A stretch of DNA of 64,000 nucleotides from Lingula anatina. Its lineage: Eukaryota > Animalia > Brachiopoda. Both the position numbers and the translations under genes were made by a program. The notes below the pieces were generated by a model. That model was not told where the DNA came from. It did not search any database and saw only the letters and a list, made by a program, of their open reading frames with translations. The stretch covers positions 17,914,587-17,978,586 of the forward strand of contig CM120648.1 in the NCBI GenBank assembly GCA_051362555.1. The letters are read 5' to 3'. Of this stretch, positions 1-64,000 are shown piece by piece. Every line of letters starts with the position of its first letter. Positions within the stretch are counted from its first letter, which is position 1.

Positions 1-28
1 ATAACACACCTTGTCTTGTTTCCAGCGT

Positions 29-273
<245 letters not shown>

Positions 274-616
274 TGTATATCTGTGTTGTTGACACGTTTT
301 AAGTGCTATGCTGTATTTGGAAGCAGAAGGGGGCGGCAATAGGGTACCTGTGAAGTTAGAGGGTTATCGAGATCTGATTATATAACTCCAGTGATAGGTG
401 CAAGTTAACCGACATTGACCCTTAACTTTAGACATCCAAATGTATACAATGTATCAGTTATCTACAATATGGGGTCAGTTTGACCTGTCCATCCTTAAGG
501 CCAATACAAGTTAATGGACACAGTGATTGGTGTTATTTTACCTATTTCTGGAGAAGCTCAGGCTGGGTTCGAAAATAATGCGCCGCATGCAGTGTTGTTT
601 ACCTGACAAAGGGCTC

Positions 617-683
<67 letters not shown>

Positions 684-2663
684 TACGCACGTGCGCGCGG
701 GTGAGTGTGCGTGCATTTTCTTCCCACTCGCACTCACACTTCTGAGCACTGATCAGATCGACCAGACCCGAGATCTGTGGTCCGTTATTAGATATCGTCG
801 GTTCTCTGGTTAACAAACGTGTTAAAGACATATTTTATTTGTGGCACTTAATCTAACAGTAAAGTACACGAAAAAGAATTCAATTTGACACTAACGGCAT
901 GTACAAAAGAAGGGAGGCACTGGACAAAATTTTCAAGGTCACTCATATCAAGCGCGTCAAATACGTCCAAGTGACGATGAAGAGGAAAGCGTGAGACAGT
1001 ATCAGGGGTGTCTACAGAACACGTGTGCGGGTATTTCTTATCACAATTTGAACTGCGTCTAAAGTTGTCTTATCTGTCCTGCCAAGGTCGGCGACAAAAC
1101 GCAGGAACAAAATCAAGACTTAATTATGTCTAAATGTTGATCTTACACCTCTGGTGCATCAGTCGCAGTCATTATGGGCCAGGTATCAATAACTGTGTTT
1201 AATTAACCAAAATGATCCCGAAGACGAATACAAACAAAGCACGGGGCTTCTGGTTAGACACAAAGAGCTGATCAATTGCCTTTCCATTTGAGTATTGAAC
1301 TCAACCACACACATAAAACAGTAATAAGACCGGTATATTTTTCTACTCTGAAAGGGCCAACAAAACATTTCCCATTAATTGATACAATACATTAAATAGA
1401 CTTGAAACAAAAACAGTTTTTTTTTTTTTTTTTATGTGCGACTGTCTACAAACGGCTCCAACAACGACAGGTGTATTTACAACAAGGAATGTCAGTCCAC
1501 TGCTTCCACTATATGTGCTTCCACAAGGCCGATCATCTCAGGTCAATTGAAGACCAAATTGCTACGTTGACGGAAGAACTACTGCAAATAGCACAACAAC
1601 ATGACGAGATGTTAAAAACAAACAAACAAACAAACAAAATAAAATTGCCGGGAAGCGGTATCACCCAATTGAAGGGAACATTTGTAAACACGCAAAATTA
1701 GTGTTATTGTTGGTAAATAATAACTTTTGCTGACTCGTCACATTATAATTTTTAGGATGTTGAGTCTTATTGAATATTTGATATATAATTTTTATCCTAA
1801 GGCCATAACATTTAATGCATGCAACAATTTGCTACATTGTTATTATTGTTAAAATGATTAGGATAGTGGGGTTATATGATAAAAGCGGCCTTGTTTGGCC
1901 AAATCACGAACAATCAATATTCCTTGTTGCCTTCTTTCTTGTTATGAATGAGACTATATATGAAAGTTTGTGGTACAGTGAGATGGAGGAGACATAAATT
2001 AGTGTTATTGCGTTCTTATTGATTCTGCGTCAGATTTGTGTTGATGTAACGGGCACTAATGGCTGTCAATGTCGTTTGGATGAAGTCGCAATATAAAGGG
2101 ATTAGCTTTATATTATGTGTAATTATAGGAGAGACATGTTACATAGCAGTCACTCGATGTAAATTCTTGATGTGTCGGAGTGTGTGTGTGTGTGTGTGTT
2201 CCCACCTTCGGTTTCTGAAAAATATATCACACCAATATTTCCCTCCTGAAATTATAATTTTGACTAGCTTAATCATAGTTATTAACCGTTATTAACTGTT
2301 AGCTCTCCAAAGCACCAAAAACACCAAGTGGCGATGGTCGGCATTGCATCCGAGGCCTGTCGTTCTGGACCCCCCACCCTTTCAAATAATCCTGCATCCG
2401 CCCCTGATGTGTGTGTGTTTGTGTATGTGTGTGTATGTGTGTGTGCGTGTGTGTAAATGTAAGTGTACGTATGTAATTAACTGCCAGCGTGGTCGATGAA
2501 CGATACACCAATAAAAAGACGTTTACAACCTGCTAATTAATTGGGCTAGATTGAATTCTACTGTTCTTCATGTTTGCAAAAATCAAACTATGTTTGTAAT
2601 CAGTCGAGTAATATATTTCCTCATTAAGTTATAGGGTCAGGGGTTAAATTATCACAGTACCTG

Positions 2664-3350
2664 GGGCCGGTTTCACAAAGCAGTAGTTAGTTAGCGATCG
2701 GTAGTTAGTCTCTCGCTAGTTACAGTGCCGTTTCACGAAGCAGTCGCTAGTTCTCTCGCTCGTTATTGTCTCGTTGTTGCCTTGGATATTTAACGACTGG
2801 TCAGACCAGTCGCTAACTCTAGAGTTTCATTGTACGCATGCGTAATGAGTGAAATAAAAAGGTTGCTTAGTTACCGTTGTCTGTCGTTTGTCTTTGTATC
2901 CAATATGGCGGCTACTTTTCTTGCTATCCGTACCGCCAGACGGCAACGTAGACTACGACGTTTTCATGAAAGGCAGAATCTATTAGAATATACACACGAT
3001 GATGCAAGTTACGAGAGGTTGCGCCTAGCTGTGACAAAAAGAGCAGCAAAAAGGTGGTGGAGATCCTTTACGACGACCTCAAAGCAGACGTTCTTATGCA
3101 TTTCCAGCCACCAAAAAATGGAGAGTTTGTGCTTTCGTGACACTTTTACGCAAGAGTTCCACTTCCGGCAGACGGTTTCGAGACTACGGTGAGTAACGAG
3201 AGAACTAACGACCGAACTTTACGACTGAACTTAGCGATGAGTTAACTACTGCTTCGTGAAACACCCCTTGAAAATCGCTAAGTTTGCTCGTTAGCGAGGT
3301 AGTTCAGTAGTTAGTTGTTCTAACTAACTACTGCTTTGTGAAACCGGCCC
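2664..3350 (+). mobile_element. Non-autonomous PIF/Harbinger element (family A) retaining a transposase N-terminal fragment
   Basis: TIRs GGGCCGGTTTCACAAAGCAGTAGTTAGTTAG / CTAACTAACTACTGCTTTGTGAAACCGGCCC. CTG duplication at 2661-2663 and 3351-3353. Internal MAATFLAIRTARRQRRLRRFHERQNLLEYTHDDASYERLRL (ATG 2905) resembles the N-terminus of Harbinger/HARBI1 nucleases. Confidence 0.85.
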
Positions 3351-3552
3351 CTGAGCCGCGTGACAGAAAATTAGTGTTATTGTATTTTTTATTGATTTTG
3401 CGTCAGCTTTGTATTGATGTAATGGCTGTGTATATGTGATTTTGATGAAGTGGCAGTTTTATGTATATGGTATTATTGCGAGTTTAGACACATGTCGGCT
3501 TATCCAACCTCTCTCTCTCTCTCACACTCGCTCGCTCGCTCTTTCTCTTCCT

Positions 3553-3585
<33 letters not shown>

Positions 3586-3599
3586 GCTCTTTCTCTTAC

Positions 3600-3638
<39 letters not shown>

Positions 3639-3647
3639 CTTTCTCTT

Positions 3648-3694
<47 letters not shown>

Positions 3695-4700
3695 GTGCAG
3701 ATCCATTATACGACATGTTGCGTATATCAATAAAAGTGTTGGTTCGTGTACCTCCAGCGACAAAATAGTCGTTTACAAGGAAAATCAATCTTTGCCAATA
3801 AATATGAAACAAAAACAACCATCGATTCTATGCAGGACTAGAGTATTTCATCGTTTTTATTGCATGTTTTATAATGTTTAAATGTTTTAACACGCACTTA
3901 AAAGCGGGACAACACTGTCTGTATGCTATGTAATTATTCAAGAGATGATCACCATAGGAAAAATAAAAATTGAAGACGCAGATTTCGGCCGAGGTAGGAC
4001 CTGGTGTAACTTGACACAGAGTCCCCCATCACAGAGTTCGCTTCCAGTTCATTTGCAGTCAAGCCTCGCCCTAGATTATGACCCACTTAAACCAGGCTAA
4101 CCTTAACAATTATAACTAAATTGACGACGGACTTTCTGTCACACGGACCCTCAAATTCGTTACAGTATCATACTATCGGATATACTGTATAAACAACGCA
4201 TTAAACGTTTAAAGGACTTGATATATGGCTCGAAAATAACGGAATCTATATAAATACGCAAGAACATCCTAGACACAGTTACGTCATAAAGGGCTTTTTA
4301 TACTTCATTATTTTTTTTCTTCTGTCTTCCGGGCCATTATTCCAAACACAAAAAATCACTCAATTCGTAAAATCCATGCATAAGTCTCAAAACACTTTCG
4401 ATGATAAAATTTCATTTAAACGTGTTGACATGAAAAAAAAAAAAAACATGGTAAGTTGTGCTCGAATACCGTATGCTTTACATTGTACGGATGATTGACT
4501 TAGAACAATATGGTGTTAAATCGACTACGTCATAAAAAGTACTTCTGCATTATTGATCTATTGCGGCATTTGTCACATCAAGAGGTGCTTGGTCTCCCGT
4601 GCATTATGCCTTCCATACTCCTATAGATTTCTGCAAAGGGCACAGCTTGAACAGCTTACCGGTGGACAACGTCAGTAAGAACGTCACCGTTAAGGACGCC

Positions 4701-4734
4701 ATGATGAAAATAACGTTGATGTGCATATTTTTCG
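4701..4734 (+). CDS. PAN-EGF-LCCL secreted protein, exon 1 (start of signal peptide)
   Basis: GCC-ATG context, MMKITLMCIFF, then G|GTAAGT donor (phase 1). Joining to the acceptor at 12856 completes a hydrophobic signal peptide MMKITLMCIFFALVGLLHVTNS. Confidence 0.7.
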
Positions 4735-6300
4735 GTAAGTCAGATAGTTCGTGTTTGTAAGTGTGACTTTTCCGAATCCTAATTGGAAATCAAAATTTAT
4801 TTTCATCAGGGCGAGATGTACACAGTGGGTGTATTATCGCTTTAGCCCTAAGCCTCTTAACTCTGAGACTAATAGGTCTTGAGAAAGTACTACAACATCT
4901 AGTATTCCGAGACAAAAACTAGAAGTTGGAACGTACCGTCAAATGACAAAGAAAGATAGTCCAAAAGAACCGCTAGTCCTTTCGAATAAGTAAAATTGAA
5001 ACATTTTAAACACAGTTCACTTTACACGGTTTCGTCAATTTGGTGTGTCTGACGACCTCTGTAGTGTCGGAATGAGGCTTTTAGCAAGGTATGCTTTCAA
5101 AAAGTATGTATAAAAATTGAAACCTACAATATATTCAGCATGAAAAATTAGGCCTACCCCTTAAGTAAAATCTAACAGTAAGTGTTTTGTGCCGATAGTT
5201 AGTTGCGAAGAATGCAGTACATATTTTAATTGAAATTAATGTGGGATTTGTATGCAACAAAGCTGCACACGTAGGGCATATTTATACGTGTAGCATAAAT
5301 GTAGGCTATATACCGGTATGTACGCTATAGGAAAGGTGTGCGTGTTGAATCTAGGATAAATGGGTAGGATAAATTATCGGATATAGGCCTAATCATGAAT
5401 ACAAACAAGTGAAAGAAATATTAAGACTGAGGAATTTCATGAAAACAATCGTCAGCATTCAAAGCTGTACGACTGAAGTTACCAGTGTGACATTCATGTT
5501 AAAGTTGGAAAGCTTATTGAAGGTGCTGAAACAAAAAATTGATCAGTTCGAAATTCAATAGCCCACATTAACGGCAAATTAAACTGGCACACAAATTATG
5601 AAAATAAAATGCACAAAAAAAGACAATCCAGTCATTTTCTGAGAAATCTCACAGGGTGTACTAACTCACCGAGAATTCTTATGAACTTTTGCAGGGTATC
5701 AAAGAAGAGATTTTATTGTTAAAGATAATTTTATGATTTGATGGTGCGACTAAAGAGAACTAGACACATGTATGGTTAAAGGTAGATGGTTAGCCATGGT
5801 TTACCATCTATGAAGAGGGTTTATGCTGAGATGATGGAAAATAGTGAATACAGTCAATCACCTTAAACACTCTTAGTTTAACTTTTCACAGAACAAATTG
5901 ACTTTTAACTATTAAAAGCAGAAAGGCTTTTTTGAAAGATTTTACCCTTTAGCTTTTCCTCGCTTCGAAACTTATCATTTAATCCAATTGTGAATTAATT
6001 ACTTTTTAACTTTTAATGTATGAATTAATTAATCATTTAAATTGCACATTTATTTTACTTTTAAGAGACCCGATATAGACTAAAATGTGTTTTTGTTTCT
6101 CTTGTTCTTTTATATTAAGTTTGTACATTGTGGTATCGTTTTCATCCATTCCACTGTATACTATAAATGTGTGTGTGAGTGATTGTGTGTACGCTTAATT
6201 TATCATTATCAACGTGAACCTTATCGAAATTTGGCAATAAAAATAAAAATAATTTGTGTCGCATATTCTTTTGGATATGTGACACAAAGTGTAGTACCTG

Positions 6301-6903
6301 GGCCCCGTTTCACAAAACTTCTTAAATCCGTAGTTGACTGGCTCGAGCTGAGTGACATAGCTACCGGTAGGTCGACTACGCTGCAGTCGACTGTTTCACA
6401 AAGAATCTAAAAGTCCTAGCTCGGTTTGCTTACCGTAGTCGACGCGCACGAGAAACTCACCAAGAAAAGGAGGTGTAAAAATTCCTAAAGTTTCACAAGA
6501 CATGACGTTTCATGGCTTCTTTCGGCCGAGAACGATCGTTTATCAACAATAAAAATCAGTTAGAACAAAACAAAGTTTGTTTTTGAAAATTATTGATTAG
6601 TTTAACTTCAATCCAACTTCAATAAACAGTAAAACATTAGCTTGTCTTGGAAGACTGCCGTGGGAAGTCTAACGGTCATAAACATAAACAAACCCGCTAT
6701 CGGCTGGGTGAAGTTGCTATTTATTTTTTAATTTAAATATTCAATAAATATCAGTGCTATTCAATGACATATGACACAATATCTTGAAGGAGGTATGTTC
6801 TTTCCAAATTTTTGTTGTTTTATCCTCTAATTTGCCGAGTTTTAGATGAGCTTGCTGACTTACCGGTAAGTCTCATCCCGAGGAGGACATCGTCGACTAG
6901 CTG

Positions 6904-6945
<42 letters not shown>

Positions 6946-7066
6946 GACGTAAGCGACCTTTAAGATTCTTTGTGAAAAGGGACTTAGTGACGTAAGGACT
7001 TCGTTACGTTGGTAACCAAGCCCTAAGTCAGGGAAACCGACTTAAGTTTTTTTGTGAAACGGGGGC
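6301..7066 (+). mobile_element. Harbinger-type MITE (family B)
   Basis: TIRs GGCCCCGTTTCACAAAA / TTTTGTGAAACGGGGGC, with CTG flanks at 6298-6300 and 7067-7069. An inverted homologous copy lies at 51109-51830. Confidence 0.85.
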
Positions 7067-7246
7067 CTGGATAACGCTATCCACTGTTGATGAAACGCAC
7101 TATCCTCTGGATAGCTCTATCCAGAGGATAGCGGCCATATTTATCCACAGGATAGCGCTATCCAGCCTTGATGAAACTGGGCCCAAGCTTTTAGTCAGGG
7201 AAACCAACTTAAGTTTTTTTTTTTTTTTTTTGCGAAACGGGGGCAC
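7067..7246. mobile_element. Composite of MITE ends: GGATAGCGCTATCC-rich Harbinger-like fragment plus a second family B right end
   Basis: Palindromic ggatag/ctatcc subrepeats end in TTGATGAAACTGGGCCC. They are followed by a repeat of the family B terminus (agtcagggaaacc..cttaagtttt..gaaacgggggc). Confidence 0.6.
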
Positions 7247-7576
7247 AATATTTTGTCATCCCACACATCAAATATTCTATCAAGAGCATACATATATCAT
7301 TTGAAAAAATAAACTAATTTGCAGATTTTTTTGCTTGCAAAAGATGTTAAATTTCCACTCAATTTCCCGCTCTATTTGCGTATTTATCACTTTTTTAAAG
7401 TTTCTATAGCAATTAACTGTAAGTCTGTAACTGTTCAAATAAAGTGACAATTTTGATTGGCATATTGAGCAGTTAAGAGTGCGTAGGCCGTTCAAATGTG
7501 TTTGTAAGTCATCTGTTTTTTTGTTTTTTTTTATGTTGACACAGAAACGATTTTTAGGTGTTTTAAATAACCCCGT

Positions 7577-7618
<42 letters not shown>

Positions 7619-7959
7619 TACTATTATTATTATTATTATAACGTAATTTTATAGGGTAATTTTACGTATAATTTAATTGAGGAAGGAAATTACTCGTAAC
7701 GATCTTATATGAATTAGCAGCCCCAGCAGCAATAATGAGTGTAGACTTTGGGGCAGAAGCATTCTTGAAAGCATAAGAAATGTAGTTGGCATGATACGTA
7801 GACAAAAGCGCCGAGATGTACATATTTTCCTACCATAAAATGTGCTGCTTTAGAATAGCGATAGCTTGACCTTTCGTTAGAGTGCCCATATCAAGCATGT
7901 TCCGTAGTGTTATAGTGAACGGTCTGCTCCACGGGTCCTAAACAATGCGACAACATCAG

Positions 7960-8752
7960 GAGCCCGTTTTACGAAGTAGTCGTTAGTTAGAATAACGTTA
8001 GTTCTCCCGTTACTCACCGTACTCTCAAAACAGTCTACCGGAAGTGGAACTCTTGCGTAAAAGTATCACGAATGCACTAACTCTCCAATTTTTGGCGGCT
8101 AGAAATGCATACGAACGTTAGAATAACTAACCGAACTGTCTCGCTAACGAGAAAACTTCAGCGATTTTCGAGTGGGTTTTCACTAAGCAGTGGTTAACTC
8201 CTCGCTAAGTTCAGTCGTAATATTCGGTCGTTAGTTCTCCCGTTACTCACCGTACTCTCAAAAACAGTCTAACGGAAGTGGAACTCTTGCGTAAAAGTAT
8301 CACGAATGCACTAACTCTCCAAATTTTGGCGGCTAGAAATGCATAAAAACGTCTGCTTTGAGTTCGTCGTATAGGAACTCCACCACCCTTTTTGCCGCTC
8401 TTTTTGTCACAGTCAAGCGCAACCTTTCGTATATTGCATCATCGCGCATATATTCAAATAGATTCTGCCTATCATGAAAACGTCGTAGTCTACGTTGCCG
8501 TCTGGAGGTACGGATTGCATACAAAGACATACGACAGACAACGGTAACTAAACAACCTTTCTATTTCATTCATTACGCATGCGTACGATGAAACTATAGA
8601 GTTAGCGAGTGGTCTGACCAGTCGCTAAATATCCAAGGTAGCACGATTACGAGCGAGAGAGCTAACGATAGCTTTGTGAAACGACACTCATAACTTGTGA
8701 AACGTCACTCATAACTAGCCTCTCAGAGGTTAACTACCGATCTACTGCTTGA
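7960..8752 (-). mobile_element. Second, decayed copy of Harbinger family A with an internal duplication
   Basis: Reverse-complement match to 2664-3350, including ORF 8333-8530 (RRQRRLRRFHDRQNLFEYMRDDAIYERLRL). Segment ~7997-8115 is repeated at ~8229-8345. CAG precedes the TIR at 7957-7959. The other TIR is truncated. Confidence 0.8.
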
Positions 8753-8789
8753 AAAGGAGTCGTAGAAGGAACATTTCCAACATCCACCT

Positions 8790-9235
8790 TGAGTGTAGTG
8801 AAGTCCCAGTTAGCACGGCGCAAAGGATAAGCCATCATACCAATCATACGTATAACCGGACAAGGAGAGAGTATAGAGCGTAGAATTACAAAACGCAATA
8901 TTAAACGCTTAAACAACGTCATCATATCATACATAACGTCGCGTGAAACAAGCGACGTCGCGCATAGCATATGACGCCGTAAACACTTCCGCGCCATAAG
9001 AAGACGTCACCCTACTGACGGGAAAGAGAAAGCGACGTAAACATACAGTTAACTGTATGCGCTAACCCCCACGTCTTTAACAACGTGGGGACCCCCCCCC
9101 CCCAGCACAGCGAGGCGTTAGCGGAGCTCACCCTAACCCTAAACGGACCCTAAGCGCTGACTCCCTAACTGGACATAGGAGCAAAGCGACTAGCCCTAAC
9201 CCCTATCCTAACCCTAATGGCCCAGTCACAATGTC
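8790..9235. repeat. Interspersed repeat with (CCCTAA)-like tracts and a short hairpin, possibly Helentron/HINE-like
   Basis: CpG-rich segment, hairpin cccacgt..acgtggg near 9068-9090, and ccctaaccct motifs at 9131-9217. The family assignment is inference only. Confidence 0.35.
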
Positions 9236-9304
9236 GGCGATCTGTCGGCATGGGGTTTGGTTTTTTGGAGGGCGAATGGTGTCATTTAGTACGGTTTAGA
9301 ACTA

Positions 9305-10947
9305 CAGGGTTACAACTTAATATGGAATATTTTTTATCATTGTTATTTTTGAGTGCTGATTAAAATTCTTTTGGCTTGATTCATCAAAAAAGTATGTCAT
9401 TGAGTGAGAAAAATGTGCAGTCTTCTGTTGTGAGATATTTTGGTCAACAATATCAAATCTGACATAAGATGTAATTAAAAAGAAAAGTAACCCCTAGAAA
9501 AGCATATCAACAGTTTGATGTCAGTATTAACTTTAAGCTAAGATATTAAAGAAAATGATATCCTCCGGACAGTGATATGTTACACAGTCAAAGAACTCAT
9601 TACAGTAAATCATGAAAAGTCATCAATAGCGGGTATGACCTCCAGCAGCAGCTTGCAGCGCCCTCATCCTACATGGCATACCCTGTGGCAAGATTTTTTG
9701 AGTTTGGGTGGGGATATCATTCCACGCAGTGATATTTGCCTGTCGCATTTCATCACTTTTACAGGCCGATGACCATAGCTATTAATTCTGTGAGTTACTT
9801 CCGCCCACACCACAAATTTTCAATTGGGTTCATATCTGGGGAGTTTGCAGATCAGGGCAGTTGCTGAACCCGTTGGTTTTGAAGAAAAACAGTGATTCTG
9901 CGAGCTCGGTGAGGTGTTGCGCAGTCGTCTTGGTACACAAAGTTGTTCCTGAAGATGACTCTTACAAATCGAAGCATTGTTTGCTGTATAAGGAATCCTG
10001 GTTCAGGTTGCCTCTTAGAAAAACCAACTGGTTCTGGGCACCGGTATGAAAGGTTCCCCAAACAGAGACGTTTCCACCCCTTGCTTGCACCCTAGGCAGT
10101 ACACAATCATCGTTTTATGCCTTTTGTACACGTCGGCGGAAACGGATTCGACCGTCAACCCTAAAAAATCCATATCTGGCCTCATCACTGAAAACGACTT
10201 GATTCCAGTGTTTTGGCTGCAAAAGCACGTGGTGCAGACGTCGCTGTATTTGACCTGCTGTTAACAGTGGTTTTCCTACTGGTCTTCGTGCAAAATAACC
10301 GGCTTGTAGTAATCATTTGTTCACGGGGGACCATGAAACGGGCGTTTGAATGACATTCTGCCACTCTTTTCTGAGGACACTGGTTGTCTTTGTACGACCA
10401 GCACGGCGCACTCTAAGGAGAAGCCGATCCTGTCTTCTTGGTGTGATACGAGGACACCCTGGTCGAGGTATTGCAGTAGGTGCCCCTGTTGCAGCATTTC
10501 TTTGGAGGACTTAATACAAACGGTTCCTGATAAATGTTGAATTGCCTGACAATGACTGTCCGTTTCTGGCCATTTTCTCTGACAGCAAGAATCCCATTGT
10601 AAGCTGCGTTGCTCAGCTGTCGAACCATATCTTCTCTAAGGTACCTGTCAAGTGTCAGAGCGATCCCTTTGTTGCTTCTCTAAATACACTCCAAAGATTG
10701 ACCAAACCCATGCGTTTTTATACAAGGACAGAAATTGCCGAAAATACCACCCCTCACATTTCTGACCACAGAACATGCAACTGCATGCATCAATTGTTTC
10801 GAGAGATGTGTGGTAATTAGGTAACACACCTGGCTACACATGGAGTGACACCTCAGTTTTGGATTTAAAATAGTTAGAAAGAATACAAATATTTTGTAGA
10901 AAATTTGCTCGCCAAAAAATAATATTCCATGTTAAGGAGTAACCCTG
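9305..10947 (-). mobile_element. Tc1/mariner (DD34E) transposon copy 1, transposase pseudogenised
   Basis: TA flanks and TIR CAGGGTTAC.ACTTAA.ATGGAATATT at both ends. Fragments MVRQLSNAAY (from 10628), YQDDCATPHRARRITVFLQNQRVQQLP and PDMNPIENLW, with frameshifts and stops. Confidence 0.93.
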
Positions 10948-11804
10948 TATGATTCAGCTAGTCTAATTCTAATTTCAAGAAGGATCACTGGTGTGATTTT
11001 TTCAGCAATCGAAGGTGGTGGGGGGGGGGGGGGTCAGTTCCCCCCTAACACACCCCTAAACCCGCCACTTTATCAACGTCACTTGACAGGTACCTTAGAG
11101 AAGATATGGTTCCTTTGTTTCACCTAACCTGGTGGATACAATCGACCGCATTATTCCGCGTTCGATAAATTGTTAACTCCACTGTCGGCGATTGGTCAAC
11201 AGTTGAATGATTAAAGATGTTTATAAGTCCACTTTTCTTTGCCTGCTTATGTTTACAACCTCGGGCACAGAAGGTCACGGCTGTTCCAAATCAATGGCGG
11301 ATACAGCATCGGTAAAGAGGGTTCGATAGGCTGGGATTATCTAGCTACAGATTTACTTTAGAAACAGATCAATTTTATATCTGCAAAATTTGTGAGTAAC
11401 GTTTGCACATCATTCCTTAGGTGTTGAATAAAATACCAGAAATACCGAGGCTAATTAATTAAACAGCTAAAAAGAGAATTCTCATTCTAATTTTCATTTT
11501 CATATAAAGATAAGTAGACAAGAAACAAGGCAAACAATTGCCTCTTAGTCTAAATGTAAACTTTTTTTTCCGAAAATCTGTGTTTTTTCTTTTGTGTTAA
11601 GTGTCAAAACATCGTGCTTTTTTAGATAGTCTCGATAGACGTTCAGTCACCTTGTAACATTGGATCAATCCCCTATCAAATTAAATATCGAATTGCCTCC
11701 TTGTTCTATATAACTTTATCCAGTAGTCGATATCACTTCAGTAACAGATCAATACGGTGACCTTAGATTTGGATAATCTGGAGACCCCATCCCCATAGAT
11801 ATTT

Positions 11805-11996
11805 AGATCGATCTATCCCATTGGGGAGTCTCACTAGCTAGGTGTCAACTTAACCGGCTTAAATGTCTGTCCCGCCTACTAAAAGCTGTAAGGAAGTAAT
11901 TATCTTTGCCCCCTAGCTGACATTTAAGCCAGTTAGTTGATGGCAATTTAGCGAGACTCCCCAGGGAGTTAGACCGATCCAGATGGATCGATCTAG
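11805..11996. repeat. Imperfect inverted repeat (MITE-like hairpin)
   Basis: ggggagtctcacta..caacttaaccggcttaaatgtc pairs with gacatttaagccagttagttga..tagcgagactcccc. The right part recurs at ~12300-12348. Confidence 0.55.
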
Positions 11997-12717
11997 CATG
12001 GGAATCCAGACATTAGTCATTTGATGCTAAGTGTGTAACTGTGGATCAGTTAAAGATTAAATATTCTGTGTCTGAAAGTAGTCTGGGTCCCAGCTGGTAA
12101 GAAGGAAAAATAATCGTCCACGTCTCCAATTCCTGATCGAACTTTAGACTTATTAAATACGTACGACTCGAGGCAGCTGAAGGTGACGCAGGGATTTATA
12201 ATGAAACGAAATCGCACTCCGTTGGAGGGGTGGTTTAAAATAGATGTTATGTAGATGTTACCTCTTTATCTACTCATATGACAGTCGTCTGACAGCAATT
12301 TAGCGTGAACCCCCAGGGAGTTAGGTCGATCCAGATGGATCAATCTAAACCTCTGGGAATGCACTCTAGAGTAACATGTCTTCTGACCTTTTCGTTCACC
12401 TCACAGTCTGGGTCGGCCACACACTCGAGGACCTGCTGTCCATTAAGTGAATGTAATAAGTGAATGGTGCTTTTATTAGTTTAAAGTAGTTTTGCGAATT
12501 GAACATATCACGTTTTACTTAAAAACGTATTTTTTTCTGGATTCAGCTACAAAGCAGGTGATACTTCAGAAAGTGAGGGGGTGGGGGTGGGGGTGGGGGG
12601 GGGGGGCAAATGCTTGTTTTCTCTCCTCCAAACTTCTTCAACCATTTGTAACCATGGCAATGAGGGGATTTTAGGTTTTCATATATCATCGTTGTTTGTG
12701 GTACGTCACGTACATTG

Positions 12718-12764
<47 letters not shown>

Positions 12765-12855
12765 CCAAATAAAAAAAGAAAATGGTTGTGTGCTGATGAA
12801 TTAATAATGAGACGCTTTTTAATTAAATTGTTCAAAGTAATATGATTATTTCCAG

Positions 12856-13127
12856 CTCTGGTTGGTCTCCTCCACGTCACCAACAGTACCATATCCTGCG
12901 TGGCCACCGTCCAACATGGCGGCAGCCTGACCGAAAGTGTTATAGCGTCACTTCCGGACAGTACTCTGACCGTCTGCTCCAACGCCTGTTTCCAGAACAT
13001 CTCGTGCCGCTCGGCTAGTTACGACCACGGCACGGGTGCTTGCGTCCAGAGCACTGAGTCGACTCCCGAAATTGCTGCAGGATCTACGATGTTGACCTTT
13101 GACGGCTGTGCAGGGTTTGAGAGCATG
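12856..13127 (+). CDS. PAN-EGF-LCCL protein, exon 2 (signal peptide end and PAN/apple-like domain)
   Basis: Acceptor tttccag, donor ATG|GTGAGA. Cys pattern C-SNA-C-FQNIS-C-RSASYDHGTGA-C is typical of PAN/apple modules. Confidence 0.8.
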
Positions 13128-13814
13128 GTGAGATTAATGTACCAGCATAATACACACTAACAGATATATAATTTTTTTTGCAAGGTCCTATAGGAAGTCC
13201 TTAGGGAAACTGTCCAATAGGATGTCGAATAGATTTCTTATCGAGTAACAAGGAATCCTTTAAATTTTCATAAGTCCCTGATGGTCCTTGAAAATATTTC
13301 AATTGGACAAGGGCATACTTACCCTATGTATGTTGAAAAATATTAATTGGAATTATGTTCACATCTTTCGGAATCTCGATGAAGGCGTAGAATAAATTTT
13401 TACTTGAGGAACAATCGAGAGCACGTGTTAAATTATAATAAATTATTCATTTCTAGATAGCGATGTAACTTTGGTAAAACTTACTGTTTATTCCCACTAT
13501 TGCAAATTATATCAAAGCTATAGGCCTATCTCACATAGAATTTATAGTTACGCTATTCAGAACTCTACATTCACTTTGAAGAAGAGTGTTCATAGGTTGA
13601 ATATTACTATATAAGCTTATGCCAAATTATTGACCAATCAAATGCCAACACTTACTGGTACATGTAGTTTCAATTGGTATAACATAAAGAAGAACCACTG
13701 TATTATTCCCATGGAATAATTTTAGCACGTATATGTTCTCTTGCTCTGAGCGGTAATATAACCATGGGTTATACTGTCTTGCAACCGTTTCCACAAGAAT
13801 CTTACCATTTTCAG

Positions 13815-14002
13815 TGCGCCAGTTCTCCGTGCCAAAATGGCGGCACGTGTATCGACGGTACATCCGGAAGTCTGCACAACTATACCTGCGCTTGCGCAAC
13901 CGGGTTTGTCGGCGAGCACTGTGAAGTTCAACCAGTCAGCGTTACATGCGGCGTTCATTGGATAAGCGCGTGTCAGGGGGCGTATGGAAACGACCCGTGC
14001 AC
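13815..14002 (+). CDS. PAN-EGF-LCCL protein, exon 3 (EGF domain and start of LCCL)
   Basis: Acceptor ttttcag. [31 protein letters not shown] is a canonical EGF repeat. Donor AC|GTAAGT (phase 2). Confidence 0.9.
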
Positions 14003-14509
14003 GTAAGTACCTGAGAAAACAGCATCTCTCTCTCTCTCTCTCTCTCTCTCTTTATCTCTCTGAGATTGTGACTAATTCTTGCTTGGAAGTTCATTTGTTG
14101 CTATGTTGTATTACAGAGGGTGTGAAGTACAGTAATTAGATAAGCTTAGAATTCTTCCAAATTTTTATGTCAGGTGATAAGTACATCACGATATTTGTCT
14201 TAACTTGCTTACATGTCGGTATATTTCCTGGGCCTGTGTATGTTAAAAAAAAAACAACATCCCACCCACATACATTTATTTACATTTTGTTGTGTGATTG
14301 TGCACCATTCTTCTACAAGTAGGTATGGCGATTCAACTCTTCACACGAGCCAGTCAAGGTTCTTCAAACTGATGACGCTTGAAAAGATCATGTTATATAA
14401 GTAGAAAGCCGCATTTAGTCTCTTGAGATACAAAATACTCCCCCCCCCCCCCACGCCCCCACGCCCAAGACAGCGGGTGTACTTAGTGATAATTCGATCG
14501 TCGTTACAG

Positions 14510-14573
14510 GGTTTCCTGTCCGAGCGGATGTATCAATTCTGGAAGCATCTGGGGCACGGGAGACTACACGGGG
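14510..14573 (+). CDS. PAN-EGF-LCCL protein, exon 4 (LCCL)
   Basis: Acceptor ttacag in phase 2. VSCPSGCINSGSIWGTGDYTG matches the LCCL CP.GC...WGT..Y motif. Donor GTAAGT. Confidence 0.88.
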
Positions 14574-14772
14574 GTAAGTAGACGTTGAGTGCAGAATTTT
14601 ACATTATTTAATTTAAAGAGGCATTTAAAGTAATATTTGTCACAAAACCAGACCAAAAGTTACGTTAAAATACCGAAGACGAAATTTAAGATCCCTTTTC
14701 ATGCTGAAAGTTATATTGTTTCAAGCGGTCTTTGGCTGTACCTAAAATCATCATATTTCAATATTTGTGAAG

Positions 14773-14903
14773 GATTCTGCTTTGTGCCGTTCCGCCATTC
14801 ACGACGGCCGCATTCCCGAGTCTGGTGGCGTCGCTACCGCAATCGGTCTGGGGGCGCTGCAGTCGTACGTCGGGAGCACACAGAACGGAATAACGACGTC
14901 GAG
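14773..14903 (+). CDS. PAN-EGF-LCCL protein, exon 5 (LCCL)
   Basis: DSALCRSAIHDGRIPESGG..SYVGSTQNGITTS matches the LCCL S.IC.AA.H.G and Y.GS..NGI.S motifs. Donor AG|GTAAGC (phase 2). Confidence 0.88.
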
Positions 14904-14918
14904 GTAAGCTGACATAAG

Positions 14919-15202
14919 CAGTGGCGGATTCAGAGGACCCCCCCGCCCCCATTCAGTTTCTGGAATATATATGTTAATTTTAAAATCACCAATATTTCCC
15001 TCTTGAAATTAGAATTTTGATTAGCTAAATTAAACTGTAGTTATAAACCGTACAAAAAGGCTTTGCTCTCCAAAGCACCAACAAATTTTCGGGGCACTAG
15101 AGCAGGCCCCGAGCCCCAAACCAAGGGGCGATGATAGGCTTCCATTCGAGGCCTGTCGTTCCGGACCCCCCCCCCCTTTAAATAACCCTGGATCCTCTAC
15201 TG
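14919..15202. mobile_element. Short TIR element (CAGTGGCGGAT..ATCCTCTACTG); partial copy at ~2208-2406
   Basis: Imperfect terminal inverted repeats. Internal sequence (caccaatatttccc..gctctccaaagcacca..cgaggcctgtcgttc.ggacccccc) is shared with 2208-2406. A related element lies at 40851-41018. Confidence 0.6.
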
Positions 15203-15724
15203 CGTAAGGATGCATTCTAGAATGCTGTAAATGTTCTGTGCGTGCGCTCATGCATGCGTGTGTGCGATACGACACTTAGGTAACCAGACATATGTGCCTG
15301 TATTGATGTAATTTTTTGGTGCGTGCGTGGGTGCATGTGGGTCACAGCATCAAGACGAAAAGACAGAAACTGCTCTCTGGTTTGTCGATGCGTGCATGGG
15401 CGTGTACATGTGTGGATGTGTGTGTGTGTGTGTTTTGCAGCATTGAGGTAACCTGACATAAATGCTGAGCTTTTTTGTAATCTCCGCGTTTGTGCAGGTG
15501 TGTCTGAGAAAGAGAGGGAGTGAGAGAGTGTGTGTATACAATTTATTTCATCCTCTGTGGGAGCGAGAGTTTTGTTTGTACTTGCGTGTTAGTATCATAG
15601 TGCACGTGCATCAGAGATTGTGAGGCATACACTTATGTTTATTTTGTTATGTAGCTGCTACTGCACCGCTACATGTAAATATATTACTTTAAGAATAAAT
15701 TGAAAAACTGGAAGCATTCAATTC

Positions 15725-16594
15725 TATGGGCGGCCAAAAGGGCAAAAATTCATGTCGTCGATTCAGTTATGTTTCGTTGATTCACTGCCTTCCCATCGAT
15801 TCAGTTTCAAGTTTAAACGATCCTGTCATAAATTCAACATCTACTTTCGTCAATTCAATTGTCAAACATTTCTCATCTATGGTGTATTAAAACCAATGCT
15901 GTCACTATTTTCGTCGATCGTGTAACTAATCTCGTCGATCGTCAAACTGTTTTCGTCGATCGTGTAACTATTCTCGTCGATCGTCTAATCTCGTCGATCG
16001 TGTAACTATTCTCATCGATCGTCTCATCGATCGATCGCCAGAGGGCGCTGCGGTAGCAACACGTGCTTCTGTGTGTCAATCACGCGGTAATTTTTAACTC
16101 GGCCAGCCATGGTCAGAGTTAAGCACAACTAGAAAATAATGTCCCTACAACAGAATATCTTTTAATTATTAACAACTAAAATTGAAATTGTTGAGAAAAT
16201 GTTCTTATTTCACTAGCAATCATTTTGTTGTCTGCCATTTTGATAGTCATGTGATAGGCCAATGTGCTACCGCAGCGCCCTCTGGCGATCGATCGATAAG
16301 ACGATCGACGAGAATAGACGATCGATGAGAATAGTTACACGATCGAAGAGATTAGTTGGACGATCGACGAGATTAGACGATCGACGAGAATAGTTACACG
16401 ATCGACGTAAATAGTGACAGCATTGGTTTTAATACACCGTAGATGAGAAATGTTTGACAGTTGAATTGACGAAAGTAGATGTTGAATTTATGACAGGATC
16501 GTTTAAACTTGAAACTGAATCGATGGGAAGGCAGTGAATCGACGAAACATAACTGAATCGACGACATGATTTTTTGCCCTTTTGGCCGCCCATA
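15725..16594. mobile_element. Foldback non-autonomous DNA transposon, IS3EU-like
   Basis: About 330-bp inverted arms starting TATGGGCGGCC and ending GGCCGCCCATA. Exact 6-bp duplication CAATTC at 15719-15724 and 16595-16600. TAY..RTA ends with a 6-bp TSD fit the IS3EU superfamily. Confidence 0.85.
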
Positions 16595-16807
16595 CAATTC
16601 CCTTCATGAGCACATATAATGGTATAGTTCTGAAAGATAACACAAAACTCAAATGCTTAGTTTAGCGTACCGTACGTACTTTAAGCAGGGAAATATACAG
16701 GTACATGTGCGAAAGCGAAAATATAAGCGTTTATTTGACAGGTAAAACACACGTATTTTGTTTTCTTGGACTCAGAGTTTGATTCACTTTCTTTTCTTTT
16801 TTTCCAG

Positions 16808-16844
16808 CTACGGCAGTTACGGCTCTTCTTTCCGATTTATTTAA
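16808..16844 (+). CDS. PAN-EGF-LCCL protein, exon 6 (end of LCCL, stop)
   Basis: Long polypyrimidine tract and ccag acceptor in phase 2. SYGSYGSSFRFI* supplies the terminal SF.F strand of LCCL. The six exons total 726 nt. Confidence 0.8.
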
Positions 16845-19321
16845 CAACTAACAGGAAGTTCAGACGACGACGTATCAAATATGGTTTTGAATATCTAACG
16901 AATTCCTACTTTCTGCCTATTTAACTGCACACAGGACCTATTTACAAAGATGTATGAAAAACTGACAACCTGCATCTGCACAGTTATGAACGGGAACCAC
17001 TTCCATTTAGACACCAAACATGTATATGACGTCATCCAAGTATGAGGAAGTGACGTCATGCGACAGAAACCATCGGCATTGATATTACCATTATTATTAA
17101 GAATACCATGACAACAAACTATAGGCACGGGCTGATCAATACTTGACATTTTGGGGGGATGGCATACAGCGCTATAAAAACAAGTAAAAAGGGATGATTT
17201 TTTTCTGTAATATTTATGGATCAGTGGCAAACAAACTACATGGTACGCGTTTTTCTGAAAAAAAAAATCATTTGGTAATATAAAAATGGTACATGCATAT
17301 TTCTGGGTGGGAGGGGGGGTGGGGCTGAGGAGGTGAAAAGAGAAGAAGGTCACGTGACCCCCTGGATACCCCCTTCTGAAACACCTGTGCTGAAATAAAC
17401 TACTGAAGTGGGGATTGATTTGGATATATTATTTGATAAATGATGACACCAACTAGGTATTGACTATGGTGCTCAGAATGCAGGGCTTGCGATACAATTC
17501 ACCGTTCCCTTTTTGCCTCAACTGTGCTTTTCATGCTGTGTAATTGTTGTTGTTTTTTATTTTTATTTTTGTAAAGAATGTATCATTCCTATTTAACTGA
17601 TGTTTACCAAGTTTTTTTTTAATTTCAACGTGATCATGCGCACAATAAAAGTTATTCAATATATTGTCGTATGGCTATACGTATCTCCGATATATTTTTT
17701 TCTTTTTAAGCTTAAAAAAACCAAAAATATTATTTTAGCTTCCTTGTCTGTATGGTCTATTGTTTACAAACCAAGAAGCGAATATTAAGGCTTTTTTTCT
17801 GTATATCATTTACTATTAATGCTGTTAAAAACAGATAAATAAATAAATTAAATTTTATGAGTTTCTCTTTAATAAATTAAAACAAATTAGTTTATGTATT
17901 GATTTACAAAAATGCTAGTAATATTTCAATGAATTGCGGTAATTAAAATACATGAAATATATTTTACCTTTTTTAGCACTTCAGGAGAGAGACACAAACT
18001 GTATATTTGACACATCTCTCAAATTTCAATTCAACAAGTAGAACACAGTATTTATAACACAACGTGTCTTTATTATATAAATATATACCAAAAATATGAA
18101 TACAACAATATAATAACAAACAAATAAATAAATGAATGAATAAACAGATAAACAAAAAAGCAAACAAGTAAATGTTAAATAAATAAATAAATAGATACAT
18201 AAATAAATAAACTTTATAAAGACACATCCTTTTATCACAGTTACGAGTTTTTCAAGAGGACTATATCTGATCAACATATCTCTGTAGCACTTCAGCCACA
18301 TAATAGGTGTACAGGTAATTTCCTTATTTCTGTCTGACAAATTTTTCTTAATTTTTGGCATCCAAGATTGACACTATTGCATCAATATTGAAATTAAAAT
18401 GAATTGATAGGTACTCATGTTAGTTTTTCTGCTATAGTGATATGAACTTTGGTTTCAAATAGTAAAAAAAATCATATGGAAAATTTAATTGCCTTTGCAC
18501 ATATTTTAATTTTTTTCTTCACAGATGAGGTATTTCTATAGTCCACATATCCTACACATGGTCTTCAGTACGTACGACAGACAAAGATTAAAATAATTGA
18601 TAGTTACCCATACAAATTTCGTAGCAATAGCAACATGTTTTCAGATAAAAGCGATTTCTTTTGCAAGTTCTCCAGCGCTAGCTGCTGACTCAATTGGCAA
18701 CAAAAAAGGCGTTAATCCACGACGTTGTTGCCCAGTGTAGCATAAAGACTCTACCTTAACCAGATAAACGAGCTGCAAATACCTCAACTAATGATACGAT
18801 CGATGCCACTACAGTGTGTAAATATTTACTTGCATGCTATAATAGTTTTCATAACCTACAACAACAGGATGTGCATAAACTTCCTGTAAGGGTATTAAGC
18901 TGCCGGATACACTAATTACAGTATCAACCGGTAGTTGAAAATAAATCACAATGCGCGATATTGAAAGTTACCATGACAACGGAAATATTCCCAAGACTAT
19001 CGTGACTATTTACTATTTATTGACTTACATAAGGGAAACTCTAATGATAACACAAACAATATCACAATAGTGGGATCGGGCTCTGCCAAGAAAGTCAAGA
19101 TGTTAGACACACACACGCACACACACAAGCGTCTCTTTTTGCTTTTATATATATATAATAGGAAAATATGATAATTTTACTATGATTTACAGGGATTAGT
19201 GAGAACTTAAAGAAGGTCACGTGTTTGTGTTAACTCGTGTTGCCTTAAATACTATATTTTACCTCTTTTTGGGGGAGAGGGTCCTAATTTACATCTGGTA
19301 CGTCCTCAACACGTGACGTCA

Positions 19322-20688
19322 TCAACACAGATCACCCGTTGATACAGCCGGAGACGAGTTCCCAGCTATGACGTCATCAAAGTAACTGCCATCATTGGCA
19401 GTGCTTTCTTCGTCCATATAAAAGTGCGGGGTTAGGATCAAGCCCCCTTTAGTTTTCACATCATTTTTTGTCTTGTCTTGCCACGTGACACAGCACTTCG
19501 GCTTTGGAGAGACTGCGAGGTCTGTGTCGCCATGGGAACTGTTCAGACCAGTGCCAAGAGGCCCCGGGGCAGTGTTTTCTGCGCTGTCAGAGCACTGGAC
19601 GCGTATTTGCAAGCAGCGCGTGCTTGATTTCGAGTCCTCAGCGAGCTCTTCAATGGCGTGAATATCAGAGTTCAGGGGCGCGTCTCTTTTTGCTTTCATT
19701 TTGGGTCTAGGCGTCCCCCCGCGTGGCATGTAGGCAAGCTTAAGCGAAGACAGGGTGGTGAATGTAGTCGAAGCATTCTCTTCGCTCTCTATGTTCACCA
19801 CTGCTGTACTGTCATGGCTCCTGTTTTGGCGCATCTGTTTCAGTAATCTGAACATTTCAATCCTCAAGTATTTGTTAAGATATCCATAGATGACAATGTT
19901 CAAAACACTCGAGCAGTGCGCGAGCAAGGTAGCAGTGGTAACAACCACGTCGTCTACTGTGTTACCGTACACCTGCAGGCCAGCTACTATGAAATAAGGC
20001 ACCCAACACGTGAGAAATGCCACTGCAATTAACAGTATGGTCCGAGCGGCCTTGCAGTCGCGCGATTGGCTGTACCGAGATGGCTCCGAGACGACCTCGC
20101 TGCTCGTGGTCTCCTGACTCTCGGCGTCTCCAAACACGCCGTCACTGATCTCTGCTCTGTCCACCGTGGGGACGAGGACGTCTGGGGGCTGGCGAGGGGA
20201 CACGTAGGAGGACTGGGGAACCGGATGGACCCTGTTGCTTCTCCTGGTGTGGCCTAATGCCACGTTAAATATACTACAGTAGCACCATATCATTCCTATG
20301 AGAGGCAGTATATAGCTGAATGAGGAGAAGAAGATGAGGTAGTTTAGAGAGGGCGTGGTGTTAGTCCAGGACAGAGTACAGGACAGAGCCTCTCTCTGAA
20401 ACCTGTATTCGCCCCAGTTAAACAGCGGAGGGATCGCGACAATGAGGCCAACCAACCAGCTCCAGACAAGCATGATGTTTCCACGTGTCTGCGTGAACAC
20501 AAACGGGTACCGAAGGGGGGCGATGATGTAGTAGTACCTGTCCAAGGAGACGAGGAGTAAGTTGACGGTAGAGGTAGAGAACAGCACTGTGGTGATGTAA
20601 CCCTGAGCCTGACACCACTCCGCCCCGAACGCCCACCCCTGTTCCGAGGCCGAGACGATCATAAACGGCATCACCAGCACGGCAAGTC
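19322..20688 (-). CDS. Class A (rhodopsin-like) orphan GPCR, GPR161/GPR101-like, coding exon 2 (TM2-TM7 and C-tail)
   Basis: Long ORF with W.FG..WC, LDRYY, ECL2 Cys, CWVPY and NIVIYGYLN. Acceptor tttcag at 20689-20690 in phase 1. Confidence 0.95.
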
Positions 20689-21192
20689 CTGAAATGGGGA
20701 AAAAAGTGGACACGTAAATCTTTAATCACCGCGTGCTAATTTTTGCATCCTTCTTTTTTGATATGATAATTTCATATATATTTAATATATCTCCCATTCC
20801 TATAATGTTTCCGCTTAAGAGATGTATAAAATGTATAAATCAGAGAAATAAGTGAGTACGCTGCGTTGCTCCAGGTTAAACGGGAAGTCCCTAGACGCTC
20901 CGCTATGTGTGGACATCACTGGGGTAATTAAAAGACAGCACAACTCGTTAACAGGTGTTTGTCGTCGCTTGTTAGCAATAACAGCTTTCCCCGCCAGGGG
21001 GTCTCTGTGCGTTGTTACAAAATTTCCTGTTTTTTTTTTGTAACGACTTGCAGTGACACCTGGTGGAGGCTAGGTTACGGCAAATATGAAACCTGCCTTT
21101 CATTACAATTTTAGAATTATACTAGTTGCTTTTTTTTTTTAATTTTATGCCATGTTTTACTTGTAAGAAATAGATAAGGTACACGAGGAAAA

Positions 21193-21532
21193 AAGACACC
21201 TACGTCACAGCAAGTGTAAACACATAACTACGTCAGAGCACGTGATAAGACACCTACGTCACAGCAAGTGTAAACACATAACTACGTCAGAGCACGTGTT
21301 AAGACTCACCTACGTCACAGCAAGTGTCAACACATAACTACGTCAGAGCACGTGTTAAGACTCACCTACGTCACAGCAAGTGTAAACTACGTCAGAGAAC
21401 GTGATAAGACTCACCTACGTCACAGCAAGTGTAAACTACGTAAGAGCACGTGTTAAGACTCACCTACGTCACAGCAAGTGTCAACACATAACTACGTCAG
21501 AGCACGTGTTAAGACTCACCTACGTCACAGCA
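21193..21532. repeat. 49-56 bp minisatellite containing the GPCR exon 1 donor site
   Basis: Unit starts at 21193, 21247, 21301, 21357, 21406, 21455 and 21511 (the real junction). Confidence 0.92.
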
Positions 21533-21730
21533 GGCCAGGTTCAACAAGAAGCTATTGGATACGGTGAGGAGATGCGGCCGCTTGTAGAAGACAGTACAGA
21601 TGAGGCAGTTAGTAATCAGAGCGCTGAGGAGAATTACACAGAGGATGGCGATCTCAGCTACCTTTCCCTCAGCACTCGGGGTCTCCGTGGCGTTGGACAT
21701 GGGCGAAAGGCTGCTGTTTGTAGCACTCAT
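21520..21730 (-). CDS. Class A GPCR, coding exon 1 (N-terminus, TM1, start of TM2)
   Basis: MSATNSS..IAILCVILLSALITNCLICTVFYKRPHLLTVSNSFLLNLACCDV, with N-glycosylation sequons and the LAxxD motif. Donor G|GTGAGT is phase 1 and matches exon 2. Confidence 0.92.
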
Positions 21731-22958
21731 GGTGTCTGTGATGTAACGTGCGCTAGATCTATGAATATGTGTTTTTCTCCGTTGCTCGCATGTTTGCGAT
21801 GCTCATTAGCCTTACTGAAGTTGAATACATGTCTACGTACGTCTCTTGGTTATGCAACTTTATCCCTGTTTTCTTCGGATCCTGAACTATTTGTTTCTAA
21901 TGCCTCAAAGATAGTAGAACGCTCTACTTCAAAGTGTCCTTCTGCGCTTGCAGTGTACAATTAGATATAAAATTTTCAAAGTTTGCCTTATTTTAGGCAA
22001 CTCACATAGAACTAAAATTTCGCTTTGGGCTATTCGAAGATGCTCGAGTTCTCCATTACTGCGACAAGTGTATAATGAGGCTCTGTAAACTGAGACTCCT
22101 TCTTTAGGATTCTTTGTTAATATCTGAAATGACACCTACGTCATTACTCCACATCTTGACCAATCGGGTCTCGTGTTATGCTGTTTACCGTCACGATGTG
22201 CGAAATAATTACCGCAAAACCCTTGCTGCCTTTGTCGCATCCTGTAACCAGCCCTGTAATAGAGAAAATAAAAAAAAAATAATTAAAAAAAAAAACATTT
22301 ACAGCAAGAAGTCTACTGCCTGATTAATGAAGCAAACAATTCAGATTTTTAATTCTTCTATACACTGTGCGTGTGGGCTTTTAACAAGCGACGCCCTTTT
22401 TGTCAAGATTGCAGCAAGTATATTGAATATATACTAGAATTTTTAAAAATTCTAGTATATTGAATATATACTAGAATTTTTAATAGTTCAACTAATGGTT
22501 TGCCCCATTACACTGAGTCTTGATGACGACAATGTGACCCAGAAATATGATTTTTAACATGCTCTTCTCTCTAGGTTTTTCACTGATACTTATTGACTTC
22601 ATTAGGCCCATGGCTCATTATTCCAGTAACGTAAACAGAATATGTTGTAAGAAAGGTCTATTAATCTTTTGGATTTTTGCCAATGTATTTGTTTTGTTTG
22701 GCTTATGTTGCTCTTTGAGCGCAGGGTTTTCGTACGTCACTGATGCTAATTATAATATATTAAAATTATAATTAGTTATCCCGCACCTAGTGATGGGTTT
22801 TTGCAATAATACGAGGAAAGATTTGATAAATAACACATTATCATGCCGCGAAACATAAATGGGTTATTATGGTCATCAAAGATATTCCTTAAGCTTCCTC
22901 TCCAGCACTTGGATGTAATGGTCTGTGTTAATCTTCCCTTTGACCACCTGTATATATA

Positions 22959-23196
22959 CACACACTGGACAAAAGAAGTGTCACCCCTTTAATCAGAGAA
23001 ATCAAAGTTATAATGCCTGGTCTACTTATAATGTGACTGATGAGTATAAAACCGCTATACCATGGAATTGTATTGTTGGTCTTTTTGTGAAATTTGATGT
23101 TAATAAAATGATACCAGGAGCATATCATTCCACAGTTATTTATCTCCCCCAAAGTATTGGTTCAGAAGGGGTGACACTTCTACTGTCCAGTGTGTG
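22959..23196. mobile_element. Tc1/mariner-type MITE
   Basis: TIRs CACACACTGGACAAAAGAAGTGTCACCCCTT / AAGGGGTGACACTTCTACTGTCCAGTGTGTG, with TA on both sides. Confidence 0.85.
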
Positions 23197-23783
23197 TATA
23201 TTGTTGAAAAGCAAATAACTTACACTTTCAATAATTACAGATAACAATTAAAACGGAATCAAATGTGCAAAACGTATAGGGAGTTATTGAGTGCAAGTTA
23301 AATTTCTTTAAGAGTCAACAAGTGTGGCAATTGTTCTCGTAGTAGGAAAAGATGGAAAATTTCAAAGTCACATATAGTTCGATTTGATTGGTTGATTTCT
23401 GAATAGATTTGCAAGTTTCTAACAAGTGTAAAACACATGCAAACTTATGATGGATAAGGTCCCAGCATGAGTAATCCAAATAATATTTAAGATATCTTTA
23501 ATTGAAAACAAAATTCCTTGTAATCACTCAAAGACAATGGGAAGAAACACCAGGTAAACGCATGATCAGTACGGATAAATAGAGCTGAAATACTTGTGAA
23601 ATTGTGTGAAAAAGGCTGTCGGTGAATGAAATCTCCATATCGTTGTCGTTATTCCTCATTATAACACTATTTACTAGCTGATACCAGTCACATTAATCAC
23701 TGAACCATGATAAGAGATTAATGTACATGATTTAAAGAATCTCTTATACTATAGTCTTTGTGAAAGTCTTTTTTCCACACTGA

Positions 23784-23829
<46 letters not shown>

Positions 23830-23844
23830 GAAAGGAAAAAAATA

Positions 23845-23913
23845 GAACCAAGTGGGAATCGAACCTCCTCCGCCGTGTTTGGGAGCCTAGCACGCTACTA
23901 CTGGACGTCACCA
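23845..23913 (-). repeat. tRNA-like sequence (SINE head or tRNA-derived repeat)
   Basis: The minus strand carries a B-box/T-arm-like GGAGGTTCGATTCCC preceded by a weak A-box-like region. No full cloverleaf. Confidence 0.4.
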
Positions 23914-24328
23914 AATGCTGCCATCTGATGTAGTGTTATTGACAATATATGATATCTGTCACACATGCCGCAGTTTTACGGAAATTACCGAAGGCTAGAA
24001 AATGCCTTCAAAATATACTTTTAACAGATATAATCAAATCTAAAGTACGGGCACTATCTTTCCACTCCCCTTATGTATTGCTAACACCTTTCAGTTGTCA
24101 ACAGAGCTTTCTAGTTTAGAAGAAAAACGTGAAAAGGAGACTGCGAATGATCTGCTATTATTATATAGATTGTAAGAAACTAAGTATTTTTGTCGGTGTG
24201 CTGTTTTTGTTCACATTCATGTTCATTGGCGCGGTAAGTATCGCTATAAAATAGAAAACAAAGAATGGATTAAAAAAAACGGATTATAATCCTCACCATT
24301 TCTCAATTGCTTTGATGCAGTACAAAGT

Positions 24329-24366
<38 letters not shown>

Positions 24367-24499
24367 CTTTATTGAAATATTGCAACCCGAAGGTTGAAGT
24401 TATACATATATAAATATATACTTTTTTATTTTATTTATTTTAAATCAAATTTATTTAAATCTGAGAAACCTGATTATTTTTGGCCATGTTGCACTCTAT

Positions 24500-24602
24500 A
24501 GTCGCTCTCACCTCCCTTGGGAGGATGCAGCCCGGCTGCCATATTAGGCGCTCTGAGCTAACCAACGATTCATTTCACCACTGCCAGACCAGTCCCCTGC
24601 TT
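24500..24602 (-). mobile_element. Probable fragment of a conserved-core SINE
   Basis: ctcccttgggaggatgcagccc..ggcgc resembles, from memory, the reverse complement of the GGCTGTATGCTCCCCAGGGAG core of invertebrate SINE superfamilies. Not verified by search. Confidence 0.35.
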
Positions 24603-25626
24603 CAAAAATTGGTTTATATATTCATAAGCTTGTAAGAAAGTTGGATGTATTAAGTTGGATTACTATCAAGGTACGAAAAAGCACTAATGAATCTGCATAA
24701 TATATCAATTATAAATATGGTATGGATAATTGGACGGTTTTGCCAGATTAAATGCCAAATGTGTCGTGCACGATGACGAACGTCGTGCTATTGCGCAGTA
24801 CGCGTATGTATTCAATTAAACCGAGGTGATAAATGTTCGCGAAGGGTTCCAATTAAATGCGGTTTAATGTGACCTTGACCTTTGTACCAGAACGTTTAAT
24901 ATCCCTGGATGTGCCAACAATATTAATCTTATCGCCAGGAGTTAACCTATCCATGGCCGTGAAGAATTTTATTTTATGTTCCAATTTTTTTTCTATTTTT
25001 ACTGTTGAGAGAGAACCATCCTTTTAACACATGCAATAACGGGAGTTGCTGAAATTCACAAACGTATAACTCAGTGGTACTTTATACATTGTAATTTTGC
25101 CTACGTTTCCAAATACCCTGTTGATAAAAAGGGAAAAAAATAATACCTGAAAAGACATTTATTTCGCCTTTTAAAGGCCTCGCAATGTGAATTGACGCTT
25201 TTCCAGTGATTGATAACGAGCTGATGATTATTACCACATGATAAAAATAGCACATGGATACAAACTCTATTGATTAAAAGAACTGCAGTGCAAAGGACAT
25301 ACATACATTCTTAAATCATGCAGTTCCATAATGGTAGATGGTTTTTCTATGGCTCTATACCTGGCTATTTGTTAAATAATCCTACGTCAAGCTCAGTGGC
25401 TAATTGCCCTTCAGGCAGACCGATCCTTACGTACAACCGATCTGAAAAAATTCTGGTTCGGTTTGGACAATATTGAATGTGAAATTCCTTATTTCATCAA
25501 TTACTAGTGCTTTTAATTTTCAAACCTTCCATATAGTCTTTTTTTGTACCGAACGTCTTCGTAATGTTTGATGCACAAACCTACGCTACGCTGACTAATA
25601 CACAGATATGCATGGAGAGTACTGAA

Positions 25627-25738
25627 AGGGATCATACCTGTTCATTTTGGTAAAAAAAAGATTTTCCTGGATTAAACGACATTTTCTCACACTTACAAGC
25701 ACCAGAATCCGTTCCGACATTTTGAAGTAAGCCCCTCC

Positions 25739-25785
<47 letters not shown>

Positions 25786-25980
25786 TGTAATGATCACTTA
25801 AGAGGTTGGTATAGCGGGTGGCCATCTATTTAGGATACGTGGTCTGATGGCAAGCACAGATTCCAGAATAATAGTGATAACCACCGAATTGGTGGTAAAC
25901 GAGTTTATCATATTTCTTTGAGTTATTTATAATCTATTTATTGTGAAATATGGATATCATACGAAGTTTTGTTTTCCCTT
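25627..25980 (+). mobile_element. Decayed copy of the Kolobok-like element at 43644-43982
   Basis: Shares agggat..ttttggt.aaaaaa.gattttcctgga.taaac at the start and tattgtgaaatat.gat.tcatacgaag..ttccctt at the end. Confidence 0.55.
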
Positions 25981-26302
25981 TGATATAAAAAAGCAACAGA
26001 AACGAACCAGTCTATATGTGGTCGCCTTCCAGGGAAAATGAAAATAAGAAAAGCCCCTCACCTCTGACTCACAGAACCGTGCTAAAATCTTGGCCAGACG
26101 AATGCTTCACGTAAACTAGGAATCAGTTACAATATTTAACAATATCCAACGGATTTGTTAATTCCGGAGTTCGGATCCTAAATTTTGAACAGCTCAGAAA
26201 ATTGTCCCAAATTCACGATCTCCGACACAGCTTCTCGATCGAGCAGGGACAAGGTGGCGTTTTAACTAGCTGCTCGAGGAGGCGAGGCACGCCATTCAGT
26301 TA

Positions 26303-28529
26303 CAGGGCTACTACTTAATATGGAATATTATTTTTTGGCGAGTATATTTTCTACAAAATATTTATTTTCTCTCCAACTACTTTAAATCCAAAACTGAGGT
26401 GTTACTCCATGTGTAGCCGGGTGTTTTACCTAATTACCATACAACTCTCGAAACAATTGATGTTTGCAGTTGAGTGTTCTGTGGTCACAGATGTGATGGG
26501 TGGTCATTTCGGCAATTTCTGCCCTTATATAAAAACGCATGGGTTTGGCTAATCTTTGGAGTGTATTTAGATAAGCAACAAAGGGATCGCTCTAAAAACT
26601 TGACAGGTACCTTAAAGAAGACATGGTTCGACAGCTAAGCAACGCAGCTTACTATGGTATTCTTGCTCTCAGAGAAATGGCCAGAAACGGACAGCCATTG
26701 CCAGGCAATGCAACATTTATCAGGAACCGTTAGTAAAGTCCTCCAAAGAAATGCTACTACAGGGGCACCTACTCCAATACCTCGACCAGGGTGTCCGCGT
26801 ATCACACCAAGAAGACAGGATCAACTTCTCCTTATACCCCCGTCACACTTTTTCGGAATCAGCAGGAATGAAGAAGAATGAGCCCGAACGAAGAATTTTT
26901 AAAATTCGAACCACATTCAGGGGAAAATTTTCAAATTGACCTTAATTATTGTAAGAGTACCGTTGGAATACTCAGAATGCGCTTGAATTCGCCTCGAATG
27001 ATGAGTGCATTTTCGACTGTGTAGCTCTCAAAAGCAGTTTAAATGTAGTTGGAAAACTAGGAATATTCATAATGCTGTAAGCAGGCAGTAAGAATATTTA
27101 GAATATACTTTGAACGTCGCACTATAGTAGCTCGATTGCTGGCAAAATTAATATTTCAGCTCATCCAAGGCACATTCGAAACATCCTGGCGGAGTATAAA
27201 ATCCCCGTCACACTAGAGGCGGAATGATTAAGAATGACGTCGGAAAAAACAAATCTTTGTGCATTCCAGCATATTCGAATAGCATTCTAAAAACATATTT
27301 GTCGGAATACCGTGAGAATATTAAGAATGCAGTCACAGTGCTGTTAGAATACTATTCAAATGCCATTCGATAATTTTTCCAACATTCAGGCCGACCACAA
27401 GAATGGGGAAAACTATTTGAAATGCACTCAAAATTTGTAGAAGAATGTCATTCAGAATGTCATTCAAACACTCGTTTCAAGGTCCCTCGTGAACAATTGC
27501 TTTCTGCAAGCCGGTTATTTTGCACGAAGACCAGTACGGAAACCATTGTTAATAGCACGTCATATACAGCGACGTCTGCAATGGGCTGGGGGACACGTGC
27601 GTTTGGAGCCAAAACACTGGAATCACGTCGTTTTCGGTGATGAGGCCAGATATGGAGTTTTTAGGGTTGACGGTCGAATCCGTGTCCGCCGACGTGTACG
27701 AGAGGCATAAAACGATGATTGTGCACTGCCTAGGGTGCAAGCAGGGGGTGGTAAGGTCTCTGTTTGCGGAGCACTTCATGCTGGTGCCCAGAATCAGTTG
27801 GTTTTTCTAGGAGGCAACCTCAACCAGGGTTCCTACAGAGACATTCTACAGCAAACAATGCTTCGATATGTAAGAGTCATATTCAGAAAAACTGTGAACC
27901 AAGGCGACTGCGAAACCGCACATCGAGCTCGCAGAATCACTATTTTTCATCGGGTTCAGCAACTGCCCTGGCCTGCAAACTCCCCAGATACGAACACAAT
28001 TGAATATATGTGGGCGGAAGTAACTCACAGAATTAATAGTGATGAAATACGACAGGCAAATATCACTGCGTGGAATGATATCCCCATCCAAACTCTAAAA
28101 AACTTGTCACAGGGTATGCCATGTAGGATGAGGGCACTGCAAGCGGCTGCTGGAGGTCATACCCGCTATTGATGACTTTTCATGATTTACTGTAATGAGT
28201 TCTTTGACTGTGTAACACATCACTCTTCGGAGGCTATCGTTTTCTAAACATCTTAGCTTTTAAAAAAATTTTTAAAAAAATTTAAATTTTTTTAAAAAAT
28301 TAATACTGATATCAATCTGTAACGCTGATATGGATTTCTGGGTGTTGGTCTTTTCTTTTGAGTGACATCTTATGTCAGATTTGATATTATTGACCAAAAT
28401 ATCTTTCAATAGAAGACTGGATATTTGAATCACTCAATGACATACTTTTTTATGAATCAAGCCGAAAAAAAATTAATCAGCACTCAAAAATAACAATGAT
28501 GAAAAATTCCATATTAAGTAGTAACCCTG
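26303..28529 (+). mobile_element. Tc1/mariner (DD34E) transposon copy 2, interrupted by an insertion
   Basis: TA flanks and the same TIRs as copy 1. Fragments ARRPVRKPLL..WNHVVFGDE and QQLPWPANSPDTNTIEYMW..AAAGGHTRY. Confidence 0.93.
26835..27453. mobile_element. Truncated MITE-like insertion nested in Tc1 copy 2
   Basis: Absent from copies 1 and 3. It starts TACCCCCGTCACAC after TTA, has an internal repeat of CCCCGTCACAC near 27203, and is rich in gaat/attc subrepeats. Confidence 0.75.
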
Positions 28530-30185
28530 TAACCCGATTGTACTTACTCAGAGTAAGACCGATCCAACTAGTGTGATGTAATTATCTGAATGCTCCCTAA
28601 TTACTCTAACAATATTGTAATAAATCGTTCCGCCATTTGTTGTTTTCAACCTTTACGACTCGCAATAATTTGATGAAATCGAGGATTGCTTCCTTGTTAT
28701 TATTTTTTTTTTCGATAGCTTAAGGCCCTAAGTCTCTAAATACGTCTTGTTGATTGCATTGATACGTTGGACCGCTTGTACGGTGACAGATCAAACTGAA
28801 TGTTTGTTGATTAAAACAAGCTTCGCGTCCCTTATGCATTGCACGCTTTCGGGATTTTCCCAGCGTTGTTTGGAATCCTATTTCAGTAGGTCAAAGCCGC
28901 TCCAGAGAGTCACACTAGATAATGTAACTCAATATGACCTTCTGGTTGGTGCTCCCTATACGAGATGAATAGCATACATTTTCCTGGCATTAGGACTGAT
29001 ACAATATCGTTTTCAGCGCTCTAAGTTCCAGGGAGATTATTTACTGTAGCTTATGGTGATTTCTATAGCATACAATGCAAATTGAGCCATCATAAGTAAC
29101 AAAAAAATCAATATACCTAGATGTATTAGCTGTTTCCTTTGACGCCAAGTTGATGTTCCTACCCAAAACGTTCAACAAATTACGATACATAGGCCGTTTT
29201 TTTTAGTTCAGTTCTAAAATTCTTCTAAGGAAAACAGTAGTTTATCCATTTCATACGAGACGATAAGGATCAGAAATTAAAAAACTCGACAACGGGTGTC
29301 TAGATAATTAATTTTCGCCACAGGTATGTGCGTGACTAGGTTATGGTAGGAAAATTGCTGCAATTTCCAGGGAATTATTTATTCTTCCCATTCTTCTGTA
29401 TATTGTTATTCTATGTTTTTGTTCTACAAATGACTGTGATGCACTGATTGTTCTCTACCATAGGAGCTGAAAACCAGAAACAGTCTAGCTGAAGCACAAA
29501 GAAATAAAATTGCAGGATACCCACCAGTACCAGCTTAGTGTTAAAACCTTCGATTTAAAATTGGCAAAACGAATAAAAAAGTTACTCTTACCATATAACG
29601 TCAATGAAAATGTCGTCAGTAGTTGAATAGTTATGGGTAAACGTTGAAAAATTCCCAAATTCGGTCCTTTTTGGCCAATTCCTGGCGTTGATCGTAGCTC
29701 CAGCAAAAGAGTGTCTTCATCTCTCCAATGCCTTATCAGCAAAGAACCAATAACGGGAAACACTGCCTGCGTCGCTGTGAAGTTGCCAACCAGGTAATTG
29801 CCGCGATAATAGGTGTTGATAGCATTCATTGATGCTAAATATCTTCTGGGAAACTATCCAGGCTTATACAAGTCATACTGCAAATAGCGACCGTGGCATT
29901 TGCCACGTTCAAGGGCATTCTGATAAGGCCATATTCTCGTGAGTCCGCTTGCAATGAAGACGGTCTAAGTCGAAAGCAAACAATGGATGTCTAATAAATA
30001 CTTAACGCACGCGATTATGCCGAAACCGAGGCTAATTAGGTGAGAAGAACGCAATTTTGGTCAAGACATCTTTGGTGAAATAAAATACCAATTCGCATTA
30101 TGTGTCTATGCGACGCTGACTGGATTTGTTGAGCAACGCCTTTGAATCTTCCACATATATTCAGGTAGATTAGAGCTAACACATC

Positions 30186-30236
<51 letters not shown>

Positions 30237-30504
30237 TTTGCAATGGCATTAAATATGCATTGCCAGTGATAAGGCTTAGAACCCGGATCCCCAGCGGAAA
30301 AAAATTAACAAAAGCAGCAGGTTCCGGGAAAAGCTGCGTGTTCTATAGATATCATATATCATTTTCAATTGCTCACATTCAAAGCAATGTTACTGGGGAG
30401 AGATTATAGAAGGCTACGCGCCAGAGACACCTGATACCAATGTGAATTATAGAAAATCAGTTCATAATACAATCATAAATGATATATAAGAGACATGATG
30501 TGCA

Positions 30505-30828
30505 ATGCTCTCTCTCAAAGTATCTCTTTCTGTCTTTCCTCCTTCCTTTCTTCATTCTCTCTCTCTCAATATCTGTCTCTCCCCCTCCCTTCCCCCCTTC
30601 CTCACTCCCTCTCTCATTCTCTCCATTCATTTCTTTCCTCCTCCCTCTCTCTCCCTTCCTCTCCCTCTCTTCCCTCCCTCTCTCCCTCATTCTCTCCATT
30701 CATTTCTTTCCTCCTCCCTCTCTCTTCCTCCCACTACCACTCTTCCCTCCCTCTCTCCCTAATTCTCTCCATTCATTTCTTTCCTCCTCCCTCCCTCTCT
30801 CTCCCTCCCTCCCTCCCTCATTCTCTCT
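30505..30828. repeat. Pyrimidine-rich low-complexity tract with internal duplications
   Basis: attctctccattcatttctttcctcctccctc occurs three times. Confidence 0.8.
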
Positions 30829-31081
30829 CAGAACAACGAACAAGGTAGTTTATCGGTCGTTTTAATATACGCCTCTCATTCTTGGATCAATAAATGAAGT
30901 CGTTAACCCAGGTACACATGAGGTTTTCACCTTGTTTCCTTTTATCTTTTTATTTCATATTATAGCGTAGGTTTGTTAGAGCCAGCGCTATGCTTATCAT
31001 TAATCACAAGAGCCTAAGCCTCTTCAACACCAAAGAATGCAATTGTTCGGAGAAGAAACTGAAAGGTGTTTTTATGCTTTC

Positions 31082-31135
<54 letters not shown>

Positions 31136-34100
31136 TAATAAAGGGATGTCACCGGTCAAAAAGTAGATAAGATGGTAACATCTATATAAGATCTATTTCA
31201 ATCACCTCACTTAATCTTTTCCAGACGGATTCGACGGTTGCTCGGCTTGGCACTTGGTCAGTTCAGAATGCCACACTTGCAGACCATATTAAACCTCACA
31301 TGTTGTCAAAGTTTCCTAATGATGATATCACTAACAAAATAAATGTTCCTACCGTATTTACCTAATATTAATGCGTTTACTCTAACAATTAGAGTAACGA
31401 TTCTTAATATTATTATTTTAATTATGCTTTCTAATTCGTCACATTTTACTGTAATCATCAACATCATCATCATCATTTTTATTATTATCATTATTATTAT
31501 TATTATTATTATTATTTATTAGTAGTAGTAGTACTAATGGACCGTCACCAATCAGCGACTCTTAGTGCGAGCTCTGTTTTGAGTGAAAATGTTTGGTAAC
31601 AGTCGCAATGAGGAACAAAGTGGGTAACTCTTTTTATACGACATTGACAGGTAACGTCTAGTTATCTTTTTATATGTTTTTACACACACTGTGCAACAAA
31701 ATACCACAGAAACTTCAGGGTAATGCATTGTTGCATGACTATCATATGAGAAGATAAAAGATAAATAATCTACATAAGATCTATTTTCAACTATTTTGAC
31801 GCCCCTTTTCCACACCGACTACGAATTCCACGATCCGAAAACAGTGTGATAAATCCCAAGGTTCTTCATTTAATCGTGATCAATTCGATAAGCTCTCACC
31901 TGATCCTACTTTATTCTCAATCACTTCTTGTAATTCTTGACAGATCGTGAAATCGACACAAAAGGTTCGAGCCATGCGGTCTTCTATTTATCACCATTTG
32001 ATGTTCATACTCCAGTTGTAGGGCCGGCACCACAGCTGCTCTATGTTCAACATCCATTTTGGAATTGACGTCCAGGCAGAGACAAGGTTTCTACTGTACA
32101 AAATTCCACGTTAACTCACCATTTTAAAATTTATTAATTCTCAGTAGGTGTTGATCGTTTCATTAGGACAGATCAGATCCACTAAGACAAAGTATAACTT
32201 GATGGTCAGACCTATCGCGGCTATAATATGACACAGAGAGAGACTTTGACAGGCAATGTTGACAAACCAACTATCATATTTAACCCACAGAATGATACAT
32301 TCCTTACAGCAGTATCTCCATTTATACTATTAGCATCACAAGCAAAAAGCGTCCATGAGACTATTTGACCTGTCCATGAGAGCATTCATTATTCAGAACA
32401 GCGGCCATATTTGATCCGCGGATCTGTTAGTCCGCTGTGCTGAATGCTCTCTATGCTGATGTATAAGTATCTGCCATATTCAATTATTTATATATTTCCA
32501 TTTTCTTTATAAAAAAATTATGTAAAGAAGCAGTGGCATTACAAGTAGCAAAGACTGCCATGTATTTTAATATGTAACATTATAAATTGAAAAAAAAACT
32601 CATTATTATTATTACTATTTTTATTATTATTATTATTTGTATTTTAACTATAATAAACCAAGCCATTACCAAAAACTTACCAAGATGTGACGTCAATGTT
32701 TTTTTTCTGAGAATTACACCTAACTCTTGACAGGAAATTATTAGCAAAAGGTGACGAACGCACTGTTGACTTAGGTATTGTTAATTAAGCTGTTTGCTGA
32801 AGTAATTTTATTTCAAATACCACGAACTCCATCCATCAAATTTGTTCAAACTGCATCGTTAGACACGTACTAAACATCGTTACCTTCTAAGACACTGAAA
32901 GTCTGCGTGTTTTGTGATAAATAGCTTGGTACAGTGGAAGACCGAGTAGTGACTAAGTAATTAGCTTTGACCATCTAACTGATTGGGGAATTTAGACTTG
33001 ATAGAGCGAACTCGTGGCTATATTCGCGTGCTGCAAATATCCACTTTGTTTGCGTCAACTGTGAGATATATAGTTCAGAATTAGTCTTGCAAAGAGAAGC
33101 AACCAAGAAATTAGTTTAATTGAGAAATCTAGACATATATCAGATGCCTGTATGCAGAGCAGGAACTATTCGATGGTCAGATATTTGTACATAAAGCAGA
33201 ACGCTACTTCAAAGTTAATTGTGATCATTAAAGCTGCCTTGATGTCATACTAAGACGTGATCCTGGGCTGTAATGTATCATTTCTCCTTCTGTGTTAAGG
33301 TTACTTGGTAACTGCGTATAAACTGTTTTCCTTTTTGTGGAAAAAAACACTACCTTTTTCAGGTTAATGTACGTCATAATAGTATTTTTTTGTTGGTGTT
33401 GACGTATGTAACGTACTAATTGTATGTGATTTTAAAGACAACAAGGACATTTTGCACAAGAGATTTCTCTTTGACGATATTGGCTATCTTGCATAATTTC
33501 CATTAAACATTAAACCTGATTTGCGAGGCTAGTGCTTTATTAAATCTGCTGCACAACTGACCTAAAGATATGACTGTGACCTAAATCATAAAATATACTG
33601 GACCCTTTTTACAAGTTTTGGCCATGGTTTTCAGTGGAGTGTGCTTGGTTAAAAAATAAAGAAACTCTCAGCATTATCTGGAGTGCTCAAGAATCAGGCT
33701 ATTCCAGTTAGGTTCAAAGAAAAATAAATTTCTACCACTTTCTGATTTTTTTGTCTTTTATTCTTCTTCGTCTCCTTCTTCTTTTTCATGTTCTTCTATT
33801 TCTTCTTCTTAATTATTAACAAGACATTTACATTTTCTACAACATGAGGATTTATGAGAAGGAATTCTACCTCACACTATAGTGAAAAACGGGAATATAA
33901 AACCATGATGTTTTTTAAGAAATCTGATTACTCTTCATTTATTTCTTATTCTTATGTTTGCTGTTGCTGTTAATTGATCAGGCCACCTGTGTACATGACT
34001 ACAAGTTCACCTTGCGCGCTGACAAAGCACGATTCCCTTTGGTGACAGAAACTTTCGTTAGAGGGCCTAGCCAAACACTTTTGGGGACAAGGAAATGTCC

Positions 34101-36533
34101 TTTTTGTCGTGCAATGCTGAGAGCCCCTGGATGCTACACGATATAGTTGTTGTCAAAGACGACCGCCAAGGGCCAAAGGGCGTCATTTAATGTCAAAGTG
34201 AACCGTCTGCCTTAAATTGCAAGGCGACGTCTAAAACAAAGAACGGACAAATTGGTCTAAAATTCAAATGAAATAAGGCTCAAAAATAATTGTAATAATC
34301 TGGCACCGTTTTGAAAGTGTCAGTATTAATTTTTCTCAAAAAAATTATTATGAGGGGGAAAGAAAAAAAAAATTCGATGCAATTGCAAAATCCGAAACAC
34401 CGGTAATATGTCGATTGAATACATAATCTATCCTTGAATAAAATGTCCATCAATGTTCGTGCACTTCTACCATATCACTTCTGCTGTAAAACGCAAAAAG
34501 AGTCAAGAACGCATAAAACAGACATAAACGCGCTAATTGGCTTCTTAAGTACTTTGCAGCGTCACGGTGAGAAGATGCGCTTTAACGTTAAAGGCGTCTC
34601 CCAAACATGCTCAATATAAACGTCCCCGTATTGCTTTCACCAAGACAGCAAGGACTGAGTCGGCTCTCCTATAATTATCGGTAAGTTTCAGAACATTCCT
34701 AATACACTTCAAGCAGTTATATATAGCCAGTCATTATGGTTGCAAGAGGCAGTATTTTTCCAATGGAAATCCGAACAGACTAGTAATGATATGCTGTTAA
34801 TGACATGAATAAAAACGCCGGAGTCTTAAGGATTTCAACGGCGCGTTTTATTCTCGTATTAATTTGTGCGCCAACCGCGAAGCAGAGAAATATAATCAAC
34901 ATACTAACTGTGCTTAGTGGGGAGCCGTTGAATCTATTACGCTTGGATTAGGTCGAAACTTGCATAAGCATAGAAAAACTTGCATAAGTGTAACCCAGTT
35001 GGTAATTGCCCTCCGCTTACTTATTCAACTCCATACGTACTGTGACAGCTATTGGGAAATAAGTAAACCGCAGACACACAAAATGCTTAAAAAAGAAATT
35101 AGATGAAATCCGAATCTTCTAACGGTTCAGATGGATGAAGTATAAATCAAAGTATTGATTACTGCTTCTATATCAGAGTTAAATTCTTAATCTTTATTTA
35201 TTTATTCATTTATAATTTTTTGTCTAGCGAATAGAAGTCTTAGTCTGTCTAGAATTATTAACAATGTAAGCGACTCCGCTAATAACTTTGATGACTGCGG
35301 TACATCGGTTCATTTTGCAAGACATAGTTAAAATGCGATTGACCGTTATTTTTGTTATCTTCATCAATCCTTTCCAAGACTGCCTATGTACATGACACAC
35401 CAAAACGACAATGCTAGAGAGCATTCACAACAGAGCTGAGCCGAGGACTAGCTGGTCCGCGTATTAAAAATGGCGCGCACTTGACAAAGGATTCCTGCTC
35501 CCACACGCTCCATCCCAGCAGAGGCAGAGCAATTCATTCTCGGCTGCTTTCAAGTTAGATCTGTTAGTCTGCGGACCAACTTGTTCTAAATGTGCTTTAT
35601 GTTATAAAAAAAACTTATTCAGTGGCCGACCCAAGGAGGGGCAAACTGGGCTATCGACCCAATCCCCACCCACCCGCCCACCCCCTACGCAGGCACCCTC
35701 TTCTACACCTCCCCCCTCCTCAAAACAAACAAACCCAAATCCGACATTCCAGCCCTATGCCATATTGCAGTGAATAAAGCCGCCATTAACTCCACGTTAT
35801 TTATTTAACCTTTTTTAACCTCCTTTCTCAAATCTCTGGACAGACCAATGCTTCCTGATTTATACAAAAAAAAAAAAAAAAAAAAAAAAAGAACACACAC
35901 ACATACACACACACACACACACTTTGCCGTATTTGCACGACATGGCTAGCTTTTTCATTAGACCCGAAATGAATATCTTGCGTGTATTGAAACAGATAAC
36001 TGAAAAGGAACCGAAAGGCATGACTGTCAAGCCTTAAGTCAATTGGTTGTAAATTTGAGATGGCACTTTTGAAAATGAATATGAGACACCTGCGTTCGCC
36101 CAAATAATTAGATGTCGCCTCCCTGACGGTGCACATGTGACCTGACAGCCAAGCACACCTTATTTCCATGTCGTTGGTAAATTGTTGTCAACTGGAAATG
36201 TTGTGTTCTGCAATTGCTATGTCAGTTGGTTGTAATTTCGGCTGGCCAGGCCTTCGCTTTTATCTCTATATTTCAGTTGTTTTCAAAAATGTATTTCGTG
36301 TTTAAGATACGATGAATGACATTAAAATATAAATGTATTTTAGCGATACCAAGTGACATTGTTTTAGTTCAGGCATTTATACCTGCCTTAACACCAATTA
36401 AATTAACTGTATGTACCCGTTTGGCGAGTTGGATTTTTCACTAAGCAATTTTCTATGTCGCACATTAAACAAATTGCCTGCTTCAGTGTTACTTTCTGCT
36501 TCATTTCTATACACTTTATCCTCCTCACAAATC

Positions 36534-36878
36534 ACATATACCTGTGACATGCATGATGCACGTACATATTACATATACCTGTGACATGCATGATGCACGT
36601 ACATATTACATATACCTGTGACATGCATGATGCACGTACATATTACATATACCTGTGACATTCATGATGCACGTACATATTACATATACCTGTGACATGC
36701 ACGATAGACGTACATATTACATATACCTGTGACATGCATGATGCACGTACATATTACATATACCTGTGACATGCATGATGCACGTACATATTACATATAC
36801 CTGTGACATGCATGATGCACGTACATATTACATATACCTGTGACATGCATGATGCACGTACATATTGCATATACCTGT
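36534..36878. repeat. 37-bp minisatellite, about 9 copies
   Basis: Unit acatatacctgtgacatgcatgatgcacgtacatatt, nearly identical copies. Confidence 0.95.
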
Positions 36879-37276
36879 TATATGTTAGGCACGAAATACA
36901 CTTGCACGTTACATACACGTCACATATGCCCATTACATGTACGTGAAGCATCTACATGCAAAATATGCATATATTGAATTATTTACAGTTGTGCAAACTG
37001 GGTTTTGGCAAGAATCTCGTCGACATCTTGCAGTACACTTTGATCTTTATTGAGCATGCCTGTTTTTTTTTTGTCATAATTTTACATGCTTCTAAAGTAT
37101 TCTCCTGTTTACACTATTCATTTTGTACCCAATATTCTCTCCACTGATTGATTAAGTGATTGAGTGATCTAATTTGCCATGCCTTCGGCTATTCATTTCT
37201 CTGTTTATTAATTTGTATCAATCTACATATTTGTTTTGTTGAAACTAATGATACTTTCCCCTTTCAGCACAACAAA

Positions 37277-37370
37277 ATGTCCACTTTAGACCGGTTGGTA
37301 CTGGTTTGCCTAATCTTGTGTTATTGCCAAGAGCTGATTAGTTGTGACTCAACACTGGAGACATGCACAG
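37277..37370 (+). CDS. Six-domain chitin-binding (ChtBD2/peritrophin-A) protein, first coding exon (signal peptide)
   Basis: Acceptor ctttcag just upstream, AAA-ATG context, MSTLDRLVLVCLILCYCQELISCDSTLETCT. Donor CAG|GTAATA is phase 1 and compatible with 48439. Confidence 0.68.
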
Positions 37371-37371
37371 G

Positions 37372-37463
<92 letters not shown>

Positions 37464-39359
37464 GACGCTGTACATTGGTGTGGTGCTGTAAATTACTACC
37501 ATCATTAAGTAGTGACTGGAACTACCCTATTTTTTTACTTTCTTTTTTATTTTTTCATAAAACCATTTATGACTGCATGCGGCCATACGATCGTACTGCT
37601 GTATCTATGAAAATCTACTAAAAGATGTTATATTCTATTCAAGCTTTCGGCCCATAGACCTTCTACAGGGGTTTGTAACATTATGATATGCTTTTGCTTA
37701 TGTTGTTAACGTGCCCATCTCTACACGTGTACAGTTGGTTTCCTGTCCATGTGAATTAGACTCTTTGATATCAAACTCACGCCAACATCTATTGATCAAC
37801 TTCACGTGTTACAGGTTTAATGACAGTATTCCAGACAGTACAAGTCGTCGTCATTCTCTCTATAAAACAGACAAATCCATCATCAACCTCACAAATCGAG
37901 AGGAAATATAGTTAACAACAAGATTTAAAAAAAGAAAAAGATCGAGAGATCAGTCCTGACTAAAGCTGTCATTATTTTCAGAACAATAAAGTCACGCTCG
38001 CGAGTATTTTTTTTTTTTTATATGGAAAATTGTGCACCTGGGCATTTTTTTCAAACATATTCTCTCACCATGTTTCGGGTGGTTCGACTATATATAAAAA
38101 TTGTAAAAAAATTACCTTACAGTTTAGGGTAATATTGAACACGGCACGTAGTTCTTCTGTGGAATTGTTGGCAATCACTTCTTCGGTTCTTGTCATATAC
38201 GCATTTAAATCCTCCGCTTTGCTCTTCGTAACCACACGCAGATCATAACACTGGGCATGTTTTATATCAAGAAGGCAACGGCCTGCGTGTAAAATAAAAT
38301 GATAGATATATCACTGTAATATTATTTCACGAAATTCTCCGTGACTTTCACGATCTTTAGTTATACAAGACTCAGTTACCTGCCCTAGGGGTTGCTTTAC
38401 CAAGTGGTTAAATTCAAAAGTTGGTCTTAGCAAAGGCTGGATAATTTTTTACCGACTGTGGTGAAGTTTCACAAAAGAATCCTTGATGCTGTTAAACATT
38501 TCTGTTGGTCAGTAACAGGACTTTCGGAACAAAACCTGATTATATCTGAATTGACAAAAATCGGTTCTGGCAGTAGTGACAAAGCTGTATCGATGTATTT
38601 CATATAAATTTATTGGGGTGTGATTGTTTGTAAACCGTCTATGCCATTATCACCGAGTCGACTTCACATAGGCGACTAAGTTTATCAGTCTAATCTAAGA
38701 CACGTTCAACGAATCTGTTCCAAAATGTGTACCAAATCTTTTCTGCTGTGAAACAGGCCCCTGGATTGGTTGATCTGGGTCTTCTGGCCTGGATGTATAG
38801 AATGATCATTGATATTCATTGCATATTTAGTTAAATGTTTTTTATAACATCTGTTGTCATGAGAGTAAGGGATCCAGCCATCCAGCTTTGTCTTGACAAT
38901 CAATGTCCTGGAACGGTTTCACAAAATAAAGTGGGTCTTAACAACAACATAAAAAAAACGAAAAAAAAAAGAGAGAGAGAGAGAGGTTTATTCCTACTCA
39001 GAGAAAGTAATGTTGAAATGTTATCAAAACAAAATAGCCACCCGTCTAAAATGTTGCCAGTTCCCAGTCCCTTCCTTCTGCAAAATAGCTCCATCGGCCT
39101 CACCGAAATGAACGACCACCGGTCTGTGAGCTAGCGAGAATATACACGGACCAATAACTGAGTTCACGAATTTTAGCTCTTAAATGAATGACGAACAATA
39201 TATTTAATTCTGAACATTTTCATTTGCCTTCAATATTTATTTTAAAGGTATATTTTCAACCTAATCCTATTCTTAATACTGTATCTTTACATTTAATTTA
39301 TACATTCATGTGTATATATAAATTCATTTGTTATATAGTGCAAAAATCACAATAAACCC

Positions 39360-39415
<56 letters not shown>

Positions 39416-42400
39416 AGTGAACTGAACCTATAGCTTAAGGTTAAGACAGGTTTTCGGCACAAGCTTGTGTTTTTGGCCCCTGGTTGAGAAGGTTGGAATA
39501 CTAACGTGCGTTCCCTTTGGCAACACCAGTAAACCGTGCGGGTTCGCACATTATAATTAACTTCCATTACACAGACAAGCTGATTCTACGCACTTTCACG
39601 TATTATTATCGTCATGTTTCCGATTAGACTGAATTTAATGTTTTTTTGTTCACTCATTTATTTCTTAATCCCCTAATTCATTTTTCATCTATTTGTTTAT
39701 TTATTGCGGTACTAGATCATTTTACCGTTGCTCTTACCAACAAACAGAATACACATATTTCTAAATAACGAGAAGATTGCAGTAATACGAGATTATAATG
39801 GTTAACCTATACAGTTAAGAAAAAGGCCGTCCTTGGGATTTAAAAAAAATAAACTAAAAACGATGGCTTGTTTCATATTAAAGCTGCATCCCGAAAACTG
39901 GTCGAAAGTTTTAGACCAGTTATTACTTCAGTTAAGATAAATGTCTGTAGCTAGACTTAAATACACAGAGAATTAACTGTTGTGGATAATAAGCCATGGA
40001 TTTCCTGTTATGAAACAAGTGCGACATCTCATTTCATTGGACCACTACTGGTTTGCTTTGGTTCCACGAAGAGTTCTTTGCGTATAAGTTTACAATCATT
40101 TCGAGCTAAAATTTGAGCTTAAGAGAAACATGGCCTTAGAAATATGAAATTTAAAGCACAACATTTCTGTTGTATTAGTTAGCTATCACGCTTCAAACCT
40201 AATTGAAAATGGTCACCTTGGTTACCTGAGTACAGTATATATACTGATGGCATGCAATTACATGGAAATGTACATGAACATGTAAATCAAGCTACTAACT
40301 ACTTCCTCTACTTGCCCATATCACACTGCACTGCACGTAACGTGTGCAAAACTTGTTTTAATATGTTGCAGATTACTTATCTGTAATATTAGTGTCTGGC
40401 ATTGCGTAACTTTGGTCGACAATCAGCTTTCAATCATCAAGTTACATTAAGTGATCGAGATAAAATATACTGAACGTTTCGTTTTAATAAATGGACTGTA
40501 AGAATTAAGGTTCAATTTGCTAACGACTAAATGAACGGATAAAAAAAGTAAATAAAAGATATCAGTGGCTCTTTCACATTTATCACTTATTCTATAATTC
40601 TAAGTGTATTCGAATTAAGAAGGAATGATCAGGTATCCGAGATGTCCGCCGAGTGACACATCATTAAATCGTTTTTCGTAATTATCATTCAACCCTTGAT
40701 TTCAGCAGTTTCCTCTCGGCGTGTACCCCTGTTGTGACTGTAGAAAGAGATACAAATTAGCGTGAGCTGACCATTAGCGAGTGAGCCCTTGTCATTTTAA
40801 TCAATATACTGTTGGTGACTTCGAGAACGAAAACAAACTGCTATATACAGCAGGGGTGGATCCAGAGCTGTTTTCTGACAGTCTTCCAGATTATTTTTGT
40901 TGATCCATCCTCCATTTTTGACCGTCTTCCGATAGAAAAAATTAGATACCCATCAATATAAACTTGGAAATCTGACCGTCATCTGGAAGACCTAGAAGCA
41001 GGCTTCAATCCACCCCTGTACATGGCCATGAACTGTCGGTGACTGGTAGAGTTCAGACTGCAGTGGCGTACCCAGAGGGTACAGTGGACACCCCCTGCAC
41101 CCCCCTTGCACCTCCTGCACCCCCCCCACCCGCCACTCAACTTTAAATTTACCCCCTTCAGACAGAACAGTTTAATGAGCAAAAGCTGAATAGCATCAAC
41201 GTGTCTCCAAATAACAGCAAATTGTCTTTGTTTATGACATTTGATTGATTTTGTCCCGCTACGCTAGGCAATATTTTCTGTCATTTTGCAGCACTGTTGA
41301 CAATTGACGGCTGTATTTTAGGGGACAACACTGGTTTGAGGACATATAGATGCTTTATGATGTGAAAATGAGGTTCCTCTTCGTGCTTCCTGTCGGCATA
41401 TTCAGTCTGTTTTAACATTTGCTTAATATGAATTAAGACAACCGCATGTGGTAGAATTTCAGTGCAGAATATTAGGGTTAACCGCACAACTTTACCTCTT
41501 AACCGCGGTTTCATATACAAACGTATGAATTATTCAATGTGGCAAGTTTTCGTGTCAGTCTAAAAACGTATACAGCACTGAGGGAATCTTTTCACTGAGT
41601 TAATAATCCAGTATACACCACTGTGCTGTGGCACACATGTGACTTATTAAATATAAGATGCTAGCAACCATTCCGTGGGTATGGCCCGACAGTGCATCTA
41701 GCGAGGTGCCTTATAGGGACAATGTCCCGGTCCTGAGAGGGGACGTCTGCGAGTTTGACATGGGTCCTAGGTGGAATAAGCCAAAAATGGGGGTGGGGGG
41801 GTACAAGGCAACAGGGATATGTCGTGGACAATGCACCCACATTTAGTTTTCCTTTTTTATTACAATAATGCAGTCTGAAAGGACAATGGTTATCACACCC
41901 GATAAAATCATTGGGTTTTTGTTACAAATGTCAACTTTATTATTATTTGTTTTACAGCTGTGTCGTTGCAGATACACAATGTTTAATCACGTCACTTTAA
42001 ACTATATAGAGGCGTCTGTCAGATCTTGACCAGGACTTTGACGTATAATTGCCAGAGATTTTTTAATTGGAATAACGAGTCTCTCATTAACGTGGAAATG
42101 CTATGTGAGCCGTCCAATTAAAAGACCATACATGCATTAAAACATGGGTGTTTACGTTCATGTTAGATTACCACCGTTAATATTTGAATGAAAGTTGATA
42201 AAAATAAAATCTAGATTAATTTTCCCCGCTGACATTGGTGCAATATCAAGGGAACAATGTACGGGGGGGGGGGGGGGGGGGGGGGGAGCAAAAGTATTGA
42301 AGCATGGAGAGGGCTGTTCCTCTGGCAGTGTCGGTGGCAATGTGAAGCCCATTTCATTGAAGGCAGCTACCTGGTCACTAAGGCCAATGGCAGTCGGTCT

Positions 42401-42639
42401 TGGCATGGTTGTAGGTATGTTTTGGTGGAGGTCATATCTAGTTTACCCCAACAATCCACTTGATATCAAGGCAAGAAACGTTGTATATAGCCAATATAGC
42501 GCCATCTATTTGTATACCACCCATAGTCTTAACTTTGGAGTTGCCTTACGTTCGCATGTGCTCATGTTTGAACTAGTTAATGTCAAATTATAAATTATTA
42601 CTGACCAGAAGGAATAAAGAGCCAAAATATCAATTTCCA

Positions 42640-43020
42640 TTCAGCTTAAAAAAACTATAAGATTGTTAAAAACCAAGATCTTCGAGGGTATGACAATTAT
42701 TTTGAGCAACCCCGTAAATCAGCTGAAGATTTAAACAGTGCAGCGAATTAGCTTTGCAGTGGTCGCCTAATTGCAAGTTGTGGTTAGCAAAACGGCTGTT
42801 CAAAGAAGGCTTCATATTGCAGGAATTTACACAAGTGTTGCCAGGAGAAAAGCACTTATCACCTTGGTAAATAGACGGAAGAAAGTTACATAGGGTGCGA
42901 GAATAGTTGCGTGGACATTAGGTCAGAATTGGCGCCAATTTTTATTTTCTGATGGGACCATATTCGCCGTTAACTGCGTGATTGGATAAGTGGGGATATG
43001 GAGATAGCATCCACTTCTCA
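42640..43020 (+). pseudogene. Old Tc1 transposase fragment of a different family
   Basis: Translation from ~42780: VVSKTAVQRRLHIAGIYTSVARRKALITLVNRRKKVT*GARIVAWTLGQNWRQFLFSDG, the Tc1 second HTH/linker and W..V.FSDE region. Confidence 0.75.
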
Positions 43021-43546
43021 TCTGCCAGAGAATGTGCAAATATTAGTGTTATTATTATGATTATTATTATGATGATGATGATGATGATGACGATTATTAT
43101 TATTATTATAAAGCATTTATATTCAGAATACTTACACTTCAATGTGTATGCAAATATAAAGGGTCAGTAAAAGAAACGAAAATATGATTTAAATCAATTG
43201 ATTTAAATTAATTCATGGTGAACGAATTTTTTTTACGTCAACGATTCCTTTAAAGTCATACCTTATCCCCCATTGAAATGTGTCCAGAGAGAGACCATCC
43301 TACCTAATAAAACTGGAAGCACATTTAAACCCTTAACTTCAAAAAAGCTGACCAATTTCAAGGCCATTAAACGTGTTCACATATTTTCAGGCATTTACAG
43401 GTATTTCTCGGACAATGTTCTAGTAGTGAAGAAATAAAATATTGTAGATAAATCCGTTATGAGATATTGGTGGATCAGGGTTTCAGATAAATTATGGGCA
43501 TTTTTTTTTCAGCAGAGAATCGTGTCATGGTTTAGACGTGTGTGTG

Positions 43547-43590
<44 letters not shown>

Positions 43591-43643
43591 CTATTGAAAA
43601 AAGCAATCTGTGACCCTGGTTGAAGGTTGACATTAAACTTTAA

Positions 43644-43982
43644 AGGGATAATAACTCTTCGTTTCGGTCAAAAAATGAATTTTCCTGGAGTAAACAACAA
43701 TTTTCCCATACTTATCAATGGTTAATGAATCCATTTTTACATTCAAAGTTAGTCCCTGTTTTTTTCTAAAAAGTTTGTTTTTTTTTTGTTAAAATCTCTT
43801 AAGAGATTTTAACAGAGTATAGCCATCAATGGAGGTCACGTGGTCTAAAGACAAGCTCAGATATCAGAATGATAGCTATAACTGCCGTTTTTGTGATAAA
43901 ACAGAATATAATATATTTCTATGAGTTATTCACAATGTTTTTATTGTGAAATATAGATCTCATACGAAGAGTTATTATCCCT
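43644..43982. mobile_element. Kolobok-like non-autonomous element
   Basis: TTAA flanks at 43640-43643 and 43983-43986. TIRs AGGGATAATAACTCTTCGT / ACGAAGAGTTATTATCCCT. Purine-purine termini with a TTAA target fit Kolobok. Confidence 0.75.
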
Positions 43983-44258
43983 TTAAGAAAATTAAAAATC
44001 CAGAAAATCGAGGATTTCTTTAAGACATATTTACTATATAGCCATCAATGGAGGTCACGTGGTCTAAAGACAAGCTCAGATATCAGAATAATAGCTATAA
44101 CTGCCGTTTTTGTGATAAAACAGAATATAATATATTTCTATGAGTTATTCACAATGTTTTTATTGTGAAATATAGATCTCATACGAAGAGTTATTATCCC
44201 TTTAAGAAAATTAAAAATCCAGAAAATCGAGGATTTCTTTAAGACATATTTACTATAT
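43818..44258. repeat. 219-bp tandem duplication
   Basis: gccatcaatggaggtcacg starts at 43822 and 44041. The two copies are nearly identical and include the right TIR of the Kolobok-like element plus flank. Confidence 0.92.
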
Positions 44259-44489
44259 AAAGCTCGGGGAAAGCCAGACCACAGTCATTCTTGCTGATAT
44301 AGCACTGTCCGATTCAGGGTTTTGCTTAAAAAGGGGGGGGGGGGCGGGCACAGGGAAAATTACTGTTAAACAGTAGATAAAGAGATTTGCTATAATATAC
44401 ATGACACAAGGATTGAAAACATAGCTTGATTATATCGCGTTTCGTTCGTTATTCTTTTAAGGGGTAGTGGGGAGGTGAAAGGTTAAGAG

Positions 44490-45458
44490 GTGTTTGAGGG
44501 GAGTGGGAGTGGGGGTTGAGGTAAGGGTGGAGAGGGGGTTTGAGGGGGTTTGAGGGGAGTGGGAGTGGGGGATGAGGAAAGGGTGGAGAGGGGGTTTGAG
44601 GGGGTTTGAGGGGAGTGGGAGTGGGGGTTGAGGAAAGGGTGGAGAGGGGGTTTGAGGGGGTTTGAGGGGAGTGGGAGTGGGGGATGAGGAAAGGGTGGAG
44701 AGGGGGTTTGAGGGGGTTTGAGGGGAGTGGGAGTGGGGGTTGAGGAAAGGGTGGAGAGGGGGTTTGAGGGGGTTTGAGGGGAGTGGGAGTGGGGGTTGAG
44801 GAAAGGGTGGAGAGGGGGTTTGAGGGGGTTTGAGGGGAGTGGGAGTGGGGGTTGAGGAAATGGTGGAGAGGGGGTTTGAGGGGGTTTGAGGGGAGTGGGA
44901 GTGGGGGTTGAGGAAAGGGTGGAGAGGGGGTTTGAGGGGGTTTGAGGGGAGTGGGAGTGGGGGATTGAGGAAAGGGTGGAGAGGGGGTTTGAGGGGGTTT
45001 GAGGGGAGTGGGAGTGGGGGTTGAGGAAAGGGTGGAGAGGGGGTTTGAGGGGGTTTGAGGGGAGTGGGAGTGGGGGTTGGGGAAAGGGTGGAGAGGGGGT
45101 TTGAGGGGGTTTGAGGGGAGTGGGAGTGGGGGTTGAGGAAAGGGTGGAGAGGGGGTTTGAGGGGGTTTGAGGGGAGTGGGAGTGGGGGTTGAGGAAAGGG
45201 TGGAGAGGGGGTTTGAGGGGGTTTGAAGGGAGTGGGAGTGGGGGTTGGGGAAAGGGTGGAGAGGGGGTTTGAGGGGAGTGGGAGTGGGGGTTGAGGAAAG
45301 GGTGGAGAGGGGGTTTGAGGGGGTTTGAGGGGAGTGGGAGTGGGGGTTGGGGAAAGGGTGGAGAGGGGGTTTGAGGGGGTTTGAGGGGAGTGGGAGTGGG
45401 GGTTGGGGAAAGGGTGGAGAGGGGGTTTGAGGAGGTTTGAGGGGAGTGGGAGTGGGGT
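44490..45458. repeat. 56-bp G-rich minisatellite, about 17 copies
   Basis: Unit ttgaggggagtgggagtgggggttgaggaaagggtggagagggggtttgagggggt, with no C on the + strand. Confidence 0.95.
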
Positions 45459-47024
45459 GTGCGTGTGGTGGTTGGAGGGGGGGGGGGGTCAGAAGCCATG
45501 TGATGCCAGTAACCTCAACACAAATGCCTCATCAGCAATGAGTACTAAATCCAAACCCGTCCTCGAAATAACGACATTTTAATCCGCTTTGGTTTTTCGT
45601 CTTGTTTTCTAACTAACTTCTCGTAATTAGCATTTAGATTGGCGAAAATCGTTATTTTTATTTCTGTGAAATAAATCATTAGACCGGAAACGGGTTTATA
45701 CCTCGTAATCTGTTAACCATTTTGTTTACGAGATATATGCCTCTAATTAAGACGTTCTGTTTAAACAAAAGTATCATTTGACCTCTTATTGATAAAATTA
45801 GAAATAATCCCCGGACGCATATTCGCTGACATCAGATTGCGGTGTTTATATAGGCATTAAATGGTGTTGATCGATAGCTGTTCAGAAATTGTGTTTGAAA
45901 ACGATATCAAAGCTGAATATACTGCTGTGTCGTCATCACCCCCAATTAGCAATGGGCCGGATACAGTTTTGATGTAATAGCATATATTAAATCGTGACAA
46001 TGTTTATTTGTAGATTATCTTAGCGGATAAAAATACTCCATTGTATTGACGTATTTATCGCTAGTCAATCTATTTTATCTTTATATTCATTCTTGCAATT
46101 AAATCAGGTATTTCTTATGAAGAATACGTATGAATGTAAATATAGAAACAAAGAATGGTGATAAAATATAACAAGCAATATCATTAAGCAAACACATCTG
46201 GTCAATGTTTTAACACGGTACGTGTTGCATTTCTTCTTTGTTTACAACAGCAAGGTTAACATTCGGGTAAAATTGACCTTTCTTATAATGGTTTTCCACT
46301 TGTTTATTTATCAAAAAATACAGCTTTTAGGGGGGATGAGTAGTTGCAATAATGACACTGTCAACAGTTTATTGGAAATAACGTTGCCTAAACCCTATTC
46401 ATACCGGGCGAGGCCGTTTACCAAAAGCTTCTGTTGTGTGACAAAAATAAATAAATAAATAAATGAATAAATAATAGAAAAAATAATACTATTTGGTTAA
46501 TAAGGGACGCCACCTGGAAGGAATGTGTAGAAAAATAAGCTGGCATGATGAGGGTTTAGAACATTGCACTCTGTTTCTTAGGGATGGCAAAAATACTTCT
46601 CTAATCCACAGTTATTTAGCCTTATCGGTTTATTTATATTGTTTCTTCTTTAAGTGTAGGTCTGCTGCAAATTTGCAAGAAAGAATTGCAGTTTGCAGCA
46701 ATAATGCAGTAAATTTGCTACATGTTTACAGCAATATCTGATGTCTTGTTAAGGGTCACCTTGATACACCTGACATTGTGGCCCTAAAAGATTGACACAC
46801 CCTTAAAATTTTGTCATTGTCTTTTAACATTATGACATTGTTTGTTGCGCTTTATTCTTTGGTTGTCTGGAAAAGGAAAGGACAAATTGGGACACTGTTC
46901 AGTGAAACGTTTCCCTGTGCAGGTCCATCTCACCTGGGACAGCGATGTGACGGGAATGCTTATATGTAGTACGTTCCCCATTACTGTTCCCAGGTGACAT
47001 AGGTCCCAAAAATTAGCGCCAGTA

Positions 47025-47101
47025 CTCCAACAAACCCTAACCTGTACTACTCATACGGGACACTGTACTTCCATTCCTAGGACTACCATTCCTGTCACGC
47101 C
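47025..47101 (+). repeat. Interspersed repeat fragment; inverted copy at ~60456-60532
   Basis: aaccctaacctgtacta..cata.gggac.ctg.acttccattcctagg.ctaccattcctgtcac is the reverse complement of gtgacaggaatggtagacctaggaatggaagtccagggtcccatatggttagtacaggttagggtt. Confidence 0.7.
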
Positions 47102-48129
47102 AATCCATGTAGTAACGGTTGGGGAATTTCAGCTTTCGTTTTGTGGCATTTCCGGTTGGATTCTGAGTAAATGGAACCATTCCGTTGTTCTTTTTTCGTT
47201 GATGTGCTACACGTTTATGTTAAAAAAGAACTAGATTTTAAGCTCTCACTACCCTAGGCCCTCCCCACCCTACAATAGAACCCGCATGATAATCCTTATC
47301 GGAATATATCATTATATATTATATATGCATAAATATATCATGCTAGTTTCCAAAATTTGACTCTCGATTTTTACCGCTCATGATCACATAAGGTAGCGCA
47401 GGTGACATGATAATGCAAAGATTAGTGCAGCATTTATATATGTAATGGCTTAAGACCAATACATGGGGTATTCGGTATATTTAATGCGATATTCACACAT
47501 GGAAAAGTGTATCAACATTTCTGGGCAACAATGTATTTCTTGTTACGTTTTATTAAGAATAATTATTGTGTTTTCGCTTCTGGGGGGTAATTATTTCCAT
47601 GAATATGATTTCTCGCTAAAGAGAGTTATCTTAGGTCATAGTGACACTATAAGAAGGTACCTCCGTTTGTTTTAATAATTTCATCACCTCTAACAACGCA
47701 GGTCTTGCTTTCAGCGGTATCAGTTTTCTGGACAAGATATTGCAAAACAGTTTTACAAAATTTGATAAGACTGTTTCAAAGGAAGAAAAGACATGATTAC
47801 AAATTAAACTGGCTCTCGATCTTTTATTCTCTTATGTTTCATTATCATTTATATTTTGAATTGGCGAAGATCTGAATTCAGTTGCGGGATGCTCTGTAGT
47901 TTCATAGGTGTAATGAGAAATACAGAATGAGAATGAGGGTTAATTGTACTCAGTCTTAAGTAGTAAGACTGGGATATTGAAAAAAGAAAGAAAGAAAAAA
48001 ACGGCATACACGTTACCAGAGGGAAGTAGCCTGCATGCTTGGTTCTTTTTCTGTTTCTCTCCATCTCTCTTACTCTCTCCCTTTCCCCCTCTATATCTCC
48101 CTCTCTTTCTCTCTGTGTGTGAACTCTAG

Positions 48130-48160
<31 letters not shown>

Positions 48161-48438
48161 CACTGTTAAAGGGTGTATTTCACATGTACAGTATATGTAC
48201 ACAAGGTATTGTTTTAAAACGCCTTAGGTTGTACTGTGCATGCTAATTGTACAGTAATTTTACAGTGGTTGATTTCTTTACTACATTACTGTAGCTTTTG
48301 TCAGCAATGTGTTCAAATAAACAAAAAATAGTTTAGTTTTAGTCCAATTTTGTTCAATTTCCTTTTTTTAATCTCCAAAAAATTTGCTTTAACAGGGAGT
48401 CACCCCAGAGAAACATAACCTTTATTTTACATTCTCAG

Positions 48439-48693
48439 GCGAAGCAGAGCTTTTTGGGAGTTGTACTGAGATGGCTCCAAGTCACATGTCTACAGCCCGA
48501 CCACTGAGAACCAACGTGCTGCAGGATGAAGTGACCGTTACTGAGGACGCGGAAGTGACCATTACGGTGGACAACACAGAGTTGGTCTTCTCCGCTGCCA
48601 GCGAGGTGTCAGAGTTCCTGACGTCAAGTTATGACATCAACGATACGTTATTAGTTGACACCATCCCGGACCCAGAACCAGAGATTTTCTACA
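48439..48693 (+). CDS. Chitin-binding protein, exon 2 (acidic/Thr-rich linker)
   Basis: Acceptor ttctcag, open frame GEAELFGSCTEMAP..PDPEPEIFY, donor A|GTAAGT. Phase 1-1. Confidence 0.75.
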
Positions 48694-49533
48694 GTAAGTC
48701 GTAATTTTATCAGTTGAATTGGTTCCAAATATGTAGAAACTTATTTATACACATGAATGACACAAAACACACACATACACACGCGCGCGCACGCACACAC
48801 ATATGCACGCACGCAAAAATAATAATAAATAAACGTTCACTCGATAAAAATGTTGGGCCTTAAGTATGATCTCAAAATAATGGCGATGACGTCGATCTTT
48901 ACATCTACATGCATTTAACATACTTGTACAGTGTATCCACTCATTTTCAACAGTGTGATACTATCAATAAAAGTTGCCAAATTATATCATTATAAAACCA
49001 TAATAATGGCCGTAGAAGGTCAAAGTTATTGGTCACGATCACTTCATCGCTGTAATTACTAGCGGGATCTCGCGGCTTTGCAGCCTAATGCTAAAGACAC
49101 AGTTCACTTCAGGAGAATGACCACGGTGAGCTGATAAAGGCAGGGTTCTTTGATGCCAGTTCGTTTGAAAACGGAGTCGTTCGTCTCAAAACGCAGCCGT
49201 TGTTTTGTACCCTTGTGGATAAGATATCTCCAGTTCCTTTTGGTCCTGATATATTGAGGCTGTAAGATATCCGTGGATGGATACCGCATCAGTTCAGATT
49301 GTTCTCCGGGACGTCTTGATAACTTAGTTTGGTTTACCCTTTCAAAGTTTGGCCTTCCAAACATGGCCACCTATCTCGTCTTAGAATAAGATATTTTTCT
49401 TTCGATTTATATCCATAAAATATATATATATATTAAAAGCCGACCAAACGACCGCTCTCAGTACCATCAAATGAATAAAGACTGGATTTTAAAACCCTTT
49501 TTCTCACACCAGATTATTTTATCACATCCACAG

Positions 49534-49734
49534 CTGTCCCAAAGTGTAAAGTACCTTACGGAATCCTACCGGATCCATCCGACTGTGGTAGATTTATCAC
49601 TTGTGTGAACGGAGAAGTGGCCAATGCACAGTTTTGTCCTGACGAAAACAACTTTGACTCCATCACCAGCTTGTGCAAACACCCACGGGAGGCCATCTGT
49701 GAGAAAATGGAGGAACCGCTCCGAAACGTAACCG
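49534..49734 (+). CDS. Chitin-binding protein, exon 3 (ChtBD2 domain 1)
   Basis: CKVPYGILPDPSDCGRFITCVNG..FCPDENNFDSITSLCKHPREAIC, six-Cys pattern. Phase 1-1. An in-frame alternative acceptor lies 21 nt upstream. Confidence 0.9.
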
Positions 49735-49996
49735 GTAACCAACTATGTCTTGAATTTCAACCGTTGTCAAATAAAAAAACAAACAAACATTTTCTTTTCC
49801 TTTCAGAATTAACATAGCAAATATCTAAAAAAAAGCCTTCTCTCTACGAAAAACAATATCATCAGTTGAAAAATGACTATAACAATATGATTTCCAACTG
49901 AGACACATTTTCTCTCTCTCTCTTTAGTGTCTGAATCGTTATCAGTTTTTAAGTGGTTTCTAAAGGATTCTCCTTTTTGTCACTTTTGTCATGTAG

Positions 49997-50191
49997 CTAA
50001 TTCAACTTGCGAGAAGTTGACGGACCCCACCACGTGTAACACGTACATAGTGAGGTGCAATAAAGGACCAGAGTACGGAAACCGGACGTACGACATGTAC
50101 TACGCATGCCCAGGAAACATGATATGGGATGAAGAGAAACTGGCATGTGACGCGCCGAGGAAAGTGAAATGCAATAACAGGACACATTATG
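49997..50191 (+). CDS. Chitin-binding protein, exon 4 (ChtBD2 domain 2)
   Basis: CEKLTDPTTCNTYIVRC..ACPGNMIWDEEKLACDAPRKVKC. Phase 1-1. Confidence 0.9.
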
Positions 50192-50204
50192 GTCAGGATT
50201 CTTC

Positions 50205-50274
<70 letters not shown>

Positions 50275-50524
50275 GAAATAAAATAACAAAGAAATTATAA
50301 CACGACGTCTCTTATTCTCTCTCTCTTCTTCCATCTCTCTCTCTCTCTCTCTCCCTCTCTCTCTCACACAAACAAACACAGTGAAATGAAATAACAAAAG
50401 AAATTATAGCACGACGTCTCTAATTCTCTCTCTCTTCTTCCATCTCTCTCTCTCTCACTCTCTTTCTCTTTCACACATATGTAAAAACGATGACTTAACT
50501 AAGGCAGAAGGATTTGTTTTGCAG

Positions 50525-50791
50525 CCACCCCATTGTGTAAGAAACCCAGCGGGAACTTTGAAGAGCCAGCAGACTGCCACAAGTTCCTCTCCTGCTATTT
50601 ATACCGCGTTGTCCGCCACAGACCGTGTCCCGCTGGTCTCTACTACGACCAGGCATCAGACAGATGTGATTATCATTTTAACGTCAATTGTCATAAGCGG
50701 CCCGTGATCGATGTCGTCTTGATGCCAAGGAACACCACCACGGAAGCAGCGCCATCTATGGTCATGTCAATCACCTCAGATGTCGCGGCAG
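50525..50791 (+). CDS. Chitin-binding protein, exon 5 (ChtBD2 domain 3 and Thr/Ser linker)
   Basis: CKKPSGNFEEPADCHKFLSC..RPCPAGLYYDQASDRCDYHFNVNC. Acceptor ttttgcag, donor CAG|GTATTC. Confidence 0.92.
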
Positions 50792-50990
50792 GTATTCAGC
50801 ATCATTGTGCAATTACTTCACATTTCATTAATTTCTTGTTTCTGAAACCAATACCCAGAGGCATTGATTTTAAAGATGTATGGGATAAACGGTGGAGAGA
50901 ATTGCACCATTAGAACGACATACTAACTTTTTTGACATTCTTTCACTCAGATTAATTAAAAAATCTGTTTAGTCTAGGTTATAATAAGTA

Positions 50991-53367
50991 CTGGGTTACC
51001 ACTAAATATGGAATATTATTTTTTGGCGAGTAAATTTACGACAAAATATTTAATTTCTCTCAAACTACTTTAAATCCAAAGCTGAGGTGTCACTCCATGT
51101 GTAGCCTGGCCCCCGTTTTACAAAAAAACTTAAGTCGGTTTCCCTGACTAAGAGCTTGGTTACCAACATAATTAAGTCGTTACGTTTCACAAAGAATCTA
51201 AAAGGTCGCTTACGTCGTTTTTTTCTTGGCTGCTCGTCGACGATGTCTAGCCTCCTCGGGAGGAGACTTAAGTCGGCAAGCTCAACTAAAACTCGTTAAA
51301 TGAGAGCATAAACAACAAAAATTTTGGAAAGAACATACCTCCTTGAAGATATTGTGTTATAATATCCTTGAATAGCACTGACATTTATGGAATATTGAAA
51401 TAAAAAATAAAATGCCACTTCACCCAGCCGATCGCGTGTTTGTTTATGTTTTTGACCGCTAGACGTCCGTCAGCAGTGTTCCACGACAAGCTAATGTTTA
51501 ACTGTCACTTTGAAGTTGTATCGAAGTTAAACTAATCAATAAAGTTCAAAAACAAACTTTGTTTGTGTTTTGGCTGATTTTTATCTTTGATAAACGATCG
51601 TTCTCGGCCGAAAGAAGCCATGAAACGTCATGTCTCGTGAAACTTTTGAAACTTTACACCTCCTTTTCTTGAAGAGTTTCTCGTGCGCGTCGACTACGGT
51701 AAGCACGCCAAGCTAAGACGTTAGATTCTTTGTGAAACACTCCTAGTTGACTTCAGCGTAGTCGACCTAGCTAGGTCACCTAGCTCGAGCTAGTCGACTA
51801 CGGATTTAAGATTTTTTGTGAAACGGGGGCCAGGTGTGTTACCTAATTACCACACAACTCTCGAAACAATTGATGCATGCAGTTGCATGTTCTGTGGTCA
51901 GAAAAGTGAGGGGTGGTCTTTTCGGCAATTTCTGCCCTTTTATAAAAACGCATGGGTTTGGTCAATCTTTGGAGTGTGTTTAGAGAAGCAACAAAGGGAT
52001 CGCTCTGAAACTTGACAGGTACCTTAGTGAAGATATGGTTCGACAGCTAAGCAACGCAGCTTACTATGGGATTCTTGCTCTCAGAGAAAATGGCCAGAAA
52101 CGGACAGCCATTGCCAGATAATTCAACATTTATCAGGAACCGTTTGTGAAGTCCTCCAAAGAAATGCTGCAACAGGGGCACCTACTCCAATACCTCGACC
52201 AGGGTGTCCGCGTATCACACCAAGAAGACAGGATCGCCTTCTCCTTAGAGGACGCCGTGCTGGTCGTACAAAGACAACCAGTGTCCTCAGAAAAGAGAGG
52301 CAGAATGTCATTCAAACGCCCGTTTCAAGGTCCCTCGTGAACAAGAGATTACTGCAAGCCGGTTATTTTGCACGAAGGCCAGTAGGGAAACCACTGTTAA
52401 CAGCAGGTCATATACAGCGACGTCTGCAATAGGCTGGGGACCACGTGCGTTTGCAGCCAAAACATTGGAATCACGTCGTTTTCAGTGATGAGGCAGATAT
52501 GGATTTTTTAGGGTTGATGGTCGAATCCGTGTCCACCGACGTGTACGAGGGTCATAAAACGATGATTGTGTACTGCCTAGGGTGCAAGCATGGGATGGTA
52601 ACGCCTCTGTTTGGGGAGCATTTCTTGTCGGTGCCCAGAACCAGTTGGTTTTTCTAGGAGGCAACCTCATCCAGGATTCCTACAGAGACATTCTACAGCA
52701 AACAATGCTTCGATTGGTAGGAGTCATCTTCATCTTTGTGTACCAAGACTACTGCGCAACCCCACATCGAGGCCGCAGAATCACTGTTTTTCTTCAAAAC
52801 CAATGGGTTCAGCAACTGCCCTGGCCTGCAAACTCTCCAGATATGAATCCAATTGAAAATCTGTGGGCGGAAGTAACTCAAGGAATTAATAGCTATGGTC
52901 CTCGGCCGGTAAATAGTGATGAACTGCGACAGGCAAATATCACTGCGTGGAATGACATCCCCACCCAAACTCTAAAAAACGTGTCACAGGGTATGCCATG
53001 TAGAATGAGGGCGCTGCAAGCGGCTGCTGGAGGTCATACCCGCAATTACTGACTTTTCATGATTTACTGTAGTGAGTTCTTTGATTGTGTAACATATCAA
53101 TGTCCGGAGGCTATCATTTTCTTTAATATCTTATCTTAAAATTTATACTGACATCAAACTGTTGATATGGTTTTCTGGGGGTGTTCCTTTCTTTTGAATG
53201 GCATCTTATGTCAGTTTTGATATTATTGACCAAAATATCTCTCAGCAGAAGACTGGATGTTATTATCACTCAGTGACATATTTTTCAATGACTCAAGCCA
53301 AAAAAATAATAATCAGCACTCAAAAATAACAATGATAAAAAATATTCCATATTAAGTAGCAACCCTG
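50991..53367 (+). mobile_element. Tc1/mariner (DD34E) transposon copy 3, intronic, with nested MITE
   Basis: TA flanks and TIRs as in the other copies. Fragments WNHVVFSDE and QQLPWPANSPDMNPIENLW..AAAGGHTR. Confidence 0.93.
51109..51830 (-). mobile_element. Harbinger-type MITE (family B) nested in Tc1 copy 3
   Basis: Inverted homologue of 6301-7066. TIRs GCCCCCGTTT.ACAAAAAA / TTTTTTGTGAAACGGGGGC. Inserted at gtagcCAGgtgtgtt, which is uninterrupted in Tc1 copy 1. Confidence 0.9.
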
Positions 53368-53600
53368 TACGTTGAGTTATTACTGTTGATTAAACTTAAG
53401 GGGCCACGTTTAGAAAAGATGATCCGAGTACTAACTGATCCACCTACTAAATATGGCCGACACCACTACAAAAGAGCTGCCGCTGATTCTCTATGGTCTC
53501 CCCGCCTCCACATGCGCCGTTGCTGCAGGGGCCTAGCAATTAAACCTCGGGCCGAGATTAATTTCGTTTATGGTGTAATTCGTTTAATTCCATATTCCAG

Positions 53601-53810
53601 GCGTTCCTTCTTGTCTGGGTCCAGACGGCCTGTTCCCACACCCGCTTCACTGTAACCAGTACATCGCCTGTTATGGCGGCGTTCCCATGGAGACGTTCTT
53701 CTGCCCAGAGAACCAGAACTTCGACTTCAGGGACGGTCATTGTAAGAGGAGAGATAACGTCACCTGCGTCCAGCGTCCGTGGTTGATGCGGGAAGGTCCT
53801 GTACCTGTAG
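53601..53810 (+). CDS. Chitin-binding protein, exon 6 (ChtBD2 domain 4)
   Basis: CLGPDGLFPHPLHCNQYIACYGG..FCPENQNFDFRDGHCKRRDNVTC. Acceptor ttccag, donor G|GTAAGG. Translated by hand, not in the ORF track. Confidence 0.9.
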
Positions 53811-53824
53811 GTAAGGTCAAAACA

Positions 53825-54356
53825 TAGTCTCTGAAGACAGGGGCCGCAGTACTTAGTCTCTGAACACAGGGGCCGCAGTACTTAGTCTCTGAACACAGGG
53901 GCCGCAGTACTTAGTATCTGAACACAGGAGCCGCAGTACTAAGTCTCTGAACACAGGGGCCGCAGTACTTAGTCTCTGAACACAGGAGCCGCAGTACTTA
54001 GTCTCTGAACACAGGGGCCGCAGTACTTAGTCTCTGAACACAGGGGCCGCAGTACTTAGTCTCTGAACACAAGGGCTGCAGTACTTAGTCTCTGAACACA
54101 GGAGCCGCAGTACTTAGTCTCTGAACACAGGGGCTGCAGTACTTAGTCTCTGAACACAGGGGCCGCAGTACTTAGTCTCTGAACACAGGGGCCGCAGTAC
54201 TTAGTCTCTGAACACAGGGGCCGCAGTACTTAGTCTCTGAACACAGGAGCCGCAGTACTTAGTCTCTGAACACAGGGGCCGCAGTACTTAGTCTCTGAAC
54301 ACAGGGGCCGCATTACTTAGTCTCTGAACACAGGGGCCGCAGTACTTAGTATCTGA
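53825..54356. repeat. 29-bp minisatellite, about 18 copies
   Basis: Unit tagtctctgaacacaggggccgcagtact. It starts 14 bp after the exon 6 donor. Confidence 0.95.
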
Positions 54357-54482
54357 CGAAGGGGGAAATGAAGTATTTCTTAATGAGTGGGGACAATGGT
54401 CCATCAATTCAGGCACGCACGTAAATTATATTACAATAAGAACCGAGTCAAACAATTCCCAATTTTTTTTACTTCTTTTCAG

Positions 54483-54656
54483 TGGGTAATGGCAGTTGCA
54501 CGTTTTCTCAGGACGACACCAACTGTGGAGGCTTTGTCCTCCACTGCCTCAACTCCACAGTGAACTTCTCCTGTCCCGGGGAACTGAGGTACGACGAGAA
54601 CACCGCAGAATGCAAGATGGCCGCCGATGTTGACTGTAACGGCAGACCAGAATATA
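54483..54656 (+). CDS. Chitin-binding protein, exon 7 (ChtBD2 domain 5)
   Basis: CTFSQDDTNCGGFVLHC..FSCPGELRYDENTAECKMAADVDC. Phase 1-1. Confidence 0.9.
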
Positions 54657-55749
54657 GTAGGTCAAATCTATATTCAACCTGAGATATTTAGTTCAATGAA
54701 CTGTCACTATGCGGTTGGTATGAAACCAGTTCTGGTGCAGTTTTACATACGTCATCGTTTAGACTCTATAAACAAGTACTATCTGACCACAGGGGGCGCT
54801 GACAGTCTGTCACAGAAATATTGAAAGCGACACAGTGTAAATCATCTCATAGAAATTATAGCTTTTGTATAGTATTCTTGTGGGGCCCTGATTTCAGAGG
54901 GTAAGAAACAGGCCACATCCGGTCAGGGTTAGAACACTTCTTGCTAATCAAATTGCATATCGAGATCATGCATGCCCCCGGTAAATGTCCATGTACATAC
55001 CCAGGTTTGGGGGGGGGGGTGGGCAAAGGGAACGTAATGAAGATTGACGACAGTAATTTATAATTAAGATTATAGTATTGGGTTTTTGTAAATGTATACT
55101 GGACTTATTGTTGCCTTGGTTTTCATGTACTGTACACACGGTTACAGAGGCAAACACGACGGGGGTTAGTGGTGGTGGTGGTGGTGGTGGTGGTGGTGGT
55201 GGGTGTACTACATGTGGGGAGGTGGGGGTGGGGGGCATTATCAAATGTGGAGAAAAGACTGTTGACACCTGAATAAGTAATGAAATATGTATCATAATTG
55301 AACCGTATTATCCAAACAATTTTTTTGAATGGGAAGAGGTCAGAAATTGTAAATATCCCACATTGTTCCTTGAATATTACTTATCACTCGTAATTGAAAA
55401 AAATGAAACTGAAAAAAAATTAAAACGGGTGTTAGAGTAGTCGAAAGTTTAAATGCCTTCAAAACATACATGTAAGAAGCGATAGATTAATTCTTATCGA
55501 AAAAAAGTTGAAATTGTCACTGATGACAACAGAAGGGAGATAGTTTCCAGTTCTCAAATGCAAGCTCTTGGTTTATGTTACCTTTTTCATCGCACGTTAA
55601 ACGCTTATGCTTTGAATAAACACGGGTATGTAAACCTTAAATGTAAGTATTGCTGTTGGAGCAACATAGCACCATTACAGCTGAGAAGGCATATTGCTAC
55701 AGGTGAGATGACACAACACATTCATCACCACCTCTTTTCCTACTTTCAG

Positions 55750-55967
55750 AGGCCATTTGCAATCGTCACAATGGAAACTTTGAGGAACCCACCAACTGCG
55801 GGGAATTCGTCTCTTGCGCGTACAACCGGGTCTTCCGCCACCGTCGATGCCCCGCCAGCCTTAATTTCAATCTGGAACTCAACAGTTGTGATTGGCCATT
55901 TAGAGTCACGTGCGGGGACCGTCCCACAAAAGAACCAAAAGGTGCACTTGTCAAAGACAAAGATTAA
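55750..55967 (+). CDS. Chitin-binding protein, exon 8 (ChtBD2 domain 6, probable stop)
   Basis: CNRHNGNFEEPTNCGEFVSCAYNRVFRHRRCPASLNFNLELNSCDWPFRVTC, then TAA at 55965-55967. A weak donor after 55941 could instead lead to a further short exon. Confidence 0.85.
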
Positions 55968-58731
55968 TTCCTTCGCAATTTTGAAGGTCAACCAGTTCGA
56001 ACGCGCCACGTTGATTATTTAATAATTCTATGACATCGGGTTCTCATTGCCTCTTGTGTTATGATATAAGAATGTTACTTGTTCTCAAGAATTTAAATTT
56101 GATTTCTAGCTACGAGACGCAACTTTTCGACCCTTCCTTGGATGACTTTCCTCCCTCATAACGCCAATACCTTTGAGGAATGGTTGAAAACTATGCCGTA
56201 AAATCAAAAACACCTTTATTCTCCCTAGTTACCTTTTGTTTTCATCATATGTGACTGTTTAAGTTCAACATAATTTACTGATCAAAAGAAAAATAAAGTA
56301 TAAACATGTTTATATGCATACATTTGATCCCATGGTGCAAAGTGCTTGATAAGCTCAGAAGTAATTGATACATTCAAGTTGTTCAAGGAGCGGTTACTGT
56401 CTGTAAGCAGGGTCGGCAACCCAATTTTTTTTGACACGAATAATTTGAGTAGGCATGGCGCCTGAAGCTTTTGATCGGTTATTTTCTTTAAAAACGAATT
56501 TACAGCATTATAATTACACAACAGGTCGGTAGATCAAATAAAAATGCCATTATGTTGGTGTGACTGAATCACAATATTTAAACAGGATTATAACTAAATG
56601 GCCAGTGCATATTAACAGTACAGAGAACGGCACTAGAATCATACTTGAGCGACAAATACATGTGATATTAGAAATATTGGACTTACGTGTTACCTTCTGA
56701 AATTACATGTATATACCATCCGTTTTAGATTCGTTTTAAATTCATCCTCAGAGAGACCCCTGCCTCAGAAAACACAGAACATTTTCATCGTGATTTTATT
56801 GTTGTGGAAGGAAAAACCAGTCAACAGGCCTCCAGCATACTTTAAATGCTTGGAAGTATACTGTGGCAATTAATCATCTGCAAATTAACAAAAGACAAAA
56901 GTTGATATTTTCAATAGCAAAGACAACATTTTGATCACACTGTTGGAAATAAAGACTTTTTATTGCCATAACCAGTTGGTATGGATAGCAACGAGCTACC
57001 TATACACAGGCGTTCTCTTCATAAGGCTGGATACGCTAGCCCTTGCACAGCAAATTTTACAACTACTATTCATTTTAGTATCAGAAGACCTTAAGTGAAC
57101 GGATTATATAATGTTGCAATGTTATATGGTCCAAACATAAGACTTTTGATTCTTACATGTACATGTACCCTAATGCATGAGTGAACCGTGATAACGCTGA
57201 AACACTCGGTGGAAGCTGCCAAAAGTGATTATTGGAATCTATGCGATTTCTAAATGGAGATTTAGTCAGAAATTATTATCAGCAATCCCGAGCGACCCCT
57301 TGCGGTGGACAGCGAGTGAAGAAGACAAGGAATGGGTAGGGGTGTCTAATGCACCTTTTTCTAGAACTCCTCCGGGTGAGCAAGGACCGATGCAGATAAA
57401 AGTGCGTTTCGTGAAACACTCGTGAAACAGCAATTTTCTGTCTGTATAAAACATCCTTACAGGAAAATAATGAGTCACATGTTGATTATTATTTCTGGAT
57501 TGGCACAAACTGCACACGTTTTTGCATATGAATGCGGAAAGAGGGTAGTGCTGACTGTTTTATACGGAAAAGATTGCTACGTGTATCAACCCATGACCTT
57601 GAAGCTCTTTATTCTGGGATGGAAGGAGTTATTTGTTTCGCAAAGCGTACAAAGGCCATGTATATACATTGAAAATCAAGTAGATAAGATCCGCGGAATA
57701 GGAGTCCATATTTACGCACCATGATGATGTTCTTCTTTCAGCGGAAACTGATAATGATCCTGCACTCCTAGAAGGACGTGTACTAGACGATCTCTGAGAG
57801 ACGAAAATAAAGCAATTCTACAGTATTATTTAAATGCCTTTCATAAACTACAATTTATACGGACTACAATAATTTGTTTTGAAAAACTACGCTGAATACA
57901 ATCCTTGCTTAAGGTCATAATGGAGGTCTCCTAAACTTATGGAATCTTATGATCTTATGTCATTAAGTGCCATAACTATTCTACAGTATATCATATTACT
58001 CCTAAAAGATGCCCGTCTTTCAGAATACTTTTTAATTCCCTTTTAAGGATTTACATAAATGTAATATTTCACAACCATATATAGTACGTTTATTAGCCTC
58101 TTAACACTGTTCCTAACGAAATGTCTAGCTCTGCCTTCATTAAAAAAAAAGGAAGACGGCTCTGTCCCTTAAGGCACCACCGCAGTACTTTGCATTCAAA
58201 TAAAATGTGAGCACTTGATTGTACCCTACCATGACATACATGTAAGTTATACATTTCAGGTTCAAGGTTGATATATGATTAACCTATATAAAAATCACCA
58301 AAACATGTTTATCACTCAGAAAACGCTGTGTCATATATTATTATTATTTTTTTTTTTTGCTGGGTTCGCAATTACCACACGTGTTAACACATGCACGTTT
58401 CCGAATTGTCTGGTATCACGCCGTGCTCAGTTCTGAATTGATTACCAGAGCGTGTCAAAGGATATTCTTTTAACTCGTATTGTACCAGGAAGTGTACTGA
58501 GACTTCTGTCTTCTCAGGACTGTGGATATTTGACACACATATGGCCCGTGAAGTTATCCAAATAAAATATATTTTCCTTGAAATACAAACTGTTAATGTG
58601 TCTTTCCTAAACTAAACGGTATTATACACATTTTGTTTAAACATGGTGGATCGAACTGACTACTACTGGTTTAATTCCGAGCTAACAGATACATTCTGAA
58701 GAAAGTAAAAGCACCCAAACTAGGATGATAT

Positions 58732-58964
58732 CTACAAGACTAAAAAGCTTTTTAGCATCATTTTATCAGCAAAATTTGGAAACAGTAACCTTAAAGATAT
58801 GAATATTTTGGATGGTATATCTGTGCTAGTGTATACTTCATATTGTCTAGTAACAGTTGCCTTGGTGATCTCCAGGGCAACAAGTTCTGGTTCTACTGGC
58901 TGTATGGTGTTGTGCCAGTCACTACCAAACATGCCTACGAATGATTTCACCGCTCTCTCCGTCC
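58732..58964 (-). CDS. HSD11B1L: 11-beta-HSD1-like SDR, last coding exon
   Basis: Acceptor cttttcag in phase 1. TERAVKSF..PELVALEITKATVTRQYEVY resembles HSD11B1 TETAMK..EECALEIIKG...RQEEVY. Confidence 0.85.
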
Positions 58965-59335
58965 CTGAAAAGATAAGGTTCAATAAATAAAACGCATCTA
59001 GAAAGACCAAAGAAAACATTTGTTTTTGATACTTGTTTATTATTTTGAAAGAGAGAAAAAGTAAAGAATTAAGGTTTGATTTTGGAACCATCGGAAATGC
59101 CATTAAAACGTCAAGTTGAGATTATACAAATATTTTTTTCCACATTCACATGATTTACATAATGTGCAAAAATCAAAGACACTATGTACATGCCAAATAC
59201 AAATAACAATAATAAACACAATATCACACTTGACTATAAACGATGGCATCGCTATACCTGTACTCACGTGTAGCGCCTACCATACACAAGGTAACAGACA
59301 CCCCAGAGTTATAGAGAGCCAGTTCCTGTACTTAC

Positions 59336-59473
59336 GTGTAGCTCCTACCATACACAAGGTAACAGACACCCCAGAGTTATAGAGAGCCAGTTCCTGCCTG
59401 AGGACGCCAAAGAACCCCTGGAGAGCGTACTTAGTGGCGGTGTACACGGCTGTATATGGAGTGGCAGTAACTC
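59336..59473 (-). CDS. HSD11B1L: 11-beta-HSD1-like SDR, catalytic exon
   Basis: GVTATPYTAVYTATKYALQGFFGVLRQEL..VSVTLCMVG contains the SDR YxxxK motif. Acceptor atttcag, donor C|GTAAGT. Confidence 0.9.
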
Positions 59474-60166
59474 CTGAAATAACAGCGTGGTCTGAATTAG
59501 TACAGATACTGTAGTGACATCTTCAGTCATTAGTACTAAGTGGCGGTGTAAACGGCTGTATATGGTGTGGCGGTTACTCCTGAAATAACAGCGTGGTCTG
59601 AATTAGTACAGATACTGTAGTGACATCTTCAGTCATTAGTACTAAGTGGCGGTGTAAACGGCTGTATATGGTGTGGCGGTTACTCCTGAAATAACAGCGT
59701 GGTCTGAATTAGTACAGATACTGTAGTGACATCTTCAGTCATTAGTACTAAGTGGCGGTGTAAACGGCTGTATATGGTGTGGCGGTTACTCCTAAAATAA
59801 CAGCGTGGTCTGAATTAGTACAGATACTGTAGTGACATCTTCAGTCATTAGTACTAAGTGGCGGTGTAAACGGCTGTATATGGTGTGGCGGTTACTCCTG
59901 AAATAACAGCGTGGTCTGAATTAGTACAGATACTGTAGTGACATCTTCAGTCATTAGTACTAAGTGGCGGTGTAAACGGCTGTATATGGTGTGGCGGTTA
60001 CTCCTGAAATAACAGCGTGGTCTGAATTAGTACAGATACTGTAGTGACATCTTCAGTCATTAGTACTAAGTGGCGGTGTAAACGGCTGTATATGGTGTGG
60101 CGGTTACTCCTGAAATAACAGCGTGGTCTGAATTAGTACAGATACTGAAGTGACATCTTCAGTCAT
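59425..60166. repeat. 106-bp minisatellite containing the acceptor and 5' part of the catalytic exon
   Basis: Extra units start at 59531, 59637, 59743, 59849, 59955 and 60061. Confidence 0.95.
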
Positions 60167-60754
60167 CCAAAGGAAATAGTTCAATTCTTATTATGTTCAT
60201 TGCTATGACATACGCCCACTGGACTATAGGTACCATAAAACTAAAACAACTATAGTCGTGCTATTTTCAAATATATTATTTTATAAATATATTTATATAA
60301 TTATAAATATATATTATATCAGTTCATAACGAGATTGACAGAATTGTAGGAAAATAAAACGATGGAGGTTGAAACACGTGACAGTAAACGTTTGTACATG
60401 TGTGACAGGAATGGAAGACCGGGCTCCCATATGATTAGTACAGGTTAGGGTTAGCGGTGTGACAGGAATGGTAGACCTAGGAATGGAAGTCCAGGGTCCC
60501 ATATGGTTAGTACAGGTTAGGGTTAGTCGGAGTTTGGGGGTTAGTTTATTGGACTGTACAAAGTTGTGGAGAATGGACTACAGTTCCTGTCAAACTGACC
60601 ACTTCTGTCTCGTCTTCAATACAACAGCAACACATTCAACATCTCTGAAACAGTATTCTGCTAGTATATTTTACGGAAATGAACTTTTTTTAAATTCACT
60701 TGTTATTTGAAACTTTTTTGTTTGAAGTGATTGACAAGCAGACGACATACCCAC

Positions 60755-60968
60755 CCGCAGTAGAGGAGACCACAGAAATGTGACCACGACTCTTGGTTAA
60801 CAGAGGTAGTGCATGGGACGCCAGATAAACATATGACCGGATGTTAACGTCCATACTGGTGGTCAGTCTCGTGAAGTTGTCCCCTGTCCCCAGCCACGGC
60901 TGGACGTTAGGGAGTATGGCGTGATTCAAAATCAGTATGTCCAGCCCGCCGAGTTTGTTTTCCGTAAA
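60755..60968 (-). CDS. HSD11B1L: 11-beta-HSD1-like SDR, middle exon
   Basis: FTENKLGGLDILILNHA..MDVNIRSYVYLASHALPLLTKSRGHISVVSSTAG. GGLD.LILNH is characteristic of the HSD11B1 family. Confidence 0.92.
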
Positions 60969-61354
60969 CTTGGATTATAAAAAAAAACAATAACGTTTTT
61001 TTAATATTTAGCCAATCGTTTGTTGCAATTCTAGAGATATTTTGCAGTTGTACACACTTTTAATTCTCACTGTTAATTGACACTGTCCTCACTGTCCGTG
61101 CTTTCGTCAAGGTCACAAAATTCTTCACGCCTGTTTCCATGAATATTATATTATATTTATTAGAAAAAGAATAAGACTGGTTTCTAATTCCACTTTATTC
61201 AGACACCGTCCCGTACATTTGACAATACTGTAATTCACAACGTTCACATTGTTCGGGACCCATATAACCCCTCTACCAATGATGACTGCCGAAATTGATA
61301 ATGCCAGGAATTTAGCTGTGTTCCCGATCTAACGTCCTTCTGTGGAAAATCATT

Positions 61355-61578
61355 GATGTGTGTGTACTGTGCACCTTGATAACCCTACTGTAGCTGTCTC
61401 CTCCATGTTTCCCAGGTCAATGTCTGTGTGTGAGTGTGTGTGTGTGTGTGTACCTTGATAACTCTAGCTGTCTCCTCCATGTCTCCCAGGTCAATGTGTG
61501 TGTGTGTATGTGTGTGTGTGTGTCTGTGTGTATGCTGTGTACCTTGATAACTCTAGCTGTCTCCTCTATGTCTCCCAG

Positions 61579-61621
<43 letters not shown>

Positions 61622-62069
61622 GTGTACCTTGATAACCCTAGCTGTCTCCTCCATGTCTCCCAGGTCAATGTGTGTGTGTGTATGTGTGTGTGTGTGTCTG
61701 TGTGTATGCTGTGTACCTTGATAACTCTAGCTGTCTCCTCTATGTCTTCCAGGTAAATGTGTGTGTGTGTGTGTGTGTATGTGTGTGTATACTGTGTACC
61801 TTGATAACTCAAGCTGTCTCATCTATGTCTTCCAGGTAAATGTGTGTGTGTGTGTACTGTGTACCTTGATAACTCTAGCTGTCTCCTCCTTGTCTCCCAG
61901 GTCAATGTGTATGTGTGTATGTGTGTGTGTGTGTGTGTGTGTACTGTGTACCTTGATAACTCAAGCTGTCTCATCTATGTCTTCCAGGTCAATGTGTGTG
62001 TGTTTGTGTGTGTGTGTGTACTGTGTACCTTGATAACTCAAGCTGTCTCATCTATGTCTTCCAGGTCAA

Positions 62070-62100
<31 letters not shown>

Positions 62101-62227
62101 ATACTGTGTACCTTGATAACTCTAGCTGTCTCCTCCATGTCTCCCAGGTCAATGTGTGTGTGTGTGTGTGTGTGTGTACTGTGTACCTTGATAACTCAAG
62201 CTGTCTCATCTATGTCTTCCAGGTCAA

Positions 62228-62258
<31 letters not shown>

Positions 62259-62465
62259 GTGTATACTGTGTACCTTGATAACTCTAGCTGTCTCCTCCAT
62301 GTCTCCCAGGTCAATGTGTGTGTGTGTGTGTGTGTGTACTGTGTACCTTGATAACTCTAGCTGTCTCCTCCTTAATTTGTCTCCCAGGTCAATGTGTGTG
62401 TGTGTGTGTGTGTGTACTGTGTACCTTGATAACTCTAGCTGTCTCCTCCTTAATTTGTCTCCCAG

Positions 62466-62498
<33 letters not shown>

Positions 62499-62546
62499 CT
62501 GTGTACCTTGATAATCCTAGCTGTCTCTTCCATATATGTCTCCCAG

Positions 62547-62594
<48 letters not shown>

Positions 62595-62640
62595 ACTGTG
62601 TACCTTGATAACTCTAGCTGTCTCCTCCATGTCTCTCAGA
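61355..62640. repeat. Compound minisatellite: about 15 copies of an HSD exon end and donor, separated by variable (CA)n
   Basis: gtaccttgataactctagctgtctcctccatgtctcccaggtcaatgtgtg recurs every ~65-100 bp. The real junction is at 62603/62604. Confidence 0.95.
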
Positions 62641-62705
62641 TCAGCTACTGTGTACACATGGTTAGACTCAGGTGCCGGAGATAACTTGTTACACTCTGCG
62701 ATGAC
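62604..62705 (-). CDS. HSD11B1L: 11-beta-HSD1-like SDR, exon
   Basis: Acceptor cttcag, VIAECNKLSPAPESNHVYTVADLRDMEETARVIK, donor AAG|GTACAC. Phase 0-0 links the neighbouring exons. Confidence 0.82.
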
Positions 62706-63012
62706 CTGAAGCCGTTATTATGGAAAAAATGCAACAGACACTCAACTGTTCAAATTGCAATACCAATAAGTAAATTACAGAGCAGCTTTTGTAAAGGAAA
62801 ATAAAATTGTTAATTTTTTTTAAACAATGTTTATTCGAAAGAAATGGAGGCAAAGCGCTAAAAGCATTAGATTCAAAGATTTCAGTATTGGAACAATACA
62901 AAATCCAATGCAAAATCGTTAATAAAGCATATTTTCTAAGATACGAAGTTCAAAGCTGTTATTTGAAGGTTGACCTTCCCTCACTTCTCTTAATTTATTA
63001 CCGGTAACTGAC

Positions 63013-63143
63013 CTTTTTTAGGAGGTTTTCTCTGCGCGCCGTCAAAACAAGGTTTGCTCCCTTCTTGGCGAAATGGTACGCCACCTGTTCTCCAATTCCA
63101 GAGGACGCCCCGGTAATGAGCACTCTCTTGCCTCTCACCATGG
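63013..63143 (-). CDS. HSD11B1L: 11-beta-HSD1-like SDR, Rossmann-fold exon
   Basis: MVRGKRVLITGASSGIGEQVAYHFAKKGANLVLTARRENLLKK with TGxxxGIG. Acceptor tcacag (phase 1), donor AAG|GTCAGT. The upstream membrane-anchor exon was not located. Confidence 0.92.
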
Positions 63144-64000
63144 CTGTGATAAAACCGATATGCTTATATCAGCCTATTATCATTTTGATTTCTGTTACAA
63201 ATCTGGTAATTAAATATCGCACCGGTAGGCCTGTTTTTAATCCATATGTAATGACAAATATGTGGCTTTATCTTAAGCAGACAACGTACCGTATAGCTAA
63301 AAAAAACACGACTATTGGTACGCGTATGATCGATAACTGATTTAATTCTCGTAAGATTACCATCCGCCCCCTTCCTTATGAATAGGTATTACTTTATTAA
63401 TACAATGAAACCGTCGTGTAGCCGCATGTTAGAAGACAATGTTTGATTACGCACAGCAGTAGGAGGCCGCTACCCCTTCCCAGCAAGGAGTCAACACAGC
63501 AGCGCGTAACCCGGGGTTAATTAGGGGTTATTAGCTGTCCACTTATGATCGGTATTGTTCGTCTTGATTGCAGCACACTTCCTACTCACTATTGGTTCGA
63601 CCGCCTCTTCTTTAAATGCTCTCTCAAACCTTTCCTCAGTCAGCCGAGAATGGAAACACGTTTATCTGCCGAAAAACTACGTCGTTGATGTATTATTCGG
63701 CATCATTCTACAGTGGGTCATAAGGCTCTATCTATCATTTTTTTCGTCTCGCATTTTACCAGATTAAGCTGACGCTCGAAAACTAAATTTAATGAATAAT
63801 TTTCTCACTTGCACCGTATCCAGCTAATTTTACGACAATAACTACACGGCACCTCCGCCATTTGCAATTGTAGACGAACCACGTGTTTCCAACTGATAGG
63901 CCAATACAACTTTACCAGACCCATTGTACGAGAAAAGACCGTTTATATTTAATGAATTAAAAAACATTTGAGGATTGCGATTTTCTATTGATATACTATC

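Follow-up and report, generated by a model that had tools for sequence, protein, structure and literature searches.

A mirage minisatellite at the exon-5 acceptor of a predicted short-chain dehydrogenase gene in the brachiopod Lingula anatina

The stretch of Lingula anatina DNA analysed here (64,000 nt, hereafter the window) contains, on its minus strand, a gene in which one exon is preceded by six near-identical copies of its own intron end and exon start. The copies differ from the real exon mainly at silent codon positions, and each of them runs into stop codons. The locus raises two questions: how the mRNA is kept intact when six further acceptors lie in front of the real one, and where the copies obtained their differences.

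The minus-strand gene encodes a short-chain dehydrogenase. All three exons tested gave Pfam adh_short matches, the closest database proteins were the Lingula anatina 11-beta-HSD1-like proteins P0001 and P0002, and the best matches bear the 11-beta-HSD1-like name. The predicted product has the Rossmann motif TGxxxGxG together with the catalytic Ser and YxxxK of classical short-chain dehydrogenases, and S120, Y133 and K137 were invariant in all 11 aligned proteins. Judged by its predicted protein, the gene is an HSD11B1-like classical short-chain dehydrogenase. Exon numbers presume one exon upstream of 63143. Exon 2 (63013..63143) carries the Rossmann motif as TGASSGIG, and exon 3 (62604..62705) was placed from sequence and from a homologous block in the protein alignment. 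Exon 4 (60755..60968) ends at 60755 with its donor GT at 60754-60753, in agreement with the first-pass annotation of this DNA, and six RNA reads link this donor to the acceptor. The real exon 5 (59336..59473, 138 nt) contains the catalytic YTATK and has a GTAAGT donor at 59335; it was identified by a peptide identical to P0001 and P0002, by its adh_short match and by real-exon letters in RNA. The last coding exon (58732..58964) matches the C-terminus of P0001; all these exons lie on the minus strand. Exon 4 is allelic, with six differing sites within 60792-60879 (four missense and two synonymous), and P0001-like and P0002-like exon-4 letters are both present in public runs. We found no second copy of the repeat unit or of the dehydrogenase gene elsewhere in the 64-kb window, in a search whose exon-5 query was in the wrong frame.

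In front of exon 5 lies a tandem array of seven units on the minus strand (59427..60166; period 106, 7.0 copies, 98% matches), six of them decoys and the seventh the real intron end and exon start. Each 106-nt unit comprises the last 57 nt of the intron, the first 47 nt of the exon and 2 nt of filler, and its intron part holds a TACTAAT branch-point-like motif, a weak pyrimidine tract and the AG. The AG and the branch-point-like motif are retained in all six decoys. Decoy copy 1 (60061..60166, minus strand) adjoins unique intron, has its acceptor AG at 60111-60110 and carries a private change at 60148. Copies 2-6 (59531..60060, minus strand) have acceptor AGs at 60005-60004, 59899-59898, 59793-59792, 59687-59686 and 59581-59580, and one private change between them, at 59794. 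The first exon-like bases of the decoys are 60109, 60003, 59897, 59791, 59685 and 59579, and that of the real exon is 59473. Against the real exon, the 47-nt exon-like part, identical in all six decoys, shows five differences: GTT/GTA, ACT/ACC, ACT/ACA and GTG/GTT are synonymous, and AAG/TAG turns the lysine of YxxxK into a stop. Compared with the real intron end, the decoy intron parts have one change in copy 1 (60148), one in copy 4 (59794, TTAG for TCAG) and none in the other four. In total there are only two differences among the six copies, against five to the real exon. The array scan and the copy comparison thus reproduced the letters given by the first-pass annotation, including the TAG TAC TAA TGA that ends each decoy and the loss of a lysine that, like the tyrosine, is invariant in 11/11 proteins; the shared upstream segment it had described is 57 nt long rather than 60.

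The TAA and TGA that follow the TAG come from the repeat junction, that is, from the 2-nt filler and the first bases of the unit's intron part, and not from mutated exon codons. The in-frame junction TAA sits two codons past the TAG, and all decoy readings are truncated, so that use of any decoy would indeed give a poison transcript, as had been claimed. The lysine-to-stop change itself had been presented as significant; we regard it as incidental, because the junction TAA follows two codons on and because 7 of the 101 possible non-synonymous changes are stops. It lies 5 nt from the repeat junction. This junction (60060-60069, minus strand) forms a palindrome of 10 nt with the stop-making base inside it, and the 2-nt filler matches a motif within the intron part of the unit; on the palindrome and the filler match, a template switch is a possible, post hoc origin of the stop. 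The junction also makes a second branch-point-like TACTAAT in each unit.

An array as uniform as this could be real in kind, with its copy number and near-perfect homogeneity partly a product of assembly or polishing. Six copies that differ at just two sites would fit such an explanation, and an amphioxus array of this kind, in BflGb6, was reported as misassembled in a draft genome (PMC3087553). The private changes at 60148 and 59794 and the lack of any N in the 64,000 nt of the window fit resolved long-read sequence instead, and DNA of another sample backs a repeat-type start after unique intron: one X2 contig runs from unique intron through the acceptor to 60098 with 1 mismatch in 183, so that 60105, 60102 or both must carry the repeat-type letter. 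We consider an assembly product very unlikely. Two origins fit this contig: it may be copy 1 as carried by a different animal, or a working allele that has the repeat-type codons. A depth calculation hints at a further X2 contig covering 60098-60154, too indirectly to be given weight.

We then examined which acceptor is used. Reads of 4 of 21 listed runs with the same species label were mapped to 60062-61330, which covers exon 4 and copy 1, and real-exon reads were recognised as other letters at the copy-1 positions 60081 and 60096, the two of the five differing sites that were listed. In run X12, the six reads mentioned above run from the exon-4 donor across to the acceptor, and real-exon letters stood at 60081 and 60096 in 8/8 reads, at low depth. 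Decoy-type reads were 0/8 in X12, with an upper 95% bound of 31% decoy use in RNA prepared with no decay block; the X12 animals may be without the array, and decay of stop-containing transcripts would hide decoy use. RNA depth was nil in bins 60148-60362 in all three RNA runs, two of which (X15 and X18) gave no reads on the exon. None of the eight X12 reads came from a working allele of repeat type, though two exon-4 types occurred among those reads. Within the same intron, 60400-60570 is a dispersed repeat element, where DNA depth is very high and to which many RNA reads map from other loci. These results show, at low depth, that the last, real acceptor is used, which is in line with the splicing route that had been proposed for this gene; the skipping of identical acceptors is known behaviour, seen in the amphioxus arrays and in human CBS 844ins68.

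The same reads bear on whether the decoys act as a regulated poison switch that sets the enzyme level through unproductive splicing. In its favour, all six decoys lead to an early stop. Against it stand the absence of decoy-type reads (0/8) and of any reads in the intron part of the repeat, the origin of the stops as junction by-products, and the presence of like arrays at unrelated boundaries in the window. We consider a poison switch very unlikely. RNA structure masking the decoys received no support either, since a three-copy fold had z=-1.49 and 6 of 100 shuffles were equally stable. Geometry may account for the choice. From the real acceptor the exon is 138 nt long, against 244-774 nt from the decoys, and the flanking introns are both longer than 250 nt. 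In a human survey, pairing across the exon is supported when introns are long, and 3' sites under exon definition have a significantly reduced upstream preference with no clear reversal (PMC9225289). By analogy with these human data, the real acceptor would win by having the nearest downstream donor and by being followed by the full exon. Any rare decoy product would carry an early stop and would probably be degraded.

Repeats of this type have been described in amphioxus as 'mirage' minisatellites, in BflGb6, BflGb9, Adh3, troponin C and PGBD5 (PMC3087553, PMC3902484). For BflGb6, PMC3087553 describes one haplotype of 6 units and another of 3, with inner units evolving in concert, the boundaries excluded and splicing regular. 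The exon-5 array of Lingula is likewise a head-to-tail repeat with its unit across the exon-intron boundary, keeps its splice signals in 6/6 copies, goes with regular mRNA splicing (8/8 X12 reads, at low depth and from animals that may be without the array), and has inner units that evolve in concert (two differences among six) with the boundary unit left out (five differences). It is a further example of this known repeat type, in a brachiopod. Both the amphioxus mirages and the Lingula array repeat an intron 3' end with an exon 5' part in tandem, around a homogenised centre with the boundary left out, and donor-side and acceptor-side cases occur within one genome in both. The Lingula array differs in its host, a brachiopod rather than a cephalochordate, and in its 106-nt unit; its copies are far more uniform and all retain the AG, whereas the BflGb6 units are 81-100% alike and some have lost the AG.

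Human genes offer partial analogues. In CBS 844ins68, splicing takes the distal acceptor, and a damaging coding change within the upstream copy leaves the transcript with the intron (PMC2630376, PMC1802585). It is thus a single-copy analogue of the Lingula array, with a duplicated intron/exon junction and choice of the distal acceptor; it has one extra 68-nt copy against six in Lingula, and CBS has G runs between its two sites that favour the distal one. Donor-spanning minisatellites are known from F7 IVS7, CBS IVS13, LMNB2, PDGF and 6-16 (PMC1557585). In these, the splice sites are identical and normally just the exon-adjacent one is used, which matches the donor arrays of Lingula exon 3 and of a GPCR gene described below; they are donor-side, unlike the exon-5 acceptor array, and some of the genes also use one or two pseudo-sites. 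In the Rogers model of intron creation by segmental duplication (PMC3265369), a redundant duplicate is likewise removed by the spliceosome with the protein unchanged; there a new intron arises from exon duplication, whereas in Lingula an existing intron is lengthened.

The exon-5 acceptor array is not alone in the window, which holds four boundary-spanning repeats in two genes: at the exon-3 donor (15 extra copies), the exon-5 acceptor (six), the exon-5 donor (one) and a GPCR donor (six). The exon-3 donor array (61360..62603, minus strand) has 15 extra copies of the exon-3 end, the donor and a CA microsatellite; it falls into two sub-families, one with an Arg-to-stop change. The exon-3 block and the first part of exon 4 are missing from the database model of P0002, as is the N-terminal half from that of P0001; these gaps are perhaps mis-predictions around the exon-3 donor array. 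At the other end of exon 5, an extra 68-nt copy of the exon end and donor (59257..59324, minus strand) differs from the real end at a synonymous site (59343) and at an intron site (59333). If used, this second donor, made by a 68-nt duplication (59257-59392), would shift the frame. A rhodopsin-family GPCR gene (21197-21532, minus strand) has a donor-side mirage with six extra copies of the last 13 exon nt and the donor, GTGAGT being intact in 4/6. On the plus strand at 53825-54356, a 29-nt array of about 18 units begins about 14 nt past the apparent donor of a Cys-rich exon and does not span the boundary. This exon bears an apparent resemblance to a chitin-binding domain.

We next assessed whether the codon pattern exceeds chance. 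The 47 nt allow 141 single changes, of which 40 are synonymous (0.284), 94 missense and 7 stops. If all changes had fallen on the copy, the probability of at least four synonymous changes in five would be 0.025. The first-pass annotation had reasoned that neutral decay should not respect codon position. This ignores the branch of the working exon, which the comparison includes and which keeps mainly silent changes, and for this reason P rises to 0.12 when the exon is also allowed to drift by synonymous changes only, or to 0.07-0.10 when some missense changes are admitted. In the other two arrays of the gene, two of three fixed copy-versus-exon differences are synonymous (the exon-3 array contributes two, one synonymous and one missense), and pooling all three arrays gives 6/8 (P=0.005 with one branch, 0.058 with two). 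Among the 11 gap-free exon-3 copies of the 15, the four gapped ones being left out, 1/7 variants is synonymous and 4/11 copies have a stop, which matches the prediction for random decay. The synonymous bias is modest and forces no special mechanism.

What is left is a matter of level and place. Of the 13.3 synonymous sites in the exon part of the unit, 4 differ (0.30), whereas five X2 contigs depart from the window at 14 of 680 positions (2.1%, mostly intronic); the published heterozygosity of Lingula is 1.6% (PMC4595640). An ordinary present-day allele alone as the source has P=0.0001-0.003. Allele difference at capture with drift on both branches gives a joint P of 0.02-0.08 at 2-5% divergence, and the same model gives 0.10-0.33 for the exon-5 unit at 10-20% allele divergence. 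Allelic differences in this gene are not predominantly silent: four of the six in exon 4 are missense. The differences, 1/57 in the intron part against 5/47 in the exon part, yield a Fisher P of 0.09, or 0.02-0.03 against the share expected without homogenisation. This contrast is mildly unexpected; it and the high synonymous divergence are the remaining oddities, on five to six sites that were selected by scanning for unusual patterns.

The published BflGb6 units show a comparable pattern. We counted haplotype 1 units D1-D5 by eye from supplement 4 of PMC3087553, leaving out D6 and the haplotype-2 units and setting the reading frame by the phase-2 intron that the paper states. In D3-D5, 6/6 sites that differ from the exon are synonymous third positions, one of them at the edge of homology, and three of the six differing letters are those of the haplotype-2 exon. 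D2 has eight differences (six synonymous, one stop and one missense), and in D1 5/8 are synonymous. The 'mostly silent plus stop' pattern thus recurs, by this count, in a published mirage, where it is partly allelic. The main text of PMC3087553 has no occurrence of 'synonymous' or 'silent', and a full-text literature search, with the supplements of other papers beyond its reach, found no paper on synonymous bias in mirages. As for the source of the Lingula unit, the earlier proposal had named a divergent allele or paralogue, or turnover of the exon. The allele or exon turnover is the likeliest, with the differences arising mostly in coding sequence, and the by-eye finding that three of six amphioxus sites are allelic agrees with it; a paralogue is excluded for the six other, more distant members of the family found in Lingula, since in a comparison of proteins all of them differ in the GVTATPYTAVYTATKY peptide and cannot be the template.

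A single copying event could also produce the contrast between the two parts of the unit. A template switch at the acceptor would have brought in the whole 47-nt exon part at once, from a strongly diverged sequence that encodes the same peptide, such as a near-identical paralogue or a haplotype of a related Lingula lineage. The intron part would have come from the same chromosome, and amplification of the unit would have followed. One step would account for the near-identical intron part (1/57) and the diverged, synonymous exon part together, and the likelihood of exactly 4/5 synonymous is 0.33-0.41 under a coding source against 0.11 under two-branch drift; on five sites, this is an advantage of about threefold only. 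P0001 and P0002, in which the GVTATPYTAVYTATKY peptide is unchanged, lie on different contigs, but the two may be alleles, and no template with repeat-type codons was seen among the sequences compared. The X2 contig with its repeat-type letter at 60105 or 60102 could be such a working allele, or copy 1, and the six other Lingula members found differ in the peptide. On balance we regard a one-step transfer as unlikely.

The sharp step itself, from no differences in the last intron part to 5/47 at the exon start, might instead reflect a splicing code, in which selection holds the real exon unlike the decoys, through exon enhancers or copy silencers, against the homogenisation that has evened out the intron part. 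Such selection would fit a synonymous divergence tenfold above that between alleles, and in CBS 844ins68 the distal acceptor is promoted by sequence between two identical acceptors (PMC1802585). However, donor proximity and the full exon already set the real acceptor apart; the exon starts of BflGb6 units equal the real exon over the first 26 nt, and splicing is reported as regular (PMC3087553); and the exon-3 and GPCR donor copies equal the real junction, with no such differences nearby. The splicing code is an unlikely explanation. A wider version, in which mirages store past working alleles, are renewed from the live exon by misaligned exchange, and owe their silent differences to selection for a splicing code that lets the real acceptor prevail over six identical competitors, is likewise quite unlikely; if it were true, synonymous bias would be a general and so far unremarked property of mirages.

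Taken together, we favour, with a probability of roughly 0.7, a six-copy mirage of intron end and exon start that is spliced out as intron in the RNA reads seen, with differences that probably come from working coding sequence. The unit would preserve the state of a functional allele older than, or different from, the present one, and from then on the live exon would have accepted only silent changes. In this sequence of events, one duplication across the acceptor would have put a truncated exon start into the intron, and unequal exchange would have amplified and homogenised the units, leaving out the edge unit, which is the real exon. Misaligned exchange with a working allele may have refreshed the 5' part of the decoys with coding letters and only rarely their last bases; the single non-synonymous change falls in those last bases, which would be the rarely refreshed zone. 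With the last acceptor used, as the RNA indicates at low depth, the array would need no function and would be tolerated, since with this polarity the mRNA stays intact.

These findings extend mirages to a brachiopod, with three in one gene. Such arrays may mislead gene prediction, as perhaps in the P0002 model without its exon-3 block. The exon-5 array lends itself to studying how splicing settles on the last of seven identical acceptors, and if the silent differences do steer acceptor choice, it would be a clean case of synonymous-site selection opposing concerted evolution.
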